DNA from: Callorhinchus milii
Lineage: Eukaryota
Assembly (NCBI RefSeq): GCF_018977255.1
Contig: NW_024704742.1
Location: forward strand, 93,684,001-93,748,000
Direction: 5' to 3'
DNA length: 64,000 bases
Shown piece by piece: positions 1 to 64,000 of this stretch. The notes under the pieces are model-generated. The model was not told where the DNA came from. It ran no database searches and saw nothing but the letters and a program-made list of their open reading frames with translations. Position 1 is the first letter of the stretch. Each line of letters opens with the position of its first letter. Position numbers and translations under genes: made by a program.

Positions 1-1011
1 TAGCTGTAAAATATTGCAGCAATGAAAAGTCTAATTCTCAAGAATTAAATTATCAATTTTCAAGCTACTGTTCAATTTTTTGACAAAATATAAATAAGTT
101 TTGAATTTTTTTTTCGAAAGCTGATTATTCTGATCCATTTTTGTGAAAAGGTTAATGCACCTCAAATAGTTAATAAAAAATCTCGAAGAATACAGACCAC
201 TGCAGTTATTACAGTGAACACACCAATTATCAAAAAAACACGAGAGCAGAAGCTGGAGATCAGCCAGCTCCAGGCACAAAAATAATGGCAATTTTGACTT
301 CTAAATCTTTAGAAGAAAGTGGCACAGACAACTGTCAATGAATAGTCTGAACTTTTTTTTTGTGTGAAATGGACAATAACAAATAGCTGGAATAGATCAC
401 AGGGAAGTAATGTAATCATGGGTTCAGTGGATGTCATGAATCACCAAAGCCAAGCAAGAACACCTATTACCTGACCACAAGATTATATTACTGCTTTGAC
501 TTTACTCCAGGATAGCTGTTATTCAATGCACATTGTTAGTGGGTGATGTTTTCATTTTTGGCTTTGTGTCTGTGCCACTGCTGATTGTCAATATGATCTG
601 CCTTGTTGATGTGTGATGACATTCACACTGAAGGATTAACGATTATGATGTTATCATCTTTATCGAGATATAACTTTCAGATAACTTTGCAGACCCTTAT
701 AATGCAGAGCTGAGGTCTGGAGTACAGTGGAGAGGGGAGGTGAGCAACTGAAGACAATGGTTGTAGTATAATCATAATGCACCATTATATAAATAAAAGG
801 CCACAAAGCCAATCTTTTGACCTAAGAGCTACACAAGTCACCTTAAGAGTCTACCATTCATTTTCTGGTATGCTCCAGTTACATTATAAATGAGATACTT
901 GTTTCTTAGCAGTAGGGAATTTGGAACTCTTAGAAGTGTACAGGAGGATGAACTCATCCTGGCAAAAATTTGATTTACAGTAAAACTCACATAAGTTGTA
1001 TCAGTCGGGAC

Positions 1012-1151
1012 CATTTCACCCACAAATATACAGTCAATTCACTTCACAGTATATTCTGTGAAGCGCTTTGAGATGGCTTGAAGACGTGAAAAGCGCTATA
1101 TCAAATGCAAGGATTATTATTATTATTATATCAAATGCAAGGATTATTATT
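1012..1151 (+). mobile_element. 3' fragment of tRNA-Ala SINE with duplicated tail
   Basis: CCCACAAATATACAGTCAATTCAC...ATCAAATGCAAGG(ATT)n, as in the full copies at 28421 and 28802. Confidence 0.85.
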
Positions 1152-1409
1152 AACATTTAATATGACTTATGTGAAGTCCAAGTTGTAGCTGAACCTGTAT
1201 TAGTCATACAGAATTTGATTTAATCAATAACCCATACTGTACATGCGTAATTCAATGCAACCGGTAAATGCAAGTGCATGAGTTGACTAGTCAAGACATT
1301 TCCTGCAATATTATTGCAATACTTATTGGCAAGTGCCTTACTGGAATCGCACTGACTAGCAGGAAATTAAGTTCTTTTGCGCATGAGTCGACGGATCAAG
1401 AGTATGCAG

Positions 1410-2905
1410 TCAACAACAATAACAATTTGGATTTATATAGCGCCCTCCACGCCAGACGGAGTCTCAGAGCGCGTCACAGTAACGGATCCCGGGGCCGAGC
1501 CAGGGGGAGGATGGTGACCAAAGGCGCGGTCGAAAAGAAAGGTCTTCAGCTGAGACTTGAAAGTGGGAAGAGAGGGGGCGAGGCGAAGGAGTGAGGAAGG
1601 GAGTTCCAGAGCCTTGGAGCGAAGTGGCTGAAGACACGGCCGCCGATGGTGGAGCGGAGGACTCGGGGGACAAGGAGGAGGGCAGACCCGGTGGAGCGAA
1701 GGCAACAGGCACTGTTGTGAGGAGAGAGGTCAGAGAGGTAGGGGGTGCAGAGGAGTGGAGGGATTTGAAGACATCTTGAGGATCTTGAAGTTGATCCTTT
1801 CTGGTTCAGGCAGCCCGTGCAGTCTGGCAAGGACTGGGTAATCGGGGAGCGGAGTTTGGTGCGGGCAGGAATGCGGGCGGCAGAGTTTTGTATGACCTGG
1901 ATTTTATGAACGGTAGTGGAGGGGAGACCGGCAAGGAGTACATTTGAAGAGTCCAGCCGAGAGATGACAAAGGCATGGACCAGGGTTTCAGCGGCTTTTG
2001 GAGTCAGGTATTGGTGGAGACGGGCGATGCGTTGCAGGTGGAAGAAAGCGGTGCTGGTGAGGGACCGAATGTGGGGGAGGAAGGATAATTTGGGGTCGAA
2101 CCTGATGCCTAGGTTGCGTATGGGTTCAGAGAGTTTTAGGGGGAGGTCGGGTAGGTGGAGAAGGTGAGAACCATGTGATTTTAGATGTTGATGAGAGCCA
2201 AAGAGTATGGCTTCCGTCTTGTCAAAGTTCAGCTGAAGGAAATTTGCGCTCATCCAGCTCCTGAGGTCTGACAGGCAGGCTGACAGAACATCAGGGGACT
2301 GGGGGTCGCAAAGTGAGGTAGAAAAATAGAGTTGGGCGTCATCCTCGTACATGTGGAAGTGTACCCCATGTCTGCGGATGGTATCCCCAAGAGGGAGCAT
2401 ATAGATCAGAAAGAGGAGGGGGCCAAGGATGGATCCTTGGGGTACCCCACAGGTAACCAGGTGAGAGCGGGAGGAAAAGCTGTTTATGCAGATGTACAGC
2501 GGGCGGTTCGAGAGGTAGGTCTTGAACCGGGCGAGTGCGGTCCCACTGAGGTGGTTGACGGAGGAAAGGTGGTGGAGGAGGATGACATGATCGACTGTGT
2601 CGAAAGCGGTGGAGAGGTCCAGGAGGACGAGGAGGCAGAGGGAGCCCTGGTCACAGATAAAGAGGATGTCATTTGTGACTTTCACAAACGCAGTCTCTGT
2701 ACTGTGGTCAGGGCGGAAACCGGACTGGAGGGGTTCGAAGAGGGAGTGGGAGGAAAGGTGTGCGCGGAGTTGATTGGCAACAATGCGTTCTAGGATCTTT
2801 GCGAAGAAGGGCAGGTTAGAAGTAGGGTGGTAGTGGCTGGGGTTTGAGGAATCTAGGGAAGGTTTTTTGAGGGGGGTAATAACAGCAGTTTTGAGGAGGG
2901 GCAGG
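1410..2905 (-). mobile_element. 5'-truncated L2-clade LINE (RT domain + 3' UTR, (GTT)n tail)
   Basis: ORF 1546-2685 has LLDLSTAFDTVDH, GVPQGSILGPLLF, MYEDDAQ (degenerate YADD), WMSANFLQLN and L2-type HAFVISRLD; frameshifted C-terminus. Confidence 0.95.
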
Positions 2906-3812
2906 GTTTTTAAAAGTAGTTATCGAATCAGCCTCGACCACCCTTTCAGGCAATGCGTTCCAGATTCGAACAACTCATTGCGTGAAAAAAATTCTCACCT
3001 CCCCTCTGCTTCTTTTAGAGACTATTTGGAATCTGTGACCTCGAGTCACCGACACACTCACCAGTGGAAACAGTTTTTCCCTTTCTAACCTATCAAATCC
3101 CCTCATGATTTTGAAGACTTCTATTAGGTCTCCTCGTAACCTTCTCTGCTCCAATGAGAATAATCCCAGCCTCTCTAGCCTTTCCTCATAATCAAGGTCC
3201 CTCATTCCTGGTACCATCCTCGTAAATCTCCTCTGCATCCTTTCCAATGCCTTAACATCCTTCCTATAGTGTGGTGCCCAGAACTGGGCGCAGTATTCCA
3301 ACTGAGGCCTAACCAGTGTTTTATATAAGTTAATCATAACCTCCTGACTCTTGTACTCTATGCCCCTATTTATAAAGCCTAGTATCCCATATGCCTTTTT
3401 TACAGCTTTATCTACCTGTCCTGACACCTTCAAGGATTCAATTCAAGAATTCCCAGGTCTATCTGTTCTTTCACCCCCCTTAAGATTGTATTACCAGCCT
3501 ATATTGCCTCCCCTCATTCTTTCTACCAAAATGCATTACCTCGCATTTCTCCATATTGAAACTCATCTGCCATGTGTCTGCCCATTTTACCATTCTGTCT
3601 ATGTCTTCCTGCAATTGGCTCCAATCCTTTTCGCTGTTTACCACACTACCTAACTTTGTGTCATCCCCAAACTTGGAAATGGTGCTTGCTATACCCAAGT
3701 CCAGATCGTTTATGTATGTTAAGAAGAACAGTGGTCCTAATACCGATCCCTGGGGGACGCCACAGTACACAGTACGCCTCCAGTCAGAAAAGCAGCCGTT
3801 CACCGTTTACGA
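2906..3812 (-). mobile_element. CR1-clade LINE fragment (RT C-terminal part)
   Basis: GVPQGSVLGP, KFGDDTKL, KCEVMHFG, LYKTLVRPQLEYC, LEQRRLRGDLIEVFKI; frameshifted. Confidence 0.95.
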
Positions 3813-4280
3813 GTTAGGAGGTCACAAATACGACTAGTGCAAATTAATGTGTAAACACAATTCTTAAGGATTATAGAATCCGCTTTCCCCATCATTAATT
3901 CGATAATTAGGAGCACCTGTAGTTCTCTCTGTAAATACGTTTACACAACTCATATAATAAATGTGGATTACACAACTTGTAAAATAGACCACAAAGTCTA
4001 TCTGCCTGCTTCTTCTATCCGCTTATTTAATTTGTTGAAGGCTATCGCCTACTGTTGGGACTTTGAATGCAACATTGAGAAATAATTTTCACATATGATT
4101 ATCCTAATGCATTTGAATGCATGTTATACAAAGTACGGCATAAGATTATAGTAATTTAAATACATAATATTGAATTTAATTGTGAATACCATTTTATAGT
4201 GTCCCCACTTTGTCAGAAAACAATATTTGCTACATTACAACATTGGGATAAGTTATGTAACATTTGTTCTGATAACTCAC

Positions 4281-4400
4281 CTTCATTTTCCCACTGTACT
4301 TAGGATCAGAAATGGTCTCAAAAGCAGCTTGTTTGCTCTGCTGAACAAACTCCGGGAATTTGTGAAATACTTGTTCACAGACTCTTTTGACAGTAGATGC
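4281..4400 (-). CDS. ERCC6L2: ERCC6L2 coding exon 9 (gene continues beyond window start)
   Basis: [43 protein letters not shown]| acceptor and AAG|GTGAGT donor. I did not find the next exon in 1-4280. Confidence 0.96.
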
Positions 4401-4854
4401 CTTAAGAGAGATTAAAAAACATTAATTTGTACTCCACCCCCTAATCAAATGCTGTTTCACTCTATGTATTGAAAGAGCAAAAGATTCATAACATTAGAAT
4501 GGATTATGGATCAACAGAAAGCTTCTACAGGCCACATCAAGCCTACTCCTTTTGTAGACCAGATACAATCAATTCTGTCGTGGATTTAACCCAACCTATT
4601 CAATCTCCTCAAGAGGTACCAACCACCATCCCAACATTTATATAGTGTCTTTCACATCAGCTGAAGGTTGCAATTAAGAGAGGTAAAAGCGAGGGGGTGG
4701 AGTGGAAGGATTGCCAAAGGCATTATCACAAGCAAGTTCTCTGAGAAATTTCACTAATTATGAAAGGCAAACAAATGAACCTCCATCATATCAGTGATCC
4801 ATTAGAATCTAGATCATGTGGGGAGCGGGGGTGCGGGAGAAAAACTTATTGTGC

Positions 4855-5235
4855 ATCAGTCTGGCTCAGCTGGTAGCATTCTTTTTCTCTGTGGGTTGAA
4901 GCCCCACTTATAGTCTAGGCTGACACTCCAATGCAGGCTGGGGGTATGGCATTGTTGGAACTGCTATCCTTCAGATGAGACATTAAACAGAGGTCTTGTC
5001 TGCCTGCTCAGGAGGAGGTTAAAGATCCCTTGGGTACTATTCAGAAAGAGAGGGAATTTCTTTCGATATCCTGGCTAACAATCCCCCAAATAAAATTGGT
5101 CATTCATTTCATGGCTGTTTGAGCGATATTGCTTTGTGCAAATTAACAGTTACTCCACTTTACAATATAACCTGAGAAGTGCTTTGAGAGGTCTTTCCGA
5201 CGTGAAAGGCACTATACCAAATGTAAGGATAATTA
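4855..5235 (+). mobile_element. Old tRNA-headed Deu-domain SINE
   Basis: TGGCTCAGCTGGTAGC head; GATGAGACATTAAAC..GTCTGCCTGCTCAGG..AAAGATCCC..CCTGGCTAACA Deu-like body; L2-like tail. Confidence 0.75.
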
Positions 5236-5769
5236 CATATCAGTTTACACAATCATAATGGAAAGTATTGCCTTAACTCCCTGAGTTTCACTGCACTGGA
5301 ACATCAATATATTAAATAATTAAATGCAGTATTCAACTAATGAATGTGATTAGTTTATATCAATCTTTCTACTGTTTACAATTTATTTTAAAAAACAAAA
5401 AAGGGAAAAATATGCATTCTTTATTACATATTCTGTTGGTAGAAACCATCAATGCAAGGAGCACATAAAATCCCAAGTTACTTGGAAATCTCTTTGATCT
5501 CAATCTTCAAAACACTATATTTGAACAGTTGCACTGTAACCTTCTAACTTCGTTTAGTCTTTTCCCCACAGAACAGCTTCTTAAGTTAAAAGTTTCTGAA
5601 TACCTGACACATCAAAGTGAAACTGCATGGTCTCAGAGTCAAAATGCATAACTGCTGCCCAGCCAGACTACATAAACCATACTCCAAAGCTATTTCCAAA
5701 ATCAAGTCCAATAAAATTAAACCAGTTTGGAATTACACTAAGCTGCAGTTTCAGTGATTTTAGAAAATA

Positions 5770-6143
5770 TAGTAACCTCTGGCTTACTGGACTCCGTCTA
5801 TCTGGAATTCGTAATTAGCCGGGCCAGGCCTGGATAGGATTTTTTTTAAAAAAAATTTGCATGCCCACGCACGTGTAGACTCCTGCCAATCCACTCTTCT
5901 AGCTCTCGCCCCCGCCTCACTGTCCTTGCCGGCCTTCATCTCAGTTTGAGACCCATGAGCTTATTCTCTATCTCTTGCTCGCTGGATTCAAACAATTTCA
6001 ATGCCAGTACCGGCATTTTTTTTTGCTCTGAACAAAGCCGCCGCCGAGAAAAGCCTGTGAAGGCCAGTGCCAGCATTGTAATTACACTTAGCCAGACGAG
6101 ATGGTTCTTCCCTCCATTGGTCCAGTTATCCAGGGTTTTAGTG
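5770..6143. mobile_element. Tc1/mariner (pogo/Tigger-like) non-autonomous element
   Basis: Degenerate TIRs TAGTAACCTCTGGCTTACTGGAC and GTCCAGTTATCCAGGGTTTTAGTG, flanked by TA on both sides. Confidence 0.6.
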
Positions 6144-6853
6144 TAAAACCAACTGAGAAATAATTATATCAGATTATGGATTCCTAAAAATTGAAAGTGA
6201 AAATGTAATATGGCAAGTATGCATGCCATACTTGTCACTTGTATTTGCTAATGGGTACTAAATTATCAAAGTCCCCAGCTCAAAGTTGCTATTTGCCAAA
6301 CAAAACTAAGAAACTGCTTATCTAGCCAAAACATTCACTAGAGATAAACCAAAGCTTTTACATAGGTCTGTTTAGACTGGTCCTATGGCCCCAGTTCACT
6401 AAAGCTGTTTATTGGAGATCTACTGAAATGACATTCTGCAATTGTTTGCAAAAGCATTGAATGATTCTGCACCGTTTTACAAATCAACAATGATTAAGTC
6501 ACTTTGCAGATTACTACATTTAGTTGGTCCTCAAAAAGCTTTGGGAATTGAGCCTTTAATACTACAATAACATTACTTACTGTTTTTGTGTCAAGTTCAC
6601 TAATAAAAGTACAGTCAATTCACTTTACAATGAATCCTGTGAAGTAGTTTGAGACGTTCTTCTGATGTGAAACGTGGAATATCAAACACAAGTGTTATTT
6701 ATTTATGAAATTACTCACTTAAAGTCATTTTAGCACAACTACATATATGAAGAACTGAGAAGACCCATGAGGAATTGAACTCAGAAGACTGAGCTCCCAA
6801 CAATATTTTACAAATAGAGATTTGCTATTCCATAAAAAAATTCAAATGATTAC

Positions 6854-6970
6854 CTGCATCTTACTTGTGCTATCATCAGGCTGCAGCAATGCTACATGAT
6901 TCGATACCTTCCGCAACAAGGCCAAATAACTAAAATAGATTTGTCGGACTGTATTGCCATATTGATTTTG
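6854..6970 (-). CDS. ERCC6L2: ERCC6L2 coding exon 8
   Basis: QNQYGNTVRQIYFSYLALLRKVSNHVALLQPDDSTSKMQ; TTTTCAG| acceptor and CAG|GTAAT donor. Confidence 0.96.
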
Positions 6971-7701
6971 CTGAAAAATAAAAATGTAATGTTTAACATG
7001 CCAATATTCTCCATCTTTTCACTCACTCCTCTGAAGCCACTGATATGCACTGTACATGTGGTTCCATGAATGTCAGCACCCAAGGGTCCGTTTCTCGTGT
7101 GTGAATCGAGTGGAAGGGGGGGGGGGAAATCATTGCAAAGCTTGAACCTGTTCTCACCTGAAGTCCACACATCCTTAATTTCCAGAAGTAGCTGGATAGT
7201 ATTTTCTTTATGTGATGCTAGACAATGATGGTTTGCTGTTCTAAGGTTGTGGCTAAGATACTTTAACAGAGAAATCATCCTCTTTTTCTTCACTCCCTCC
7301 TCCCAGTTTCAGCACAAAGATACAGCCAAGTTTCTCTCAAATCCTCAATATTTCAGTACAGAACAGGAAACCAGCTGAATTAAGTTGTTTTCCTCTATTA
7401 TTTGGCTTTGGGACAGCAGACCACATGCAAGATGGCATTCGCAATGTCCAGCATCATTGTGGAAACAGGTCACTGAAGAAAGGTAAGTGTGTGAGTGGAA
7501 GGTGGCATTAATTTGCAGCTCTCCACATTCACATTTCATGTGATAATTATCACAAGAAATGCACTATGGAACATCATGAATCTCACCCCGTGGCTTTAGA
7601 AAGAAATGCATGCAAGTGATACTTATATTTATTGTGCTAACATGGTATCTAATCTCAAGCGAATCTGTAACAAGAACATCTCTTAACATTCTGTGGCTGA
7701 C

Positions 7702-7842
7702 CTTGTAACAGCAGCTTTTCCTTTTTCGGCCACTGTTGCAGTCGCATGGATCCCAGCCACGCAGCACCAACATCATGTCCTCAGTCTGCAGCACTGCCTG
7801 ATATACCATCTTCTGAAACTCTGTTAGAGAGCAGTATACCAC
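7702..7842 (-). CDS. ERCC6L2: ERCC6L2 coding exon 7 (Cys-rich insert)
   Basis: [50 protein letters not shown]| acceptor and AAG|GTCAG donor. Confidence 0.96.
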
Positions 7843-8304
7843 CTGAAAACAGGCTGAGAATTCAGTGCATTTTCCTCATAGGTGACCCGTTAAACTACTC
7901 AACAGCATTACCTACTAGCCCATCTTAGCTATTTTCAACAGCTGATATTAGCTTACTTTTTTATAACCAAATTTAGGCTAGATTATACTTGACAACAACT
8001 TGTATTTATACAGTGCCCTTCACGCAGGATAGCATCTCGCAAAACAAGATGATTTGCTAAAGTTTTAAATCTACAACTGCATAGTAATGTATAATAACTA
8101 TGAATATATATTATAACTTATGTGACTTCAGTGGACATTTATATAAATAGCTATTCAAGGTCACCAGCTCTACACAAAGCTGGGAAATAAGATTGTCTGA
8201 GAGTCTCTTCCTATGGGTACTTATAACAAGACAACTGACCTCCTGGTTATCAAACAGAATTTGCTGGCTGCAATAAACAGCAGCAAATAGAGCTTCATTC
8301 TCAC

Positions 8305-8512
8305 CCGGTCATCTTTCTTTGGTAGCTGGTCACTGATAATAGCCTTTGTGCGTCTCAAAAACCAATAGGACATTTGTTTTGCCAACTTTCGCATGGCCTT
8401 TCTTCCCATAGCCAGCTCTCTTTTCGTTGCTGTGTGCCTCTGACCAAACTCAATTGGATTACCAAAATCTTCCTTAAAACGGCTTCTGTTGCCTAGGCAT
8501 CCTGTTACTGCC
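8305..8512 (-). CDS. ERCC6L2: ERCC6L2 coding exon 6
   Basis: [72 protein letters not shown]| acceptor and CGG|GTGAG donor. Confidence 0.97.
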
Positions 8513-10169
8513 CTGCAAATATCAAGGATTCCAAGTTATTGCATTATCTTGATCACAGTGATTGTGTAAAAAAAAATCAACACACCAAGTTATAATTTGT
8601 AAATTTATATGCACACGTCAGCACAAAATAGGCATAATACAATTTGTGTATTTTCTAAACATCCGTAATGCTCAAATGTTTTGATTAGATTATTTGCTGT
8701 ATTCTTTTAAGTGTCAGTAAACTATATATTCTTATGTTTACACTTTTTTTGCCTTTTATTTGGGCAATTTTTTACGACTGTAAACAATTTTAGATTTCAT
8801 CTCCCTTGCACGCAGCCTTATCAAGAATTCAAGATGTTTGTACTTCCATTGACTGTAGTAATGCAAATGACATGAGCACCAATAAAAATGTAGCTCAGCT
8901 CTCTAGGAATCTATTAGTTAAAACAAATGGTATTATTAAAACAAATGCTGATGAAAAAGTTGCACATCACACAAACATAAAACAATAAATTTGGTGAAGA
9001 ATGATACACAGGTGTAGGTTTAAACCACTGAATCAAGACATTAAGATGGTGCCATCAATCCCTGAAATTATTTTTTATCTGTGAATTCTGCTGATCTAAA
9101 GTATTTGTTCCACTGAGTGTACATATTGTCAAAGGTCTTACTGATGTGGTTTGACATTATTTTGCTTTCATTTCCTCTGATTTTGTTTTCAGATCTTACC
9201 ATGCAATCATTTTAAAGTCATACTTCATTAAATTGCTGCATTTTTTTGGATGACCTTTGAACAACTTTATTTCTTGCAGATTCTGTAACCTTCTGAGAAA
9301 GTTCCAAAAGTGCCAAGAACCTGAATACTCATTCTTCAAAGAAATAATGTCACCCTACAGCAGTAACAATAATTAGGATTTATATAGCATCCTTCACATA
9401 GGACAACGTCATGGAGTCCTTTACAATGGTTCATCCCAAGGTACAGTTACCCCACTTTACAATATATCCCGTGAAACTCTTTGAAACATCCTCCTGACGT
9501 GAAAGGTGCTATATCGAATGTCAGTATTATTGTTATTAGTACAAGAGGAGAGGGGGAAGTGAAATTAGACGCGGGCAAAGAAGTAGTTCTTAAGGCATGA
9601 TTTTAAGATTTGGATGGGCGTGGTGGAGGGAGGGAGGTAAGTTAGGGGATGTGACTGAAGTGGGGGGGAAAGGGGATGGGGGATGTGCGGGGGGGCAGGG
9701 GATAGGAGGGGCGGGGCAGAGGAAGAGAGCGGAACGAAAGAGAATCTGCAAAAAAAGATGGGTTTGAATGGTGGGGTTGGCAGAATATTGCGGAAGTTTT
9801 GCTCGACTGACGTGGGGGTCAGGATTTATTGATAATTTTCCCGAGGAGATAGCCTTGGTGAGATGAAGTTTGTGATCATTTTGCATGGACTGTGGAAGGA
9901 CCAGGTTTGAGAATTTGTTAAGTTTTTCATTCCATGTGTCCTTACCTTAACTGTACCTTGTAGACAGAAGTTCAACAATCCGTTGCCAATTAAATTTTTT
10001 TGGAATATGCATAAACGATCTCTGAGAGGAATAGGTGATTCGAAAATACAGTAACAGATATCACTAAGATGTGCCCTTACTCAACCAAATACCACTCCCC
10101 CGCTCCCCCACCCAGTGCTTCTGTAAACATAACAATCAAATGAGTAGATAATTTCTCCTGGTTACAGTT

Positions 10170-10495
10170 AGAATCATAGAATTATACAGCACAAAAGGAG
10201 GCCATTCGGCCCATCATGTCTGTGCCTGCTCTTTGAAAAGAGCTGTCCAAATCAATCCCATTCCTCCGCGCTCTCCCCAAGCCTTGCAAACTTGTCCTCC
10301 CCAAATAATTATCCACTTCTCTCTTAAAAGTTGTTATCGAATCGGCTTCCACCACCCTTTCAGGTAATGCATTCCAGATCCGAACAACTCGCTGTGTGAA
10401 AACATTTCTCCTCCCCTCTGTTTCTTTTAACAACTATTTTAAATCAGTATCCTCGGGTTACCGACCCACCCGCCAGTGGAAATAGTTGCTCCTGG
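10170..10495 (-). mobile_element. CR1 LINE 3' end
   Basis: FTQRVVRIWNALPERVVEADSITTFKRE, then 3' UTR GGCCGAATGGCCTCCTTTTGTGCTGT and (ATTCTATG)-type tail. Confidence 0.9.
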
Positions 10496-10673
10496 TTGTG
10501 CAAATTTGCTACACTACCCAATACTATGCGATTTATTAACCAAAAGATGGGACTAAAATCATGATCTCCTCTAGTTAGTATTCAGCAAAAATTCAACACG
10601 AGGCTTCACTTACACATTTCAAACATTTAGTCAGAAATGATGCATTTTTAAAACAAGTATAACCACTGCTTAC

Positions 10674-10835
10674 CAGTCCATAACACACCAAAGTTCCTCC
10701 ACGTTGTTCTGTAAAATTGTACCAGTTAGCCCGATTCGAACCCTGCATTTCAGTGCCTTCATTGCCTGTGTGATTTGAGCTTTAGGATTCTTTATCTTAT
10801 GGGCTTCATCTACAAACACTGCAGACCACTCGATG
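10674..10835 (-). CDS. ERCC6L2: ERCC6L2 coding exon 5: DEAH box and motif III
   Basis: [54 protein letters not shown]; phase 2-2; CAG| acceptor and TG|GTAAG donor. Confidence 0.97.
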
Positions 10836-11364
10836 CTGATCAGGAAATGGAAAGTGAATCACACATCATAATACTGTAATCCTTAAGGCTTTCATGACCT
10901 TTCTTGCTGCAGCACAATGGGTATACTGTTCAGTAAATTACTACTAGTGAAGGATTCCCCAAACGCTAGGAACAAAATATTAGTGGCTGCTGGAAAAAAT
11001 AATTCTGGCTTGATTGAAGAAAGTCAAAACAGTAAATTGTGTTGAAAAAATGGCATCTTTCAGTGGTACCATCTTCAAGACTCTCAAGGTGCTATTACTA
11101 AAAGCTATTAAGTTCTGCTAAAGCAAAACATTTAATGTTCTAAATAAGGCAAATATACCAGTTCACTTTGGCGCCCATCTCTGTGCTCCCAATTCTCTGT
11201 TCCCTGTTTCTTTACTTCATACCGGTGACATCTCTTTGGGACAGTCTTTATGTCACTCTGGATATGCCACTAATTTACATTTCTGAAATTAAAAAGGACC
11301 TCGACAAATATTGACTGATTTAAAATGAATGTAAGGTAACAAGACTTTACAGTAAGTAAACTCA

Positions 11365-11508
11365 GGTCTGCCGTGCAGAATTAGCTGCCACGTTAGCCCA
11401 CAAATATACAGTCACTTCACTTTACAGTATATTCTGTGAAGTGCTTTGAGACACCTAGAAGACGTGAAAAGCGATATATCAAATGCAAGGATTATTATTA
11501 TTATTATT
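11365..11508 (+). mobile_element. SINE 3' fragment
   Basis: Same 3' body and (ATT)n tail as the tRNA-Ala SINE. Confidence 0.85.
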
Positions 11509-12714
11509 TCAACGCATTGACACAAATGCCAAGGGGACCTGCCATACACCACTCTTATGCAGGTTCTCATGTGGTGACAGAAAGCCATTAGCCATGTTGT
11601 GCCATGTCAGAGTGCCCACTCCTTTAGACTATGCTAGATTATATGGGTGAACCTAAAGAGAGGAAGAAAAATAAAGAAACAGGGAGGAGGGAATCAAGAG
11701 TCATGGAAATAAATGAATAGTTTTATTTAAAATCCCTTTATGGACTAGAGTATTTTACCAATAATTTCCTACTGTATTCAAAACAAACAACTACATTTAA
11801 CAGAATATATACTGCACTGTCAGACTCACTACATTTATTTGGTTTGCTTTTGTTTCAGAGGAAGGAGAGGGGGAAAGGGATTGCATGTACACTCTGTAAT
11901 GTTACAGTGAAATTGTTACAAAATCAATAATAGTTGATAATTTGCATCCAAAGAAAAAGGTAGTAGTTTAAAATTCAATATGAATTGGTTAAGAAAAAAA
12001 CACACGAACTCATTTAATAGAAAAGTGAAAGTAGTTCAATAGCTCACACACGCCCTTGAAGTCTGACAGATAGTTGTGACTTGTGGCATTGTTGGACTGA
12101 CCTGTCATTCAAACATACCTCACTTCACTGCATGAGTTTAGACAGTACTTAATTAGATGGGCACTGATATAACCTAATAACAACTATTACAACACCCACA
12201 AGCAATGGTGGCACTGAAAGAAGTGCATAGGCCATCCCGGCCTGTACTCGAGTGAAGAGATACACAGTAGCACGTAAAAAGGAAGTGGGAAATCATTAAG
12301 GAATATTTTATCATTGAAATTAATTTGACTTGACTTGAGAGAACGTTCAAAGCACTACAATAACAAATTACATTTGTATAGCACCTTTCAAGTTGGGAGG
12401 AGGTCCCAAGGCGCTGGATTGTGAACATTCTGAACTCACGTCCCTCAATGTTAAAAGAAATAAATAAATCTCACTCTGCACTGCAGTCAAATTGCACAAA
12501 TCACTACTAAACTCAATATCTTTCCCTCTCCCAATAACCCAATTAGTTAATGCATTATTATTTAGCAAAGTATTAAGCTAAATAGGTAACACTATGGCTA
12601 CCTTCAAAGAGACTTGAGTATTTCAAGCCAACCTACATTTAACATACATCAACCCATAGAGCCATCAACTCCTTTCAAAATAATCCAATTTTAAATAAAT
12701 TAAACTGTTTTCAC

Positions 12715-12908
12715 CTGTTGATGTCGTTCAAGCAGAGACGGAGTGTTTCATAGGTTGTCAAAGCAATCTCGCATTTCTTTCGTCGAATGCCTCTGAAAGC
12801 ATGATCCTTTTTGTTGCCATGCAAAATATAGACTCTAAAATATCCCCAGGTTTCCAGCTCTTCCTTCCAGTTATACAATACAGACAAAGGTGCAACTATT
12901 AGGAAAAT
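12715..12908 (-). CDS. ERCC6L2: ERCC6L2 coding exon 4: motif Ia
   Basis: Translated by hand: [35 protein letters not shown]...[24 protein letters not shown]| acceptor and AG|GTGAA donor. Confidence 0.97.
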
Positions 12909-14009
12909 CTAAAGAAGATAAAAAAAAACTGGTGTATAAAAGAAAAGGAATTTGTACTTTTTTCTTTGATGTGAAGTGAAAGGCTCATAATTAAGCGTCT
13001 ATTTAATAGTAAAGATGGCAATGGGCCAACCTGGAAACAGTAGAATAAGTCATGAATTCTCTAATTATTTCAAACATATATATGTTTTGAATTAAAAACA
13101 ACTCTCATAAGGAATACAACATAGTAAAACTTACATAGGTCTTATCTTTATAAATTGTATAATTCCGATAATTGCTCAATGGGAAGGAATGTGTGCCCGA
13201 GCTGCGGACAGAAGATGGTGGCACTGATCTCACACATTTCATGCCAAGCTGTGTTGCCCACAGGGAAGCTCACAGATAGTTCCTGGTACCTGCTATCCAC
13301 CTAGTGAGGGCTCAAACCTGCGCTTGTCGGATGTTGAATAACCAACTTGTGACTATCTTCTTCGGGATGGGTGGAAGGAAGAAGTAAGTGGGTCTCCAAA
13401 GTGTTCAAGAATATTTTCTGAGGTGTGTAAGGCAATACCAATATAACAGTCATACCAAAAAATATACTGGATCAGGCCAGGACTTCCACGTTGATGGATA
13501 ATTTGATAGCTAGTAACAGCTTCCATTACTTTAGAAAGCACAGATGTAAAAGTAATAGAGTGGTGGTTTGAAGGTAAGTTTACAGTTCAAATCTGTGTCC
13601 TTATGCTAAGGCATTAAATAAAAATGCTAGCCATTAAAATAAGGACTCAATCACACCTGCAGATAATACTCTAGAGCATTTTGTAGATTGAACATTCTGG
13701 AATAGCTTATAGATCTCCTGCTGTGAAAGGGACAAGGTGAAGTGGCTTAGAAATTCCTATCCTGTGAAACGGGACATATTGGAGTAGTTTAGAGAGCTTT
13801 AAGTCTTAGAGTGGGAATAGTGTAAGAGATTCCTACACGTTGAATCGACATGTTAAATGGGCTTAATGATTCCCACCCGATCTACAGCAGGGAAGAGTTC
13901 CATGGGATAAACATTAGCAGTGATATAGGTTATTGGAAGTCATCTTTTTCTTTTAGAAGATGACATAATAATACTTAAAAGTAGAAAAATCGAAGCTCCT
14001 TACTGGTCC

Positions 14010-14141
14010 ATTTTCAATAGAGGAAACAACATCTGATTCCTATCAAACGTCATGAAATGCTTTTACATTATTGGTGTCACAAATTAGTGTTCATAGATGT
14101 TGTAAATGAAGACAGATGAACGTAAAACCACACAATATATC
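14010..14141. repeat. Arm 1 of ~130-bp inverted repeat flanking coding exon 3
   Basis: Reverse complement of 15010-15139, ~83% identical by hand alignment. Confidence 0.92.
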
Positions 14142-14353
14142 CCCATTTCCCTGTACCTTGACCAATAGGGACAAGTGATATACCTAAAAGGAACTTTTTA
14201 AGGAATATTTCAATGTACCTGCTGTGGAGAGTTGATAAACAGGTTTCAGCAAATGGTTGCAAACATATTACTATTGATGGATTATTGAAGCAAAAATTAC
14301 ATTATTTCCAGGAAGATGAGACTTGTAACAAGATTTAGGCTATAAAGAATTAC

Positions 14354-14473
14354 CTTGTCATGAATGGCTCTTGATTCCTTCTTCATACTCTTCAGTACAA
14401 ACTCTGGCATGTTATTTTCAATATCCTCACGGGTCCCCCTTTTATGAAGTACAGCTGCCAGAAAGGAAATAAC
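14354..14473 (-). CDS. ERCC6L2: ERCC6L2 coding exon 3 (120 nt, phase 0-0)
   Basis: [43 protein letters not shown]| acceptor and AAG|GTAAT donor. Confidence 0.97.
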
Positions 14474-15009
14474 CTGTGAAAGAATGTTAGAAATTTGGAA
14501 AGATCCAATCAACTTTTTTTCATATCTAACAAGACTACAATATTTCCATTCAAAGCATTATTTATACACAGGAATCAGTTCAGGACAAAGAAAACAAACA
14601 CAACAAAACGATCATTTCAAATAACCCAGTGAAAGAGTAAGATCTACTTTTAAAGGAGCTGAATGAATATGGTCAGTATTGCATGTGGTAAAATTATTGA
14701 CTCAACTAATACACTGTATCACCAAACACAATAACAACTTGCATTTATATAGCATCCTTCATGCCGGATGGCATCTTGGAGCACTTAACAGTGGCGGAGC
14801 CAAATACATGACTAAATATCTCAATTTCAAGTCTTACTGAGTGGCGGGTCTGTTGTTCTGCCAGGGACAACCCTTCTCATTGTGGTCTTGCAGCTAAACA
14901 GATCCCAGTGTTGTAAAGTGATAGATCTAAGTGTTGTAGACTTCATACCGTAGTATTAATAATCCTTGCATTTTACATATCAACTTTCACATCAAGAGAA
15001 CATTTCAAA

Positions 15010-15139
15010 GATATATTTTGTGGTTCTCCACCCATCTGTCTTCATTTAAAATATCCATGAACACTAACTTGTGACACCAATAATGTAAAACACTTCATGC
15101 CATTTGATGTAAATCAGATGTAATTTCCTCTTTAAAAAT
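15010..15139. repeat. Arm 2 of ~130-bp inverted repeat flanking coding exon 3
   Basis: Contains TTGTGACACCAATAATGTAAAA, the exact reverse complement of TTTTACATTATTGGTGTCACAA in arm 1. Confidence 0.92.
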
Positions 15140-16565
15140 ACTGAGTTCTACTGAATTCGCTACATGGGGAGGAGCAATTGCACTTGCGCACTTCTCCCTA
15201 CTCAATTATTTTGTAACTGACAACAAAGGGGATAGCTGAGCCCAGCTAGCCTTCTGCAGCGATTCCAAACACAACAGCAGCCATTTGGAGCGGCAAATAC
15301 TGAACAGCGTTCTCAAAGGTCAAGCTCAGCATGCTCAATCGACACCTTTTTAAACAATATCCCTTATTGCGCAATTGCCCACACAGCCTCAAAAGGTACT
15401 GTTTCAGCTGTTCCATTCAGCACACAAAGTAGTAAGTTCTGTTGTCCAAATTCCAGAAATGCACCGAAGAGGAAATGACTTTGTGGGACAAAGCAGAGAT
15501 GCTGCAGATATTTTTCCTTTTTTTAAAAAAAAGCTCATCAGAAAGCATTTTGTTATATAGAATTTTTAAAAGAAATTTCTTGCGCAAGTGGTCTTTATTT
15601 AAAACCCCGTCAAAAAGAGAGAACGGAATGTTGGAACTGAGTCAATCCCCTGTGGCAATCTCAGTAGTCTGGTTCCTGAGCCAGGTGGATCCGAGGTACA
15701 CTAGGGCACAGCTGATAACAGCCTAGCTCATCGGCAGTACTTAGAAGGGCAAACCAGTCACTGGGGGTAGGAGTTCTTCCCACTCAGCTCCTGTTAAACC
15801 TGCAAGCCAAAGTGCCCTAATGGGTAAGGTGGACCCATGGTCAAGCTGGAGACTTGACAGGCAGTACTCTCAATGGCAAGGTATTTAGTAGATTAACCTC
15901 CAGTTGTACCTCAATCAAATCCTGTTTTAGTTATGAAAATCACAGTGGGAGAGAGAGAGAGCACAACTTTCTCACTGTTCCTAACATGAGAACCTACTTT
16001 GGAGGCCTAGAATGATGCTTTCTGTACCAGCCCCGCAAAATAATTCCCCAGCTTTAAACTCTGCAGTAAACTTTTGTTCCATAAGACTGAACTACACCAA
16101 GGACAATGTGATACCAGAATCTTAACAGAACTTAAGTGAAAGCATACCATGGGTTAGTATCTCTGGACTGGCTTTCATCCTCAGCATGGAAAGGCCTTTG
16201 CAACATTAAAGTGTACACATCTCTTCTTTTAAAGATGGGCAAAGCATTTCTTAATTTGTCTTCCACCAAACAAGTGCAATGTAGATTTAAACGCACAGAT
16301 ATAAGCTACATTCATAATTCTATGCACAGATCTAAGCAAAATTCTCATGCTGTTCACAAAATTGCATGTCAGTTTCAAGCTTAATGAAAATTCTATAAGA
16401 TACCTGAGCCCAATGGAAAACAAAATAATTTAGAATGTTAGGTAAGGGGTTCAGGACTCCCAAGGAACCACATCAATGAATGTAGCGATTCCCTGACTCC
16501 AGGAATCATACCAATTGCCTGGACTCTGGCAAACCTTCACAAGTTTCTTTAGTGATGCTCATTAC

Positions 16566-16987
16566 CTGTATGGTTTTTCCAAGTCCCATATCATCGCCAA
16601 GGATGCATCCTTTACCACTGATGTAATGCTTGTACAAAAACTTGATTCCATTTCTTTGGTAATCTCGTAAATATCTGTTAATAGTGTACGGTACACATAC
16701 ACCATCCTCAGATAACTTCAAAGAAACCGCAGGGCCTGGAGGCTTTTTGTCATGGAAAAAGGGCTTCTCCAGATCCTCATCATCAAATATAGAACCCTGG
16801 AAGGGTTCCTTCTTTTTTCTCCTTCTAAGCGTGTTAATTAGCACAGTTTCATCATTGAAGCTGGAGAATTTTACAATTGCTACAGTTTTTCCGTGTTCAT
16901 CTGTAGATATAGTCTTCACTGTAGCCTCGTACAGCTTCCCGTCTTTGGAAAATGGTGCAAGAACCTGATCACCTGGGTACCAGCGCT
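16566..16987 (-). CDS. ERCC6L2: ERCC6L2 coding exon 2: Tudor domain and SNF2 motif I
   Basis: Encodes RWYPGDQVLAPFSKDGKLYEA...IFDDEDLEKPFF...PYTINRYLRDYQ...GCILGDDMGLGKTIQ, closely matching ERCC6L2. TAG| acceptor and CAG|GTAAT donor. Confidence 0.97.
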
Positions 16988-17128
16988 CTAAAAATAGAAG
17001 GATCAGCAAAGAAATAAAATTAATACGAGACTTTAATGCCAGCCACAGTATGGAAAAATTACTGACAAGCCACAGTCAGGCTCAATCTGTAAACAAAATT
17101 GTTAATTTCCAAAAATTTCCATATGTAC

Positions 17129-17156
17129 CTGGCGTGTCATTAGTGTCTGATTCCAT
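17129..17156 (-). CDS. ERCC6L2: ERCC6L2 coding exon 1 (MESDTNDTP-E); exon probably starts at acceptor 17217
   Basis: ATG in strong context (GACATGG) with an in-frame TGA 60 nt upstream. Donor CCAG|GTACAT is phase 1, matching the phase-1 acceptor of the next exon. Candidate acceptor TTTTTCTAAAG| at 17218. Confidence 0.7.
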
Positions 17157-17949
17157 GTCCAAAGCACACACAGTAGACCCATTTGTACAATTCCTCAAAT
17201 CGTGCGTTTTGTTTCAGCTTTAGAAAAACAAAATCAAAAAAGACTGTATTTTGTTGGATTGAGTATTGTCCAAACATATGCAGACAGAAGATTATTATTC
17301 ATCAATAAATGTGCAAGAACAGCATTTGAATCATTAATCACACAATAACAGCTTGCATTTATATAATGCTTTTATCATAGAATAATGTCTCATAGCATTT
17401 CATAAGGATGGAATAAGATGCCATGGTTGTTTATGGGCCATTTGCTGCATGAAATAGGCTGCCGCATTTCGCAAAGTGCAGTCATTCCACTTTACAGTAT
17501 ACCCTGTGAAGTGCTTTGAGACGTCTCAACTACGCGATAAAGGTGCTACATCAAATGCAAGGATTATTATTATGCCGAGTGAGGAAGGAGGGGGATAAGG
17601 GAAGGGAGGTGACCGAGAATGCATTTAAAAAGGTAGTTTTAAATAATAGGAGAGAGATAAAGGAGAGGAGGGAATTGCAGATCTTAGGAGTGCAGAAGCT
17701 GAAGGCTTGGTCACCTATGGTGGCACGAAGAGAGTGAGGGAACAAGAGTTTCAGATGAGTTGGAGATTGTGGATGGTGGGGGGGTGGGGGGTGGGTCAGG
17801 ATTTCAAGGGGCTGAATGGTGTTTGGCATGAGATGGGGGGGGGGGGGGGTTGCAATGTGGCCAAGGTGTAGAAAATCAATCATGGTCAGGAACCCAATCT
17901 GAGTTGTAGATCAAATTGAACACCAAGGTGGTGCACTGGTGATCCGCCA

Positions 17950-18177
17950 TCCCCGTTGCCATGGCCCCCCTCCCCGTTGCCATGGCCCCCCTCCCCGTTG
18001 CCATGGCCCCCCTCCCCGTTGCCATGACCCCCCCTCCCCGTTGCATGGCCTCCCTCCCCGTTGCCTTTTTCCTACTCCCCCGGTTCCATGCAACTTCCCC
18101 GTTGCTATGGCCCCGCTCCCCTTATTGTGCCCCCTCTCCCGTCACTATTGCCCCCTCTCCGTTCCCATGGTCCCCTC
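17950..18177. repeat. 21-bp GC-rich minisatellite (TCCCCGTTGCCATGGCCCCCC)n
   Basis: Three perfect units at 17950, 17971 and 17992, followed by several degenerate units. Confidence 0.95.
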
Positions 18178-18500
18178 TATCACCACTCACGCGCTCTCCG
18201 CGCTCCTCAGACTCTGGTACCACCGGGTGTCCCCGTGCCCCGGAAGTGCTTGTGACGCGGGAGCCCCACAAACACGGCGGCTGCTGTTTTCGAGATGACG
18301 GAGACGGGAAGACTGCGCAGCCGCCGTGGAAGAGAGGTGGGAGAACTGCGCAGCCGCAGTGAGGGAGAGCCGGTGACCCGGACCAGTGAGACCTTCTGAG
18401 GCCGAGTTTGGGACCTGTTCCTGGGAGATAGACAGCTCCAGCATCCAGACCCCGCCCGGGACATCCTGCCCCCGAGACCTTCAGCATCAACAGTCGGAAA
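18170..18500. promoter_or_regulatory. CpG-rich promoter region of ERCC6L2
   Basis: The only CpG-dense non-repeat tract in the window. Contains ETS/GABP motif CCGGAAGTG (18240-18248), TGACG CRE half-sites (~18253, ~18296) and two copies of ACTGCGCAGCCGC (~18312, ~18345). Lies ~1 kb upstream of the start-codon exon. Confidence 0.75.
18191..18260 (-). other. ERCC6L2: Probable non-coding first exon of ERCC6L2 (5' end uncertain)
   Basis: Minus-strand donor GAGCGC|GTGAGT at 18190-18185 at the edge of the CpG tract. The TSS cannot be determined from sequence. Confidence 0.5.
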
Positions 18501-18890
18501 CACAAACTAGAAAATAAAACCACGGTTTTGTTCGCTTACTTACTGTGCCGCAAAGTTCTGTTTTGCCTAAAAAACATACAGTCCGTTCACTTTACAGTGG
18601 AGCCCATTGAGACGTCTTGAACGCATGATATTGCAAGGATTATTATTGCCGGTCTTAACAAATAATGTTTGTAATCCATTTTTTTAAAGTTTTAAAAGTG
18701 CGGCCTGGCCGGATCCACTGTATACCGTGAATATAACTTCAAGGGACTTGGACACAAACCAAATTGGCACTGCAGTCCAGGATCCAGTTTGCCTTGTTTA
18801 CGGTTAACAACCTGAGATCTTTTTCAGTTTCCCTCTTGGCAAGTTCTATCCCACCCACCAAGTACAGGTCTTTCCTATTTTTACTTACTA

Positions 18891-20040
18891 TAACAACAAC
18901 ATTACATATTGTATAGCGCCTTTCATGTCGGGAGGACGTCCCAAGGCGCTGGACAGTCAGTGTTTTGGACCCGAGCTGAGGGTCGGAATTGGGGAGGGTG
19001 GAGGGCGGGGGGGGGAAGCAGGGTGATCGAAAGGAGGGTCTTGAGATGGGTCTTGAAGGAGGCAAGGGAGAGGGAGTGGTGGAGGGACTGTGGGATGGAG
19101 TTCCAGAGGGTGGGGGCAGAGTGGCAATGGTGGGGCGTGCGAGGCAGGGAACGTGAAGCAGGCCGGAGTGGAGGGAGCGAGCAGGATGGTAGTGGGTTAG
19201 GAAGTCGCAGAGGAAGAGGGGGAGAAAGGCCATGGAGGGCTTTGAAGGTGAGGACCAGAATCTTGAACTGATCCTCTGTGTGATGGGAAGCCAGTGACGT
19301 CGGGTGAGGATGGGGGTGATAGAGTCACGGAGCCTGGTGAGGGAGAGGACGTGGGCTGCAGAGTGCAGGATGATCTGCAGCCTATGGAGGGAGGAACTGG
19401 GGAGGCCGACAAGCAAGGAGTTTGCATAGTCAAGTAATGAATGCATGTATGAGGGTTTTGGTGGCCTGTGGTGTGAGCCAGTGGTGGAGCCGGGCAATGT
19501 TGCAGAGGTGGGGGAAGGCAGAGCGGGTCATGGTACGGATGTGGGGTAGAAAGGATAGTTGAGGGTCAAACAAGATGCCAAGGTACCAGACTGGCTCAGT
19601 GAGGTGGAGTGTGCAACCATGGATGGTGATGCTGTCAGCGCCTGAGCTGAGGAGGCGCTGATAGGAGCCAATCAGGAGAGCCTCAGTCTTGTGGACGTTC
19701 AACTGAAGAAAGTTAGCTCTCATCCAGGACTTGATGTCTGACAGAGCGGTAGAGATGTGTGTTATTCGCATACATGTGGAAGTTGACCCATGTTTAAAGA
19801 TGATGTCACCAAGAGGGAGCATATAGATGCTGAAGAGGAGGGGACCAAAGACAGAGGCCTGAGGAACGCTGCATAAGACAGTGCGGGAGCTAGAGGAGAA
19901 ACTGTTTGGAGATGAAGTGGAGGCAGTGTGAGAGTTTCGATCTGAACCATTTAAGGACAGAACTGTGAAGGTTGAGGTGAGAGGAGAGGCGATGGATGAG
20001 GATAGAGTGGTCAACGGTGTCGAAAGCAGCAGAGAGATCA
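18891..20040 (-). mobile_element. Degenerate 5'-truncated L2 LINE next to an older CR1 scrap (18740-18890)
   Basis: [53 protein letters not shown]; (GTT)n tail at 18891. Confidence 0.92.
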
Positions 20041-20119
20041 ATTTCAATATTTCATTGATGGTCACCGTTGAGTCTTAGTTTCAAGAATGTGGACATCTGA
20101 TGCATCTTAAGAGGCCATA

Positions 20120-20435
20120 GTGGATTCCTGTAGCTCAGTGGTTAGAGCACTCGCCTTGCAAGCGAGACACCTGGGTTCCATTCCAGGCAGGGTGAAACCT
20201 TGGGCAAGCTTCCTTATTCCACACACCTAATAATAATCCCTCCAAAACAAAACAATAATAAATTGTTCATTTTCAATCCACGACTGTTTGTGGAACACTG
20301 CTGTGCGCAATTGGCTGCCACGTTTTGCCCACAAATATACAGTCAATTCACTTTACAGTCTATTCTGTGAAGCTCTTTGAGACATCTAGAAGATGTGAAA
20401 AGCACTATATCAAATGCAAGGATTATTATTATTAT
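20120..20435 (+). mobile_element. Full-length tRNA-Ala-derived SINE, short form
   Basis: A box TAGCTCAGTGG, anticodon-like TTGCA, B-box-like GGTTCCATTCC, (ATT)n tail. Confidence 0.9.
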
Positions 20436-20574
20436 CAAATAGGACGAAGAGGCAGAGTATATAAAGTACGTTTGTTTATTTCTACTTAACTTGATTTTCC
20501 AATTGGCAGCCAACATGCATACTATTTTAAACTTTCTGTAAGACTTCTTCTGATTCCACACTTCTCTTCCCCCA

Positions 20575-21205
20575 ACAACAACCTGCATTTATGTGGGGTA
20601 GCGTTTTGGAGCATTTAGCGGTGGCAGCGCCTGACGCCAAGTCAGGGGGAGGTGAGTGTAAGCCTCAAAGATGAGGGTTTTCAGGCATGATCTGAAAATA
20701 GAGAATAAGGGGACAAGGCAGAGGGATTAAGGGAGAGAATTTCAAAGTATTGGGGTGTAGTGGCTGAAAGCCACTTGGGGAGGACAGGTTTGCAGGGCTA
20801 TGGGAAGAGAGCAGGGGAGTGGGATTGAATTGAATAGCTCTTTTCAAGGAGCTGGCACAGACACGATGGGCTGAATTGCCTCCTTCTGTGCTGTATAATT
20901 CTATGATTCTATGAAAGCATGTATGCCAGTGGTGGAATGCAGCGATGAGGGACAAGCAGGAGGCTGGAGTCAGTTGCGCAGAGGCGGCAGGTGGTAGAGT
21001 GGGTAGTAAGCAGGTCGGAGAGATAGGGAGATCCCAGGGCACAAAGGGATTTGTAGACGAGAGTGAGTACCTTGAAGTCAATCAGTTCTGTGTTAGCCAG
21101 TGGAGACTCGTGTGATGAGGGTACGGAGTTTAGAGGGTCGATGGCAGAGTTTTGAATTCGTTGGATTTGTGGATAGTAGAGACTGGCGAGGAGGGCATTG
21201 GAATT
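20575..21205 (-). mobile_element. Old L2 3' fragment interrupted by a plus-strand CR1 3' end (~20775-20915)
   Basis: L2 tail at ~20575 and HWL/GIS remnants; CR1 3' UTR GGGCTGAATTGCCTCCTTCTGTGCTGTATAATTCTATGATTCTATG. Confidence 0.7.
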
Positions 21206-21209
21206 AATG

Positions 21210-22446
21210 TCTTCTGTAAATGTAACATCTTCGTACTCTGCAAATCCAGGTCATTAATGTATATAAATAATAGGAAGGGAACCATTCCAGACTTCTGAAG
21301 CATCCCAATTAATAACTCCACATTTTTACTTAGATTCCCTGCCAAGTACCCTCTGCTTCTTTTCCTTAAAACAGTTTTAGATTTTATGTCCATGGCCTTA
21401 CTCTTGATACCCAGTCACATCAGTTTGTGATGAAATCTTTCACATGGTGCTTTGTAAAACACTTTTACAAGTTTAGATATATTACATCATTTGGCTTCCC
21501 ACAGTCAATTTGGACTGTCACCTCCTCAAAAAAGTCGATGAGGTTGATCAGGCAAGATCTACCCTTTCTGAATCTGTGATGGGTGTCATTTATTAGATTA
21601 TTTTAACACAAGTAATCTTCCATTTTCTCTGATGATTGACTCAATCAGTTTTCCATTTATTGAGGCTAATGGGTTTATGAAGAAGTGACAAAATGCCAGG
21701 TATAGTTTTGCCACTTGAATTTAGAAATCAGAATTACTCGTTTTCAGTCTGTTGAAACCTCACCAATGATGATTGATTTTCTCATAATGTCTGTGAATGC
21801 TTCACAAATCTCCTGCTTTGTCTCTCTCAGTACTCTGAGGTATATTTCATTGATCCCGTGGGAGTTGTTGGTTTTCAGTTTTTTAAGCCTATCCAGAACA
21901 TCAGTCGCATTCATGACAAAATCCTGGAGCTCAAATAATGTTTGCTGGATATTGGGAAGTTGTTTATAACTCCCCCACCCCACCCCCTGGTTAAAAAAAA
22001 CTCCATAATGTAATTATCTAATATGTTTGGTATCTCCTGTTCATTCTCATTTTCAATTCCCTTTGAACCCCTTAACGTTTTCCCTGACTACCCGCTTGTT
22101 ATTATAATAATGAAAGACTTTTTTGGTGTAATGTTTTGTATTTGCTGCTATGTCCCTTTCTAGTTCTCTCTTGACTCTCCTAATCTCTTTTTTTACTTCT
22201 TTATTGTAATATCTTGTTTTCAGCCCAATGGTCACCCACTCCTTTCTCCTAACAAGCTGTATACATTTTCCTTTTTTCTTTGTAATCTCTTATTATTTTT
22301 CCCATTGATCCACTGTTGAAGCATTTTTGTTTAATTTGCCCCTTGTGTACTTGGATATGTACTTGTCTTGCATACACTGCATAATGTTTTATTTAAGTAT
22401 ATCCGTTTATCCTCAACTCATTTGCCCTTGAGTAGTGGCTCCCAGT
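21210..22446 (-). mobile_element. Degraded CR1 ORF2 fragment
   Basis: KKEIRRVKRELERDIAANTK..FHYYNNKR, LKKLKTNNSHG..IYLRVLRE and LFIYINDLD motifs, with many stops. Confidence 0.85.
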
Positions 22447-22461
22447 CTATGTAACAAATAG

Positions 22462-22640
22462 GAGAGGAATTAATTTAAGTAACTGGAGGACTCCTAGGAA
22501 AGGAACCCATTGTGGGAACTGAGAGACTAACATAAAAGAAACTATGTGTGAGCACTGAGAGACTAATAAGAAAAGAACTAATTGTGAGGAGTGAGGACCG
22601 AACGGGAAATGAACTAATTGTGGGGACTGAGGGACTATAA
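22462..22640. repeat. Degenerate 36-bp minisatellite, ~5 units
   Basis: Units resemble GGAAAGGAACTAATTGTGGGGACTGAGAGACTAACA; seen as 12-aa periodicity in ORF 22447-22713. Confidence 0.85.
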
Positions 22641-24389
22641 TCATAGGAAACAGCTGATCATGTAGCATTAGTGTGATGAGGACCACATCATTATCACCGT
22701 ATAACATTAGCATCTATTTTAAAAACTTCTGAAGCTTGATTTCAAAATATGTCAACTTATTCTAGTGTTCAGTGTAATCTATTCTATTATCAACAATTGC
22801 AAGCCTTGACTGGGTTACAGTCTGGATTTGAAGGGTTAAAATGCAATCTGGCATTGTCTACACTACCCTTTGGTATTTTCTCCAGTTCTTTGTTTGGTTT
22901 GGTTTAATAACTTAAGTTATTTATTGCTGATTAGTTGAAGAGTAAAACTTTTTTGCTTTCCCCAACAAAATGTACTTTAACCCAAGTGTCAGTGGACCCA
23001 TTACTGCATCAGTAAGACATTTTTTCCATTTCCCATATATGTCCTTGTTGAAACTCTCTAATGCTTCATGAATCTTGCCAGTTAGGATCACTTCAATGTG
23101 GTTTATGCACCAAATTAATGTTAAAATAGCTGTACGAATTAGATTTTAGGGGCAATGAGTAAATCCGGAAAACCATATCCAAACTACCTCAGAAATAGTT
23201 TCAGAAATGGAATCACAACTACCAAACCGGTTTTACTGTTGGTAAATCATTTTTAAGCTTAGAAGAATGAACTTGAAAGTTCTTGGGTGGCCCATTCTTT
23301 TTAATGCTATTAAAGAACCAATTGCGTTCCTGACTCTTTAATAACATTAAAAACAGATCTGTCTTTTGGTTCTTGTTAGTGAAGCTCTGCGCATGCAGTT
23401 TGTGGCACATCTGCAGGGTCTCCAGCCCCCAGCGAGAGGACCCTGTAGAGGCAGTAATTATAAATCAGATTTCCCAATTTTCGAATTGAGATACTGAGGG
23501 ATGTGATGCCAAATTGCTCCAGTATAAAAGGGGCATTATTTACAGTGATCATTCAGTGCCAAATTAGTTCCCTGTTTGGAAAAGTCTCCTGCTGTGCATT
23601 CAGGCCTTTTATGAACTAAGATGATACTCCCCAATACCATTTCATTTAAGATGCTCACAATTGTCAGATAAATTATGTTTACCCCGTTGACTTTATACTT
23701 ATACAAACCTAGGGAAACAATTCTGCCCAACTATTCTAAAGAAAATTGATACAATTCTTGTTTTATTATTCATTTTGTTAATGCCTATATATTAGTTTAT
23801 ACAAATCAACACCTCATTCCCCTTTGAATATTTGGAGTGGGAGACATTTGTACATTCTACACTAATGCTTTTTAAGTATAATTCTACAAAGTTAAATGAA
23901 ACAGACAACATATTCCATGTTACTAGAATACAAAGCAGAACACTGTTCAGGTCTGGAGTTTTATGACTTGCAATTATTGGTGTTTATAGTTGCACAGTAC
24001 TCCAAGAGCTGTCAGAATTTAGCAAGATTATTCTTTGCTGAGCAGAGCAAATGCCTAACGCTCTCCGATTGTTACAATTTCCCCTGGGTTCAAAGCCTCT
24101 GAAACATTTGTTTTATTAAACATCATTTTAAGACAGCACTAAGCAGTTTAGCATCGTATGAGGTAAGTTGATATGGTGCTGAAATTTTGTGATTTCAGAA
24201 TCGTATCAAATGCATTATGATTCCCATATCAAATGGTAAATGCAAACTGCAAATCTCACACCATTGTGTGTAAACTGAATACTGGATTCATTTTTGGTAT
24301 GGCGTTATTATAGATAACTCAAAATTGGCTCCTAAATATTTGCTCAGTGAAGATAAGCGCCAAGTGGTTTGCTATTTTGTTGTACACCA

Positions 24390-25015
24390 TAGGTCCCCTC
24401 TGCCTGTTCAGGTGGACATTAATGATCCCACAGTTCTATTTGACAAGAAAAGGGAATTTCTCCTGGTGTCTCGGCCAATAATCCCTCATAAAATTGGTCA
24501 TTCACTCCATGGCTGTTTGTGGGACATTGCTGTGTGCAAAGTGGCTTTCGCATTTGCCCTCAAAAGACACTTTATAATATAACCTGAGACATCTCAACAA
24601 TATGAAAGGCACTATACCAAATGTAATGATTATTATTATTATTACACAAATCATGAAGTCGAACCAGGTTTAACCCTGATTTATGTTGAGATAAATGACC
24701 TCTGCTGGGGCAGCAGTGGGCTACACTATGTGATAATAATAGTAATAATCATCCTTGGATTTGATGTAATGCCTTATCACGTTGTTGACATGTCTGAATC
24801 AGCTTCACAGGAAACTCTAAAGTGGATTGACTGTGGGCGAAACACAATAATCAGTTGCACACAGCAGTGTCCCACAAACAGTCATGGAGTGAGTGACCAA
24901 GTTTCTCATGGTGTCCTGGCCAACAATCCCCCATCATGAGAAACTCGGTTCTCTTTTTGAATAATGGCATAGGATCTTTAATGTCCACCTGAACAGGCAG
25001 ATGGGATCTCATTGA
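24390..25015. mobile_element. Two old Deu-domain SINE fragments in opposite orientation (+ 24390-24645; - 24732-25015)
   Basis: CTGCCTGTTCAGGTGGACATTAA..GATCC and its reverse complement GGATCTTTAATGTCCACCTGAACAGGCAG. Confidence 0.75.
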
Positions 25016-25070
25016 TATATGGTGTAATTCTTTGCTAGTTTTGACCCAAACAACACTCAGCTGAAGGTTG

Positions 25071-25398
25071 TAATAATAATAATAATAATCCTTGCATTTG
25101 ATATAGCGCTTTTCATGTCAGGAGGACATCCCAAAGCGCTTCACAGAACACACTGCAAAGTGAATTGACTGTATATTTGTGGGCGAACGCGGCAGCCAAT
25201 TGCGCACAACAATGTCCCACAAACAGTCGTAGATTAAAAATGACCAATTTATTATTGTTTTTGGTTTTGGAGGGATTATTATTAGGCTCTGTGTGGAGTA
25301 AGGAAACTTGCCCAAGGTTTCGCCCTCTGCCTGGAATTGAACTCAGGTTTCTCACTTGCAAAGCGAGTGCTCTAACCACTGAGCTACAGGACTCCACA
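25071..25398 (-). mobile_element. Young full-length tRNA-Ala SINE, short form
   Basis: Near-identical reverse complement of the copy at 28421-28736. Confidence 0.95.
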
Positions 25399-26459
25399 GG
25401 ACTTTGTTGTATGTTGTACTCAATGTTTCCTTCGAGCTTTAATATGTGTTTCAGAGCTGCTAAAAATATGTTTGAAAAATATATAGTTTGCTTTCGAGAT
25501 TTACATTGTGAGGGAAGGAAGGCCTGTTTATGTATTTGTTCATTGCTGACCACAAACCCAGCCTAAGCAGCTGGATAATTCCTCTTCTAACTATAATTCA
25601 ATCTCTGCATAAGGACATCGTCTGTTTCATTTCATAGGAGCAGTTGAGATTTAACGATTTGCCCTTTGTTGGAGAATTGTTTTTTGAGCGTTTTTCTCCC
25701 CTGTGCAGCTCTCTTATCAACTACACTACTGGATAGGCCGAATGACCATTTCTGGGTTGTAACTTCTGTCAAAAAGTCTTTCAAAAATCACCCTAGCACA
25801 TTGTTGGGTGTGATCCCAGCCACCTCAGATTTATATGGGTGTTGGTGGAAACCAAAAAATAACATTGTGATGAACCACAAACCCATTGGCATTGTATTAC
25901 AGTAAAAAGGTTGCACCATGACAGCTATGTCTTGCAAAGTGGAAGACGTCCTTTGGATGAGACGTTAAACCCAGATCCCATTTATGTTTGTTCAAGGTGG
26001 ACATTTGGAAAAGAGAAGGGAGTTTCTCCTGGTGTTCTGGCTAACAAATACTCCAGATAAAATTGATCATTCACTTAATGGTTGTTTGCTGTACACAAAT
26101 TGGCTGTTATGTTTATAATAACACCAACAACAAAATTACATTTGTATAGTGCTTTTCACATCGGGAGGTCGTCCCAAGGCGCTGGACAGACAGGGTTATG
26201 GAACCAAGCTGAAGGACGGGGTGATAATCCTTGCATTTGAATACATAAGTACGTAGGCACAGGACTTTACAATAAATCATGTGAAGCCCTTTGAGACATT
26301 TTGATGATGTAATAAAGTGCTATATCAAATGTAAGGATTTTTATTAAGATATTATCTTAATAATATTTCTGTCATTTTTACTCAGAAAATTATTGAAAAT
26401 ATTTGAAAATGTTAAAATGTTAAATATTACTATTGAACACAATTGAAAGTTCATTTTTG

Positions 26460-26930
26460 AAACTTTTCTTGCTCGGCGGAGGTTGTGAGTTCTGGGAAAA
26501 GGAATGTATCTTGGTGTCTGTCCTGAAATTGTCCTTTGCAACCCAAAGCCTGTGTCCTATTGGTCTGCTGTCTCGGTATATCTGAAAGCAATATTCTTGG
26601 CTGACTTTCTCAGTCTCATTTAAAATTGTATATACCCACTAAGACTTCTCCTTTCAAGATTTGGCAATATAGCCCAAGATCATTTTTGCCTTGTTGACTA
26701 TTTACTGCTGCTTCACACCATTGTGGTGAGCAATGAGTCAACCATCACCAGTAGATCTCTTTCGGCTTCCCCCCTTAGTAAGTTGTATCCTATCCATGGA
26801 ACACATATGCCTCATATTCTTAATTCCTATATGTGGTACCTTGCATTTATCTGTATTGAACTTCATTTGCTAGCCTTCAACCCACATTCATACACTATGA
26901 AGTCCTCTTTATAAGAACTTTATTGACTTC
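26460..26930 (-). mobile_element. Degraded CR1 fragment
   Basis: Minus-strand remnants FNTDKCKVPHIG, RDLLVM, KMILGYIA. Confidence 0.65.
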
Positions 26931-28420
26931 TCTGATTCTAATGTACTGGTGTAAATCTTTCGACTTTCATATGAAACATTACAAACGTTACCTTACTATT
27001 TCTTGAATGAGTCTAGGGAGAAGCCTTTATAGCACAACTCTGTTGATAGAATAAATTGATGCTTAAAATGGGAAAAATAAATCAAGATTGTTATTCCCAA
27101 TTATTTTGATAGTATTGATGTCATGTGACTGAAACAGCCTGTGGCATCTGAGAGCTGCTTTTCTGAGAATCGCTCTGACCCTAACACCTTCATGTGAAAA
27201 CTTCCCTTTCTGATGCAGCAAAATTATTTTTTTTTCTTAATGTAATTTATCAATGCGAACTCAGTAGCTCTCTCTGTTTGGATCTCATTGCTTCAGTTAC
27301 TGCTGCAAATAGTACTGTACAAATTTGTAACAGATGTGAGAATGTTTTTTTTTATTTCCACTGACAGGTCTAGCAAAATGCAATGGATTAATTTGTTCAA
27401 GACAGAATTTATGAAGTCCTCTTATTTCCCTGTACACAGCTTGACTCGATTTACTGATCAACAGCACCTGTTAAAAATCTGCCACCTTTCACTCCTGTAA
27501 TCAGATTACATTTATTTATGCCTCTGGTGACCAGCAAAAGTTAAAAGAGCAGGTTACGCTAGAAATGTTTAGTTTACCTGATAATATCTCAGGTCAGGAC
27601 TCGAAAAAAATTCTAAGTGATGATATATACGCACGCATATGTTCTTCATCACATTCATGCTAATATTCTAAACACCCAAGTTGAATACTATAATAGAGCT
27701 AACAATGCACGGAACATTATTTTTTTTAAAAAAGTTCATTCAGTGGCATAACAACTGGGTCAGACCTAAACATGGGCAGAAGGCTAATAACCTTGGGATT
27801 CCTGACAGAACAAAAAGACTTGGAGACATTGTACTGAGAAACTGACAGGACAACCTATTTACCGTAACTTATTACGTACTACAAAAATCCTGGCATAGCA
27901 AATTGATGAGTTTAAATATATGCTGATAAAGAGACAGAGTTGTAGGTGTTGAGATTGTCTGGGAGACAATTCCTAAGGCAACAGAAGCTGAGTTTGAGCC
28001 TTTGACACTGGCATTCTTGGTGGAATCATTGGATTGAGACATATCGTTGAGGTGTAGTTGCGACAGTTTTGAGTTCTCATCTTATGCTTGAGGATCTGGG
28101 TCACTGACAACTCTTTTCAGTGCTGCTCTAGTCATACAATACTGACAACCTAACTGTATCTCTTGCAACTTGTAATAAGTGGACTTTGGCACAAAGTAGG
28201 CCATCCCCATGAAGCCCAGAGATCTTCCTAACAGGCTATGGACTGGAGCCAGGTGTAAGAGAGATGGGTGTTCTCTTCAGCCTGCCAAATAGGGATTTAG
28301 TATTCTATCACTGAGTGAACATAGGGTTTACAGAACACTGAAGATTGTCAATGATGACCAGTAGCACTGAGGATTCCTATTCTTCTACAGGCTTTTCCAG
28401 CCGTTTTTACACCATATATT

Positions 28421-28736
28421 TGTGGAGTCCTGTAGCTCAGTGGTTAGAGCACTCGCTTTGCAAGCGAGAGACCTGAGTTCAATTCCAGACAGGGCGAAAC
28501 CTTGGGCAAGCTTCCTTACTCCACACAGAGCCTAATAATAATCCCTCCAAAAAACAAAACAACAATAAATTGGTCATTTTTAATCCACTACTGTTTGTGG
28601 GACATTGCTGTGCGCAATTGGCTGCCGCGTTCGCCCACAAATATACAGTCAATTCACTTTACAGTGTGTTCTGTGAAGCGCTTTGGGACGTCTTCCCGAC
28701 GTGAAAAGCGCTACATCAAATGCAAGGATTATTATT
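28421..28736 (+). mobile_element. Young full-length tRNA-Ala SINE, short form, TSD ATATATT
   Basis: GTGGAGTCCTGTAGCTCAGTGGTTAGAGCACTCGCTTTGCAAGCGAGAGACCTGAGTTCAATTCC head; ATATATT at 28414-28420 and 28737-28743. Confidence 0.95.
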
Positions 28737-28801
28737 ATATATTACATGAGTTTATTAAACTCTGTAGGCAAATGTTTGCAACTGAAGAGTGTTTGAGTTG
28801 A

Positions 28802-29130
28802 ATGTGGAGTCCTGTAGCTCAGTGGTTAGAGCACTCGCTTTGCAAGCGAGAGACCTGAGTTCAATTCCAGGCAGGGCGAAACCTTGGGCAAGTTTCCTTA
28901 CTCCACACACCTAATAATAATCCCTCCAAAAAAAAACAACAAAAAAAAAATTGGTCATTTTCAATCCACGACTGTTTGTGGGACATTGCTGTGCGCAATT
29001 GGCTGCCGCGTTCGCCCACAAATATACAGTCAATTCACTTTACAGTGTGCTCTGTGAAGTGCTTTGGGACGTCCTCCCGACGTGAAAAGCGCTATATCAA
29101 ATGCAAGGATTATTATTATTATTATTATTA
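28802..29130 (+). mobile_element. Young full-length tRNA-Ala SINE, short form, TSD TTGAGTTGA
   Basis: Same head, body and tail; TTGAGTTGA at 28793-28801 and 29131-29139. Confidence 0.95.
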
Positions 29131-29989
29131 TTGAGTTGAGTGGGCACTATCAGTCCGTTTATCTTGCCAGATTCATTGAATTTGCACTGAAGAAACCATA
29201 ACTAGCCTACAGGACTTCCCCCATAAAATATACATTCACCACATTTTATGGTGTATACCGTGAAGGACTTTGAGACGTCCTCCAGATATGAACGTTGCTA
29301 TATCAAATGCGAGAATCATTATTGTTAAGACCAGTTTGTCTTAAATTTTAATCTAAAAGATGCGCAGAATTGTGGAGAAATATTAAATTTAATCTTAATT
29401 TGGAGATCAGTTTCCCACATTTCTTAAAAAGAAGTGGTTTGTAAATTAAGACCAAACATAAATTTATATAGTTGTATGGTAAATGGGCAAATAGCTTTGC
29501 AGAGAGTCAGCACAGGCAACATGGATTGAATGGACTCCCTTGTAACTATAAAATTCTACGGATCTTTACCATATAAAATTTTAAGACAAAGTGATTTTGA
29601 TTGCTAAGGGAACGTAGCATTTTGAGTCGTGTTAATCCATAGTGGCCAAATACACAGTTGAAAGAAGTGGTGTGTGAAAAATGCATCCTTGAATGATCAA
29701 GCTAAAACCCCATCATTGCCACTTTCTCCTAATCAAGGTTTTTTTTACTTATATCTATGTGTTTTACATGAGCTGGTGTCACCTCTCGGTGAAGTGTTTT
29801 ATGAGATATGGTACGTCACAAAATTTGGATATGGATTTGGATATATACTATGTATGACATGATAGTGATAAGATGCAGTGATGTTCTTGAGTTATCAAAT
29901 GCTACCAACCCTACAAATCTGTAACTTCTAATACAGCTGAAATAAAATGTGATATTAAAAGTTAAGATGTATGTATTAAATATAACAAT

Positions 29990-30415
29990 ACAATACAAAA
30001 TTACATTTGTAAAGCACCTTTCACATCGGGAGGACGCCCCAAAGCGCTGAGCAGTCAGGGATTAGGACGGGGTGTGCGGGGTTTGGGAGCATGGAGGGTG
30101 GAGGGCAGAGAGAGTAGGAAGGTGGCCGAAGGCACAGTTGAAGAGGATGGTCGTAAGGCGTTCCTTGAAGGAGGCGAGGGAGGGAGGTGAAGGGAATGTG
30201 GGATGGAGTTCCAGAGGGTGAGGGCAGAGAGACTGAAAGGCCGACTGCTGATGGTGGTGGTGGGGGGGACCAGGTGGGGGACATGGAGCAGGTCGGAGCC
30301 TGCTGAGCGGAGAGACGGACAGGTTGATAAGGGGTTAGCAGGTTGCAGAGGTAGGAGGGGATATAGCCATGAAGCGCCTTGAAGGTGAGGACAAGAATTT
30401 TGAACTCAATAACGG
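29990..30415 (-). mobile_element. L2 LINE 3' end
   Basis: IEFKILVLTFKALHG..PSYL motif, plus a tail like that at 18891. Confidence 0.9.
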
Positions 30416-30589
30416 ATCTAAACACAAACAACTAAAGGCCAAAGCATTCTAGAGGCTATTCGTTGGTCATCATTTTTTAATGAAAATAAAAGTCGTCTAA
30501 GTCTTTTTTTCAACATTTTTATAATGTAAAGGATAGTTAGAAAAAATTTGCAATTGTTTAAGCAACCAGTGTAAAATGTCAACCAGATA

Positions 30590-30930
30590 TCAGCCTGGCT
30601 CAATTTTGGGAGTTCTCACCTCTGTGTCAGAAGGTTGTGGGTTCAAGCTACGCATCAAGCCTTTAACCTCATAGTCATTTTGCTCCATTTTAATGCAGGG
30701 TTGGAGCCATTTTTCAGATGCGAGATTAAACTGAGATCCTGTCCATCTGTTCATGTGCATATTATAGATCCCATCGCACCACTCGAAATAAGAAGGGAGT
30801 TCCTTCTAGTGTCCTGGCCAACAATCCCAATATAAAATTAGTCATTCACTTTGTGGCTGATTATGGAACATTGCTGTGCACAAATTGGCTTACACATTTG
30901 TGTACAAAATAATAAGTATAAAGTGCTTGA
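30590..30930 (+). mobile_element. Old Deu-domain SINE
   Basis: CAGCCTGGCTCA head, GGTTGTGGGTTCAAG, Deu-like body. Confidence 0.7.
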
Positions 30931-32539
30931 AGTGAATTATCATTTCAATTACTACTAGCATTATTCACCACATAAGTACATAATGAAAATAACTTAAATA
31001 TCTTTTGAATAAAACTTTAAATTCAAAATACATTTAAGTTTTTATTTATATTGTAAAATTCATTAACCTTAGAGTAGGAAGTTTACCCTTACATAAATGA
31101 TAAAATAATAATATTTATAATATACAAGGTTGTGAGCAAATTAGAATGAATAGATTGTTTTGATGTTGACACAGACTCTGAACTATATTGCATGCAGAAT
31201 TGTATATGTTCAGAGTCTATCCGCTCTGCAATGTAAAAGATTTACTTGCATGGGAACAAAACATGCTAAAACACATTTCCAGTCTCATTAGTGATTCCTT
31301 CAAGTAGGGCCGAGTACAGCCAGAGAGTGGTTAAAAGATTGCCTGCTGCATTATTCAAGGCTCAACCACTATTTCCAGTTCAAAAGCCTGATAAGTAGCG
31401 GAGAAATTAATCATGTAACAAGATTTCTCATGTGAAAAACATCTCTCGCTGTGATACAAAAGTCTGTGTTATCATAATTTAGCTGTTGTTTACTATTTTT
31501 TTCAGAACTGGAAATAGTTGCTCAATTGCTGTGGGCTTTAGTGTTTTTTTCTCTTAAATCCCTTCTGGCTTAGAATCAACTTGCGCTGTATTCACTTCAC
31601 ATTGAGTTGCACAATAAAGGTTCCTTAGTTAATTATTTTATAACACAAGACTAAAAACAATTAACCTGAAGTTTAAAACGCATGGCACTTGCGTTTAAAA
31701 CACAATCCAAACAGAATGGAAAAACTCCTAAACTGTGGGATTTTTTGGGGTCATGGAATAAAAAAATCCTATTACTTACGATGTTCAAGGTGAAGGTTTT
31801 TAAAAGAAAAATAAGCTCTTTCCCAACTGTTGTAATGATTTATTTCTATGGAATTTGTTTGCCACAACACAATGTCACTGGCATTAGGAGTTCCAGTGTA
31901 TGAGAGGCTGACTGTTTAAGCACGACTGGCTGATAGTTTGCTGATATAAAATACAACTCAAGTTCGGGTACAGTGAGTGACTAGCTCAACTGAGCCTTGG
32001 ACTACTTTTTACTAGGCTCTAAAATAATCTAAAATAAAAGGATTGCATTATCCGGTTGCCAGTATGCCCTGAAACTATAAGCATATTTTGCAAAACAAGA
32101 TTACAATCGCAACACTGTTTCCTGTAGTTGCACTGGATTAATTGTATCCCTCCCCTTCACATTCTTCATTCTCACAAAGACTCGGGTGAATTCTACCAAA
32201 GTGACACATAATAACCACTGTTACAAGATTAGAAAATCATCGGAAGTATTTTTTCTATGATTAATTACATAATTAAAGGAACTTATAATTTCCTCTGTAG
32301 GCATGTGCTCACACGTGGTTAGCCCAACTTGCAAATTAGATGCGAGTGTTCCCTAACTGTATTTCTCCACCTTCACCCTTGATTCCAGCACTGCCTGTCC
32401 AATATAAAGTCCTTCTTCAGGTTTCTTTCAACCTTTGCTTCTCCTGGATCACTTCCAGACAACTCCAGAGCATTACCTGCTTATATTCTAACACCCTTCC
32501 CCCACCACCACCACACACGCACTGGTATTGAAACCAAAA

Positions 32540-32965
32540 TCAGATAGACTTTTCCAAAGCTCTTATGGGTGGTCTCCCTAGCTCTACTCCCTAGGACTTC
32601 AACTCAGCCAAAAATTCCTCATGCCACGTTGTCTCCTCCTCAGATCTCCACACACCTAGTACCTCAATCTCTCCAAGATCTGTACTCTCGGTGCTTCAGT
32701 GGATCTTTAAGATCATTGACTCGGTTTTGAAATTCGTCCACATTTTTGTACCCATGTAATCTCTTCCAGCTCCAATCTCCAGCTGGTACCCTCCACTCTT
32801 CCAATTCTGGTCTTTTGCCCCCTTCTCAATTATCGACAGCATTGAGAGCCTACCTTCAGTCACCATGTCTTCTGGAACCCCTTTTCGAAAATCATTTTGT
32901 CCTCTGCCATCTCTCTTTAAAAGAGTCCTAGAAACATATTTCTTCAACCATGCCTCAGTCAACTT
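32540..32965 (+). mobile_element. Highly degraded L2 3' fragment
   Basis: GGLPSST, QLSQK, LSL*KSP..TYFFNHA remnants. Confidence 0.55.
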
Positions 32966-33033
32966 TTTAAATCGTCAAGTGTTTTGAGATGTTTATATGT
33001 AAGATATTGTATAACTGCAAGTTGTTGTGTGTT

Positions 33034-33350
33034 AATAATAATAACAACAATCCTTGCATTTGATACAGTGCTTTTCACGTCTTCTAGACGTCTCAAAGCA
33101 CTTCGCAGAATAGACTGTAAAGTGAATTGACTGTATATTTGTGGGCAAAACACAGCAGTCAATTGTGCACAGCAGTGTCCCACAAACAGTTGTGGATTGA
33201 AGTGACCAATTTATTATTGTTTTATTTCTTGTTGAGGGATTATTATCCGGTGTGTGGACTAAGGAAACCAAAGTTTCATCCTGCCGGGAATCGAACTCAA
33301 GGTACTCGCTTACGAGGCGAGTGCTCTATTCACTGAGCTACAGACTCCAC
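33034..33350 (-). mobile_element. tRNA-Ala SINE, diverged short form
   Basis: Ends CACTGAGCTACAGACTCCAC; (AAT)n at the left end. Confidence 0.9.
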
Positions 33351-36300
33351 TAATGTACTGCACAGCCAAATGCCTTGCTGTTTGAAAGAAAGCTCCCTAA
33401 AATAATGTCATTGCTTGTGGAAAGTACAAACCATTAAGCATAAAACAATGATTTAGATTCATATTCAGAACATCTGGTAAGAGAAATTACCATTCATCCA
33501 ATGAAGCCTGCTCTTTCCATACCTCTTGTTGGACTATAATGTGATTAATCTCCTTGCTTGACCCCTAACTTCAAAGGAATATATGCTTCTTTTCTAACCT
33601 TGTAGTAAGCAAGCAGAGCTGTTGTTATTCCTACGTCTGTGAACTCACCTTTGCCTATGGCCACTGAAGCCTAATGTGCAAAAGGGGTGGAATGTGTCAA
33701 TTATGACTTACGAAAACTGCCAAAGATGCAAATAAGTTAGACTGAAGAGCAAAGCTCAATGTCCACACATCTCCACATTTTGCTCCTCAGCTCTGTCTTT
33801 CACCGCTGGCTTCAGAAATTGCCAATGCCTGGGACTACAGAGGCTTCATGTCGTGTTTCCTGCCCTTGTTACTGAGATTGCAAATTAGACATCACTGTTT
33901 CAAGTCTCTTCTAAAGTTATCAATTGACCTAAAATTAATTACTGTTTAGGCGTGTTTTCCATATGTCTACTATTTCAATGTGGTTGGGGGAATTGTTCTA
34001 TTCTATTTTGTGGTTTGAGTCTTGCAAATTTGGAACACATATGCACCAGCCTTATCCTAACAACTCACAACCTAAATGGTGTTTATATTTACATGCAACA
34101 TAATTGCCTTGTTTCCCTTCAGATTTTATTGCTGGAAAAACAAATGCAGATGTCTGAGCCTTTCTTAATAACAATCTCGTAAAACTTGAAATCATCATTG
34201 TTAATTCTCTCCGAACATTTTCCATTCCATTTATGTCCCTTTTGAACCAAAACTGCACCAGAACTGTCTTCACCAATGATCTGTAGTTATGTTCATCAAC
34301 AACAGGATGAAATTATACATGGGGTAGCGTCCCAGAGTGCTTCACAGTGGCAGAGTCTTGGACTGACACTTTATCACATTCCGACATGTTGAAGATGACT
34401 TTAACTTTTCATAATGGGTGAAGTTTAACGTATGGAAGAAGCTAGTTGCACGGATGTGCATAAATTGCACAAAAGGCATCCAGCTAAATTTTGCATTGAG
34501 CACACTAAAAGTTTCTCACATTTTACCAACTTTTACCAAGGTTGTCTGCTCCAATTTGAGCTTGCGGGAAAGAAAGAGATTTCCTTTCATTCAGTATGCG
34601 ATATCATGGCAGAGAACATGACACAAATAAAGGAGGAAATGGCCATCGTCTTCCTTCATTTCCTTAACTGAACAAATAGTCGTTTGTGCCAAACTGCTCA
34701 ATGTTTCTGGCAACAAGGCTGTCTAACCCATTTCCCTTAAACCAGTTGCTAGAGCTCAATATGCACCTCTGGTGACTTGATAGCCACACACTATTTGACT
34801 CTCCAATTTACACTTTTGTTCATCTACAAATACACATTCATTACACTACACAGTAAAATCCTGTGAAACACCAAAATATTTCAATGACGCAATAAAGTGT
34901 TATATCAAATGCAAGGCTTATTATTAACAATAGTAATAAAAAAACTAATATACTTTGATTCTATGTATCTTCTTTGGAATTTCAGCCCCAGTACCCTTTC
35001 AAAAGTGTGTTCTTTACTTAGAATCCTTGATATAAAAATCTCACTTGGATAGCGTGGGCAATGATTGTTTTCATTCCCGTTTAATAAAGAATAAAATGAT
35101 GAACATAAACTAGCAGCAGCCTGCAGTGGAGATTTGTTCAGTCTGTCCTCAACATGCCTTTTGTTGATCCCGTTCCCTTGTTCAGTTTACATCTTTCATT
35201 CCTTTAGCAAATTCTGTCAGTTCCCATGTCCTTATGGTTAGAAAGGATAAACATCAACAATTTTCTGTTTTTAAAAGGGTTAATTTATAAACAGTCCACA
35301 CCACACCCCCACCAAAAAAGAGCAAGATTGCACTAGGGACACAATGCATCACTCTTCCAAAACTAGTCTATTGAGAGCTTTCATATGTTGGTGTAGAACT
35401 CTGTGGAGGGCAGATGTGCCCCCGCCACCCATCATGTGCGGTTCGTATATAGAAATTAGTTGACCCCTGTTCTGGAATGTGATATGTGTGCTCACAATGG
35501 AAACAAGCTATCATGTGCTGGCAGCTTATTATTGGCAGTATTCGCCAGAACAATCTAGCTCTTGCTTTTGCCCACAACATGTCGCAACGCATTGTGTTAT
35601 GCAGCGTTTCGAATTTGGCAAATGCTGTGAGTTCCAGCAGCCTCACCGTGCAATAAGAATATGAAGCATGGCAAATGCATATGCACGGTAGCATAACCAG
35701 AAATAGCGAAACATCAGACAGGATTAGCGGTTAAAGATTTAGCCAAGTCTTCAACCCACAAGTACAGTACCTGATTGTAAGTATTTTGCATTGCTCAACT
35801 GTGAATAATCTATCCCATCTGGGGACACCTACACACAACCCAGAACTGGAATTCTCTGAGCAAAGTACTCTGTCAATCTTGAACATTTTGAAAGCATTTG
35901 TACAGTACTTAACTTTGATCAGTTTCACCGAGGTACAATCATTTTATTTCAGTTTTATCTAATTAGTCTTCAGTTTTAGTCTTACGGGAAAAAAACCTCA
36001 TCACTGTAAAATAATAATCTGATAAATATTGGATTTCTCTGCGGGTTACAATGTGATTGTATGTAGCTTTCATACCTCAGAAAGGTCATGATCATTTGGC
36101 TGGAATATTTCATTGTTTTTATCTCTGAATACTACCAATTATCTCCAATCAGAACAGAATAAAATAAGAGTGTCAAATGGAACTATATCATCAGATCGTT
36201 GTTATTCTTTACTTAGGAAGGAGCTTATTGGAAATGGACAGAATAGGTTCTTATCCCAGTACTAGGGTAGAGGAGAACAACCTGGCAGCAGAGGGCTAGA

Positions 36301-36635
36301 GATTCCGAATTGCACTCCTCAGCCTTATCCCTTCTCAGAATCTCAGAATGGGGTAGTTCCCCTATAAATTCAATTTTCACTCAATCTGAGCAAGGAAGGG
36401 AATGTGGGGTGGGGGTGAGTGGGCAGTGGACAAAGGCACAAAGAGGTAGGATTTGAGCCAGGACTTAAAGATAGAAAGAGTAGGCGTGAGACAGAGTGGT
36501 AGAGGGAGGCAGTTTCAGGGATATGGGCATAGGAACTCAAGGCTCAGCCACCAATGTTAGAGCAGAGAGAGCAGCAACTTAACCGCAGCAAGACCTAGTT
36601 ACATGTTGCTGCATATTGGATAACAAGATGTACAT

Positions 36636-36795
36636 GACCTTTCTTTTCGACTGCGCCTTTGATCACTTTCCTTCCCCTCCCCCTGGCTCGGCCCCGGGAT
36701 CTGTTACTGTGAAGCGCTCTGAAACGCTGTCCGGCATGGAGGGCGCTATATATAAATCCAAGTTGTTATTGTTATAAATCCAAGTTGTTGTTGTT
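36636..36795 (+). mobile_element. Short L2 3' end (same family as 1410-2905) with 14-bp TSD
   Basis: CCCCTGGCTCGGCCCCGGGATC matches the 3' UTR at ~1485-1505; CATATTGGATAACA at 36612-36625 and 36797-36810. Confidence 0.85.
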
Positions 36796-47857: not shown

Positions 47858-50800
47858 ATAATGGATAACTGGTAGAAATAACAAAGTATAATTAATTCAG
47901 AAAATATCACCATGCACAAGTAATTGCAAGTTTAGAATATAACCTTGACCACAATCTCTCTCGCTCCCTATTTATTTTTGCAAGATGTTATGCTTGGGTT
48001 TTATTCTGTTTTTGTCAGTTTTATGCAGGCAGATTGTCAACGTGAATGGCAACTATCAGGGTGTATATCGTTCAGGACTTACATTCATTGCAAACTTATT
48101 TCTGTAAGATAGGCAGGAAAGAGATAGCAAGGGAGGTTGGATGTGATTATTATCATGCCCATAGTGTGAAGGCCGCTACATAAATGCAAATTGTTGTTGT
48201 TGTCACTGAAGGTTTCCAGTCAGTGTAAAGTTGTTCTCATCAAAATAATTAAATACTTGGTTGTATATTGAGGTTCCTTGAATATCATTCAAAATATATT
48301 CCAATTTTGCATAGATCATTGTAAGGACACATTTGGGTATAATCCACAATCTGTACAGAGCTCTGGTTAGGCAACACTTGGAATACTGGTTGCTATTAGC
48401 TTCTCAGGTTGAAAGGCATTCTCGTGCCTTGTTTTTATTAATAATATGCCTATAGTTTATTGTATGACCTCTTTTGCAGATGATGACAATTCACTGGTAC
48501 TTCACCCAAGAAGGCTAATGTGGGTCTACACACGAATGTGAGGTGCCGTACAGTTTAGCTTGATTCCATTCTCACCAGCGAGTAACTGGATAGTAATCAG
48601 TGGGAACATTGACTGATTTTGCCTCCCTCCTTATCCCAGATTGACGACCTCACAGCCACAAACTGGGAACAGTTGGTAACAAGTTCCACAAATGATCAAA
48701 ATGAGAATTTTCATTGATCTCAACCTCGGTGGTCCTCAATCTGGGATGTAACTTAAAAAGTTTCACTGACCACTTCCAATGGTTGAAGAAACTGGCAGAA
48801 AATTCAGTAAAACTAAGATCTTCTGAAGAAGTTGAAGAAAGAATCCAAACTATTGATGACCTTCAATTCTTTGTCAATAAATTACTTCCTTTATAGAAGC
48901 CACATGTCTCATTTCCATTTGCTTAAGTGTTACACTTAAATTATGTCAACGAACATCCATTTTGATGGCTCAACTTACTATTGGTTATAGTTACAACGCA
49001 ATGAATCTTAAAATGGAGCATTAGCAGCTTGAACACATCCTTTGCAGTTACAACTGCAGACCTGTCTAATATGTCTTTACATTTGATAGCCTAAAAATAA
49101 GACCCGCATGGTTAAAGAGCATTAGGCATTACCCTGGGTATGGATCACTTGGCAGGAGCAGAGGGTGAATTCTTGCTAAGAGCAATTTCAGCTGAACGGT
49201 TAAGTGCTTTTTGAAGCTGCTTTATTTCCCAGAGAGAAATGTCCACGTCAAACAATTAATGTTAAAATATTGACTGAAGTTTGTAAAACTGCTCTGCAGT
49301 GATCATTTCACGTGGCCCTGGCTCAGAAAGGATCAGCCACTATAACAGAACAGCTGATGAAAATTTGATAATTTTGAAATTGATTCATGGTTTCTGAGTA
49401 GAAGTGCTGCATTCAGACAGGTGGGAAGCCAAATCTGGCGTGTGAGGGCACAGAGCCCAAAATGGGACATGAGCCAACAGTTAGTTGTGGAATGTGGAGG
49501 ATGCAGCGGGAGATGCCCTCAACAACCAAGATTGCCATTTTTTAAGTAGGAATAGAGTATTCAAATTGGTGGGAAGAAAATGCCTTGTTGATGAGGATAC
49601 AGAGCTCAAGATGGGAAGCAAGCCAGAGGTGCAATGTGGGAGATGCAGAGGGCGCTACCCACACCAACTCAGATCAGTTTCTTTTTGACAAAGATTACCA
49701 CCCAGATTGCAGCAAAAACATTTTTAATCACGTTTTAGTGGAGAATGGCTGATTCTCAATTGAAATATCTTAAGGCAAACTAGGAACCTGGGGGTTTGTT
49801 GTGTAATCCTGTTTATTAAGCAGGGATTTCACTTGCACAGTGCCAGCAGAAATGTTGGCAACCACCATTGCATTCATTTGGAAGAATTCTAATTACTTTA
49901 TAATTATTCAAATTCTGTTTTGATGAATGGAAAGTAGTGCTTTTCAGTGCTTAGGCCACGCATGCGTAGCGTTTAATGCTAAAGAATTGAGAGAAGCGCA
50001 TAATACCTTCTTGCGAGTTTCGAGAAGCTTTGCTATTGTCGCCTGAGATACTCCAACAGGACAAAGCAATTCAATTTGATAGATCGTTGATAATTGGTTC
50101 AGTCAATAAACTGATAATTTGGGTTCAAAATGGTCAAATGTTTTGTGTAGTAAGAAAAATATGTTGCATTATTTTGTGACATTCAAAATTATGACGTCTT
50201 TAAAACTTGAGTTTCGAATGAATCAAACAGAGCAATTTAAACCAACCCACAAAGATCTGTTGTCAGGATGAAAGAGAGCAATGTACATCGCATTAAATAT
50301 CAAACCTATCCAAAGAGCCTGCTTCCCATGGAAAGGGATGCTTAAGAGACGACCGTTGACAAAATTATTTAATTTACTGAATTGGGATGTTGTGATGAGC
50401 TGACCTGAATTAGGATGCTCCCCTTTGTACTGCAGTGGAATGGAAACATTGAAAACGTATTTACAACTGAACTGTGGCTCATTATATACTCACCCCGTAC
50501 AGAGACCTTTTTGTTTAGTTGCTGAGGCAAAATAAGCATGTCAACCAGAAACTATAACTACGTGTTTCATCTCTCTTCAATAAAAGGCTTGATGAGCCTC
50601 TCTTGGCTGCATTTGAACTCGCTCGTACAACAAGTGGGAATTCAGTTTTTTGTTGATGAAGTCCAGATCTAAGGCTTCACTGTGTACCTTGCTTTGTGCT
50701 GCAACAGCAATGTATAATCTCCCACATGCAATTTCTCCCGATATTTTAAAGGATCACAATATGTTAATTCAGAAATTGTACAAATGATATAGCCTATCCC

Positions 50801-53592
50801 TAGTGTTACCACATCAAAATATATGCTTTTGAACAAGCGTTTCACCCACAAAATATACAGTCAATTCATTTCACAATATTTTCTGTGAACCGCTTTGAGA
50901 CATCTTGGAGACATGTTAAGGTGCTATATCAAATGCAAGGATTTATTATTATTATCAAAACTACTGTTTTCCATTTTTAGATTCTTATCCTGCACTATAC
51001 CTCGGTTATGATTTAGTTAACTAACACAAATCAGTTTCGAAAGCTCAGCAGTGTGACCAAGCAGTGTTGATTTCGACTGCAGACCAAGGGCAAGTTGTGA
51101 AGTGTTATACGAATCTCCTCCTATTCTACAGAGCAAAAATGTAGTTCCAATCACCAGGGGTTATTACAGCTATGTAACAAGCACAATTAGAGATTTTTTT
51201 TTGCTTGACTCTTTTTTCTCCTTCGTCCTTCCAGTTTACCTGGGCCAAATTCTGACTTTGTGGTTTAAATGGTTCTCTCCTTGGCCACATTGAATTGTTT
51301 TGAAAACCGTCGCTTTGACATGCAGTGAGGACAATCCAAGCCTAGCCCCCCTCCACACCTTTGTGTCAAAATGCTTGATCTCCGCTCATAGTGTTGTGCC
51401 CAAGACTGGGAATTCCATAGAGTGGGAGAAGTGAAGTTTTGCTGTTTACTGGTATTTTAGCATGCTGGCCCACAGCGCCACCTATTCTGTGTATTGTATG
51501 CATTGATGTGAACTGCTTTGCTCTTATTAATACAGACATAACTGTCTTATAAACCAGATGCGATTTTAAGAAGACAAAGTATTTGCAGTATTGTTACGTG
51601 CAATTCAGTTTGCAATTCTTGAAAAACATAATTTGTGAATGGTACTGGATTTCCATGTGTTCTACTGAAAAAAATATTTCTGGTATTACAATCCCCCGGC
51701 GCTATACTGAAATTCCAGAAACAGCAAAAGAAAAACTGCTATTATTATTAAGGTATAATTTTGCTTACAGCATACATTGTATAAACTAGCAGATGTCAGA
51801 AGCCAGTTAAAACCTATACTTGGGGGATAGGATCATTCCTAAACTGTACCACAATGGATCTAGCCCTCAATTAAACTACAGCTTGTCACTCGCTTTCAGG
51901 TGTTTATTATTCCATATGTTCTTAATTCATTTGCAAAACCTTTTGGCTGTCTTGAGAGTTGAAAATGGGGCATGTTTTGACTTCAAAGCCTTAAAGTCTC
52001 CACATGCAAGGCACTACGGGGATTACAGGGGTGAAATTAAGTACTTGTACCTACCTTTTCCACAACAGTTTTAGACTGTAATCCTGGCTGCATGGATGGT
52101 AAGCACCCGCCAGGACATGGAATACCAGAGGATGGAGATATATTTGCTGATTGTGGTATGGTTTGTTCCTTGGAGACAAACTGTAGCAAGAATCAGGGTG
52201 AATATTCACCCACAAAATTCAGTCACTACACTTAACAGTAAATCCTATGAAATGCTTTTAAGATGTCCTCCCGACGTGAAAGTCACTATACCAAATGCAA
52301 ACATAATTTTATGATATACAGTATTACTAACAGCTCACTGTGATAAGAGTGTGTATTTTTAATAATGGGATATTATTTGCAATAGACCTAAACCAGGTTG
52401 GATGTATTAATTATTACTCTCAGTTGCTGAATATCAGAAGCTGTTTTATTTCAGCGGTTCAGAAAGCACCAAATTGTGAATCCCCCCCAAAAATTGTAAA
52501 AATTCAACCAAAATTCTGCTGAGGACATTTCCTGACTTTTTCATTCAGATTTGTCCAGCGTTATGCATTAAGCCACTTGGTGAATCTTGCAAATTCAAGT
52601 GGCTTCTGGCATTTGTAAACTGTAAGTCATGATTTACAAAAATAATCTGGTTTATAAATATCAAAAATGAGATGCCAATATGATAATCTTTTACATTTTA
52701 GTCTCTCTGTGCACTGTACAGTATATCCATGACCTCATTGTACAGGGAATTCAATTCAAATAAAACAAAACTGCATGAACTAAATTCTCACCAGTATCTA
52801 TTTTAGGAGCAGAAATAAGGTGAAAGAATAGGGTCAATTGTCTATAGGCAAAGCAATTTAGTGAATTATGCAACATTGGCTTTTAAGCCAAATAAAGAGC
52901 AGGTGCAGGGATAGGCTCAATTGTATCTGGAGCATTGCTGATGAAGACATTTGGAGATTCTTTCTCTTTTCAAAAGGTGTTGGGATTTTTAACATGCCCC
53001 TAAACAAGTAAACAGGTATTAATGCCTGAAGGCTGTTTTATACAAGTTTTTACCTGAGTAAAAGTACTGTAATGTAATCAAGGGATGAGCGGGACTTGAA
53101 CCAAGTGAAAAACAGAAGTGATATGAATTAATCAACTTGCGGTTAATTTGCAAATACCAGAATTGTATTTAATTTGAATAAATCCAGATTTATTTAAAAT
53201 CTGGCAGCTGGCATGTGTAGTTGGACAGAATGCCTTCCTGCGGATGTGCACAGCTGTTTCCCTATCTCTGCCATAAGTTATTATAGTGGTGACAGGTGAA
53301 TCCCTGCTGTCCAGACGCAGAAAGGATATGGCTATTATTTTTTTATGTGCAGTATTTATTTTGGTGGATACCTGGTCTGGTGGGGAGTGGATATTCAATT
53401 TTTCATAGAGGTAGAAACAGATTGATCTCTGAAAAGCTAAAATAGGTTACACTATGAATTAAATGTCCACTGTCTACAAGGTCAGCTGATGGAACTCATC
53501 TCCCATGATGAATATGATGGCATGATGAATATCATCGGATTTTTTATGTGAAAAACAAAATCTGACAGCTCAATCTCAAATCACATTGAATT

Positions 53593-53830
53593 AATAATAA
53601 TAATAATCCTGATACATTTGATAAAGCACCTTATCACGTCTTTGAGATGTCGCAAAGTGCTTCACAGAATATACTGTAAAGTGAATTGACTGTAATTTGT
53701 GGGCAAAATGTGGCAGCCAATTGTGCACAACAGTCGTGGATTAATTGACCAAATTTTTTTTACTGTGAAGGGATTAGTACCCCCGGGAAAGCAATCTGCC
53801 AATCGACTAACAACTGGCTTCATACTTTCT
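53593..53830 (-). mobile_element. tRNA-Ala SINE long-form 3' fragment
   Basis: (AAT)n tail; CCAATCGACTAACAACTGG long-form segment. Confidence 0.85.
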
Positions 53831-55289
53831 GCAATTCTCAATTCTGGAACTAATATGATTTCCATGATTTCCACTCCCATCTAGGTTACATATTTTTAAT
53901 CATAGTAGTTATCTCTGAAAATTACCAGTTGGTTGAGATCTCACTTGATGAGTACGGTAAGATACCATTCACTGTCAAGCCTTACACATCAATAATTGTC
54001 ACTTTGGCAAGATACAGGATGGTTACTGTTGTCTGTGAATTGATGAAAAAAAGGTGTTCAATGTTTCAAGAGAAAGAAAGGATTGGCAGAAAAAAGCTAT
54101 TTGAAATCCTATTCATTGTTTTCTTAATCTCTCCAGGGAAAGGTGGAGCATTATTTTGGTTTATTAACTTAATAATCTTTGCAGTTCATATAGCTCCTAT
54201 AACACCAAATGTCTCAATTACGTCTTAATTATTGGTAAGTGTAGTGAATGCGTATTTGTAGGCGAGTGTATCAGTCAATTTGCGTACAGCAATATCGCAT
54301 TAACAGAAAAGAAAGAAATTTATCAAAGATTTCTATAGTAAATATAATGTAAACGGACAATCCTGAATGAAATACACAAAAACCTAAGAAGGAAAAAAGT
54401 AAATGAAGCTGTTCTTAAATTAAAGAGATTTTCATGCATTTTTCATTTATTGAAAATGTGTGGACTCATGTCTTTTGAAGACATGGATTTGATGGATTTA
54501 AGTGTTGTGCAGTGATTACTGATTAAAGGCATTTCCCCACTTTATTGTTTAACGTGATTTTAGAATTCTGAATCTAAGGGTACATTCCTACGCTTGGAAT
54601 GTAGTTATTACATTATGAACAGGATGTAGCTCTTTACATAGTTGACATAGTTCAGCACCGTGTGTGGTGTTTACAGTAAATAATGGCAAACCGGGGCACG
54701 ATCACAACCGGTTTTAACAACCTCTCAAAAACAATGCAAACTGTCGGGTTGGATGTCAGCATTCTTTGTGGTTGTGACTGATAGAGTTTTGCAATAGAGT
54801 AGATGAAACCATAACTCATAGAAAGGGAGTGCATGGAAAGTATTAATACATTGGGCTAATTGGACTGATTGCACTCAAGAGGTTGCTGAAATTAATGTGT
54901 TTATATCTGGAGGGCCAAAAGGGCTTTTCTCATTCTCATTCCAGTGTTCCTTCTATACCTATTTTCAAACAAGAAGCCCAAAGTTCCAACTAGTCTTTGC
55001 CTGCAAACCATTTTGTCTCAATATATATGGCATAAAATACTGCAGTGGAAATTTTAAAATTCAACCTAAATTTACAAGTCAATTGTTTTTATAAACAGTT
55101 CGAAACCAGCTCTTACATCAAGAGCGAATTTGAGAATTTTCCTCAGTTCTACACAATCTTAAATGTTACTCGAATAGGCTAAGACAAGGTGGATTTGGGT
55201 GTTAAAGTGTTGACAATGTATTTTGAATAACCAACTATTGCAGGTAATGTAGCTGTATCATCGGTGCAGACAAGCAAAATGCAGCTTCA

Positions 55290-55710
55290 TAATAACACTT
55301 GCATCTGATGTCTATTATATTATAGCGTCATTATACTAAAAAAACTCAAATCGTTTCACAGGGATTTGCTATAAAATGAAACGATTGTGTGTTTAGAGGT
55401 GGACACAGCAGCCAATTTCATACTATTGATGCACACACAGCCATGAATAACCAATATTTGAACGATTGTTGGACACAAGAGTAGACTTCTTTCTTTTTTC
55501 AAATTGTACCATAGGATCTTTAACGTTCACTTGTACAGGCAGATGAGATCTCGGTTTAACATTTCATCTGAGTGACGTTATCTCCAACAATGGAGTACTC
55601 GCCCAGCATTGCAGTGGAGTGTCAGTCTGGATGATGAATTCTGGGTTCCAACATGGGGCTTGAATCCACAATCTTCTGATTCAGAGACAAATACTATCAT
55701 TTGAGCCAGA
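55290..55710 (-). mobile_element. Old Deu-domain SINE
   Basis: GGATCTTTAACGTTCAC..CAGGCAGA..CTCGGTTTAAC..TGAGCCAGACTG. Confidence 0.75.
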
Positions 55711-56044
55711 CTGCTTTGCCTATGCAAAGGAAGCAACATGTTAATAAATATCTTAAAGCAGACTCTTAAGTTTGCAAAACTTGAAAATCTTGTCCTTTGC
55801 ACTAATACTGTAGACATAGAAAAACAGTTCAAAGATCATCTTGATTTGGTCTATTTTATGAATTGGAAATAATTTCTTCAGTAAATAGGCTCTCCCCCAC
55901 AAAGAAAACAAACATGAGCCGCAAAGAAAAAAAAACTGAGGGCAAATGCATTGGTGTGCTCAATTACAGAGTGTATTTTCTTCTGGAGTTCAGATACCAC
56001 ACATGCTTACTTGCCACATGGTCATCATACCCATTGCATTGCTA

Positions 56045-56417
56045 TGTGGAGTCCTGTAGCGTATTGGTTAGAGTACTTCCCTCCGAGTGCGAAGAGCCAT
56101 GTTCAATTCCTGGGTGGGGCAAAACTTTAGGCAACCTTCCTTATTCCACTCGCCTCCGTTTACCTAGCAGTAGATAGGAACTCAGTTGTTAGTCGATTGG
56201 TGGATCAATTTCTGGGGGTAATAATCCCTTCAAAAAATAATAAGAATTTGGTCACTCAATCCATGACTGCTTGTGGGACACTGCTGTGTGCAATTGGCTG
56301 CCACGTTTCGCCCACAAATGATACAGTCAATTTACTTTACAGTATATTCTGTGAACTCTGAGACGTCTCAATAACGTGATAAGGCGCTATATCAAATGCA
56401 AGGATTATTATTATTAT
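56045..56417 (+). mobile_element. Full-length tRNA-derived SINE, long form
   Basis: GTGGAGTCCTGTAGC head; CCTCCGTTTACCTAGCAGTAGATAGGAAC segment; (ATT)n tail. Confidence 0.9.
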
Positions 56418-57571
56418 CCTTGGTTTGCTTTGTCTGCTCTCATTCTTTTGTTATTCATGTAAATTTTCACCAGTGCTTTTTTTCTTATGTTTTTGCAGCG
56501 TTTTATCCTGTGTATGAAACAAAGTGCTGAAGTTGTTAATAGCTTTCTTTTGTAACAGCTCTCCGTGAGGCGAGGCTTTATTTCTAAACTATCCATGGCT
56601 GCAGTTATGTTACAAGAAAAAGTTACAAAAGCCTTATGTTCAGTCCCGAGAGGGGGCCTACAATCTATGTTTAAATAGCAATTATGGTTGTTAGCTGGTC
56701 CCACAAGGTGATGTCATTTTTCATTGAAAAAGAAGAATGAATGAACACTGCACGCATCTCTTCAACAGGGTATAAACCTCTTCTGCGGGAATCTTCAACA
56801 GGGATCGGCTGTGTTCAATATTTTTATTGTAGAAAAATATATAATTTTTGTTCATTTTCCATGACAGGACTCGTCAGAGATTTGTCTTTAATATGGCACC
56901 TCAGGCGGAACTCCATCCAAGTTTACCCATGCACCATTTAGCACATATTTCGGTCTCCTTCCCACTGCAACCCCTCTCTGCATTACGTGCTGTCGAACAG
57001 AGTCACAATACTTCAAGCACGATCCCATTTTGCAACAAAACAGAAGATGCCTCATAAACCACATATACATTGAGTGATACCAATCCACACATCAACGATG
57101 GAATTTATGTCATTGTAGCTTATTTAGTGGGACTGGGTGTAGCATACCACAGAGCATTTGTGAAAATGTCAATGAATCATCCCATCTTTGTGAAATGAGG
57201 GGCAAAGGGAGACTTACAAACATGTTCGGATTAAATGGGGTAGAAAAGGGTCACAGGAAGAGCAGAACTGTAATACTCATTCCTGCCTCAGGAATTTAGA
57301 ACTATAAATAAACACAATGCCTTGACTGCAAGTCTTTGAACTGCCCCAGTATAAACAGCTGCGACTCTGACACAAAGCGAGAGAGGGAGAAATAAGATGG
57401 AAAAATAAGAGAAAGCGCATGAGGTAATGACGGAGCGGGAGATGGGAAGGATAAGGAAACGAGCGAGCATAGGAAAGAAAATCAGGAGCAAGAGAGGGAA
57501 ACACAGTAACAAAGGAAGGAGAAAAGACTATAAATGGATGTGAAATGAAAAGAGAGCTAACAGGAATAAAG

Positions 57572-58075
57572 GTGTCAGCCTGGCTCAGTTGGTAGCAGTC
57601 TTGCAAGTTAGAAGGTTGTGAGTTCAAGATCCATGTTGGGAATTTGAACTCATAATCTAGGTTGACACACCAATGCCCACTGACAATGCTAAACTGAGGC
57701 TCCATCTGTCTGTTCAGGTAGACGTTAAAGATCCTATGTAGAAAGAAATGGAAGATAAAAGTATTTAGCTGAGTGGTTACAGCACTCGCCTCGCAAGCAA
57801 GAGACCTTGGTTCAATTCCCAGCAGGGCGAAATCTTGGGCAAATTTCCTTACTCCACATGCCTGTTTATAATCCCTCAAGAAAATAAATAAATAGAAAAT
57901 AATAATTTGGTCACTCAATCCACGAATGTTTGTGGGACACTGCTTTGCGCAATTGGTTGCCGCGTTTCTCCCACAAATACACAGTCAATTCACTTTACAG
58001 TATATTTTGTGAAGCGCTTTGAGATGTCTAGAAGACGTGGAAAGTGCTCCATCAAATACAAGGATCATTATTAGT
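57572..58075 (+). mobile_element. Deu SINE 5' part followed by a tRNA-Ala SINE (57763-58075)
   Basis: CAGCCTGGCTCAGTTGGTAGC..GTTCAGGTAGACGTTAAAGATCC, then CACTCGCCTCGCAAGCAAGAGACC.. Confidence 0.8.
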
Positions 58076-58717
58076 ATTTACTTGCGTAAAACAGTCATAC
58101 CAATAAGAATAGTTACAGTTTTGAACCATAATCTGTGTTGAGACGGTGGTGATGCTCCATTGATTGGCGCCAGCTTCTTTTGTGTTGAGAGAGAAGTAAA
58201 ATCCGTCAAGGCCCTCATTCATTTAGGAGTGAAGAGTGTGTAAGAGTGGACAAGATCAAGCTTAACTTTGATGTCTGCTTAGGGTACATAGTTGGCAAGA
58301 ATCCCCACTCGAATGAGGAATCAGAGTTCAGTATGCACCTATTGCCCAAAAGAGCCAACAACTTCAGGAGAAAGCATGAGACAATAGGAGGGAAGATAAC
58401 AATGAAAAAAGAAGGGAACAAAACTGTTGGCAACATTACTGGATTTACATTAGAAGTGAGAGAACGAAACAGGAAAGAAACAGAATTATAACAAGTGTCG
58501 AAAATACAGAATAACTTGCTTTTTGAATTTTCTCCTCATTTTTCCCTTATCAGGTCACATGCCATGGCATGGCTAAGATGGACCTTCAAATGGCCTGTAT
58601 CACACCTCTCCCAGTCCTGCTCTGTAACCTGCCAATAAGATGTCTATGAGGATCTGGAAACTTTTCCCCTTGATTTTCCTTCCTTACATTAGGAGAAGTG
58701 CCTGAAATTCACTTAAA

Positions 58718-59310
58718 CAACAACAAAATTACACTTGTAAAGTGCCTTTCACGTCGGGAGGACATCCCAAGGTGCTGCAGAGTAAGAGTTTTGGACCCGA
58801 GTTGGGGGTTGGGGACGGGGAGGACAGGAGGGGAAGCAGGGTGATGAAAGCACGGTTGAAAAGGAAGGTCTTGAGATGGGTCTTAAAGGAGGCAAGGGAG
58901 GGGGTGAGGGGGAGGGACTGTGGGATGGAGTTCCAGAGGGTGGGGGTAGAATAGCAGAAGGCCCGCCAGCCAATAGTGCGGTGAGCAAGATGGGGGATGT
59001 GAAGCAGGCCGGAGCACGCTGAGCGGAGGGAGTAGGTAGAATGAATGGTACGGGGTTAGGAAGTTAGGTAAGTGGGGAGTGAGGTCATGGAGGGATTTGA
59101 AGGTGAGGACCAGGATCTTGAACAGTATCCTCTGTGTGATGGGAAGCCAATGGAGTCAGACAAGGATGGGGGTGATAGGGTCACTGAGCCTACTGCGGGA
59201 GTGGACATAGGCTGCAGAGTTCTGGATGATCTGCAGTCTATAGAGGGAGGAGTTGGGGAGACCGACAAGCAAGGAGTTTGCACAGTCAAGCCTCAATGTA
59301 ATAAAGAGAA
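58718..59310 (-). mobile_element. L2 3' part (same family as 18891-20040)
   Basis: Shares GGGACTGTGGGATGGAGTTCCAGAGGGTGGGGG and GGAGACCGACAAGCAAGGAGTTTGCA with that copy. Confidence 0.92.
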
Positions 59311-60529
59311 ACTATGACCTCAATGAATTGATGCAAGTCCACATTATCGATCATCCTGGGCCCTCTCGTGATGTCAGGTTTGCTCATTGAGTAGCACGCT
59401 TACTTGTGAGTCTGAAATCCCACATCTGGACTTGAGATTTTATTGACACTCAGTACGGTACTAAAGAAATGTTGCATTGTTTGAGGTGTTATCCTTCAGA
59501 CCAAATGTTAAGTCCTATCCTTCTATTTAGGTGACTATTAAAAATCCCATAATATCGTCCCAGTGCCTTGGGACGTCCTCCCGCATGAAAGCCATTATAC
59601 CATTGTAATTTTGTTGTTGTTGTTGTTGTTCTGGAGAGCAAGATGACCCCTGAAAAAAGATCAACAGCTTATTCATCTCATTGCTATTTATGGGACGTTT
59701 CTGAGGCAGATGAGCTTTAGTGTTTGTCTCTACACCAACAGTAAGTACACTTTAAAAAAACTTATTGTCTGAAGCGCGTTGAGGCATTTTGACATGATAA
59801 GATGCAAATGCAAGTTTTCCCATTGCTTTACAGAGCAATGTCTCACCACCCGGTTGCTAATGATACGCATTATTTGCAATAGTAAAACAGAATTGAATGA
59901 AGGCAAGCAAGTTGTCCACTGTAGGAGTACAAACTGAGCATTGGCGTGCTAAAACATCATACTGTTAAGGATCAGAATGCTAACTCTAAAACCAAATAGG
60001 CCACTAGAATGTTGCCAGTTATTCAATGCAAAATCAAGCCCTTGATAGTGCTCATTTGTTATGGCCTGAAGGTAATTCTCTTTCTCATTGTTTACACCAA
60101 GTCATTTCTAAATATTTTGTTCAGCTCTTAAACTCAGAGACCACACTTCATGCTTGTATATTTATGTCAATGCAGAGCAGCAAATGGCCAGCAGCACGTC
60201 CAGTGCTTGAGTTAACCACTTCTATGCAGGTGTAAGGAGATGTCAGAGGAGAAAAAAAGCTGAAATTTATCATCCCCCTTATCTCAATAAATACATTTCC
60301 AAATATAGACATAATTGCACTGGAATTATGAATCGTAAGATGTGGACATCTGGCAACAGTTAGGCAGCTATATCTGTCATTGTGTTTCGAGTTGTGCGTG
60401 TTTACTTAAATTAATGAGAGCAGAGCACTGAGCGGTCTTGGCTGTTAAAAAACAAGAATGGTCAAAAGTTCAGGTTTATGTTTGACTTGCAATGCAGTAA
60501 AATCTGTATATCTCCCGCCCAATGACTCA

Positions 60530-61320
60530 ACATTGCCCGAGATAGAGGGTGGGCAGTTTGTCTTTGGCAGCATGTAGTGTGATTTAATGGAGAATGAAAA
60601 GTTCGCTTCTTTCATATAAGCCGTTTAACTGAAGTCCCGACTGCCAGTCAGGTGAACGTTAAAGTCCCCTGACAGTATTTCAAAACAAAATAAAATTTCT
60701 CCCAGCGTCCTAGTCAACAATCCCTGTGATTAATTGATCATTTATCTCACAGCTATTTACATAGCGTTACATAGAACATTGCAACACATAAACAGGCCAT
60801 TCGGCCCAAGCAGTCCATGCCAGTATTTATGCTCCACATGAACCTTTACCCCTCTAATCCCCCTTCTCTTACTCCTCTATTCCCTTCTCTGTCATGTATG
60901 GACTATTTTCTCTTAAATACATTCGGAAGCACACAGCTCCTGGCAGTGAGTTGCACACTCTCACCACCCTCTGCATCAAGAAATTCCTCCTAAACTCTAT
61001 TTTAGATCTCCTGCTGGCCATCTTAAAATTATGCTTCCTTTTCTGGACTCATCAACAAGTGGAAACAGTTGAATATTCATCTCATTGAATCCTTTCATCA
61101 TTTTAAGCATCTCTATCAGTTCTCCTTGGAATCAACTCATCTCCAGAGGGAAAAGTTCCAACCTCCACTCCTCCTTGGGAACATCTTAATAAATATAGGC
61201 AGTACTCTCACTCCCCCACACACACACACCTTGCTGTGTGCAAACTGGTTACTGGTTTGTCTGTAAAATGGTCACTACACTTGAGGCAGTATTTACTTGT
61301 GAAGCATTTTGAGATATTTT
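60530..61320. mobile_element. Old Deu SINE (+) split by a CR1 3' end (-, ~60765-61190)
   Basis: CAGGTGAACGTTAAAG..CCTAGTCAACA, then CAGGCCATTCGGCCCAA..CACTCTCACCACCCTCTG; SINE resumes at TTGCTGTGTGCAAACTGG. Confidence 0.7.
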
Positions 61321-62105
61321 GGCAATTAAATACACTTGTACATCCACCCATTTTACATGTATGCAATTAAACCATTTGGACTTAAACAAACACCAGTTCC
61401 CAAAAATCGGTTCTGAAGCTGTGAATTTTTTATCTCATTATTTACTCCAGTCTCTGCACTGGAATTCTCATGAGTTGGATTATAAATGGTTGTAAATGGC
61501 GGCTGTTCTGAAGTTATTTTGCCAATTGTACATGGTGCAGCATGTCTGGTGATGTATGAAAGTGAGGCATCACTCAGGATTTACAATCATTTTCTTTACT
61601 GCTCTGACAAATGTTTTTTTAGCGGATTTAAGGGTTTTCTTCACTCCATTGCTTTGATCACCCATTTATTTACTGACCTTGACAGGAAATGCTTATTACC
61701 CTCTACCTGTCAATGAATATAGTCATCTATACGTCAAGGATCAACAAAGCCCCCCTCCCCCACCTTACTAGATCATCTTTATATTGTAGTTTCCCATATC
61801 GGCCAATCCTACATCCTTTTAGTAAAATGGCCATGTGGGGTGATCATAATAGAGATCTGAATGGCTCTGTGTAAGTGCTCAGGGGACTTGGGCTGAGACT
61901 CCTGGAGTCTGTTTAATTTAGAACCTCTGTTGAACAACAAAGATTATCTTTTGTGAAAATAATAATAATAATAATAATAAGAAGAAGAACCAAAGAGTTT
62001 TTTGCATTATATATATTTGGAGGACAACAACAACAACTTGCATCTACATAGCGACCCTCATGCAGGGTAGTGTCCCAGAGCACTTAGTATGTAATATAAT
62101 ATATA

Positions 62106-62466
62106 TCCTGCAGCTCAGTGGTCAGAGCACTCGCCTCGCAAGCAAGAGATCTGGGTTTGATTCCAGGCAGGGCAAAATGTTGGGCAAGTTTCGTTACTCC
62201 ACGCACCTCTGTTTACCTAGCAGTAAGTAGGAACCCGGTTGTTAGTCTATTAGTGGATCTCTTTTCCAGGGATAATAATTCCTTCAAAAAAAATTATAAT
62301 TTGGTCACTAAATCCACGACTGTTTGTGGGACGCTGCTGTGCGCAATTGTCTTCCGTGATTTGCACACAAATATACAGTCAATTCACTTTACAATATATT
62401 ATATGAAGCGCTTTGAGATGTCTTGAAGAAGTGATAAGACGTTATATCAAATGCAAGTATTATTAT
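62106..62466 (+). mobile_element. Nearly full-length tRNA-Ala SINE, long form
   Basis: CAGCTCAGTGGTCAGAGCACTCGCCTCGCAAGC head; long internal segment; tail. Confidence 0.9.
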
Positions 62467-63249
62467 CATTAATATATGTCAAGGTGAAATCATTGGTGTT
62501 CCTCTGAAGGAAAAAGCAGTTTGTTCAATCCTATAAGACCTATAAAAGCCAAATCTGTATTAGATGATAACATACTCAATCTCACACTGAGCTGTTCACC
62601 TACAAAATACCCAGTCACTACGCTTGACAGTAAATCCTTTGAAGCACTCAGAGACGTCCTCCCAATGGAAAAGGCACTATATCAAATGCAAGGGTTGTTA
62701 TTATCATACTAAATAAAACAGCCCTCCTGGGTGTTCAGCAATCAATTAAGAACTTTGTTTTCATTCCTACAATTATTCACCTTCCTTGGGAGATTGAAAT
62801 AAGTTTAGAAAATCTAGGGGTTTCCAGATGACACACTGACAGGGAAATCATTAATAGCTTTATCAAGTAGGTGAATACCCCATGCACAAGGCTTTGGGAT
62901 GATGATGATGATGATGAGAGGGATATGGAAAGGCAAGCCTCTGCTTCATTTGATGATATATCCACTATTATAACAAGAATCATTGCCTGTGAGATTGAAC
63001 TATTACATCCAGAGCACACCTCAAAATTCTTCACACAATTTACTGTAAAGTGTAATAACTGCAGGTAAAGATGATCACCAATTTAGGCACAGCAATGTCA
63101 CATAAATAGCCATGAAATGACTTACCAATTTTATTTGGAGGATTATTGACTCGACACACAGGCTGATATTTATAATAAAAATATTAATAATCCTTGCACT
63201 TAATGTAGAGCCTTATCACTTTATTGAGATGTCTCAAAGCGCTTCACAT

Positions 63250-63545
63250 AATTGGCAAATGATAAATAAATGCAAGGTACTACATTTAGGATGGAAGAAC
63301 AGGAAACATGTGTACTCCATAGATGGGATAGAGCTTGCCAAGGGGGAAGCTGAAAGAGATCCAGGGATATTAATTGACTCGTCGCTCACCATGTCAAAAA
63401 TGTGTGAGGCAACAATAAAGAAGACAGACAAAGAGGATGCTGAGCTACATTGCTAAACTAGATTATATCCCCAAATGTCATACTCACGCTACATTGTGTT
63501 TTGGTCAGGCCATACATAGAATACTGTATACGGTTCTGACACACA
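63250..63545 (+). mobile_element. CR1 fragment
   Basis: WQMINKCKVLHLGWKN..YSIDGIEL..ERDPGILID..LVRPYIEYC. Confidence 0.85.
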
Positions 63546-64000
63546 CACCAGTCTGACATGTTATCTCCTGTTGCAACCTTATCTCAAGTATGTTTGCAAT
63601 ATCCCAGAAGGGAAGCTGGTGAGTGGTGAAGAGATTCTCCCTGCTGAGTGACACATGTTCACACAATGTTGAGGATTTCCCATCTCCAGATGATTATCAT
63701 CAGATAAAAGCAATCACTTATTCCATGGATGTTTTGTGGGAAATTGGCTGCTGCATTTGCCCACAAAAAAACACAGTCACACCAAATTGCAGTATATTCT
63801 ATGATATATTATGTTTTACCCTCCAGTACTTTGCCATTTCTACCAGTGTGCCTGTGTTCTTGCAGATGGATGAAATGGAAATGGATGAATATGTCTCATC
63901 CATAGAGACAAAGATAGTATGTGGTTTGTACCTAGACCCACAGATCAAATTGCAATGTAAGAAGATTATTTGCAGAAGCAGATAAGCATAAAAGCATATG

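What the first reader, a model, noticed from the sequence alone, without database searches (positions are those of the whole stretch)
14010..15139. ~130-bp inverted repeat bracketing in-frame ERCC6L2 exon 3, with G-U-biased mismatches on the transcribed strand
Seen: 14010-14141 and 15010-15139 are reverse complements (~83% by hand, with a 22-nt perfect core). They sit ~210 nt downstream and ~540 nt upstream of the 120-nt phase 0-0 exon. The arms do not resemble the SINE/LINE families in this window, and I saw no third copy. Of 13 transition differences I counted, 11 would form G-U pairs in the minus-strand pre-mRNA and only 2 would be A-C. Known: flanking intronic complementarity can drive exon skipping, back-splicing and ADAR editing. 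Inference: an RNA duplex loops out the exon between Walker A and motif Ia, giving an in-frame, probably ATPase-defective isoform or a small circRNA. Caveat: transcription-associated mutation asymmetry (sense A>G) produces the same bias without selection.
Basis: partly seen in the sequence, partly recalled or inferred. Interest (0 to 1): 0.7.

Follow-up and report, generated by a model that had tools for sequence, protein, structure and literature searches.

The report
Inverted intron copy around ERCC6L2 exon
A 130-base piece of intron DNA is present twice, head to head, on either side of a small exon of the elephant-shark DNA-repair gene ERCC6L2; it is likely an ordinary DNA-copying accident of a kind found about every 200 kb nearby, and although it is predicted to fold the RNA into a loop, the one transcript seen keeps the exon.

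Summary
Window 14010-14141 and 15010-15139 are reverse complements (111 of 130 aligned bases). They have no third copy in the genome and bracket a 120-nt, frame-preserving ERCC6L2 exon. The 11 G-U versus 2 A-C count is correct.

The regulatory reading is not shown. A 1.664-Mb survey found 8 such low-copy local inverted pairs, and inverted pairs bracket 5 of 15 internal ERCC6L2 exons examined. The G-U excess is not transcription-linked mutation bias (same-gene background 0.46-0.47; nominal p about 0.006-0.011). But 4 of the 11 sit in one 7-nt cluster, pair-breaking transversions are not depleted (6 versus 7.0 expected), and about one case this extreme is expected across the scanned windows. One probable RNA run shows exon 3 spliced to exon 4 and arm A identical to the genome; contigs cannot exclude minor forms. 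Skipped isoforms are recorded in 6 of 202 other proteins but 0 of 52 named cartilaginous-fish ones. No relative's DNA was available, so conservation is untested.

Most likely a template-switch inverted duplication with at most incidental RNA effects. The scan noted this kind before at other elephant-shark genes (unchecked notes).

The parts
15010..15139 (-). Arm B: 5' arm of the predicted stem in the pre-mRNA, in the intron before the exon; unique DNA
14010..14141 (-). Arm A: 3' arm of the predicted stem, in the intron after the exon; reverse complement of arm B at 111 of 130 bases
   Evidence: covered without differences by contigs of runs X5 and X6
14061..14082 (.). 22-nt perfect core shared by the arms (partner 15069-15090)
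14119..14125 (.). Cluster of 5 mismatches in 7 nt (4 G-U, 1 transversion); possibly one mutational event
   Evidence: permutation P = 0.05
14354..14473 (-). ERCC6L2 exon 3, 120 nt, phase 0-0; codes most of the helix after Walker A plus an insertion longer than in CSB
   Evidence: joint to exon 4 in run X5
14142..15009 (-). 868-nt loop between the arms; holds the exon, both splice sites and a short interspersed-repeat piece at 14720-14801
16566..16989 (-). Upstream exon (Tudor-like part to Walker A), ends in phase 0
12715..12908 (-). Downstream exon 4 (motif Ia region), starts in phase 0

Best explanation
Two 130-base reverse-complementary copies of unique intron DNA bracket ERCC6L2 exon 3, and they likely arose when a replication or repair polymerase switched template and pasted a backwards copy about 1 kb away; they have likely decayed since without being kept for a function. 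Shown: the two arms, their uniqueness, the class of similar pairs nearby, and inclusion of the exon in one probable RNA run. Predicted: the pre-mRNA can close a stem of about 130 bp that leaves both splice sites in the loop. Inferred: any skipping, back-splicing or A-to-I editing that the stem causes is minor and incidental, and the G-U excess is mostly chance plus one clustered change. Which arm is the original is unknown without an outgroup.
For: (1) Two copies only, so it is not a transposon family. (2) It belongs to a background class: 8 low-copy pairs among 1,465 local inverted pairs in 1.664 Mb. Of 4 others searched genome-wide, 3 are also two-copy and 1 has a weak third hit. One lies in another ERCC6L2 intron with no mapped exon between its arms. 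This extrapolates to about 4,800 per genome (Poisson range 2,100-9,400). (3) 5 of 15 internal ERCC6L2 exons examined are bracketed by some inverted pair, so bracketing is not special. (4) Transversions that break pairing on either strand are 6 against 7.0 expected from same-gene neutral pairs. Four of the 11 G-U lie in one 7-nt cluster; counted once, 8:2 gives p 0.03-0.055. Two of the 11 are CpG in arm A against TpG in arm B, ordinary deamination. (5) About 1.1 cases at one-sided p<=0.011 are expected among about 100 comparable pairs in 653 windows (window count). (6) Run X5 holds a contig joining 14354 to 12908 with GT-AG ends at depth 59.5, and a contig across arm A with no difference in the arm; X6 also matches arm A. 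(7) 0 of 52 named cartilaginous-fish proteins with Walker A lack the exon. (8) Template switching is known to create inverted repeats (PMC5453318 passages; PMC8421209 passages; PMC7954356 abstract).
Against: The G-U excess is real and on the predicted strand: 11 of 13 against a same-gene background of 0.46-0.47 (p 0.005-0.006). Only 3 of 266 matched blocks of neutral inverted pairs reach it on that strand. The strand energy gap is -24.1 kcal/mol against -5.4 to +3.8 for the 7 other pairs, and those 7 show no pooled bias (28:23). The arms carry only 2 gap columns, where three of the other pairs have 9-23. Exon-3-less isoforms are on record for 6 of 202 other proteins, so the exon can be skipped. 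The published template-switch searches that I read cover short, very local events (templates within 100 bp in PMC8421209), not a 130-nt copy 0.9 kb away, so the origin is inferred by analogy. No junction microhomology could be tested. The RNA evidence is contigs only, from runs whose RNA status is a guess, laid on one side of the exon.
Confidence: 0.68

Rival explanations
1. The duplication was co-opted: selection keeps a pre-mRNA stem that loops out exon 3 and tunes ERCC6L2 by in-frame skipping (an ATPase-defective protein), by a 120-nt circle or through ADAR binding. The G-U excess records that selection.
For: 11:2 on the transcribed strand, not explained by local mutation bias. Largest strand energy gap of the 8 pairs. 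The stem is kept in both the minimum-energy and the centroid fold. Contigs of X5 run from exon 3 into the intron through arm A, so unspliced sequence holding the arm is present in that run, if it is RNA. Skipped isoforms are recorded for jerboa, sifaka, orangutan, pig, sea lion and a potoo. Looped-out exons have lower inclusion, and complementary pairs are enriched around circRNAs and at edited sites (PMC8052449 section 10 and passages). Reverse-complement matches drive both skipping and back-splicing in C. elegans zip-2 (PMC8330042 abstract).
Against: No transversion deficit, one mismatch cluster, and the look-elsewhere count. The exon is included in the spliced contig seen. 0 of 52 cartilaginous-fish proteins lack it, though 0 of 52 against 6 of 202 is a small difference and these are mostly predicted models. 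All 6 skipped records come from amniotes, whose introns I could not examine. PMC8052449 section 10 reports that stable conserved pairs avoid looping out exons.
Confidence: 0.18
2. The stem forms and has a mild selected role other than skipping, for example holding the two introns together, slowing their removal, or acting as an editing substrate in some tissue, with normal inclusion of the exon.
For: It fits the G-U excess together with inclusion of the exon. An intron contig through arm A stands at depth 11.5 beside 59.5 for the spliced contig in X5; contig depth is a poor measure and DNA in the run is not excluded. PMC8052449 proposes that such structure can protect against premature intronic polyadenylation (passage).
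Against: There is no direct evidence. The contigs over arm A carry no A-to-G change as the majority letter. The statistical weaknesses of the G-U signal apply here too.
Confidence: 0.09
3. The arms are two independent insertions, or the terminal repeats, of an old low-copy transposon or MITE.
For: The outer span of 1.13 kb, and 0.8-1.6 kb for several sister pairs, recalls DNA transposons (own knowledge).
Against: No third copy at E<=10 or by core patterns. The spacer holds an ancestral host exon in its normal orientation, so it cannot be one inserted element. No Pfam hit in 84 of 84 frames from the spacers of six sister pairs (a weak test, since exon 3 itself had no hit).
Confidence: 0.05

Closest known systems
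Template-switch / MMBIR templated inverted insertions (PMC5453318 passages; PMC8421209 passages; PMC7954356 abstract)
   Same: A reverse-complement copy of nearby unique sequence that creates a new inverted repeat; two copies only; can form RNA structure without selection.
   Different: The arm (130 nt) and distance (0.87 kb) are larger than the events those searches target (templates within 100 bp in PMC8421209). It is old (15% diverged) and no pre-event allele is at hand, so switch points and microhomology are not shown.
Reverse-complementary matches (RCMs) in introns flanking skipped or circularised exons, e.g. C. elegans zip-2 (PMC8330042 abstract); inverted Alu pairs (recalled)
   Same: One arm in each flanking intron, opposite orientation, long predicted stem, short in-frame exon in the loop.
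   Different: No skipped or circular product was seen, no deletion test exists, and the arms are unique DNA rather than SINEs.
Pairs of conserved complementary regions, PCCRs (PMC8052449 section 10 and passages)
   Same: Intronic long-range complementarity below -30 kcal/mol, clear of the splice sites, looping out an exon.
   Different: PCCRs are defined by cross-species conservation, which could not be tested. This pair is far longer and looks like a duplication. ERCC6L2 is not named in that paper's main text or in its 5 held supplementary files.
ERCC6L2 / Hebo alternative splicing in human (PMC4886357 passages)
   Same: Same gene, with the Tudor domain followed by the SNF2 ATPase.
   Different: The described switch is a donor within exon 14 (short versus long form); 'exon 3' has 0 occurrences there. 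A human circERCC6L2 listed in PMC10779679 spans 26.6 kb and 337 nt (passage), so it is not a single-exon circle of this size.

Membership tests
Local templated inverted duplication (template switch / MMBIR) | Reverse-complement copy of nearby sequence | tested here: met
   111 of 130 bases, 868 nt apart
Local templated inverted duplication (template switch / MMBIR) | Source is unique DNA, two copies only | tested here: met
Local templated inverted duplication (template switch / MMBIR) | One arm absent from the ancestral allele; microhomology at the switch points | not testable with these tools
   No relative's genome is held; all 24 listed runs carry one species code
RCM driving exon skipping or back-splicing | Complementary arms in both flanking introns | tested here: met
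RCM driving exon skipping or back-splicing | Skipped or back-spliced product exists | tested here: inconclusive
   Inclusion joint seen in 1 of 4 runs laid (3 RNA guesses, 1 of unrecorded kind); no other exon joint listed; contigs only, one side of the exon laid, 255 loose ends not shown
RCM driving exon skipping or back-splicing | Product depends on the arms | not testable with these tools
   Needs a minigene or a genome edit
PCCR (conserved long-range RNA structure) | Both arms conserved across species | not testable with these tools
   No related genome or run
PCCR (conserved long-range RNA structure) | Substitutions favour pairing | tested here: inconclusive
   G-U 11:2, nominal p 0.005-0.011; 8:2 after collapsing one cluster, p 0.03-0.055; transversions 6 against 7.0 expected
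ADAR-edited long intronic duplex | Long predicted duplex | tested here: met
   -156 kcal/mol
ADAR-edited long intronic duplex | A-to-G differences between RNA and DNA in the arms | tested here: inconclusive
MITE / DNA transposon terminal inverted repeats | Dispersed copies in the genome | tested here: not met
MITE / DNA transposon terminal inverted repeats | The span between the repeats is an inserted element | tested here: not met
   The span holds an exon shared with other vertebrates
Rfam structured RNA family | Match at the family's gathering score | tested here: not met
   3 matches in 12500-17000, all far below the cut-off, none in the arms
ERCC6L2 (SNF2 family) host gene | Identity to named ERCC6L2; Tudor then SNF2 ATPase with Walker A | tested here: met

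The most novel reading that the evidence does not exclude
A copying accident was domesticated: selection visible as an 11:2 G-U excess keeps a 130-bp pre-mRNA stem that loops out the post-Walker-A helix exon of ERCC6L2. This gives an in-frame, ATPase-dead isoform (or a 120-nt circle) as an off-switch for a DNA end-joining factor, and the same exon is skipped in amniotes by other means. Thousands of similar two-copy inverted duplications in this slowly evolving genome would then offer a strand-asymmetry test for which intronic stems are under selection.
Probability: 0.13. Interest if true: 0.6.

Novelty: new member of a known kind. Interest (0 to 1): 0.22.

Why it matters
As it stands it matters little: it is one more local inverted duplication in an intron, and the transcript seen is normal. 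If the G-U excess does reflect selection, it would be a case of a mutational by-product turned into a splicing control on ERCC6L2, a gene whose loss causes bone marrow failure in people (PMC4886357, listing and passages). The reusable point is the method. Two-copy inverted repeats of unique DNA occur about 5 times per Mb here, so G-U versus A-C counts by transcribed strand, over the whole genome, could test for selection on intronic RNA stems without any outgroup.

Tried and rejected
No RNA holder listed: the run search listed none on record as RNA; X5-X8, X11, X13, X15, X19 and X20 are guesses, and all 24 rows carry one species code. I laid 4 of 24 runs, on 12600-14385 only, so arm B and the upstream exon were not examined and a skip joint could not have been listed as a joint.

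Blanks, none of them proof of absence: no skip or back-splice contig is visible; the depths of the bins at the exon edges are fully explained by the two known contigs, and the spliced contig crosses the 5' edge of exon 4 unbroken, but contigs drop rare forms and 255 loose ends and 1,174 pieces were not shown. X6 and X7 have no cover on exon 4. X5, X6 and X7 (one study) have no cover at 12960-13079, where X1 has; this could hint at a transcript end near the repeat at 13.1-13.4 kb, but a filter leaves records out and only a weak TATAAA lies there. I did not pursue it.

Transcription-linked mutation bias as the cause of 11:2: rejected for this gene (0.471 over 48 pairs; 0.46, CI 0.39-0.53, over 13 disjoint pairs). 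Those repeat pairs may carry subfamily differences that dilute a bias. ADAR-driven genomic A-to-G as the cause: cannot be polarised without an outgroup, and 2 of the 11 sites fit CpG decay. Rfam: nothing. Exact 22-nt core in metagenome contigs: 0 matches. A Patched-family search to orient neighbouring genes gave no hit on C1, so the transcribed strand of six of the seven sister pairs is unknown. Pfam scan of sister spacers: 0 of 84 frames; the 7.4-kb spacer was left out. One AT-rich pair listed in the 864-kb survey did not reappear in the 1.664-Mb survey and is not counted. The structure model is of a ray orthologue and of low confidence (mean pLDDT 59); it is used only to place the helix.

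Print: searches listed no paper on ERCC6L2 exon-3 skipping or on this repeat; the library lacks most subscription papers. Supplements: PMC8052449, 5 held files, 0 hits (two of the three search terms were recalled aliases, and the full pair catalogue may not be among those files); PMC7759564, one file of 294 characters, 0 hits, so its shark circRNA table was not seen.

Full report
1. The observation. Window 14010-14141 and the reverse complement of 15010-15139 align over 132 columns with 111 identities, 19 mismatches and two one-base gaps. The perfect core is 22 nt. On the minus strand the mismatches are 11 G-U, 2 A-C and 6 transversions. The predicted duplex is -156 kcal/mol on the minus strand and -132 on the plus strand, and the stem is kept in the minimum-energy and centroid folds of 14000-15150. 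The loop is 868 nt and holds the exon 14354-14473 (120 nt, AG/GT, phase 0-0). The arms end 536 nt before the acceptor and start 212 nt after the donor, so they cover neither splice site. No Rfam family matches the arms.

2. The gene. The upstream exon's peptide is 100% identical to ERCC6L2 of Callorhinchus milii. A named full-length record maps to 17 minus-strand exons from window 16988 to about 36 kb left of the window; the first nine residues were not mapped. The exon begins two residues after GLGKT. Its first residues align with the same stretch of human CSB, and in a low-confidence model of a ray orthologue (mean pLDDT 59) they form residues 158-165 of helix 154-165, followed by two weakly predicted helices. 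Skipping would keep the frame but remove most of the helix behind the P-loop, so loss of ATPase activity is a reasonable inference. It is not tested.

3. Copy number. Genome BLAST with either arm returns only the two arms. A 22-nt core with up to 2 mismatches gave 1 outside hit (control 1). An 18-nt core with 1 mismatch gave 18 outside hits (control 5 in all). None of these 19 extends: flank identity is 0.21-0.34 against 0.27 expected. It is not a dispersed repeat, and since the span holds an exon shared with other vertebrates it is not one inserted element.

4. Background. In 864 kb around the locus I found 632 local inverted pairs, 6 of them low-copy. In 1.664 Mb there were 1,465 local inverted pairs (arms of 50 nt or more, up to 10 kb apart), 8 low-copy including this one, with spacers of 230, 635, 868, 960, 969, 1064, 1406 and 7429 nt. 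Four of the other seven were searched genome-wide: three have two copies and one has a weak third. One lies in another ERCC6L2 intron with no mapped exon inside. The rate is 4.8 per Mb, about 4,800 per genome (range 2,100-9,400), if this region is typical. Counting interspersed repeats too, 5 of 15 internal ERCC6L2 exons examined have an inverted pair across their flanking introns. A unique inverted repeat around an exon is therefore not surprising here.

5. The G-U excess. This is the one feature that sets the locus apart. P(11 or more of 13) is 0.006, and 3 of 266 matched blocks reach it on that strand, 6 of 266 on either. The other seven low-copy pairs pool to 28:23, and their strand energy gaps are -5.4 to +3.8 against -24.1 here. 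Four points cut it down. Four of the 11 lie in a 7-nt cluster of 5 mismatches (permutation P 0.05); counted once the split is 8:2, p 0.03-0.055. Transversions, which break pairing on both strands, are 6 against 7.0 expected, so only A-C is short (2 against 6.4). Two of the 11 are CpG against TpG. About 200 such pairs, about 100 with enough transitions, are expected in the 653 windows read in this genome, giving about 1.1 cases this extreme by chance. I rate the signal suggestive, not compelling.

6. RNA. The run search listed 24 runs, all under one species code and none on record as RNA. I laid 4 of them as contigs on 12600-14385. X5 holds a contig that joins 14354 to 12908 with GT-AG ends at depth 59.5, so exon 3 is spliced to exon 4 in that run. 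X5 also holds a 1,099-nt contig, 13285-14383, that runs from the exon into the intron through arm A at depth 11.5; it may be pre-mRNA or DNA. That contig and an X6 contig over 14006-14166 show no difference from the genome in the arm.

7. Isoforms on record. Among proteins with the Walker A motif, 0 of 52 named cartilaginous-fish records and 6 of 202 others lack exactly this exon (7 and 29 more lack Walker A and were set aside). The six are jerboa, sifaka, orangutan, pig, sea lion and a potoo. These are the 120 best of 535 hits plus the listed members of 20 clusters, mostly predicted models. They show that the exon can be skipped in amniotes and give no sign of it in the group that would carry this repeat.

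8. Mechanism. Most likely (0.68) a polymerase switched template during replication or repair and wrote a backwards copy of 130 nt about 1 kb away; the copies then diverged by 15%. Such events are known to create inverted repeats without selection (PMC5453318, passages; PMC8421209, passages; PMC7954356, abstract), though those searches target shorter and closer events. The origin is inferred. The stem is predicted. Any effect on splicing is untested and, by the one run, not dominant. The rivals are a selected skipping, circle or editing switch (0.18), a milder selected role with normal inclusion (0.09) and transposon remnants (0.05).

9. Comparison. It works like, at most, an RCM or PCCR: looped-out exons are included less, and such pairs are enriched around circles and at edited sites (PMC8052449, section 10 and passages; PMC8330042, abstract). 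Membership in either needs conservation or a product, and neither is shown. The human splicing switch described for this gene is at exon 14 (PMC4886357, passages). Searches listed nothing on this exon or repeat. Earlier notes of this scan describe the same kind of element at TBC1D9, PCM1, PRAG1, VAX2 and MAML3 in this genome. I read them after my own survey, did not check them, and do not count them as support.

10. Verdict. The feature is real and correctly described. It is a new member of a known kind, with one unexplained statistical oddity. Interest 0.22. The boldest reading left open, a selected in-frame off-switch, has probability 0.13.

Noticed in passing
G000:C1:92884001-94548000 (loci L006-L165 and the window): Eight low-copy local inverted pairs; six have spacers of 0.6-1.4 kb although pairs up to 10 kb apart were allowed. 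This may point to a mutational process with a length scale of about 1 kb.
   Followed up: partly
L025:8426-8478 and 9439-9491 (G000:C1:93682426-93683491): A second low-copy inverted pair inside ERCC6L2: 53 nt, 89% alike, 960 nt apart, within one intron, G-U split 2:2.
   Followed up: partly
L036:5499-5719 and 6689-6886: Two-copy inverted repeat of 221 columns, 76% alike, 969 nt apart, with no strand bias (10:9).
   Followed up: partly
L077:9077-9127 and 9358-9408: Near-perfect, GC-rich inverted repeat (50 of 51 bases, 230 nt apart); probably a recent event.
   Followed up: no
proteins P0084, P0093, P0116, P0119, P0182, P0280: ERCC6L2 records of five mammals and one bird join Walker A directly to the exon-4 peptide, lacking exon 3; my searches listed no paper on this isoform.
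   Followed up: partly
proteins P0124, P0129 (Chiloscyllium punctatum) and P0034 (Natator): Other predicted variants at the exon 3-4 boundary: a 23-residue extension after exon 3, and loss of the start of exon 4.
   Followed up: no
window 13123-13375, 14720-14801, 15622-15914: Interspersed repeat pieces in the two introns; they form no inverted pair across exon 3.
   Followed up: partly
window 13376, 13473, 13677, 13749, 12920: Single-letter differences from the reference outside the arm in contigs of X1, X5 and X6, likely alleles.
   Followed up: no
864-kb region: Fifteen low-copy local direct duplications, including one of 2.4 kb at 95% identity about 116 kb left of the window.
   Followed up: no
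G000:C2:6.15-6.38 Mb: Five Patched-domain (PF02460) loci close together, four with one TAA inside the best match; a possible gene-family expansion.
   Followed up: no
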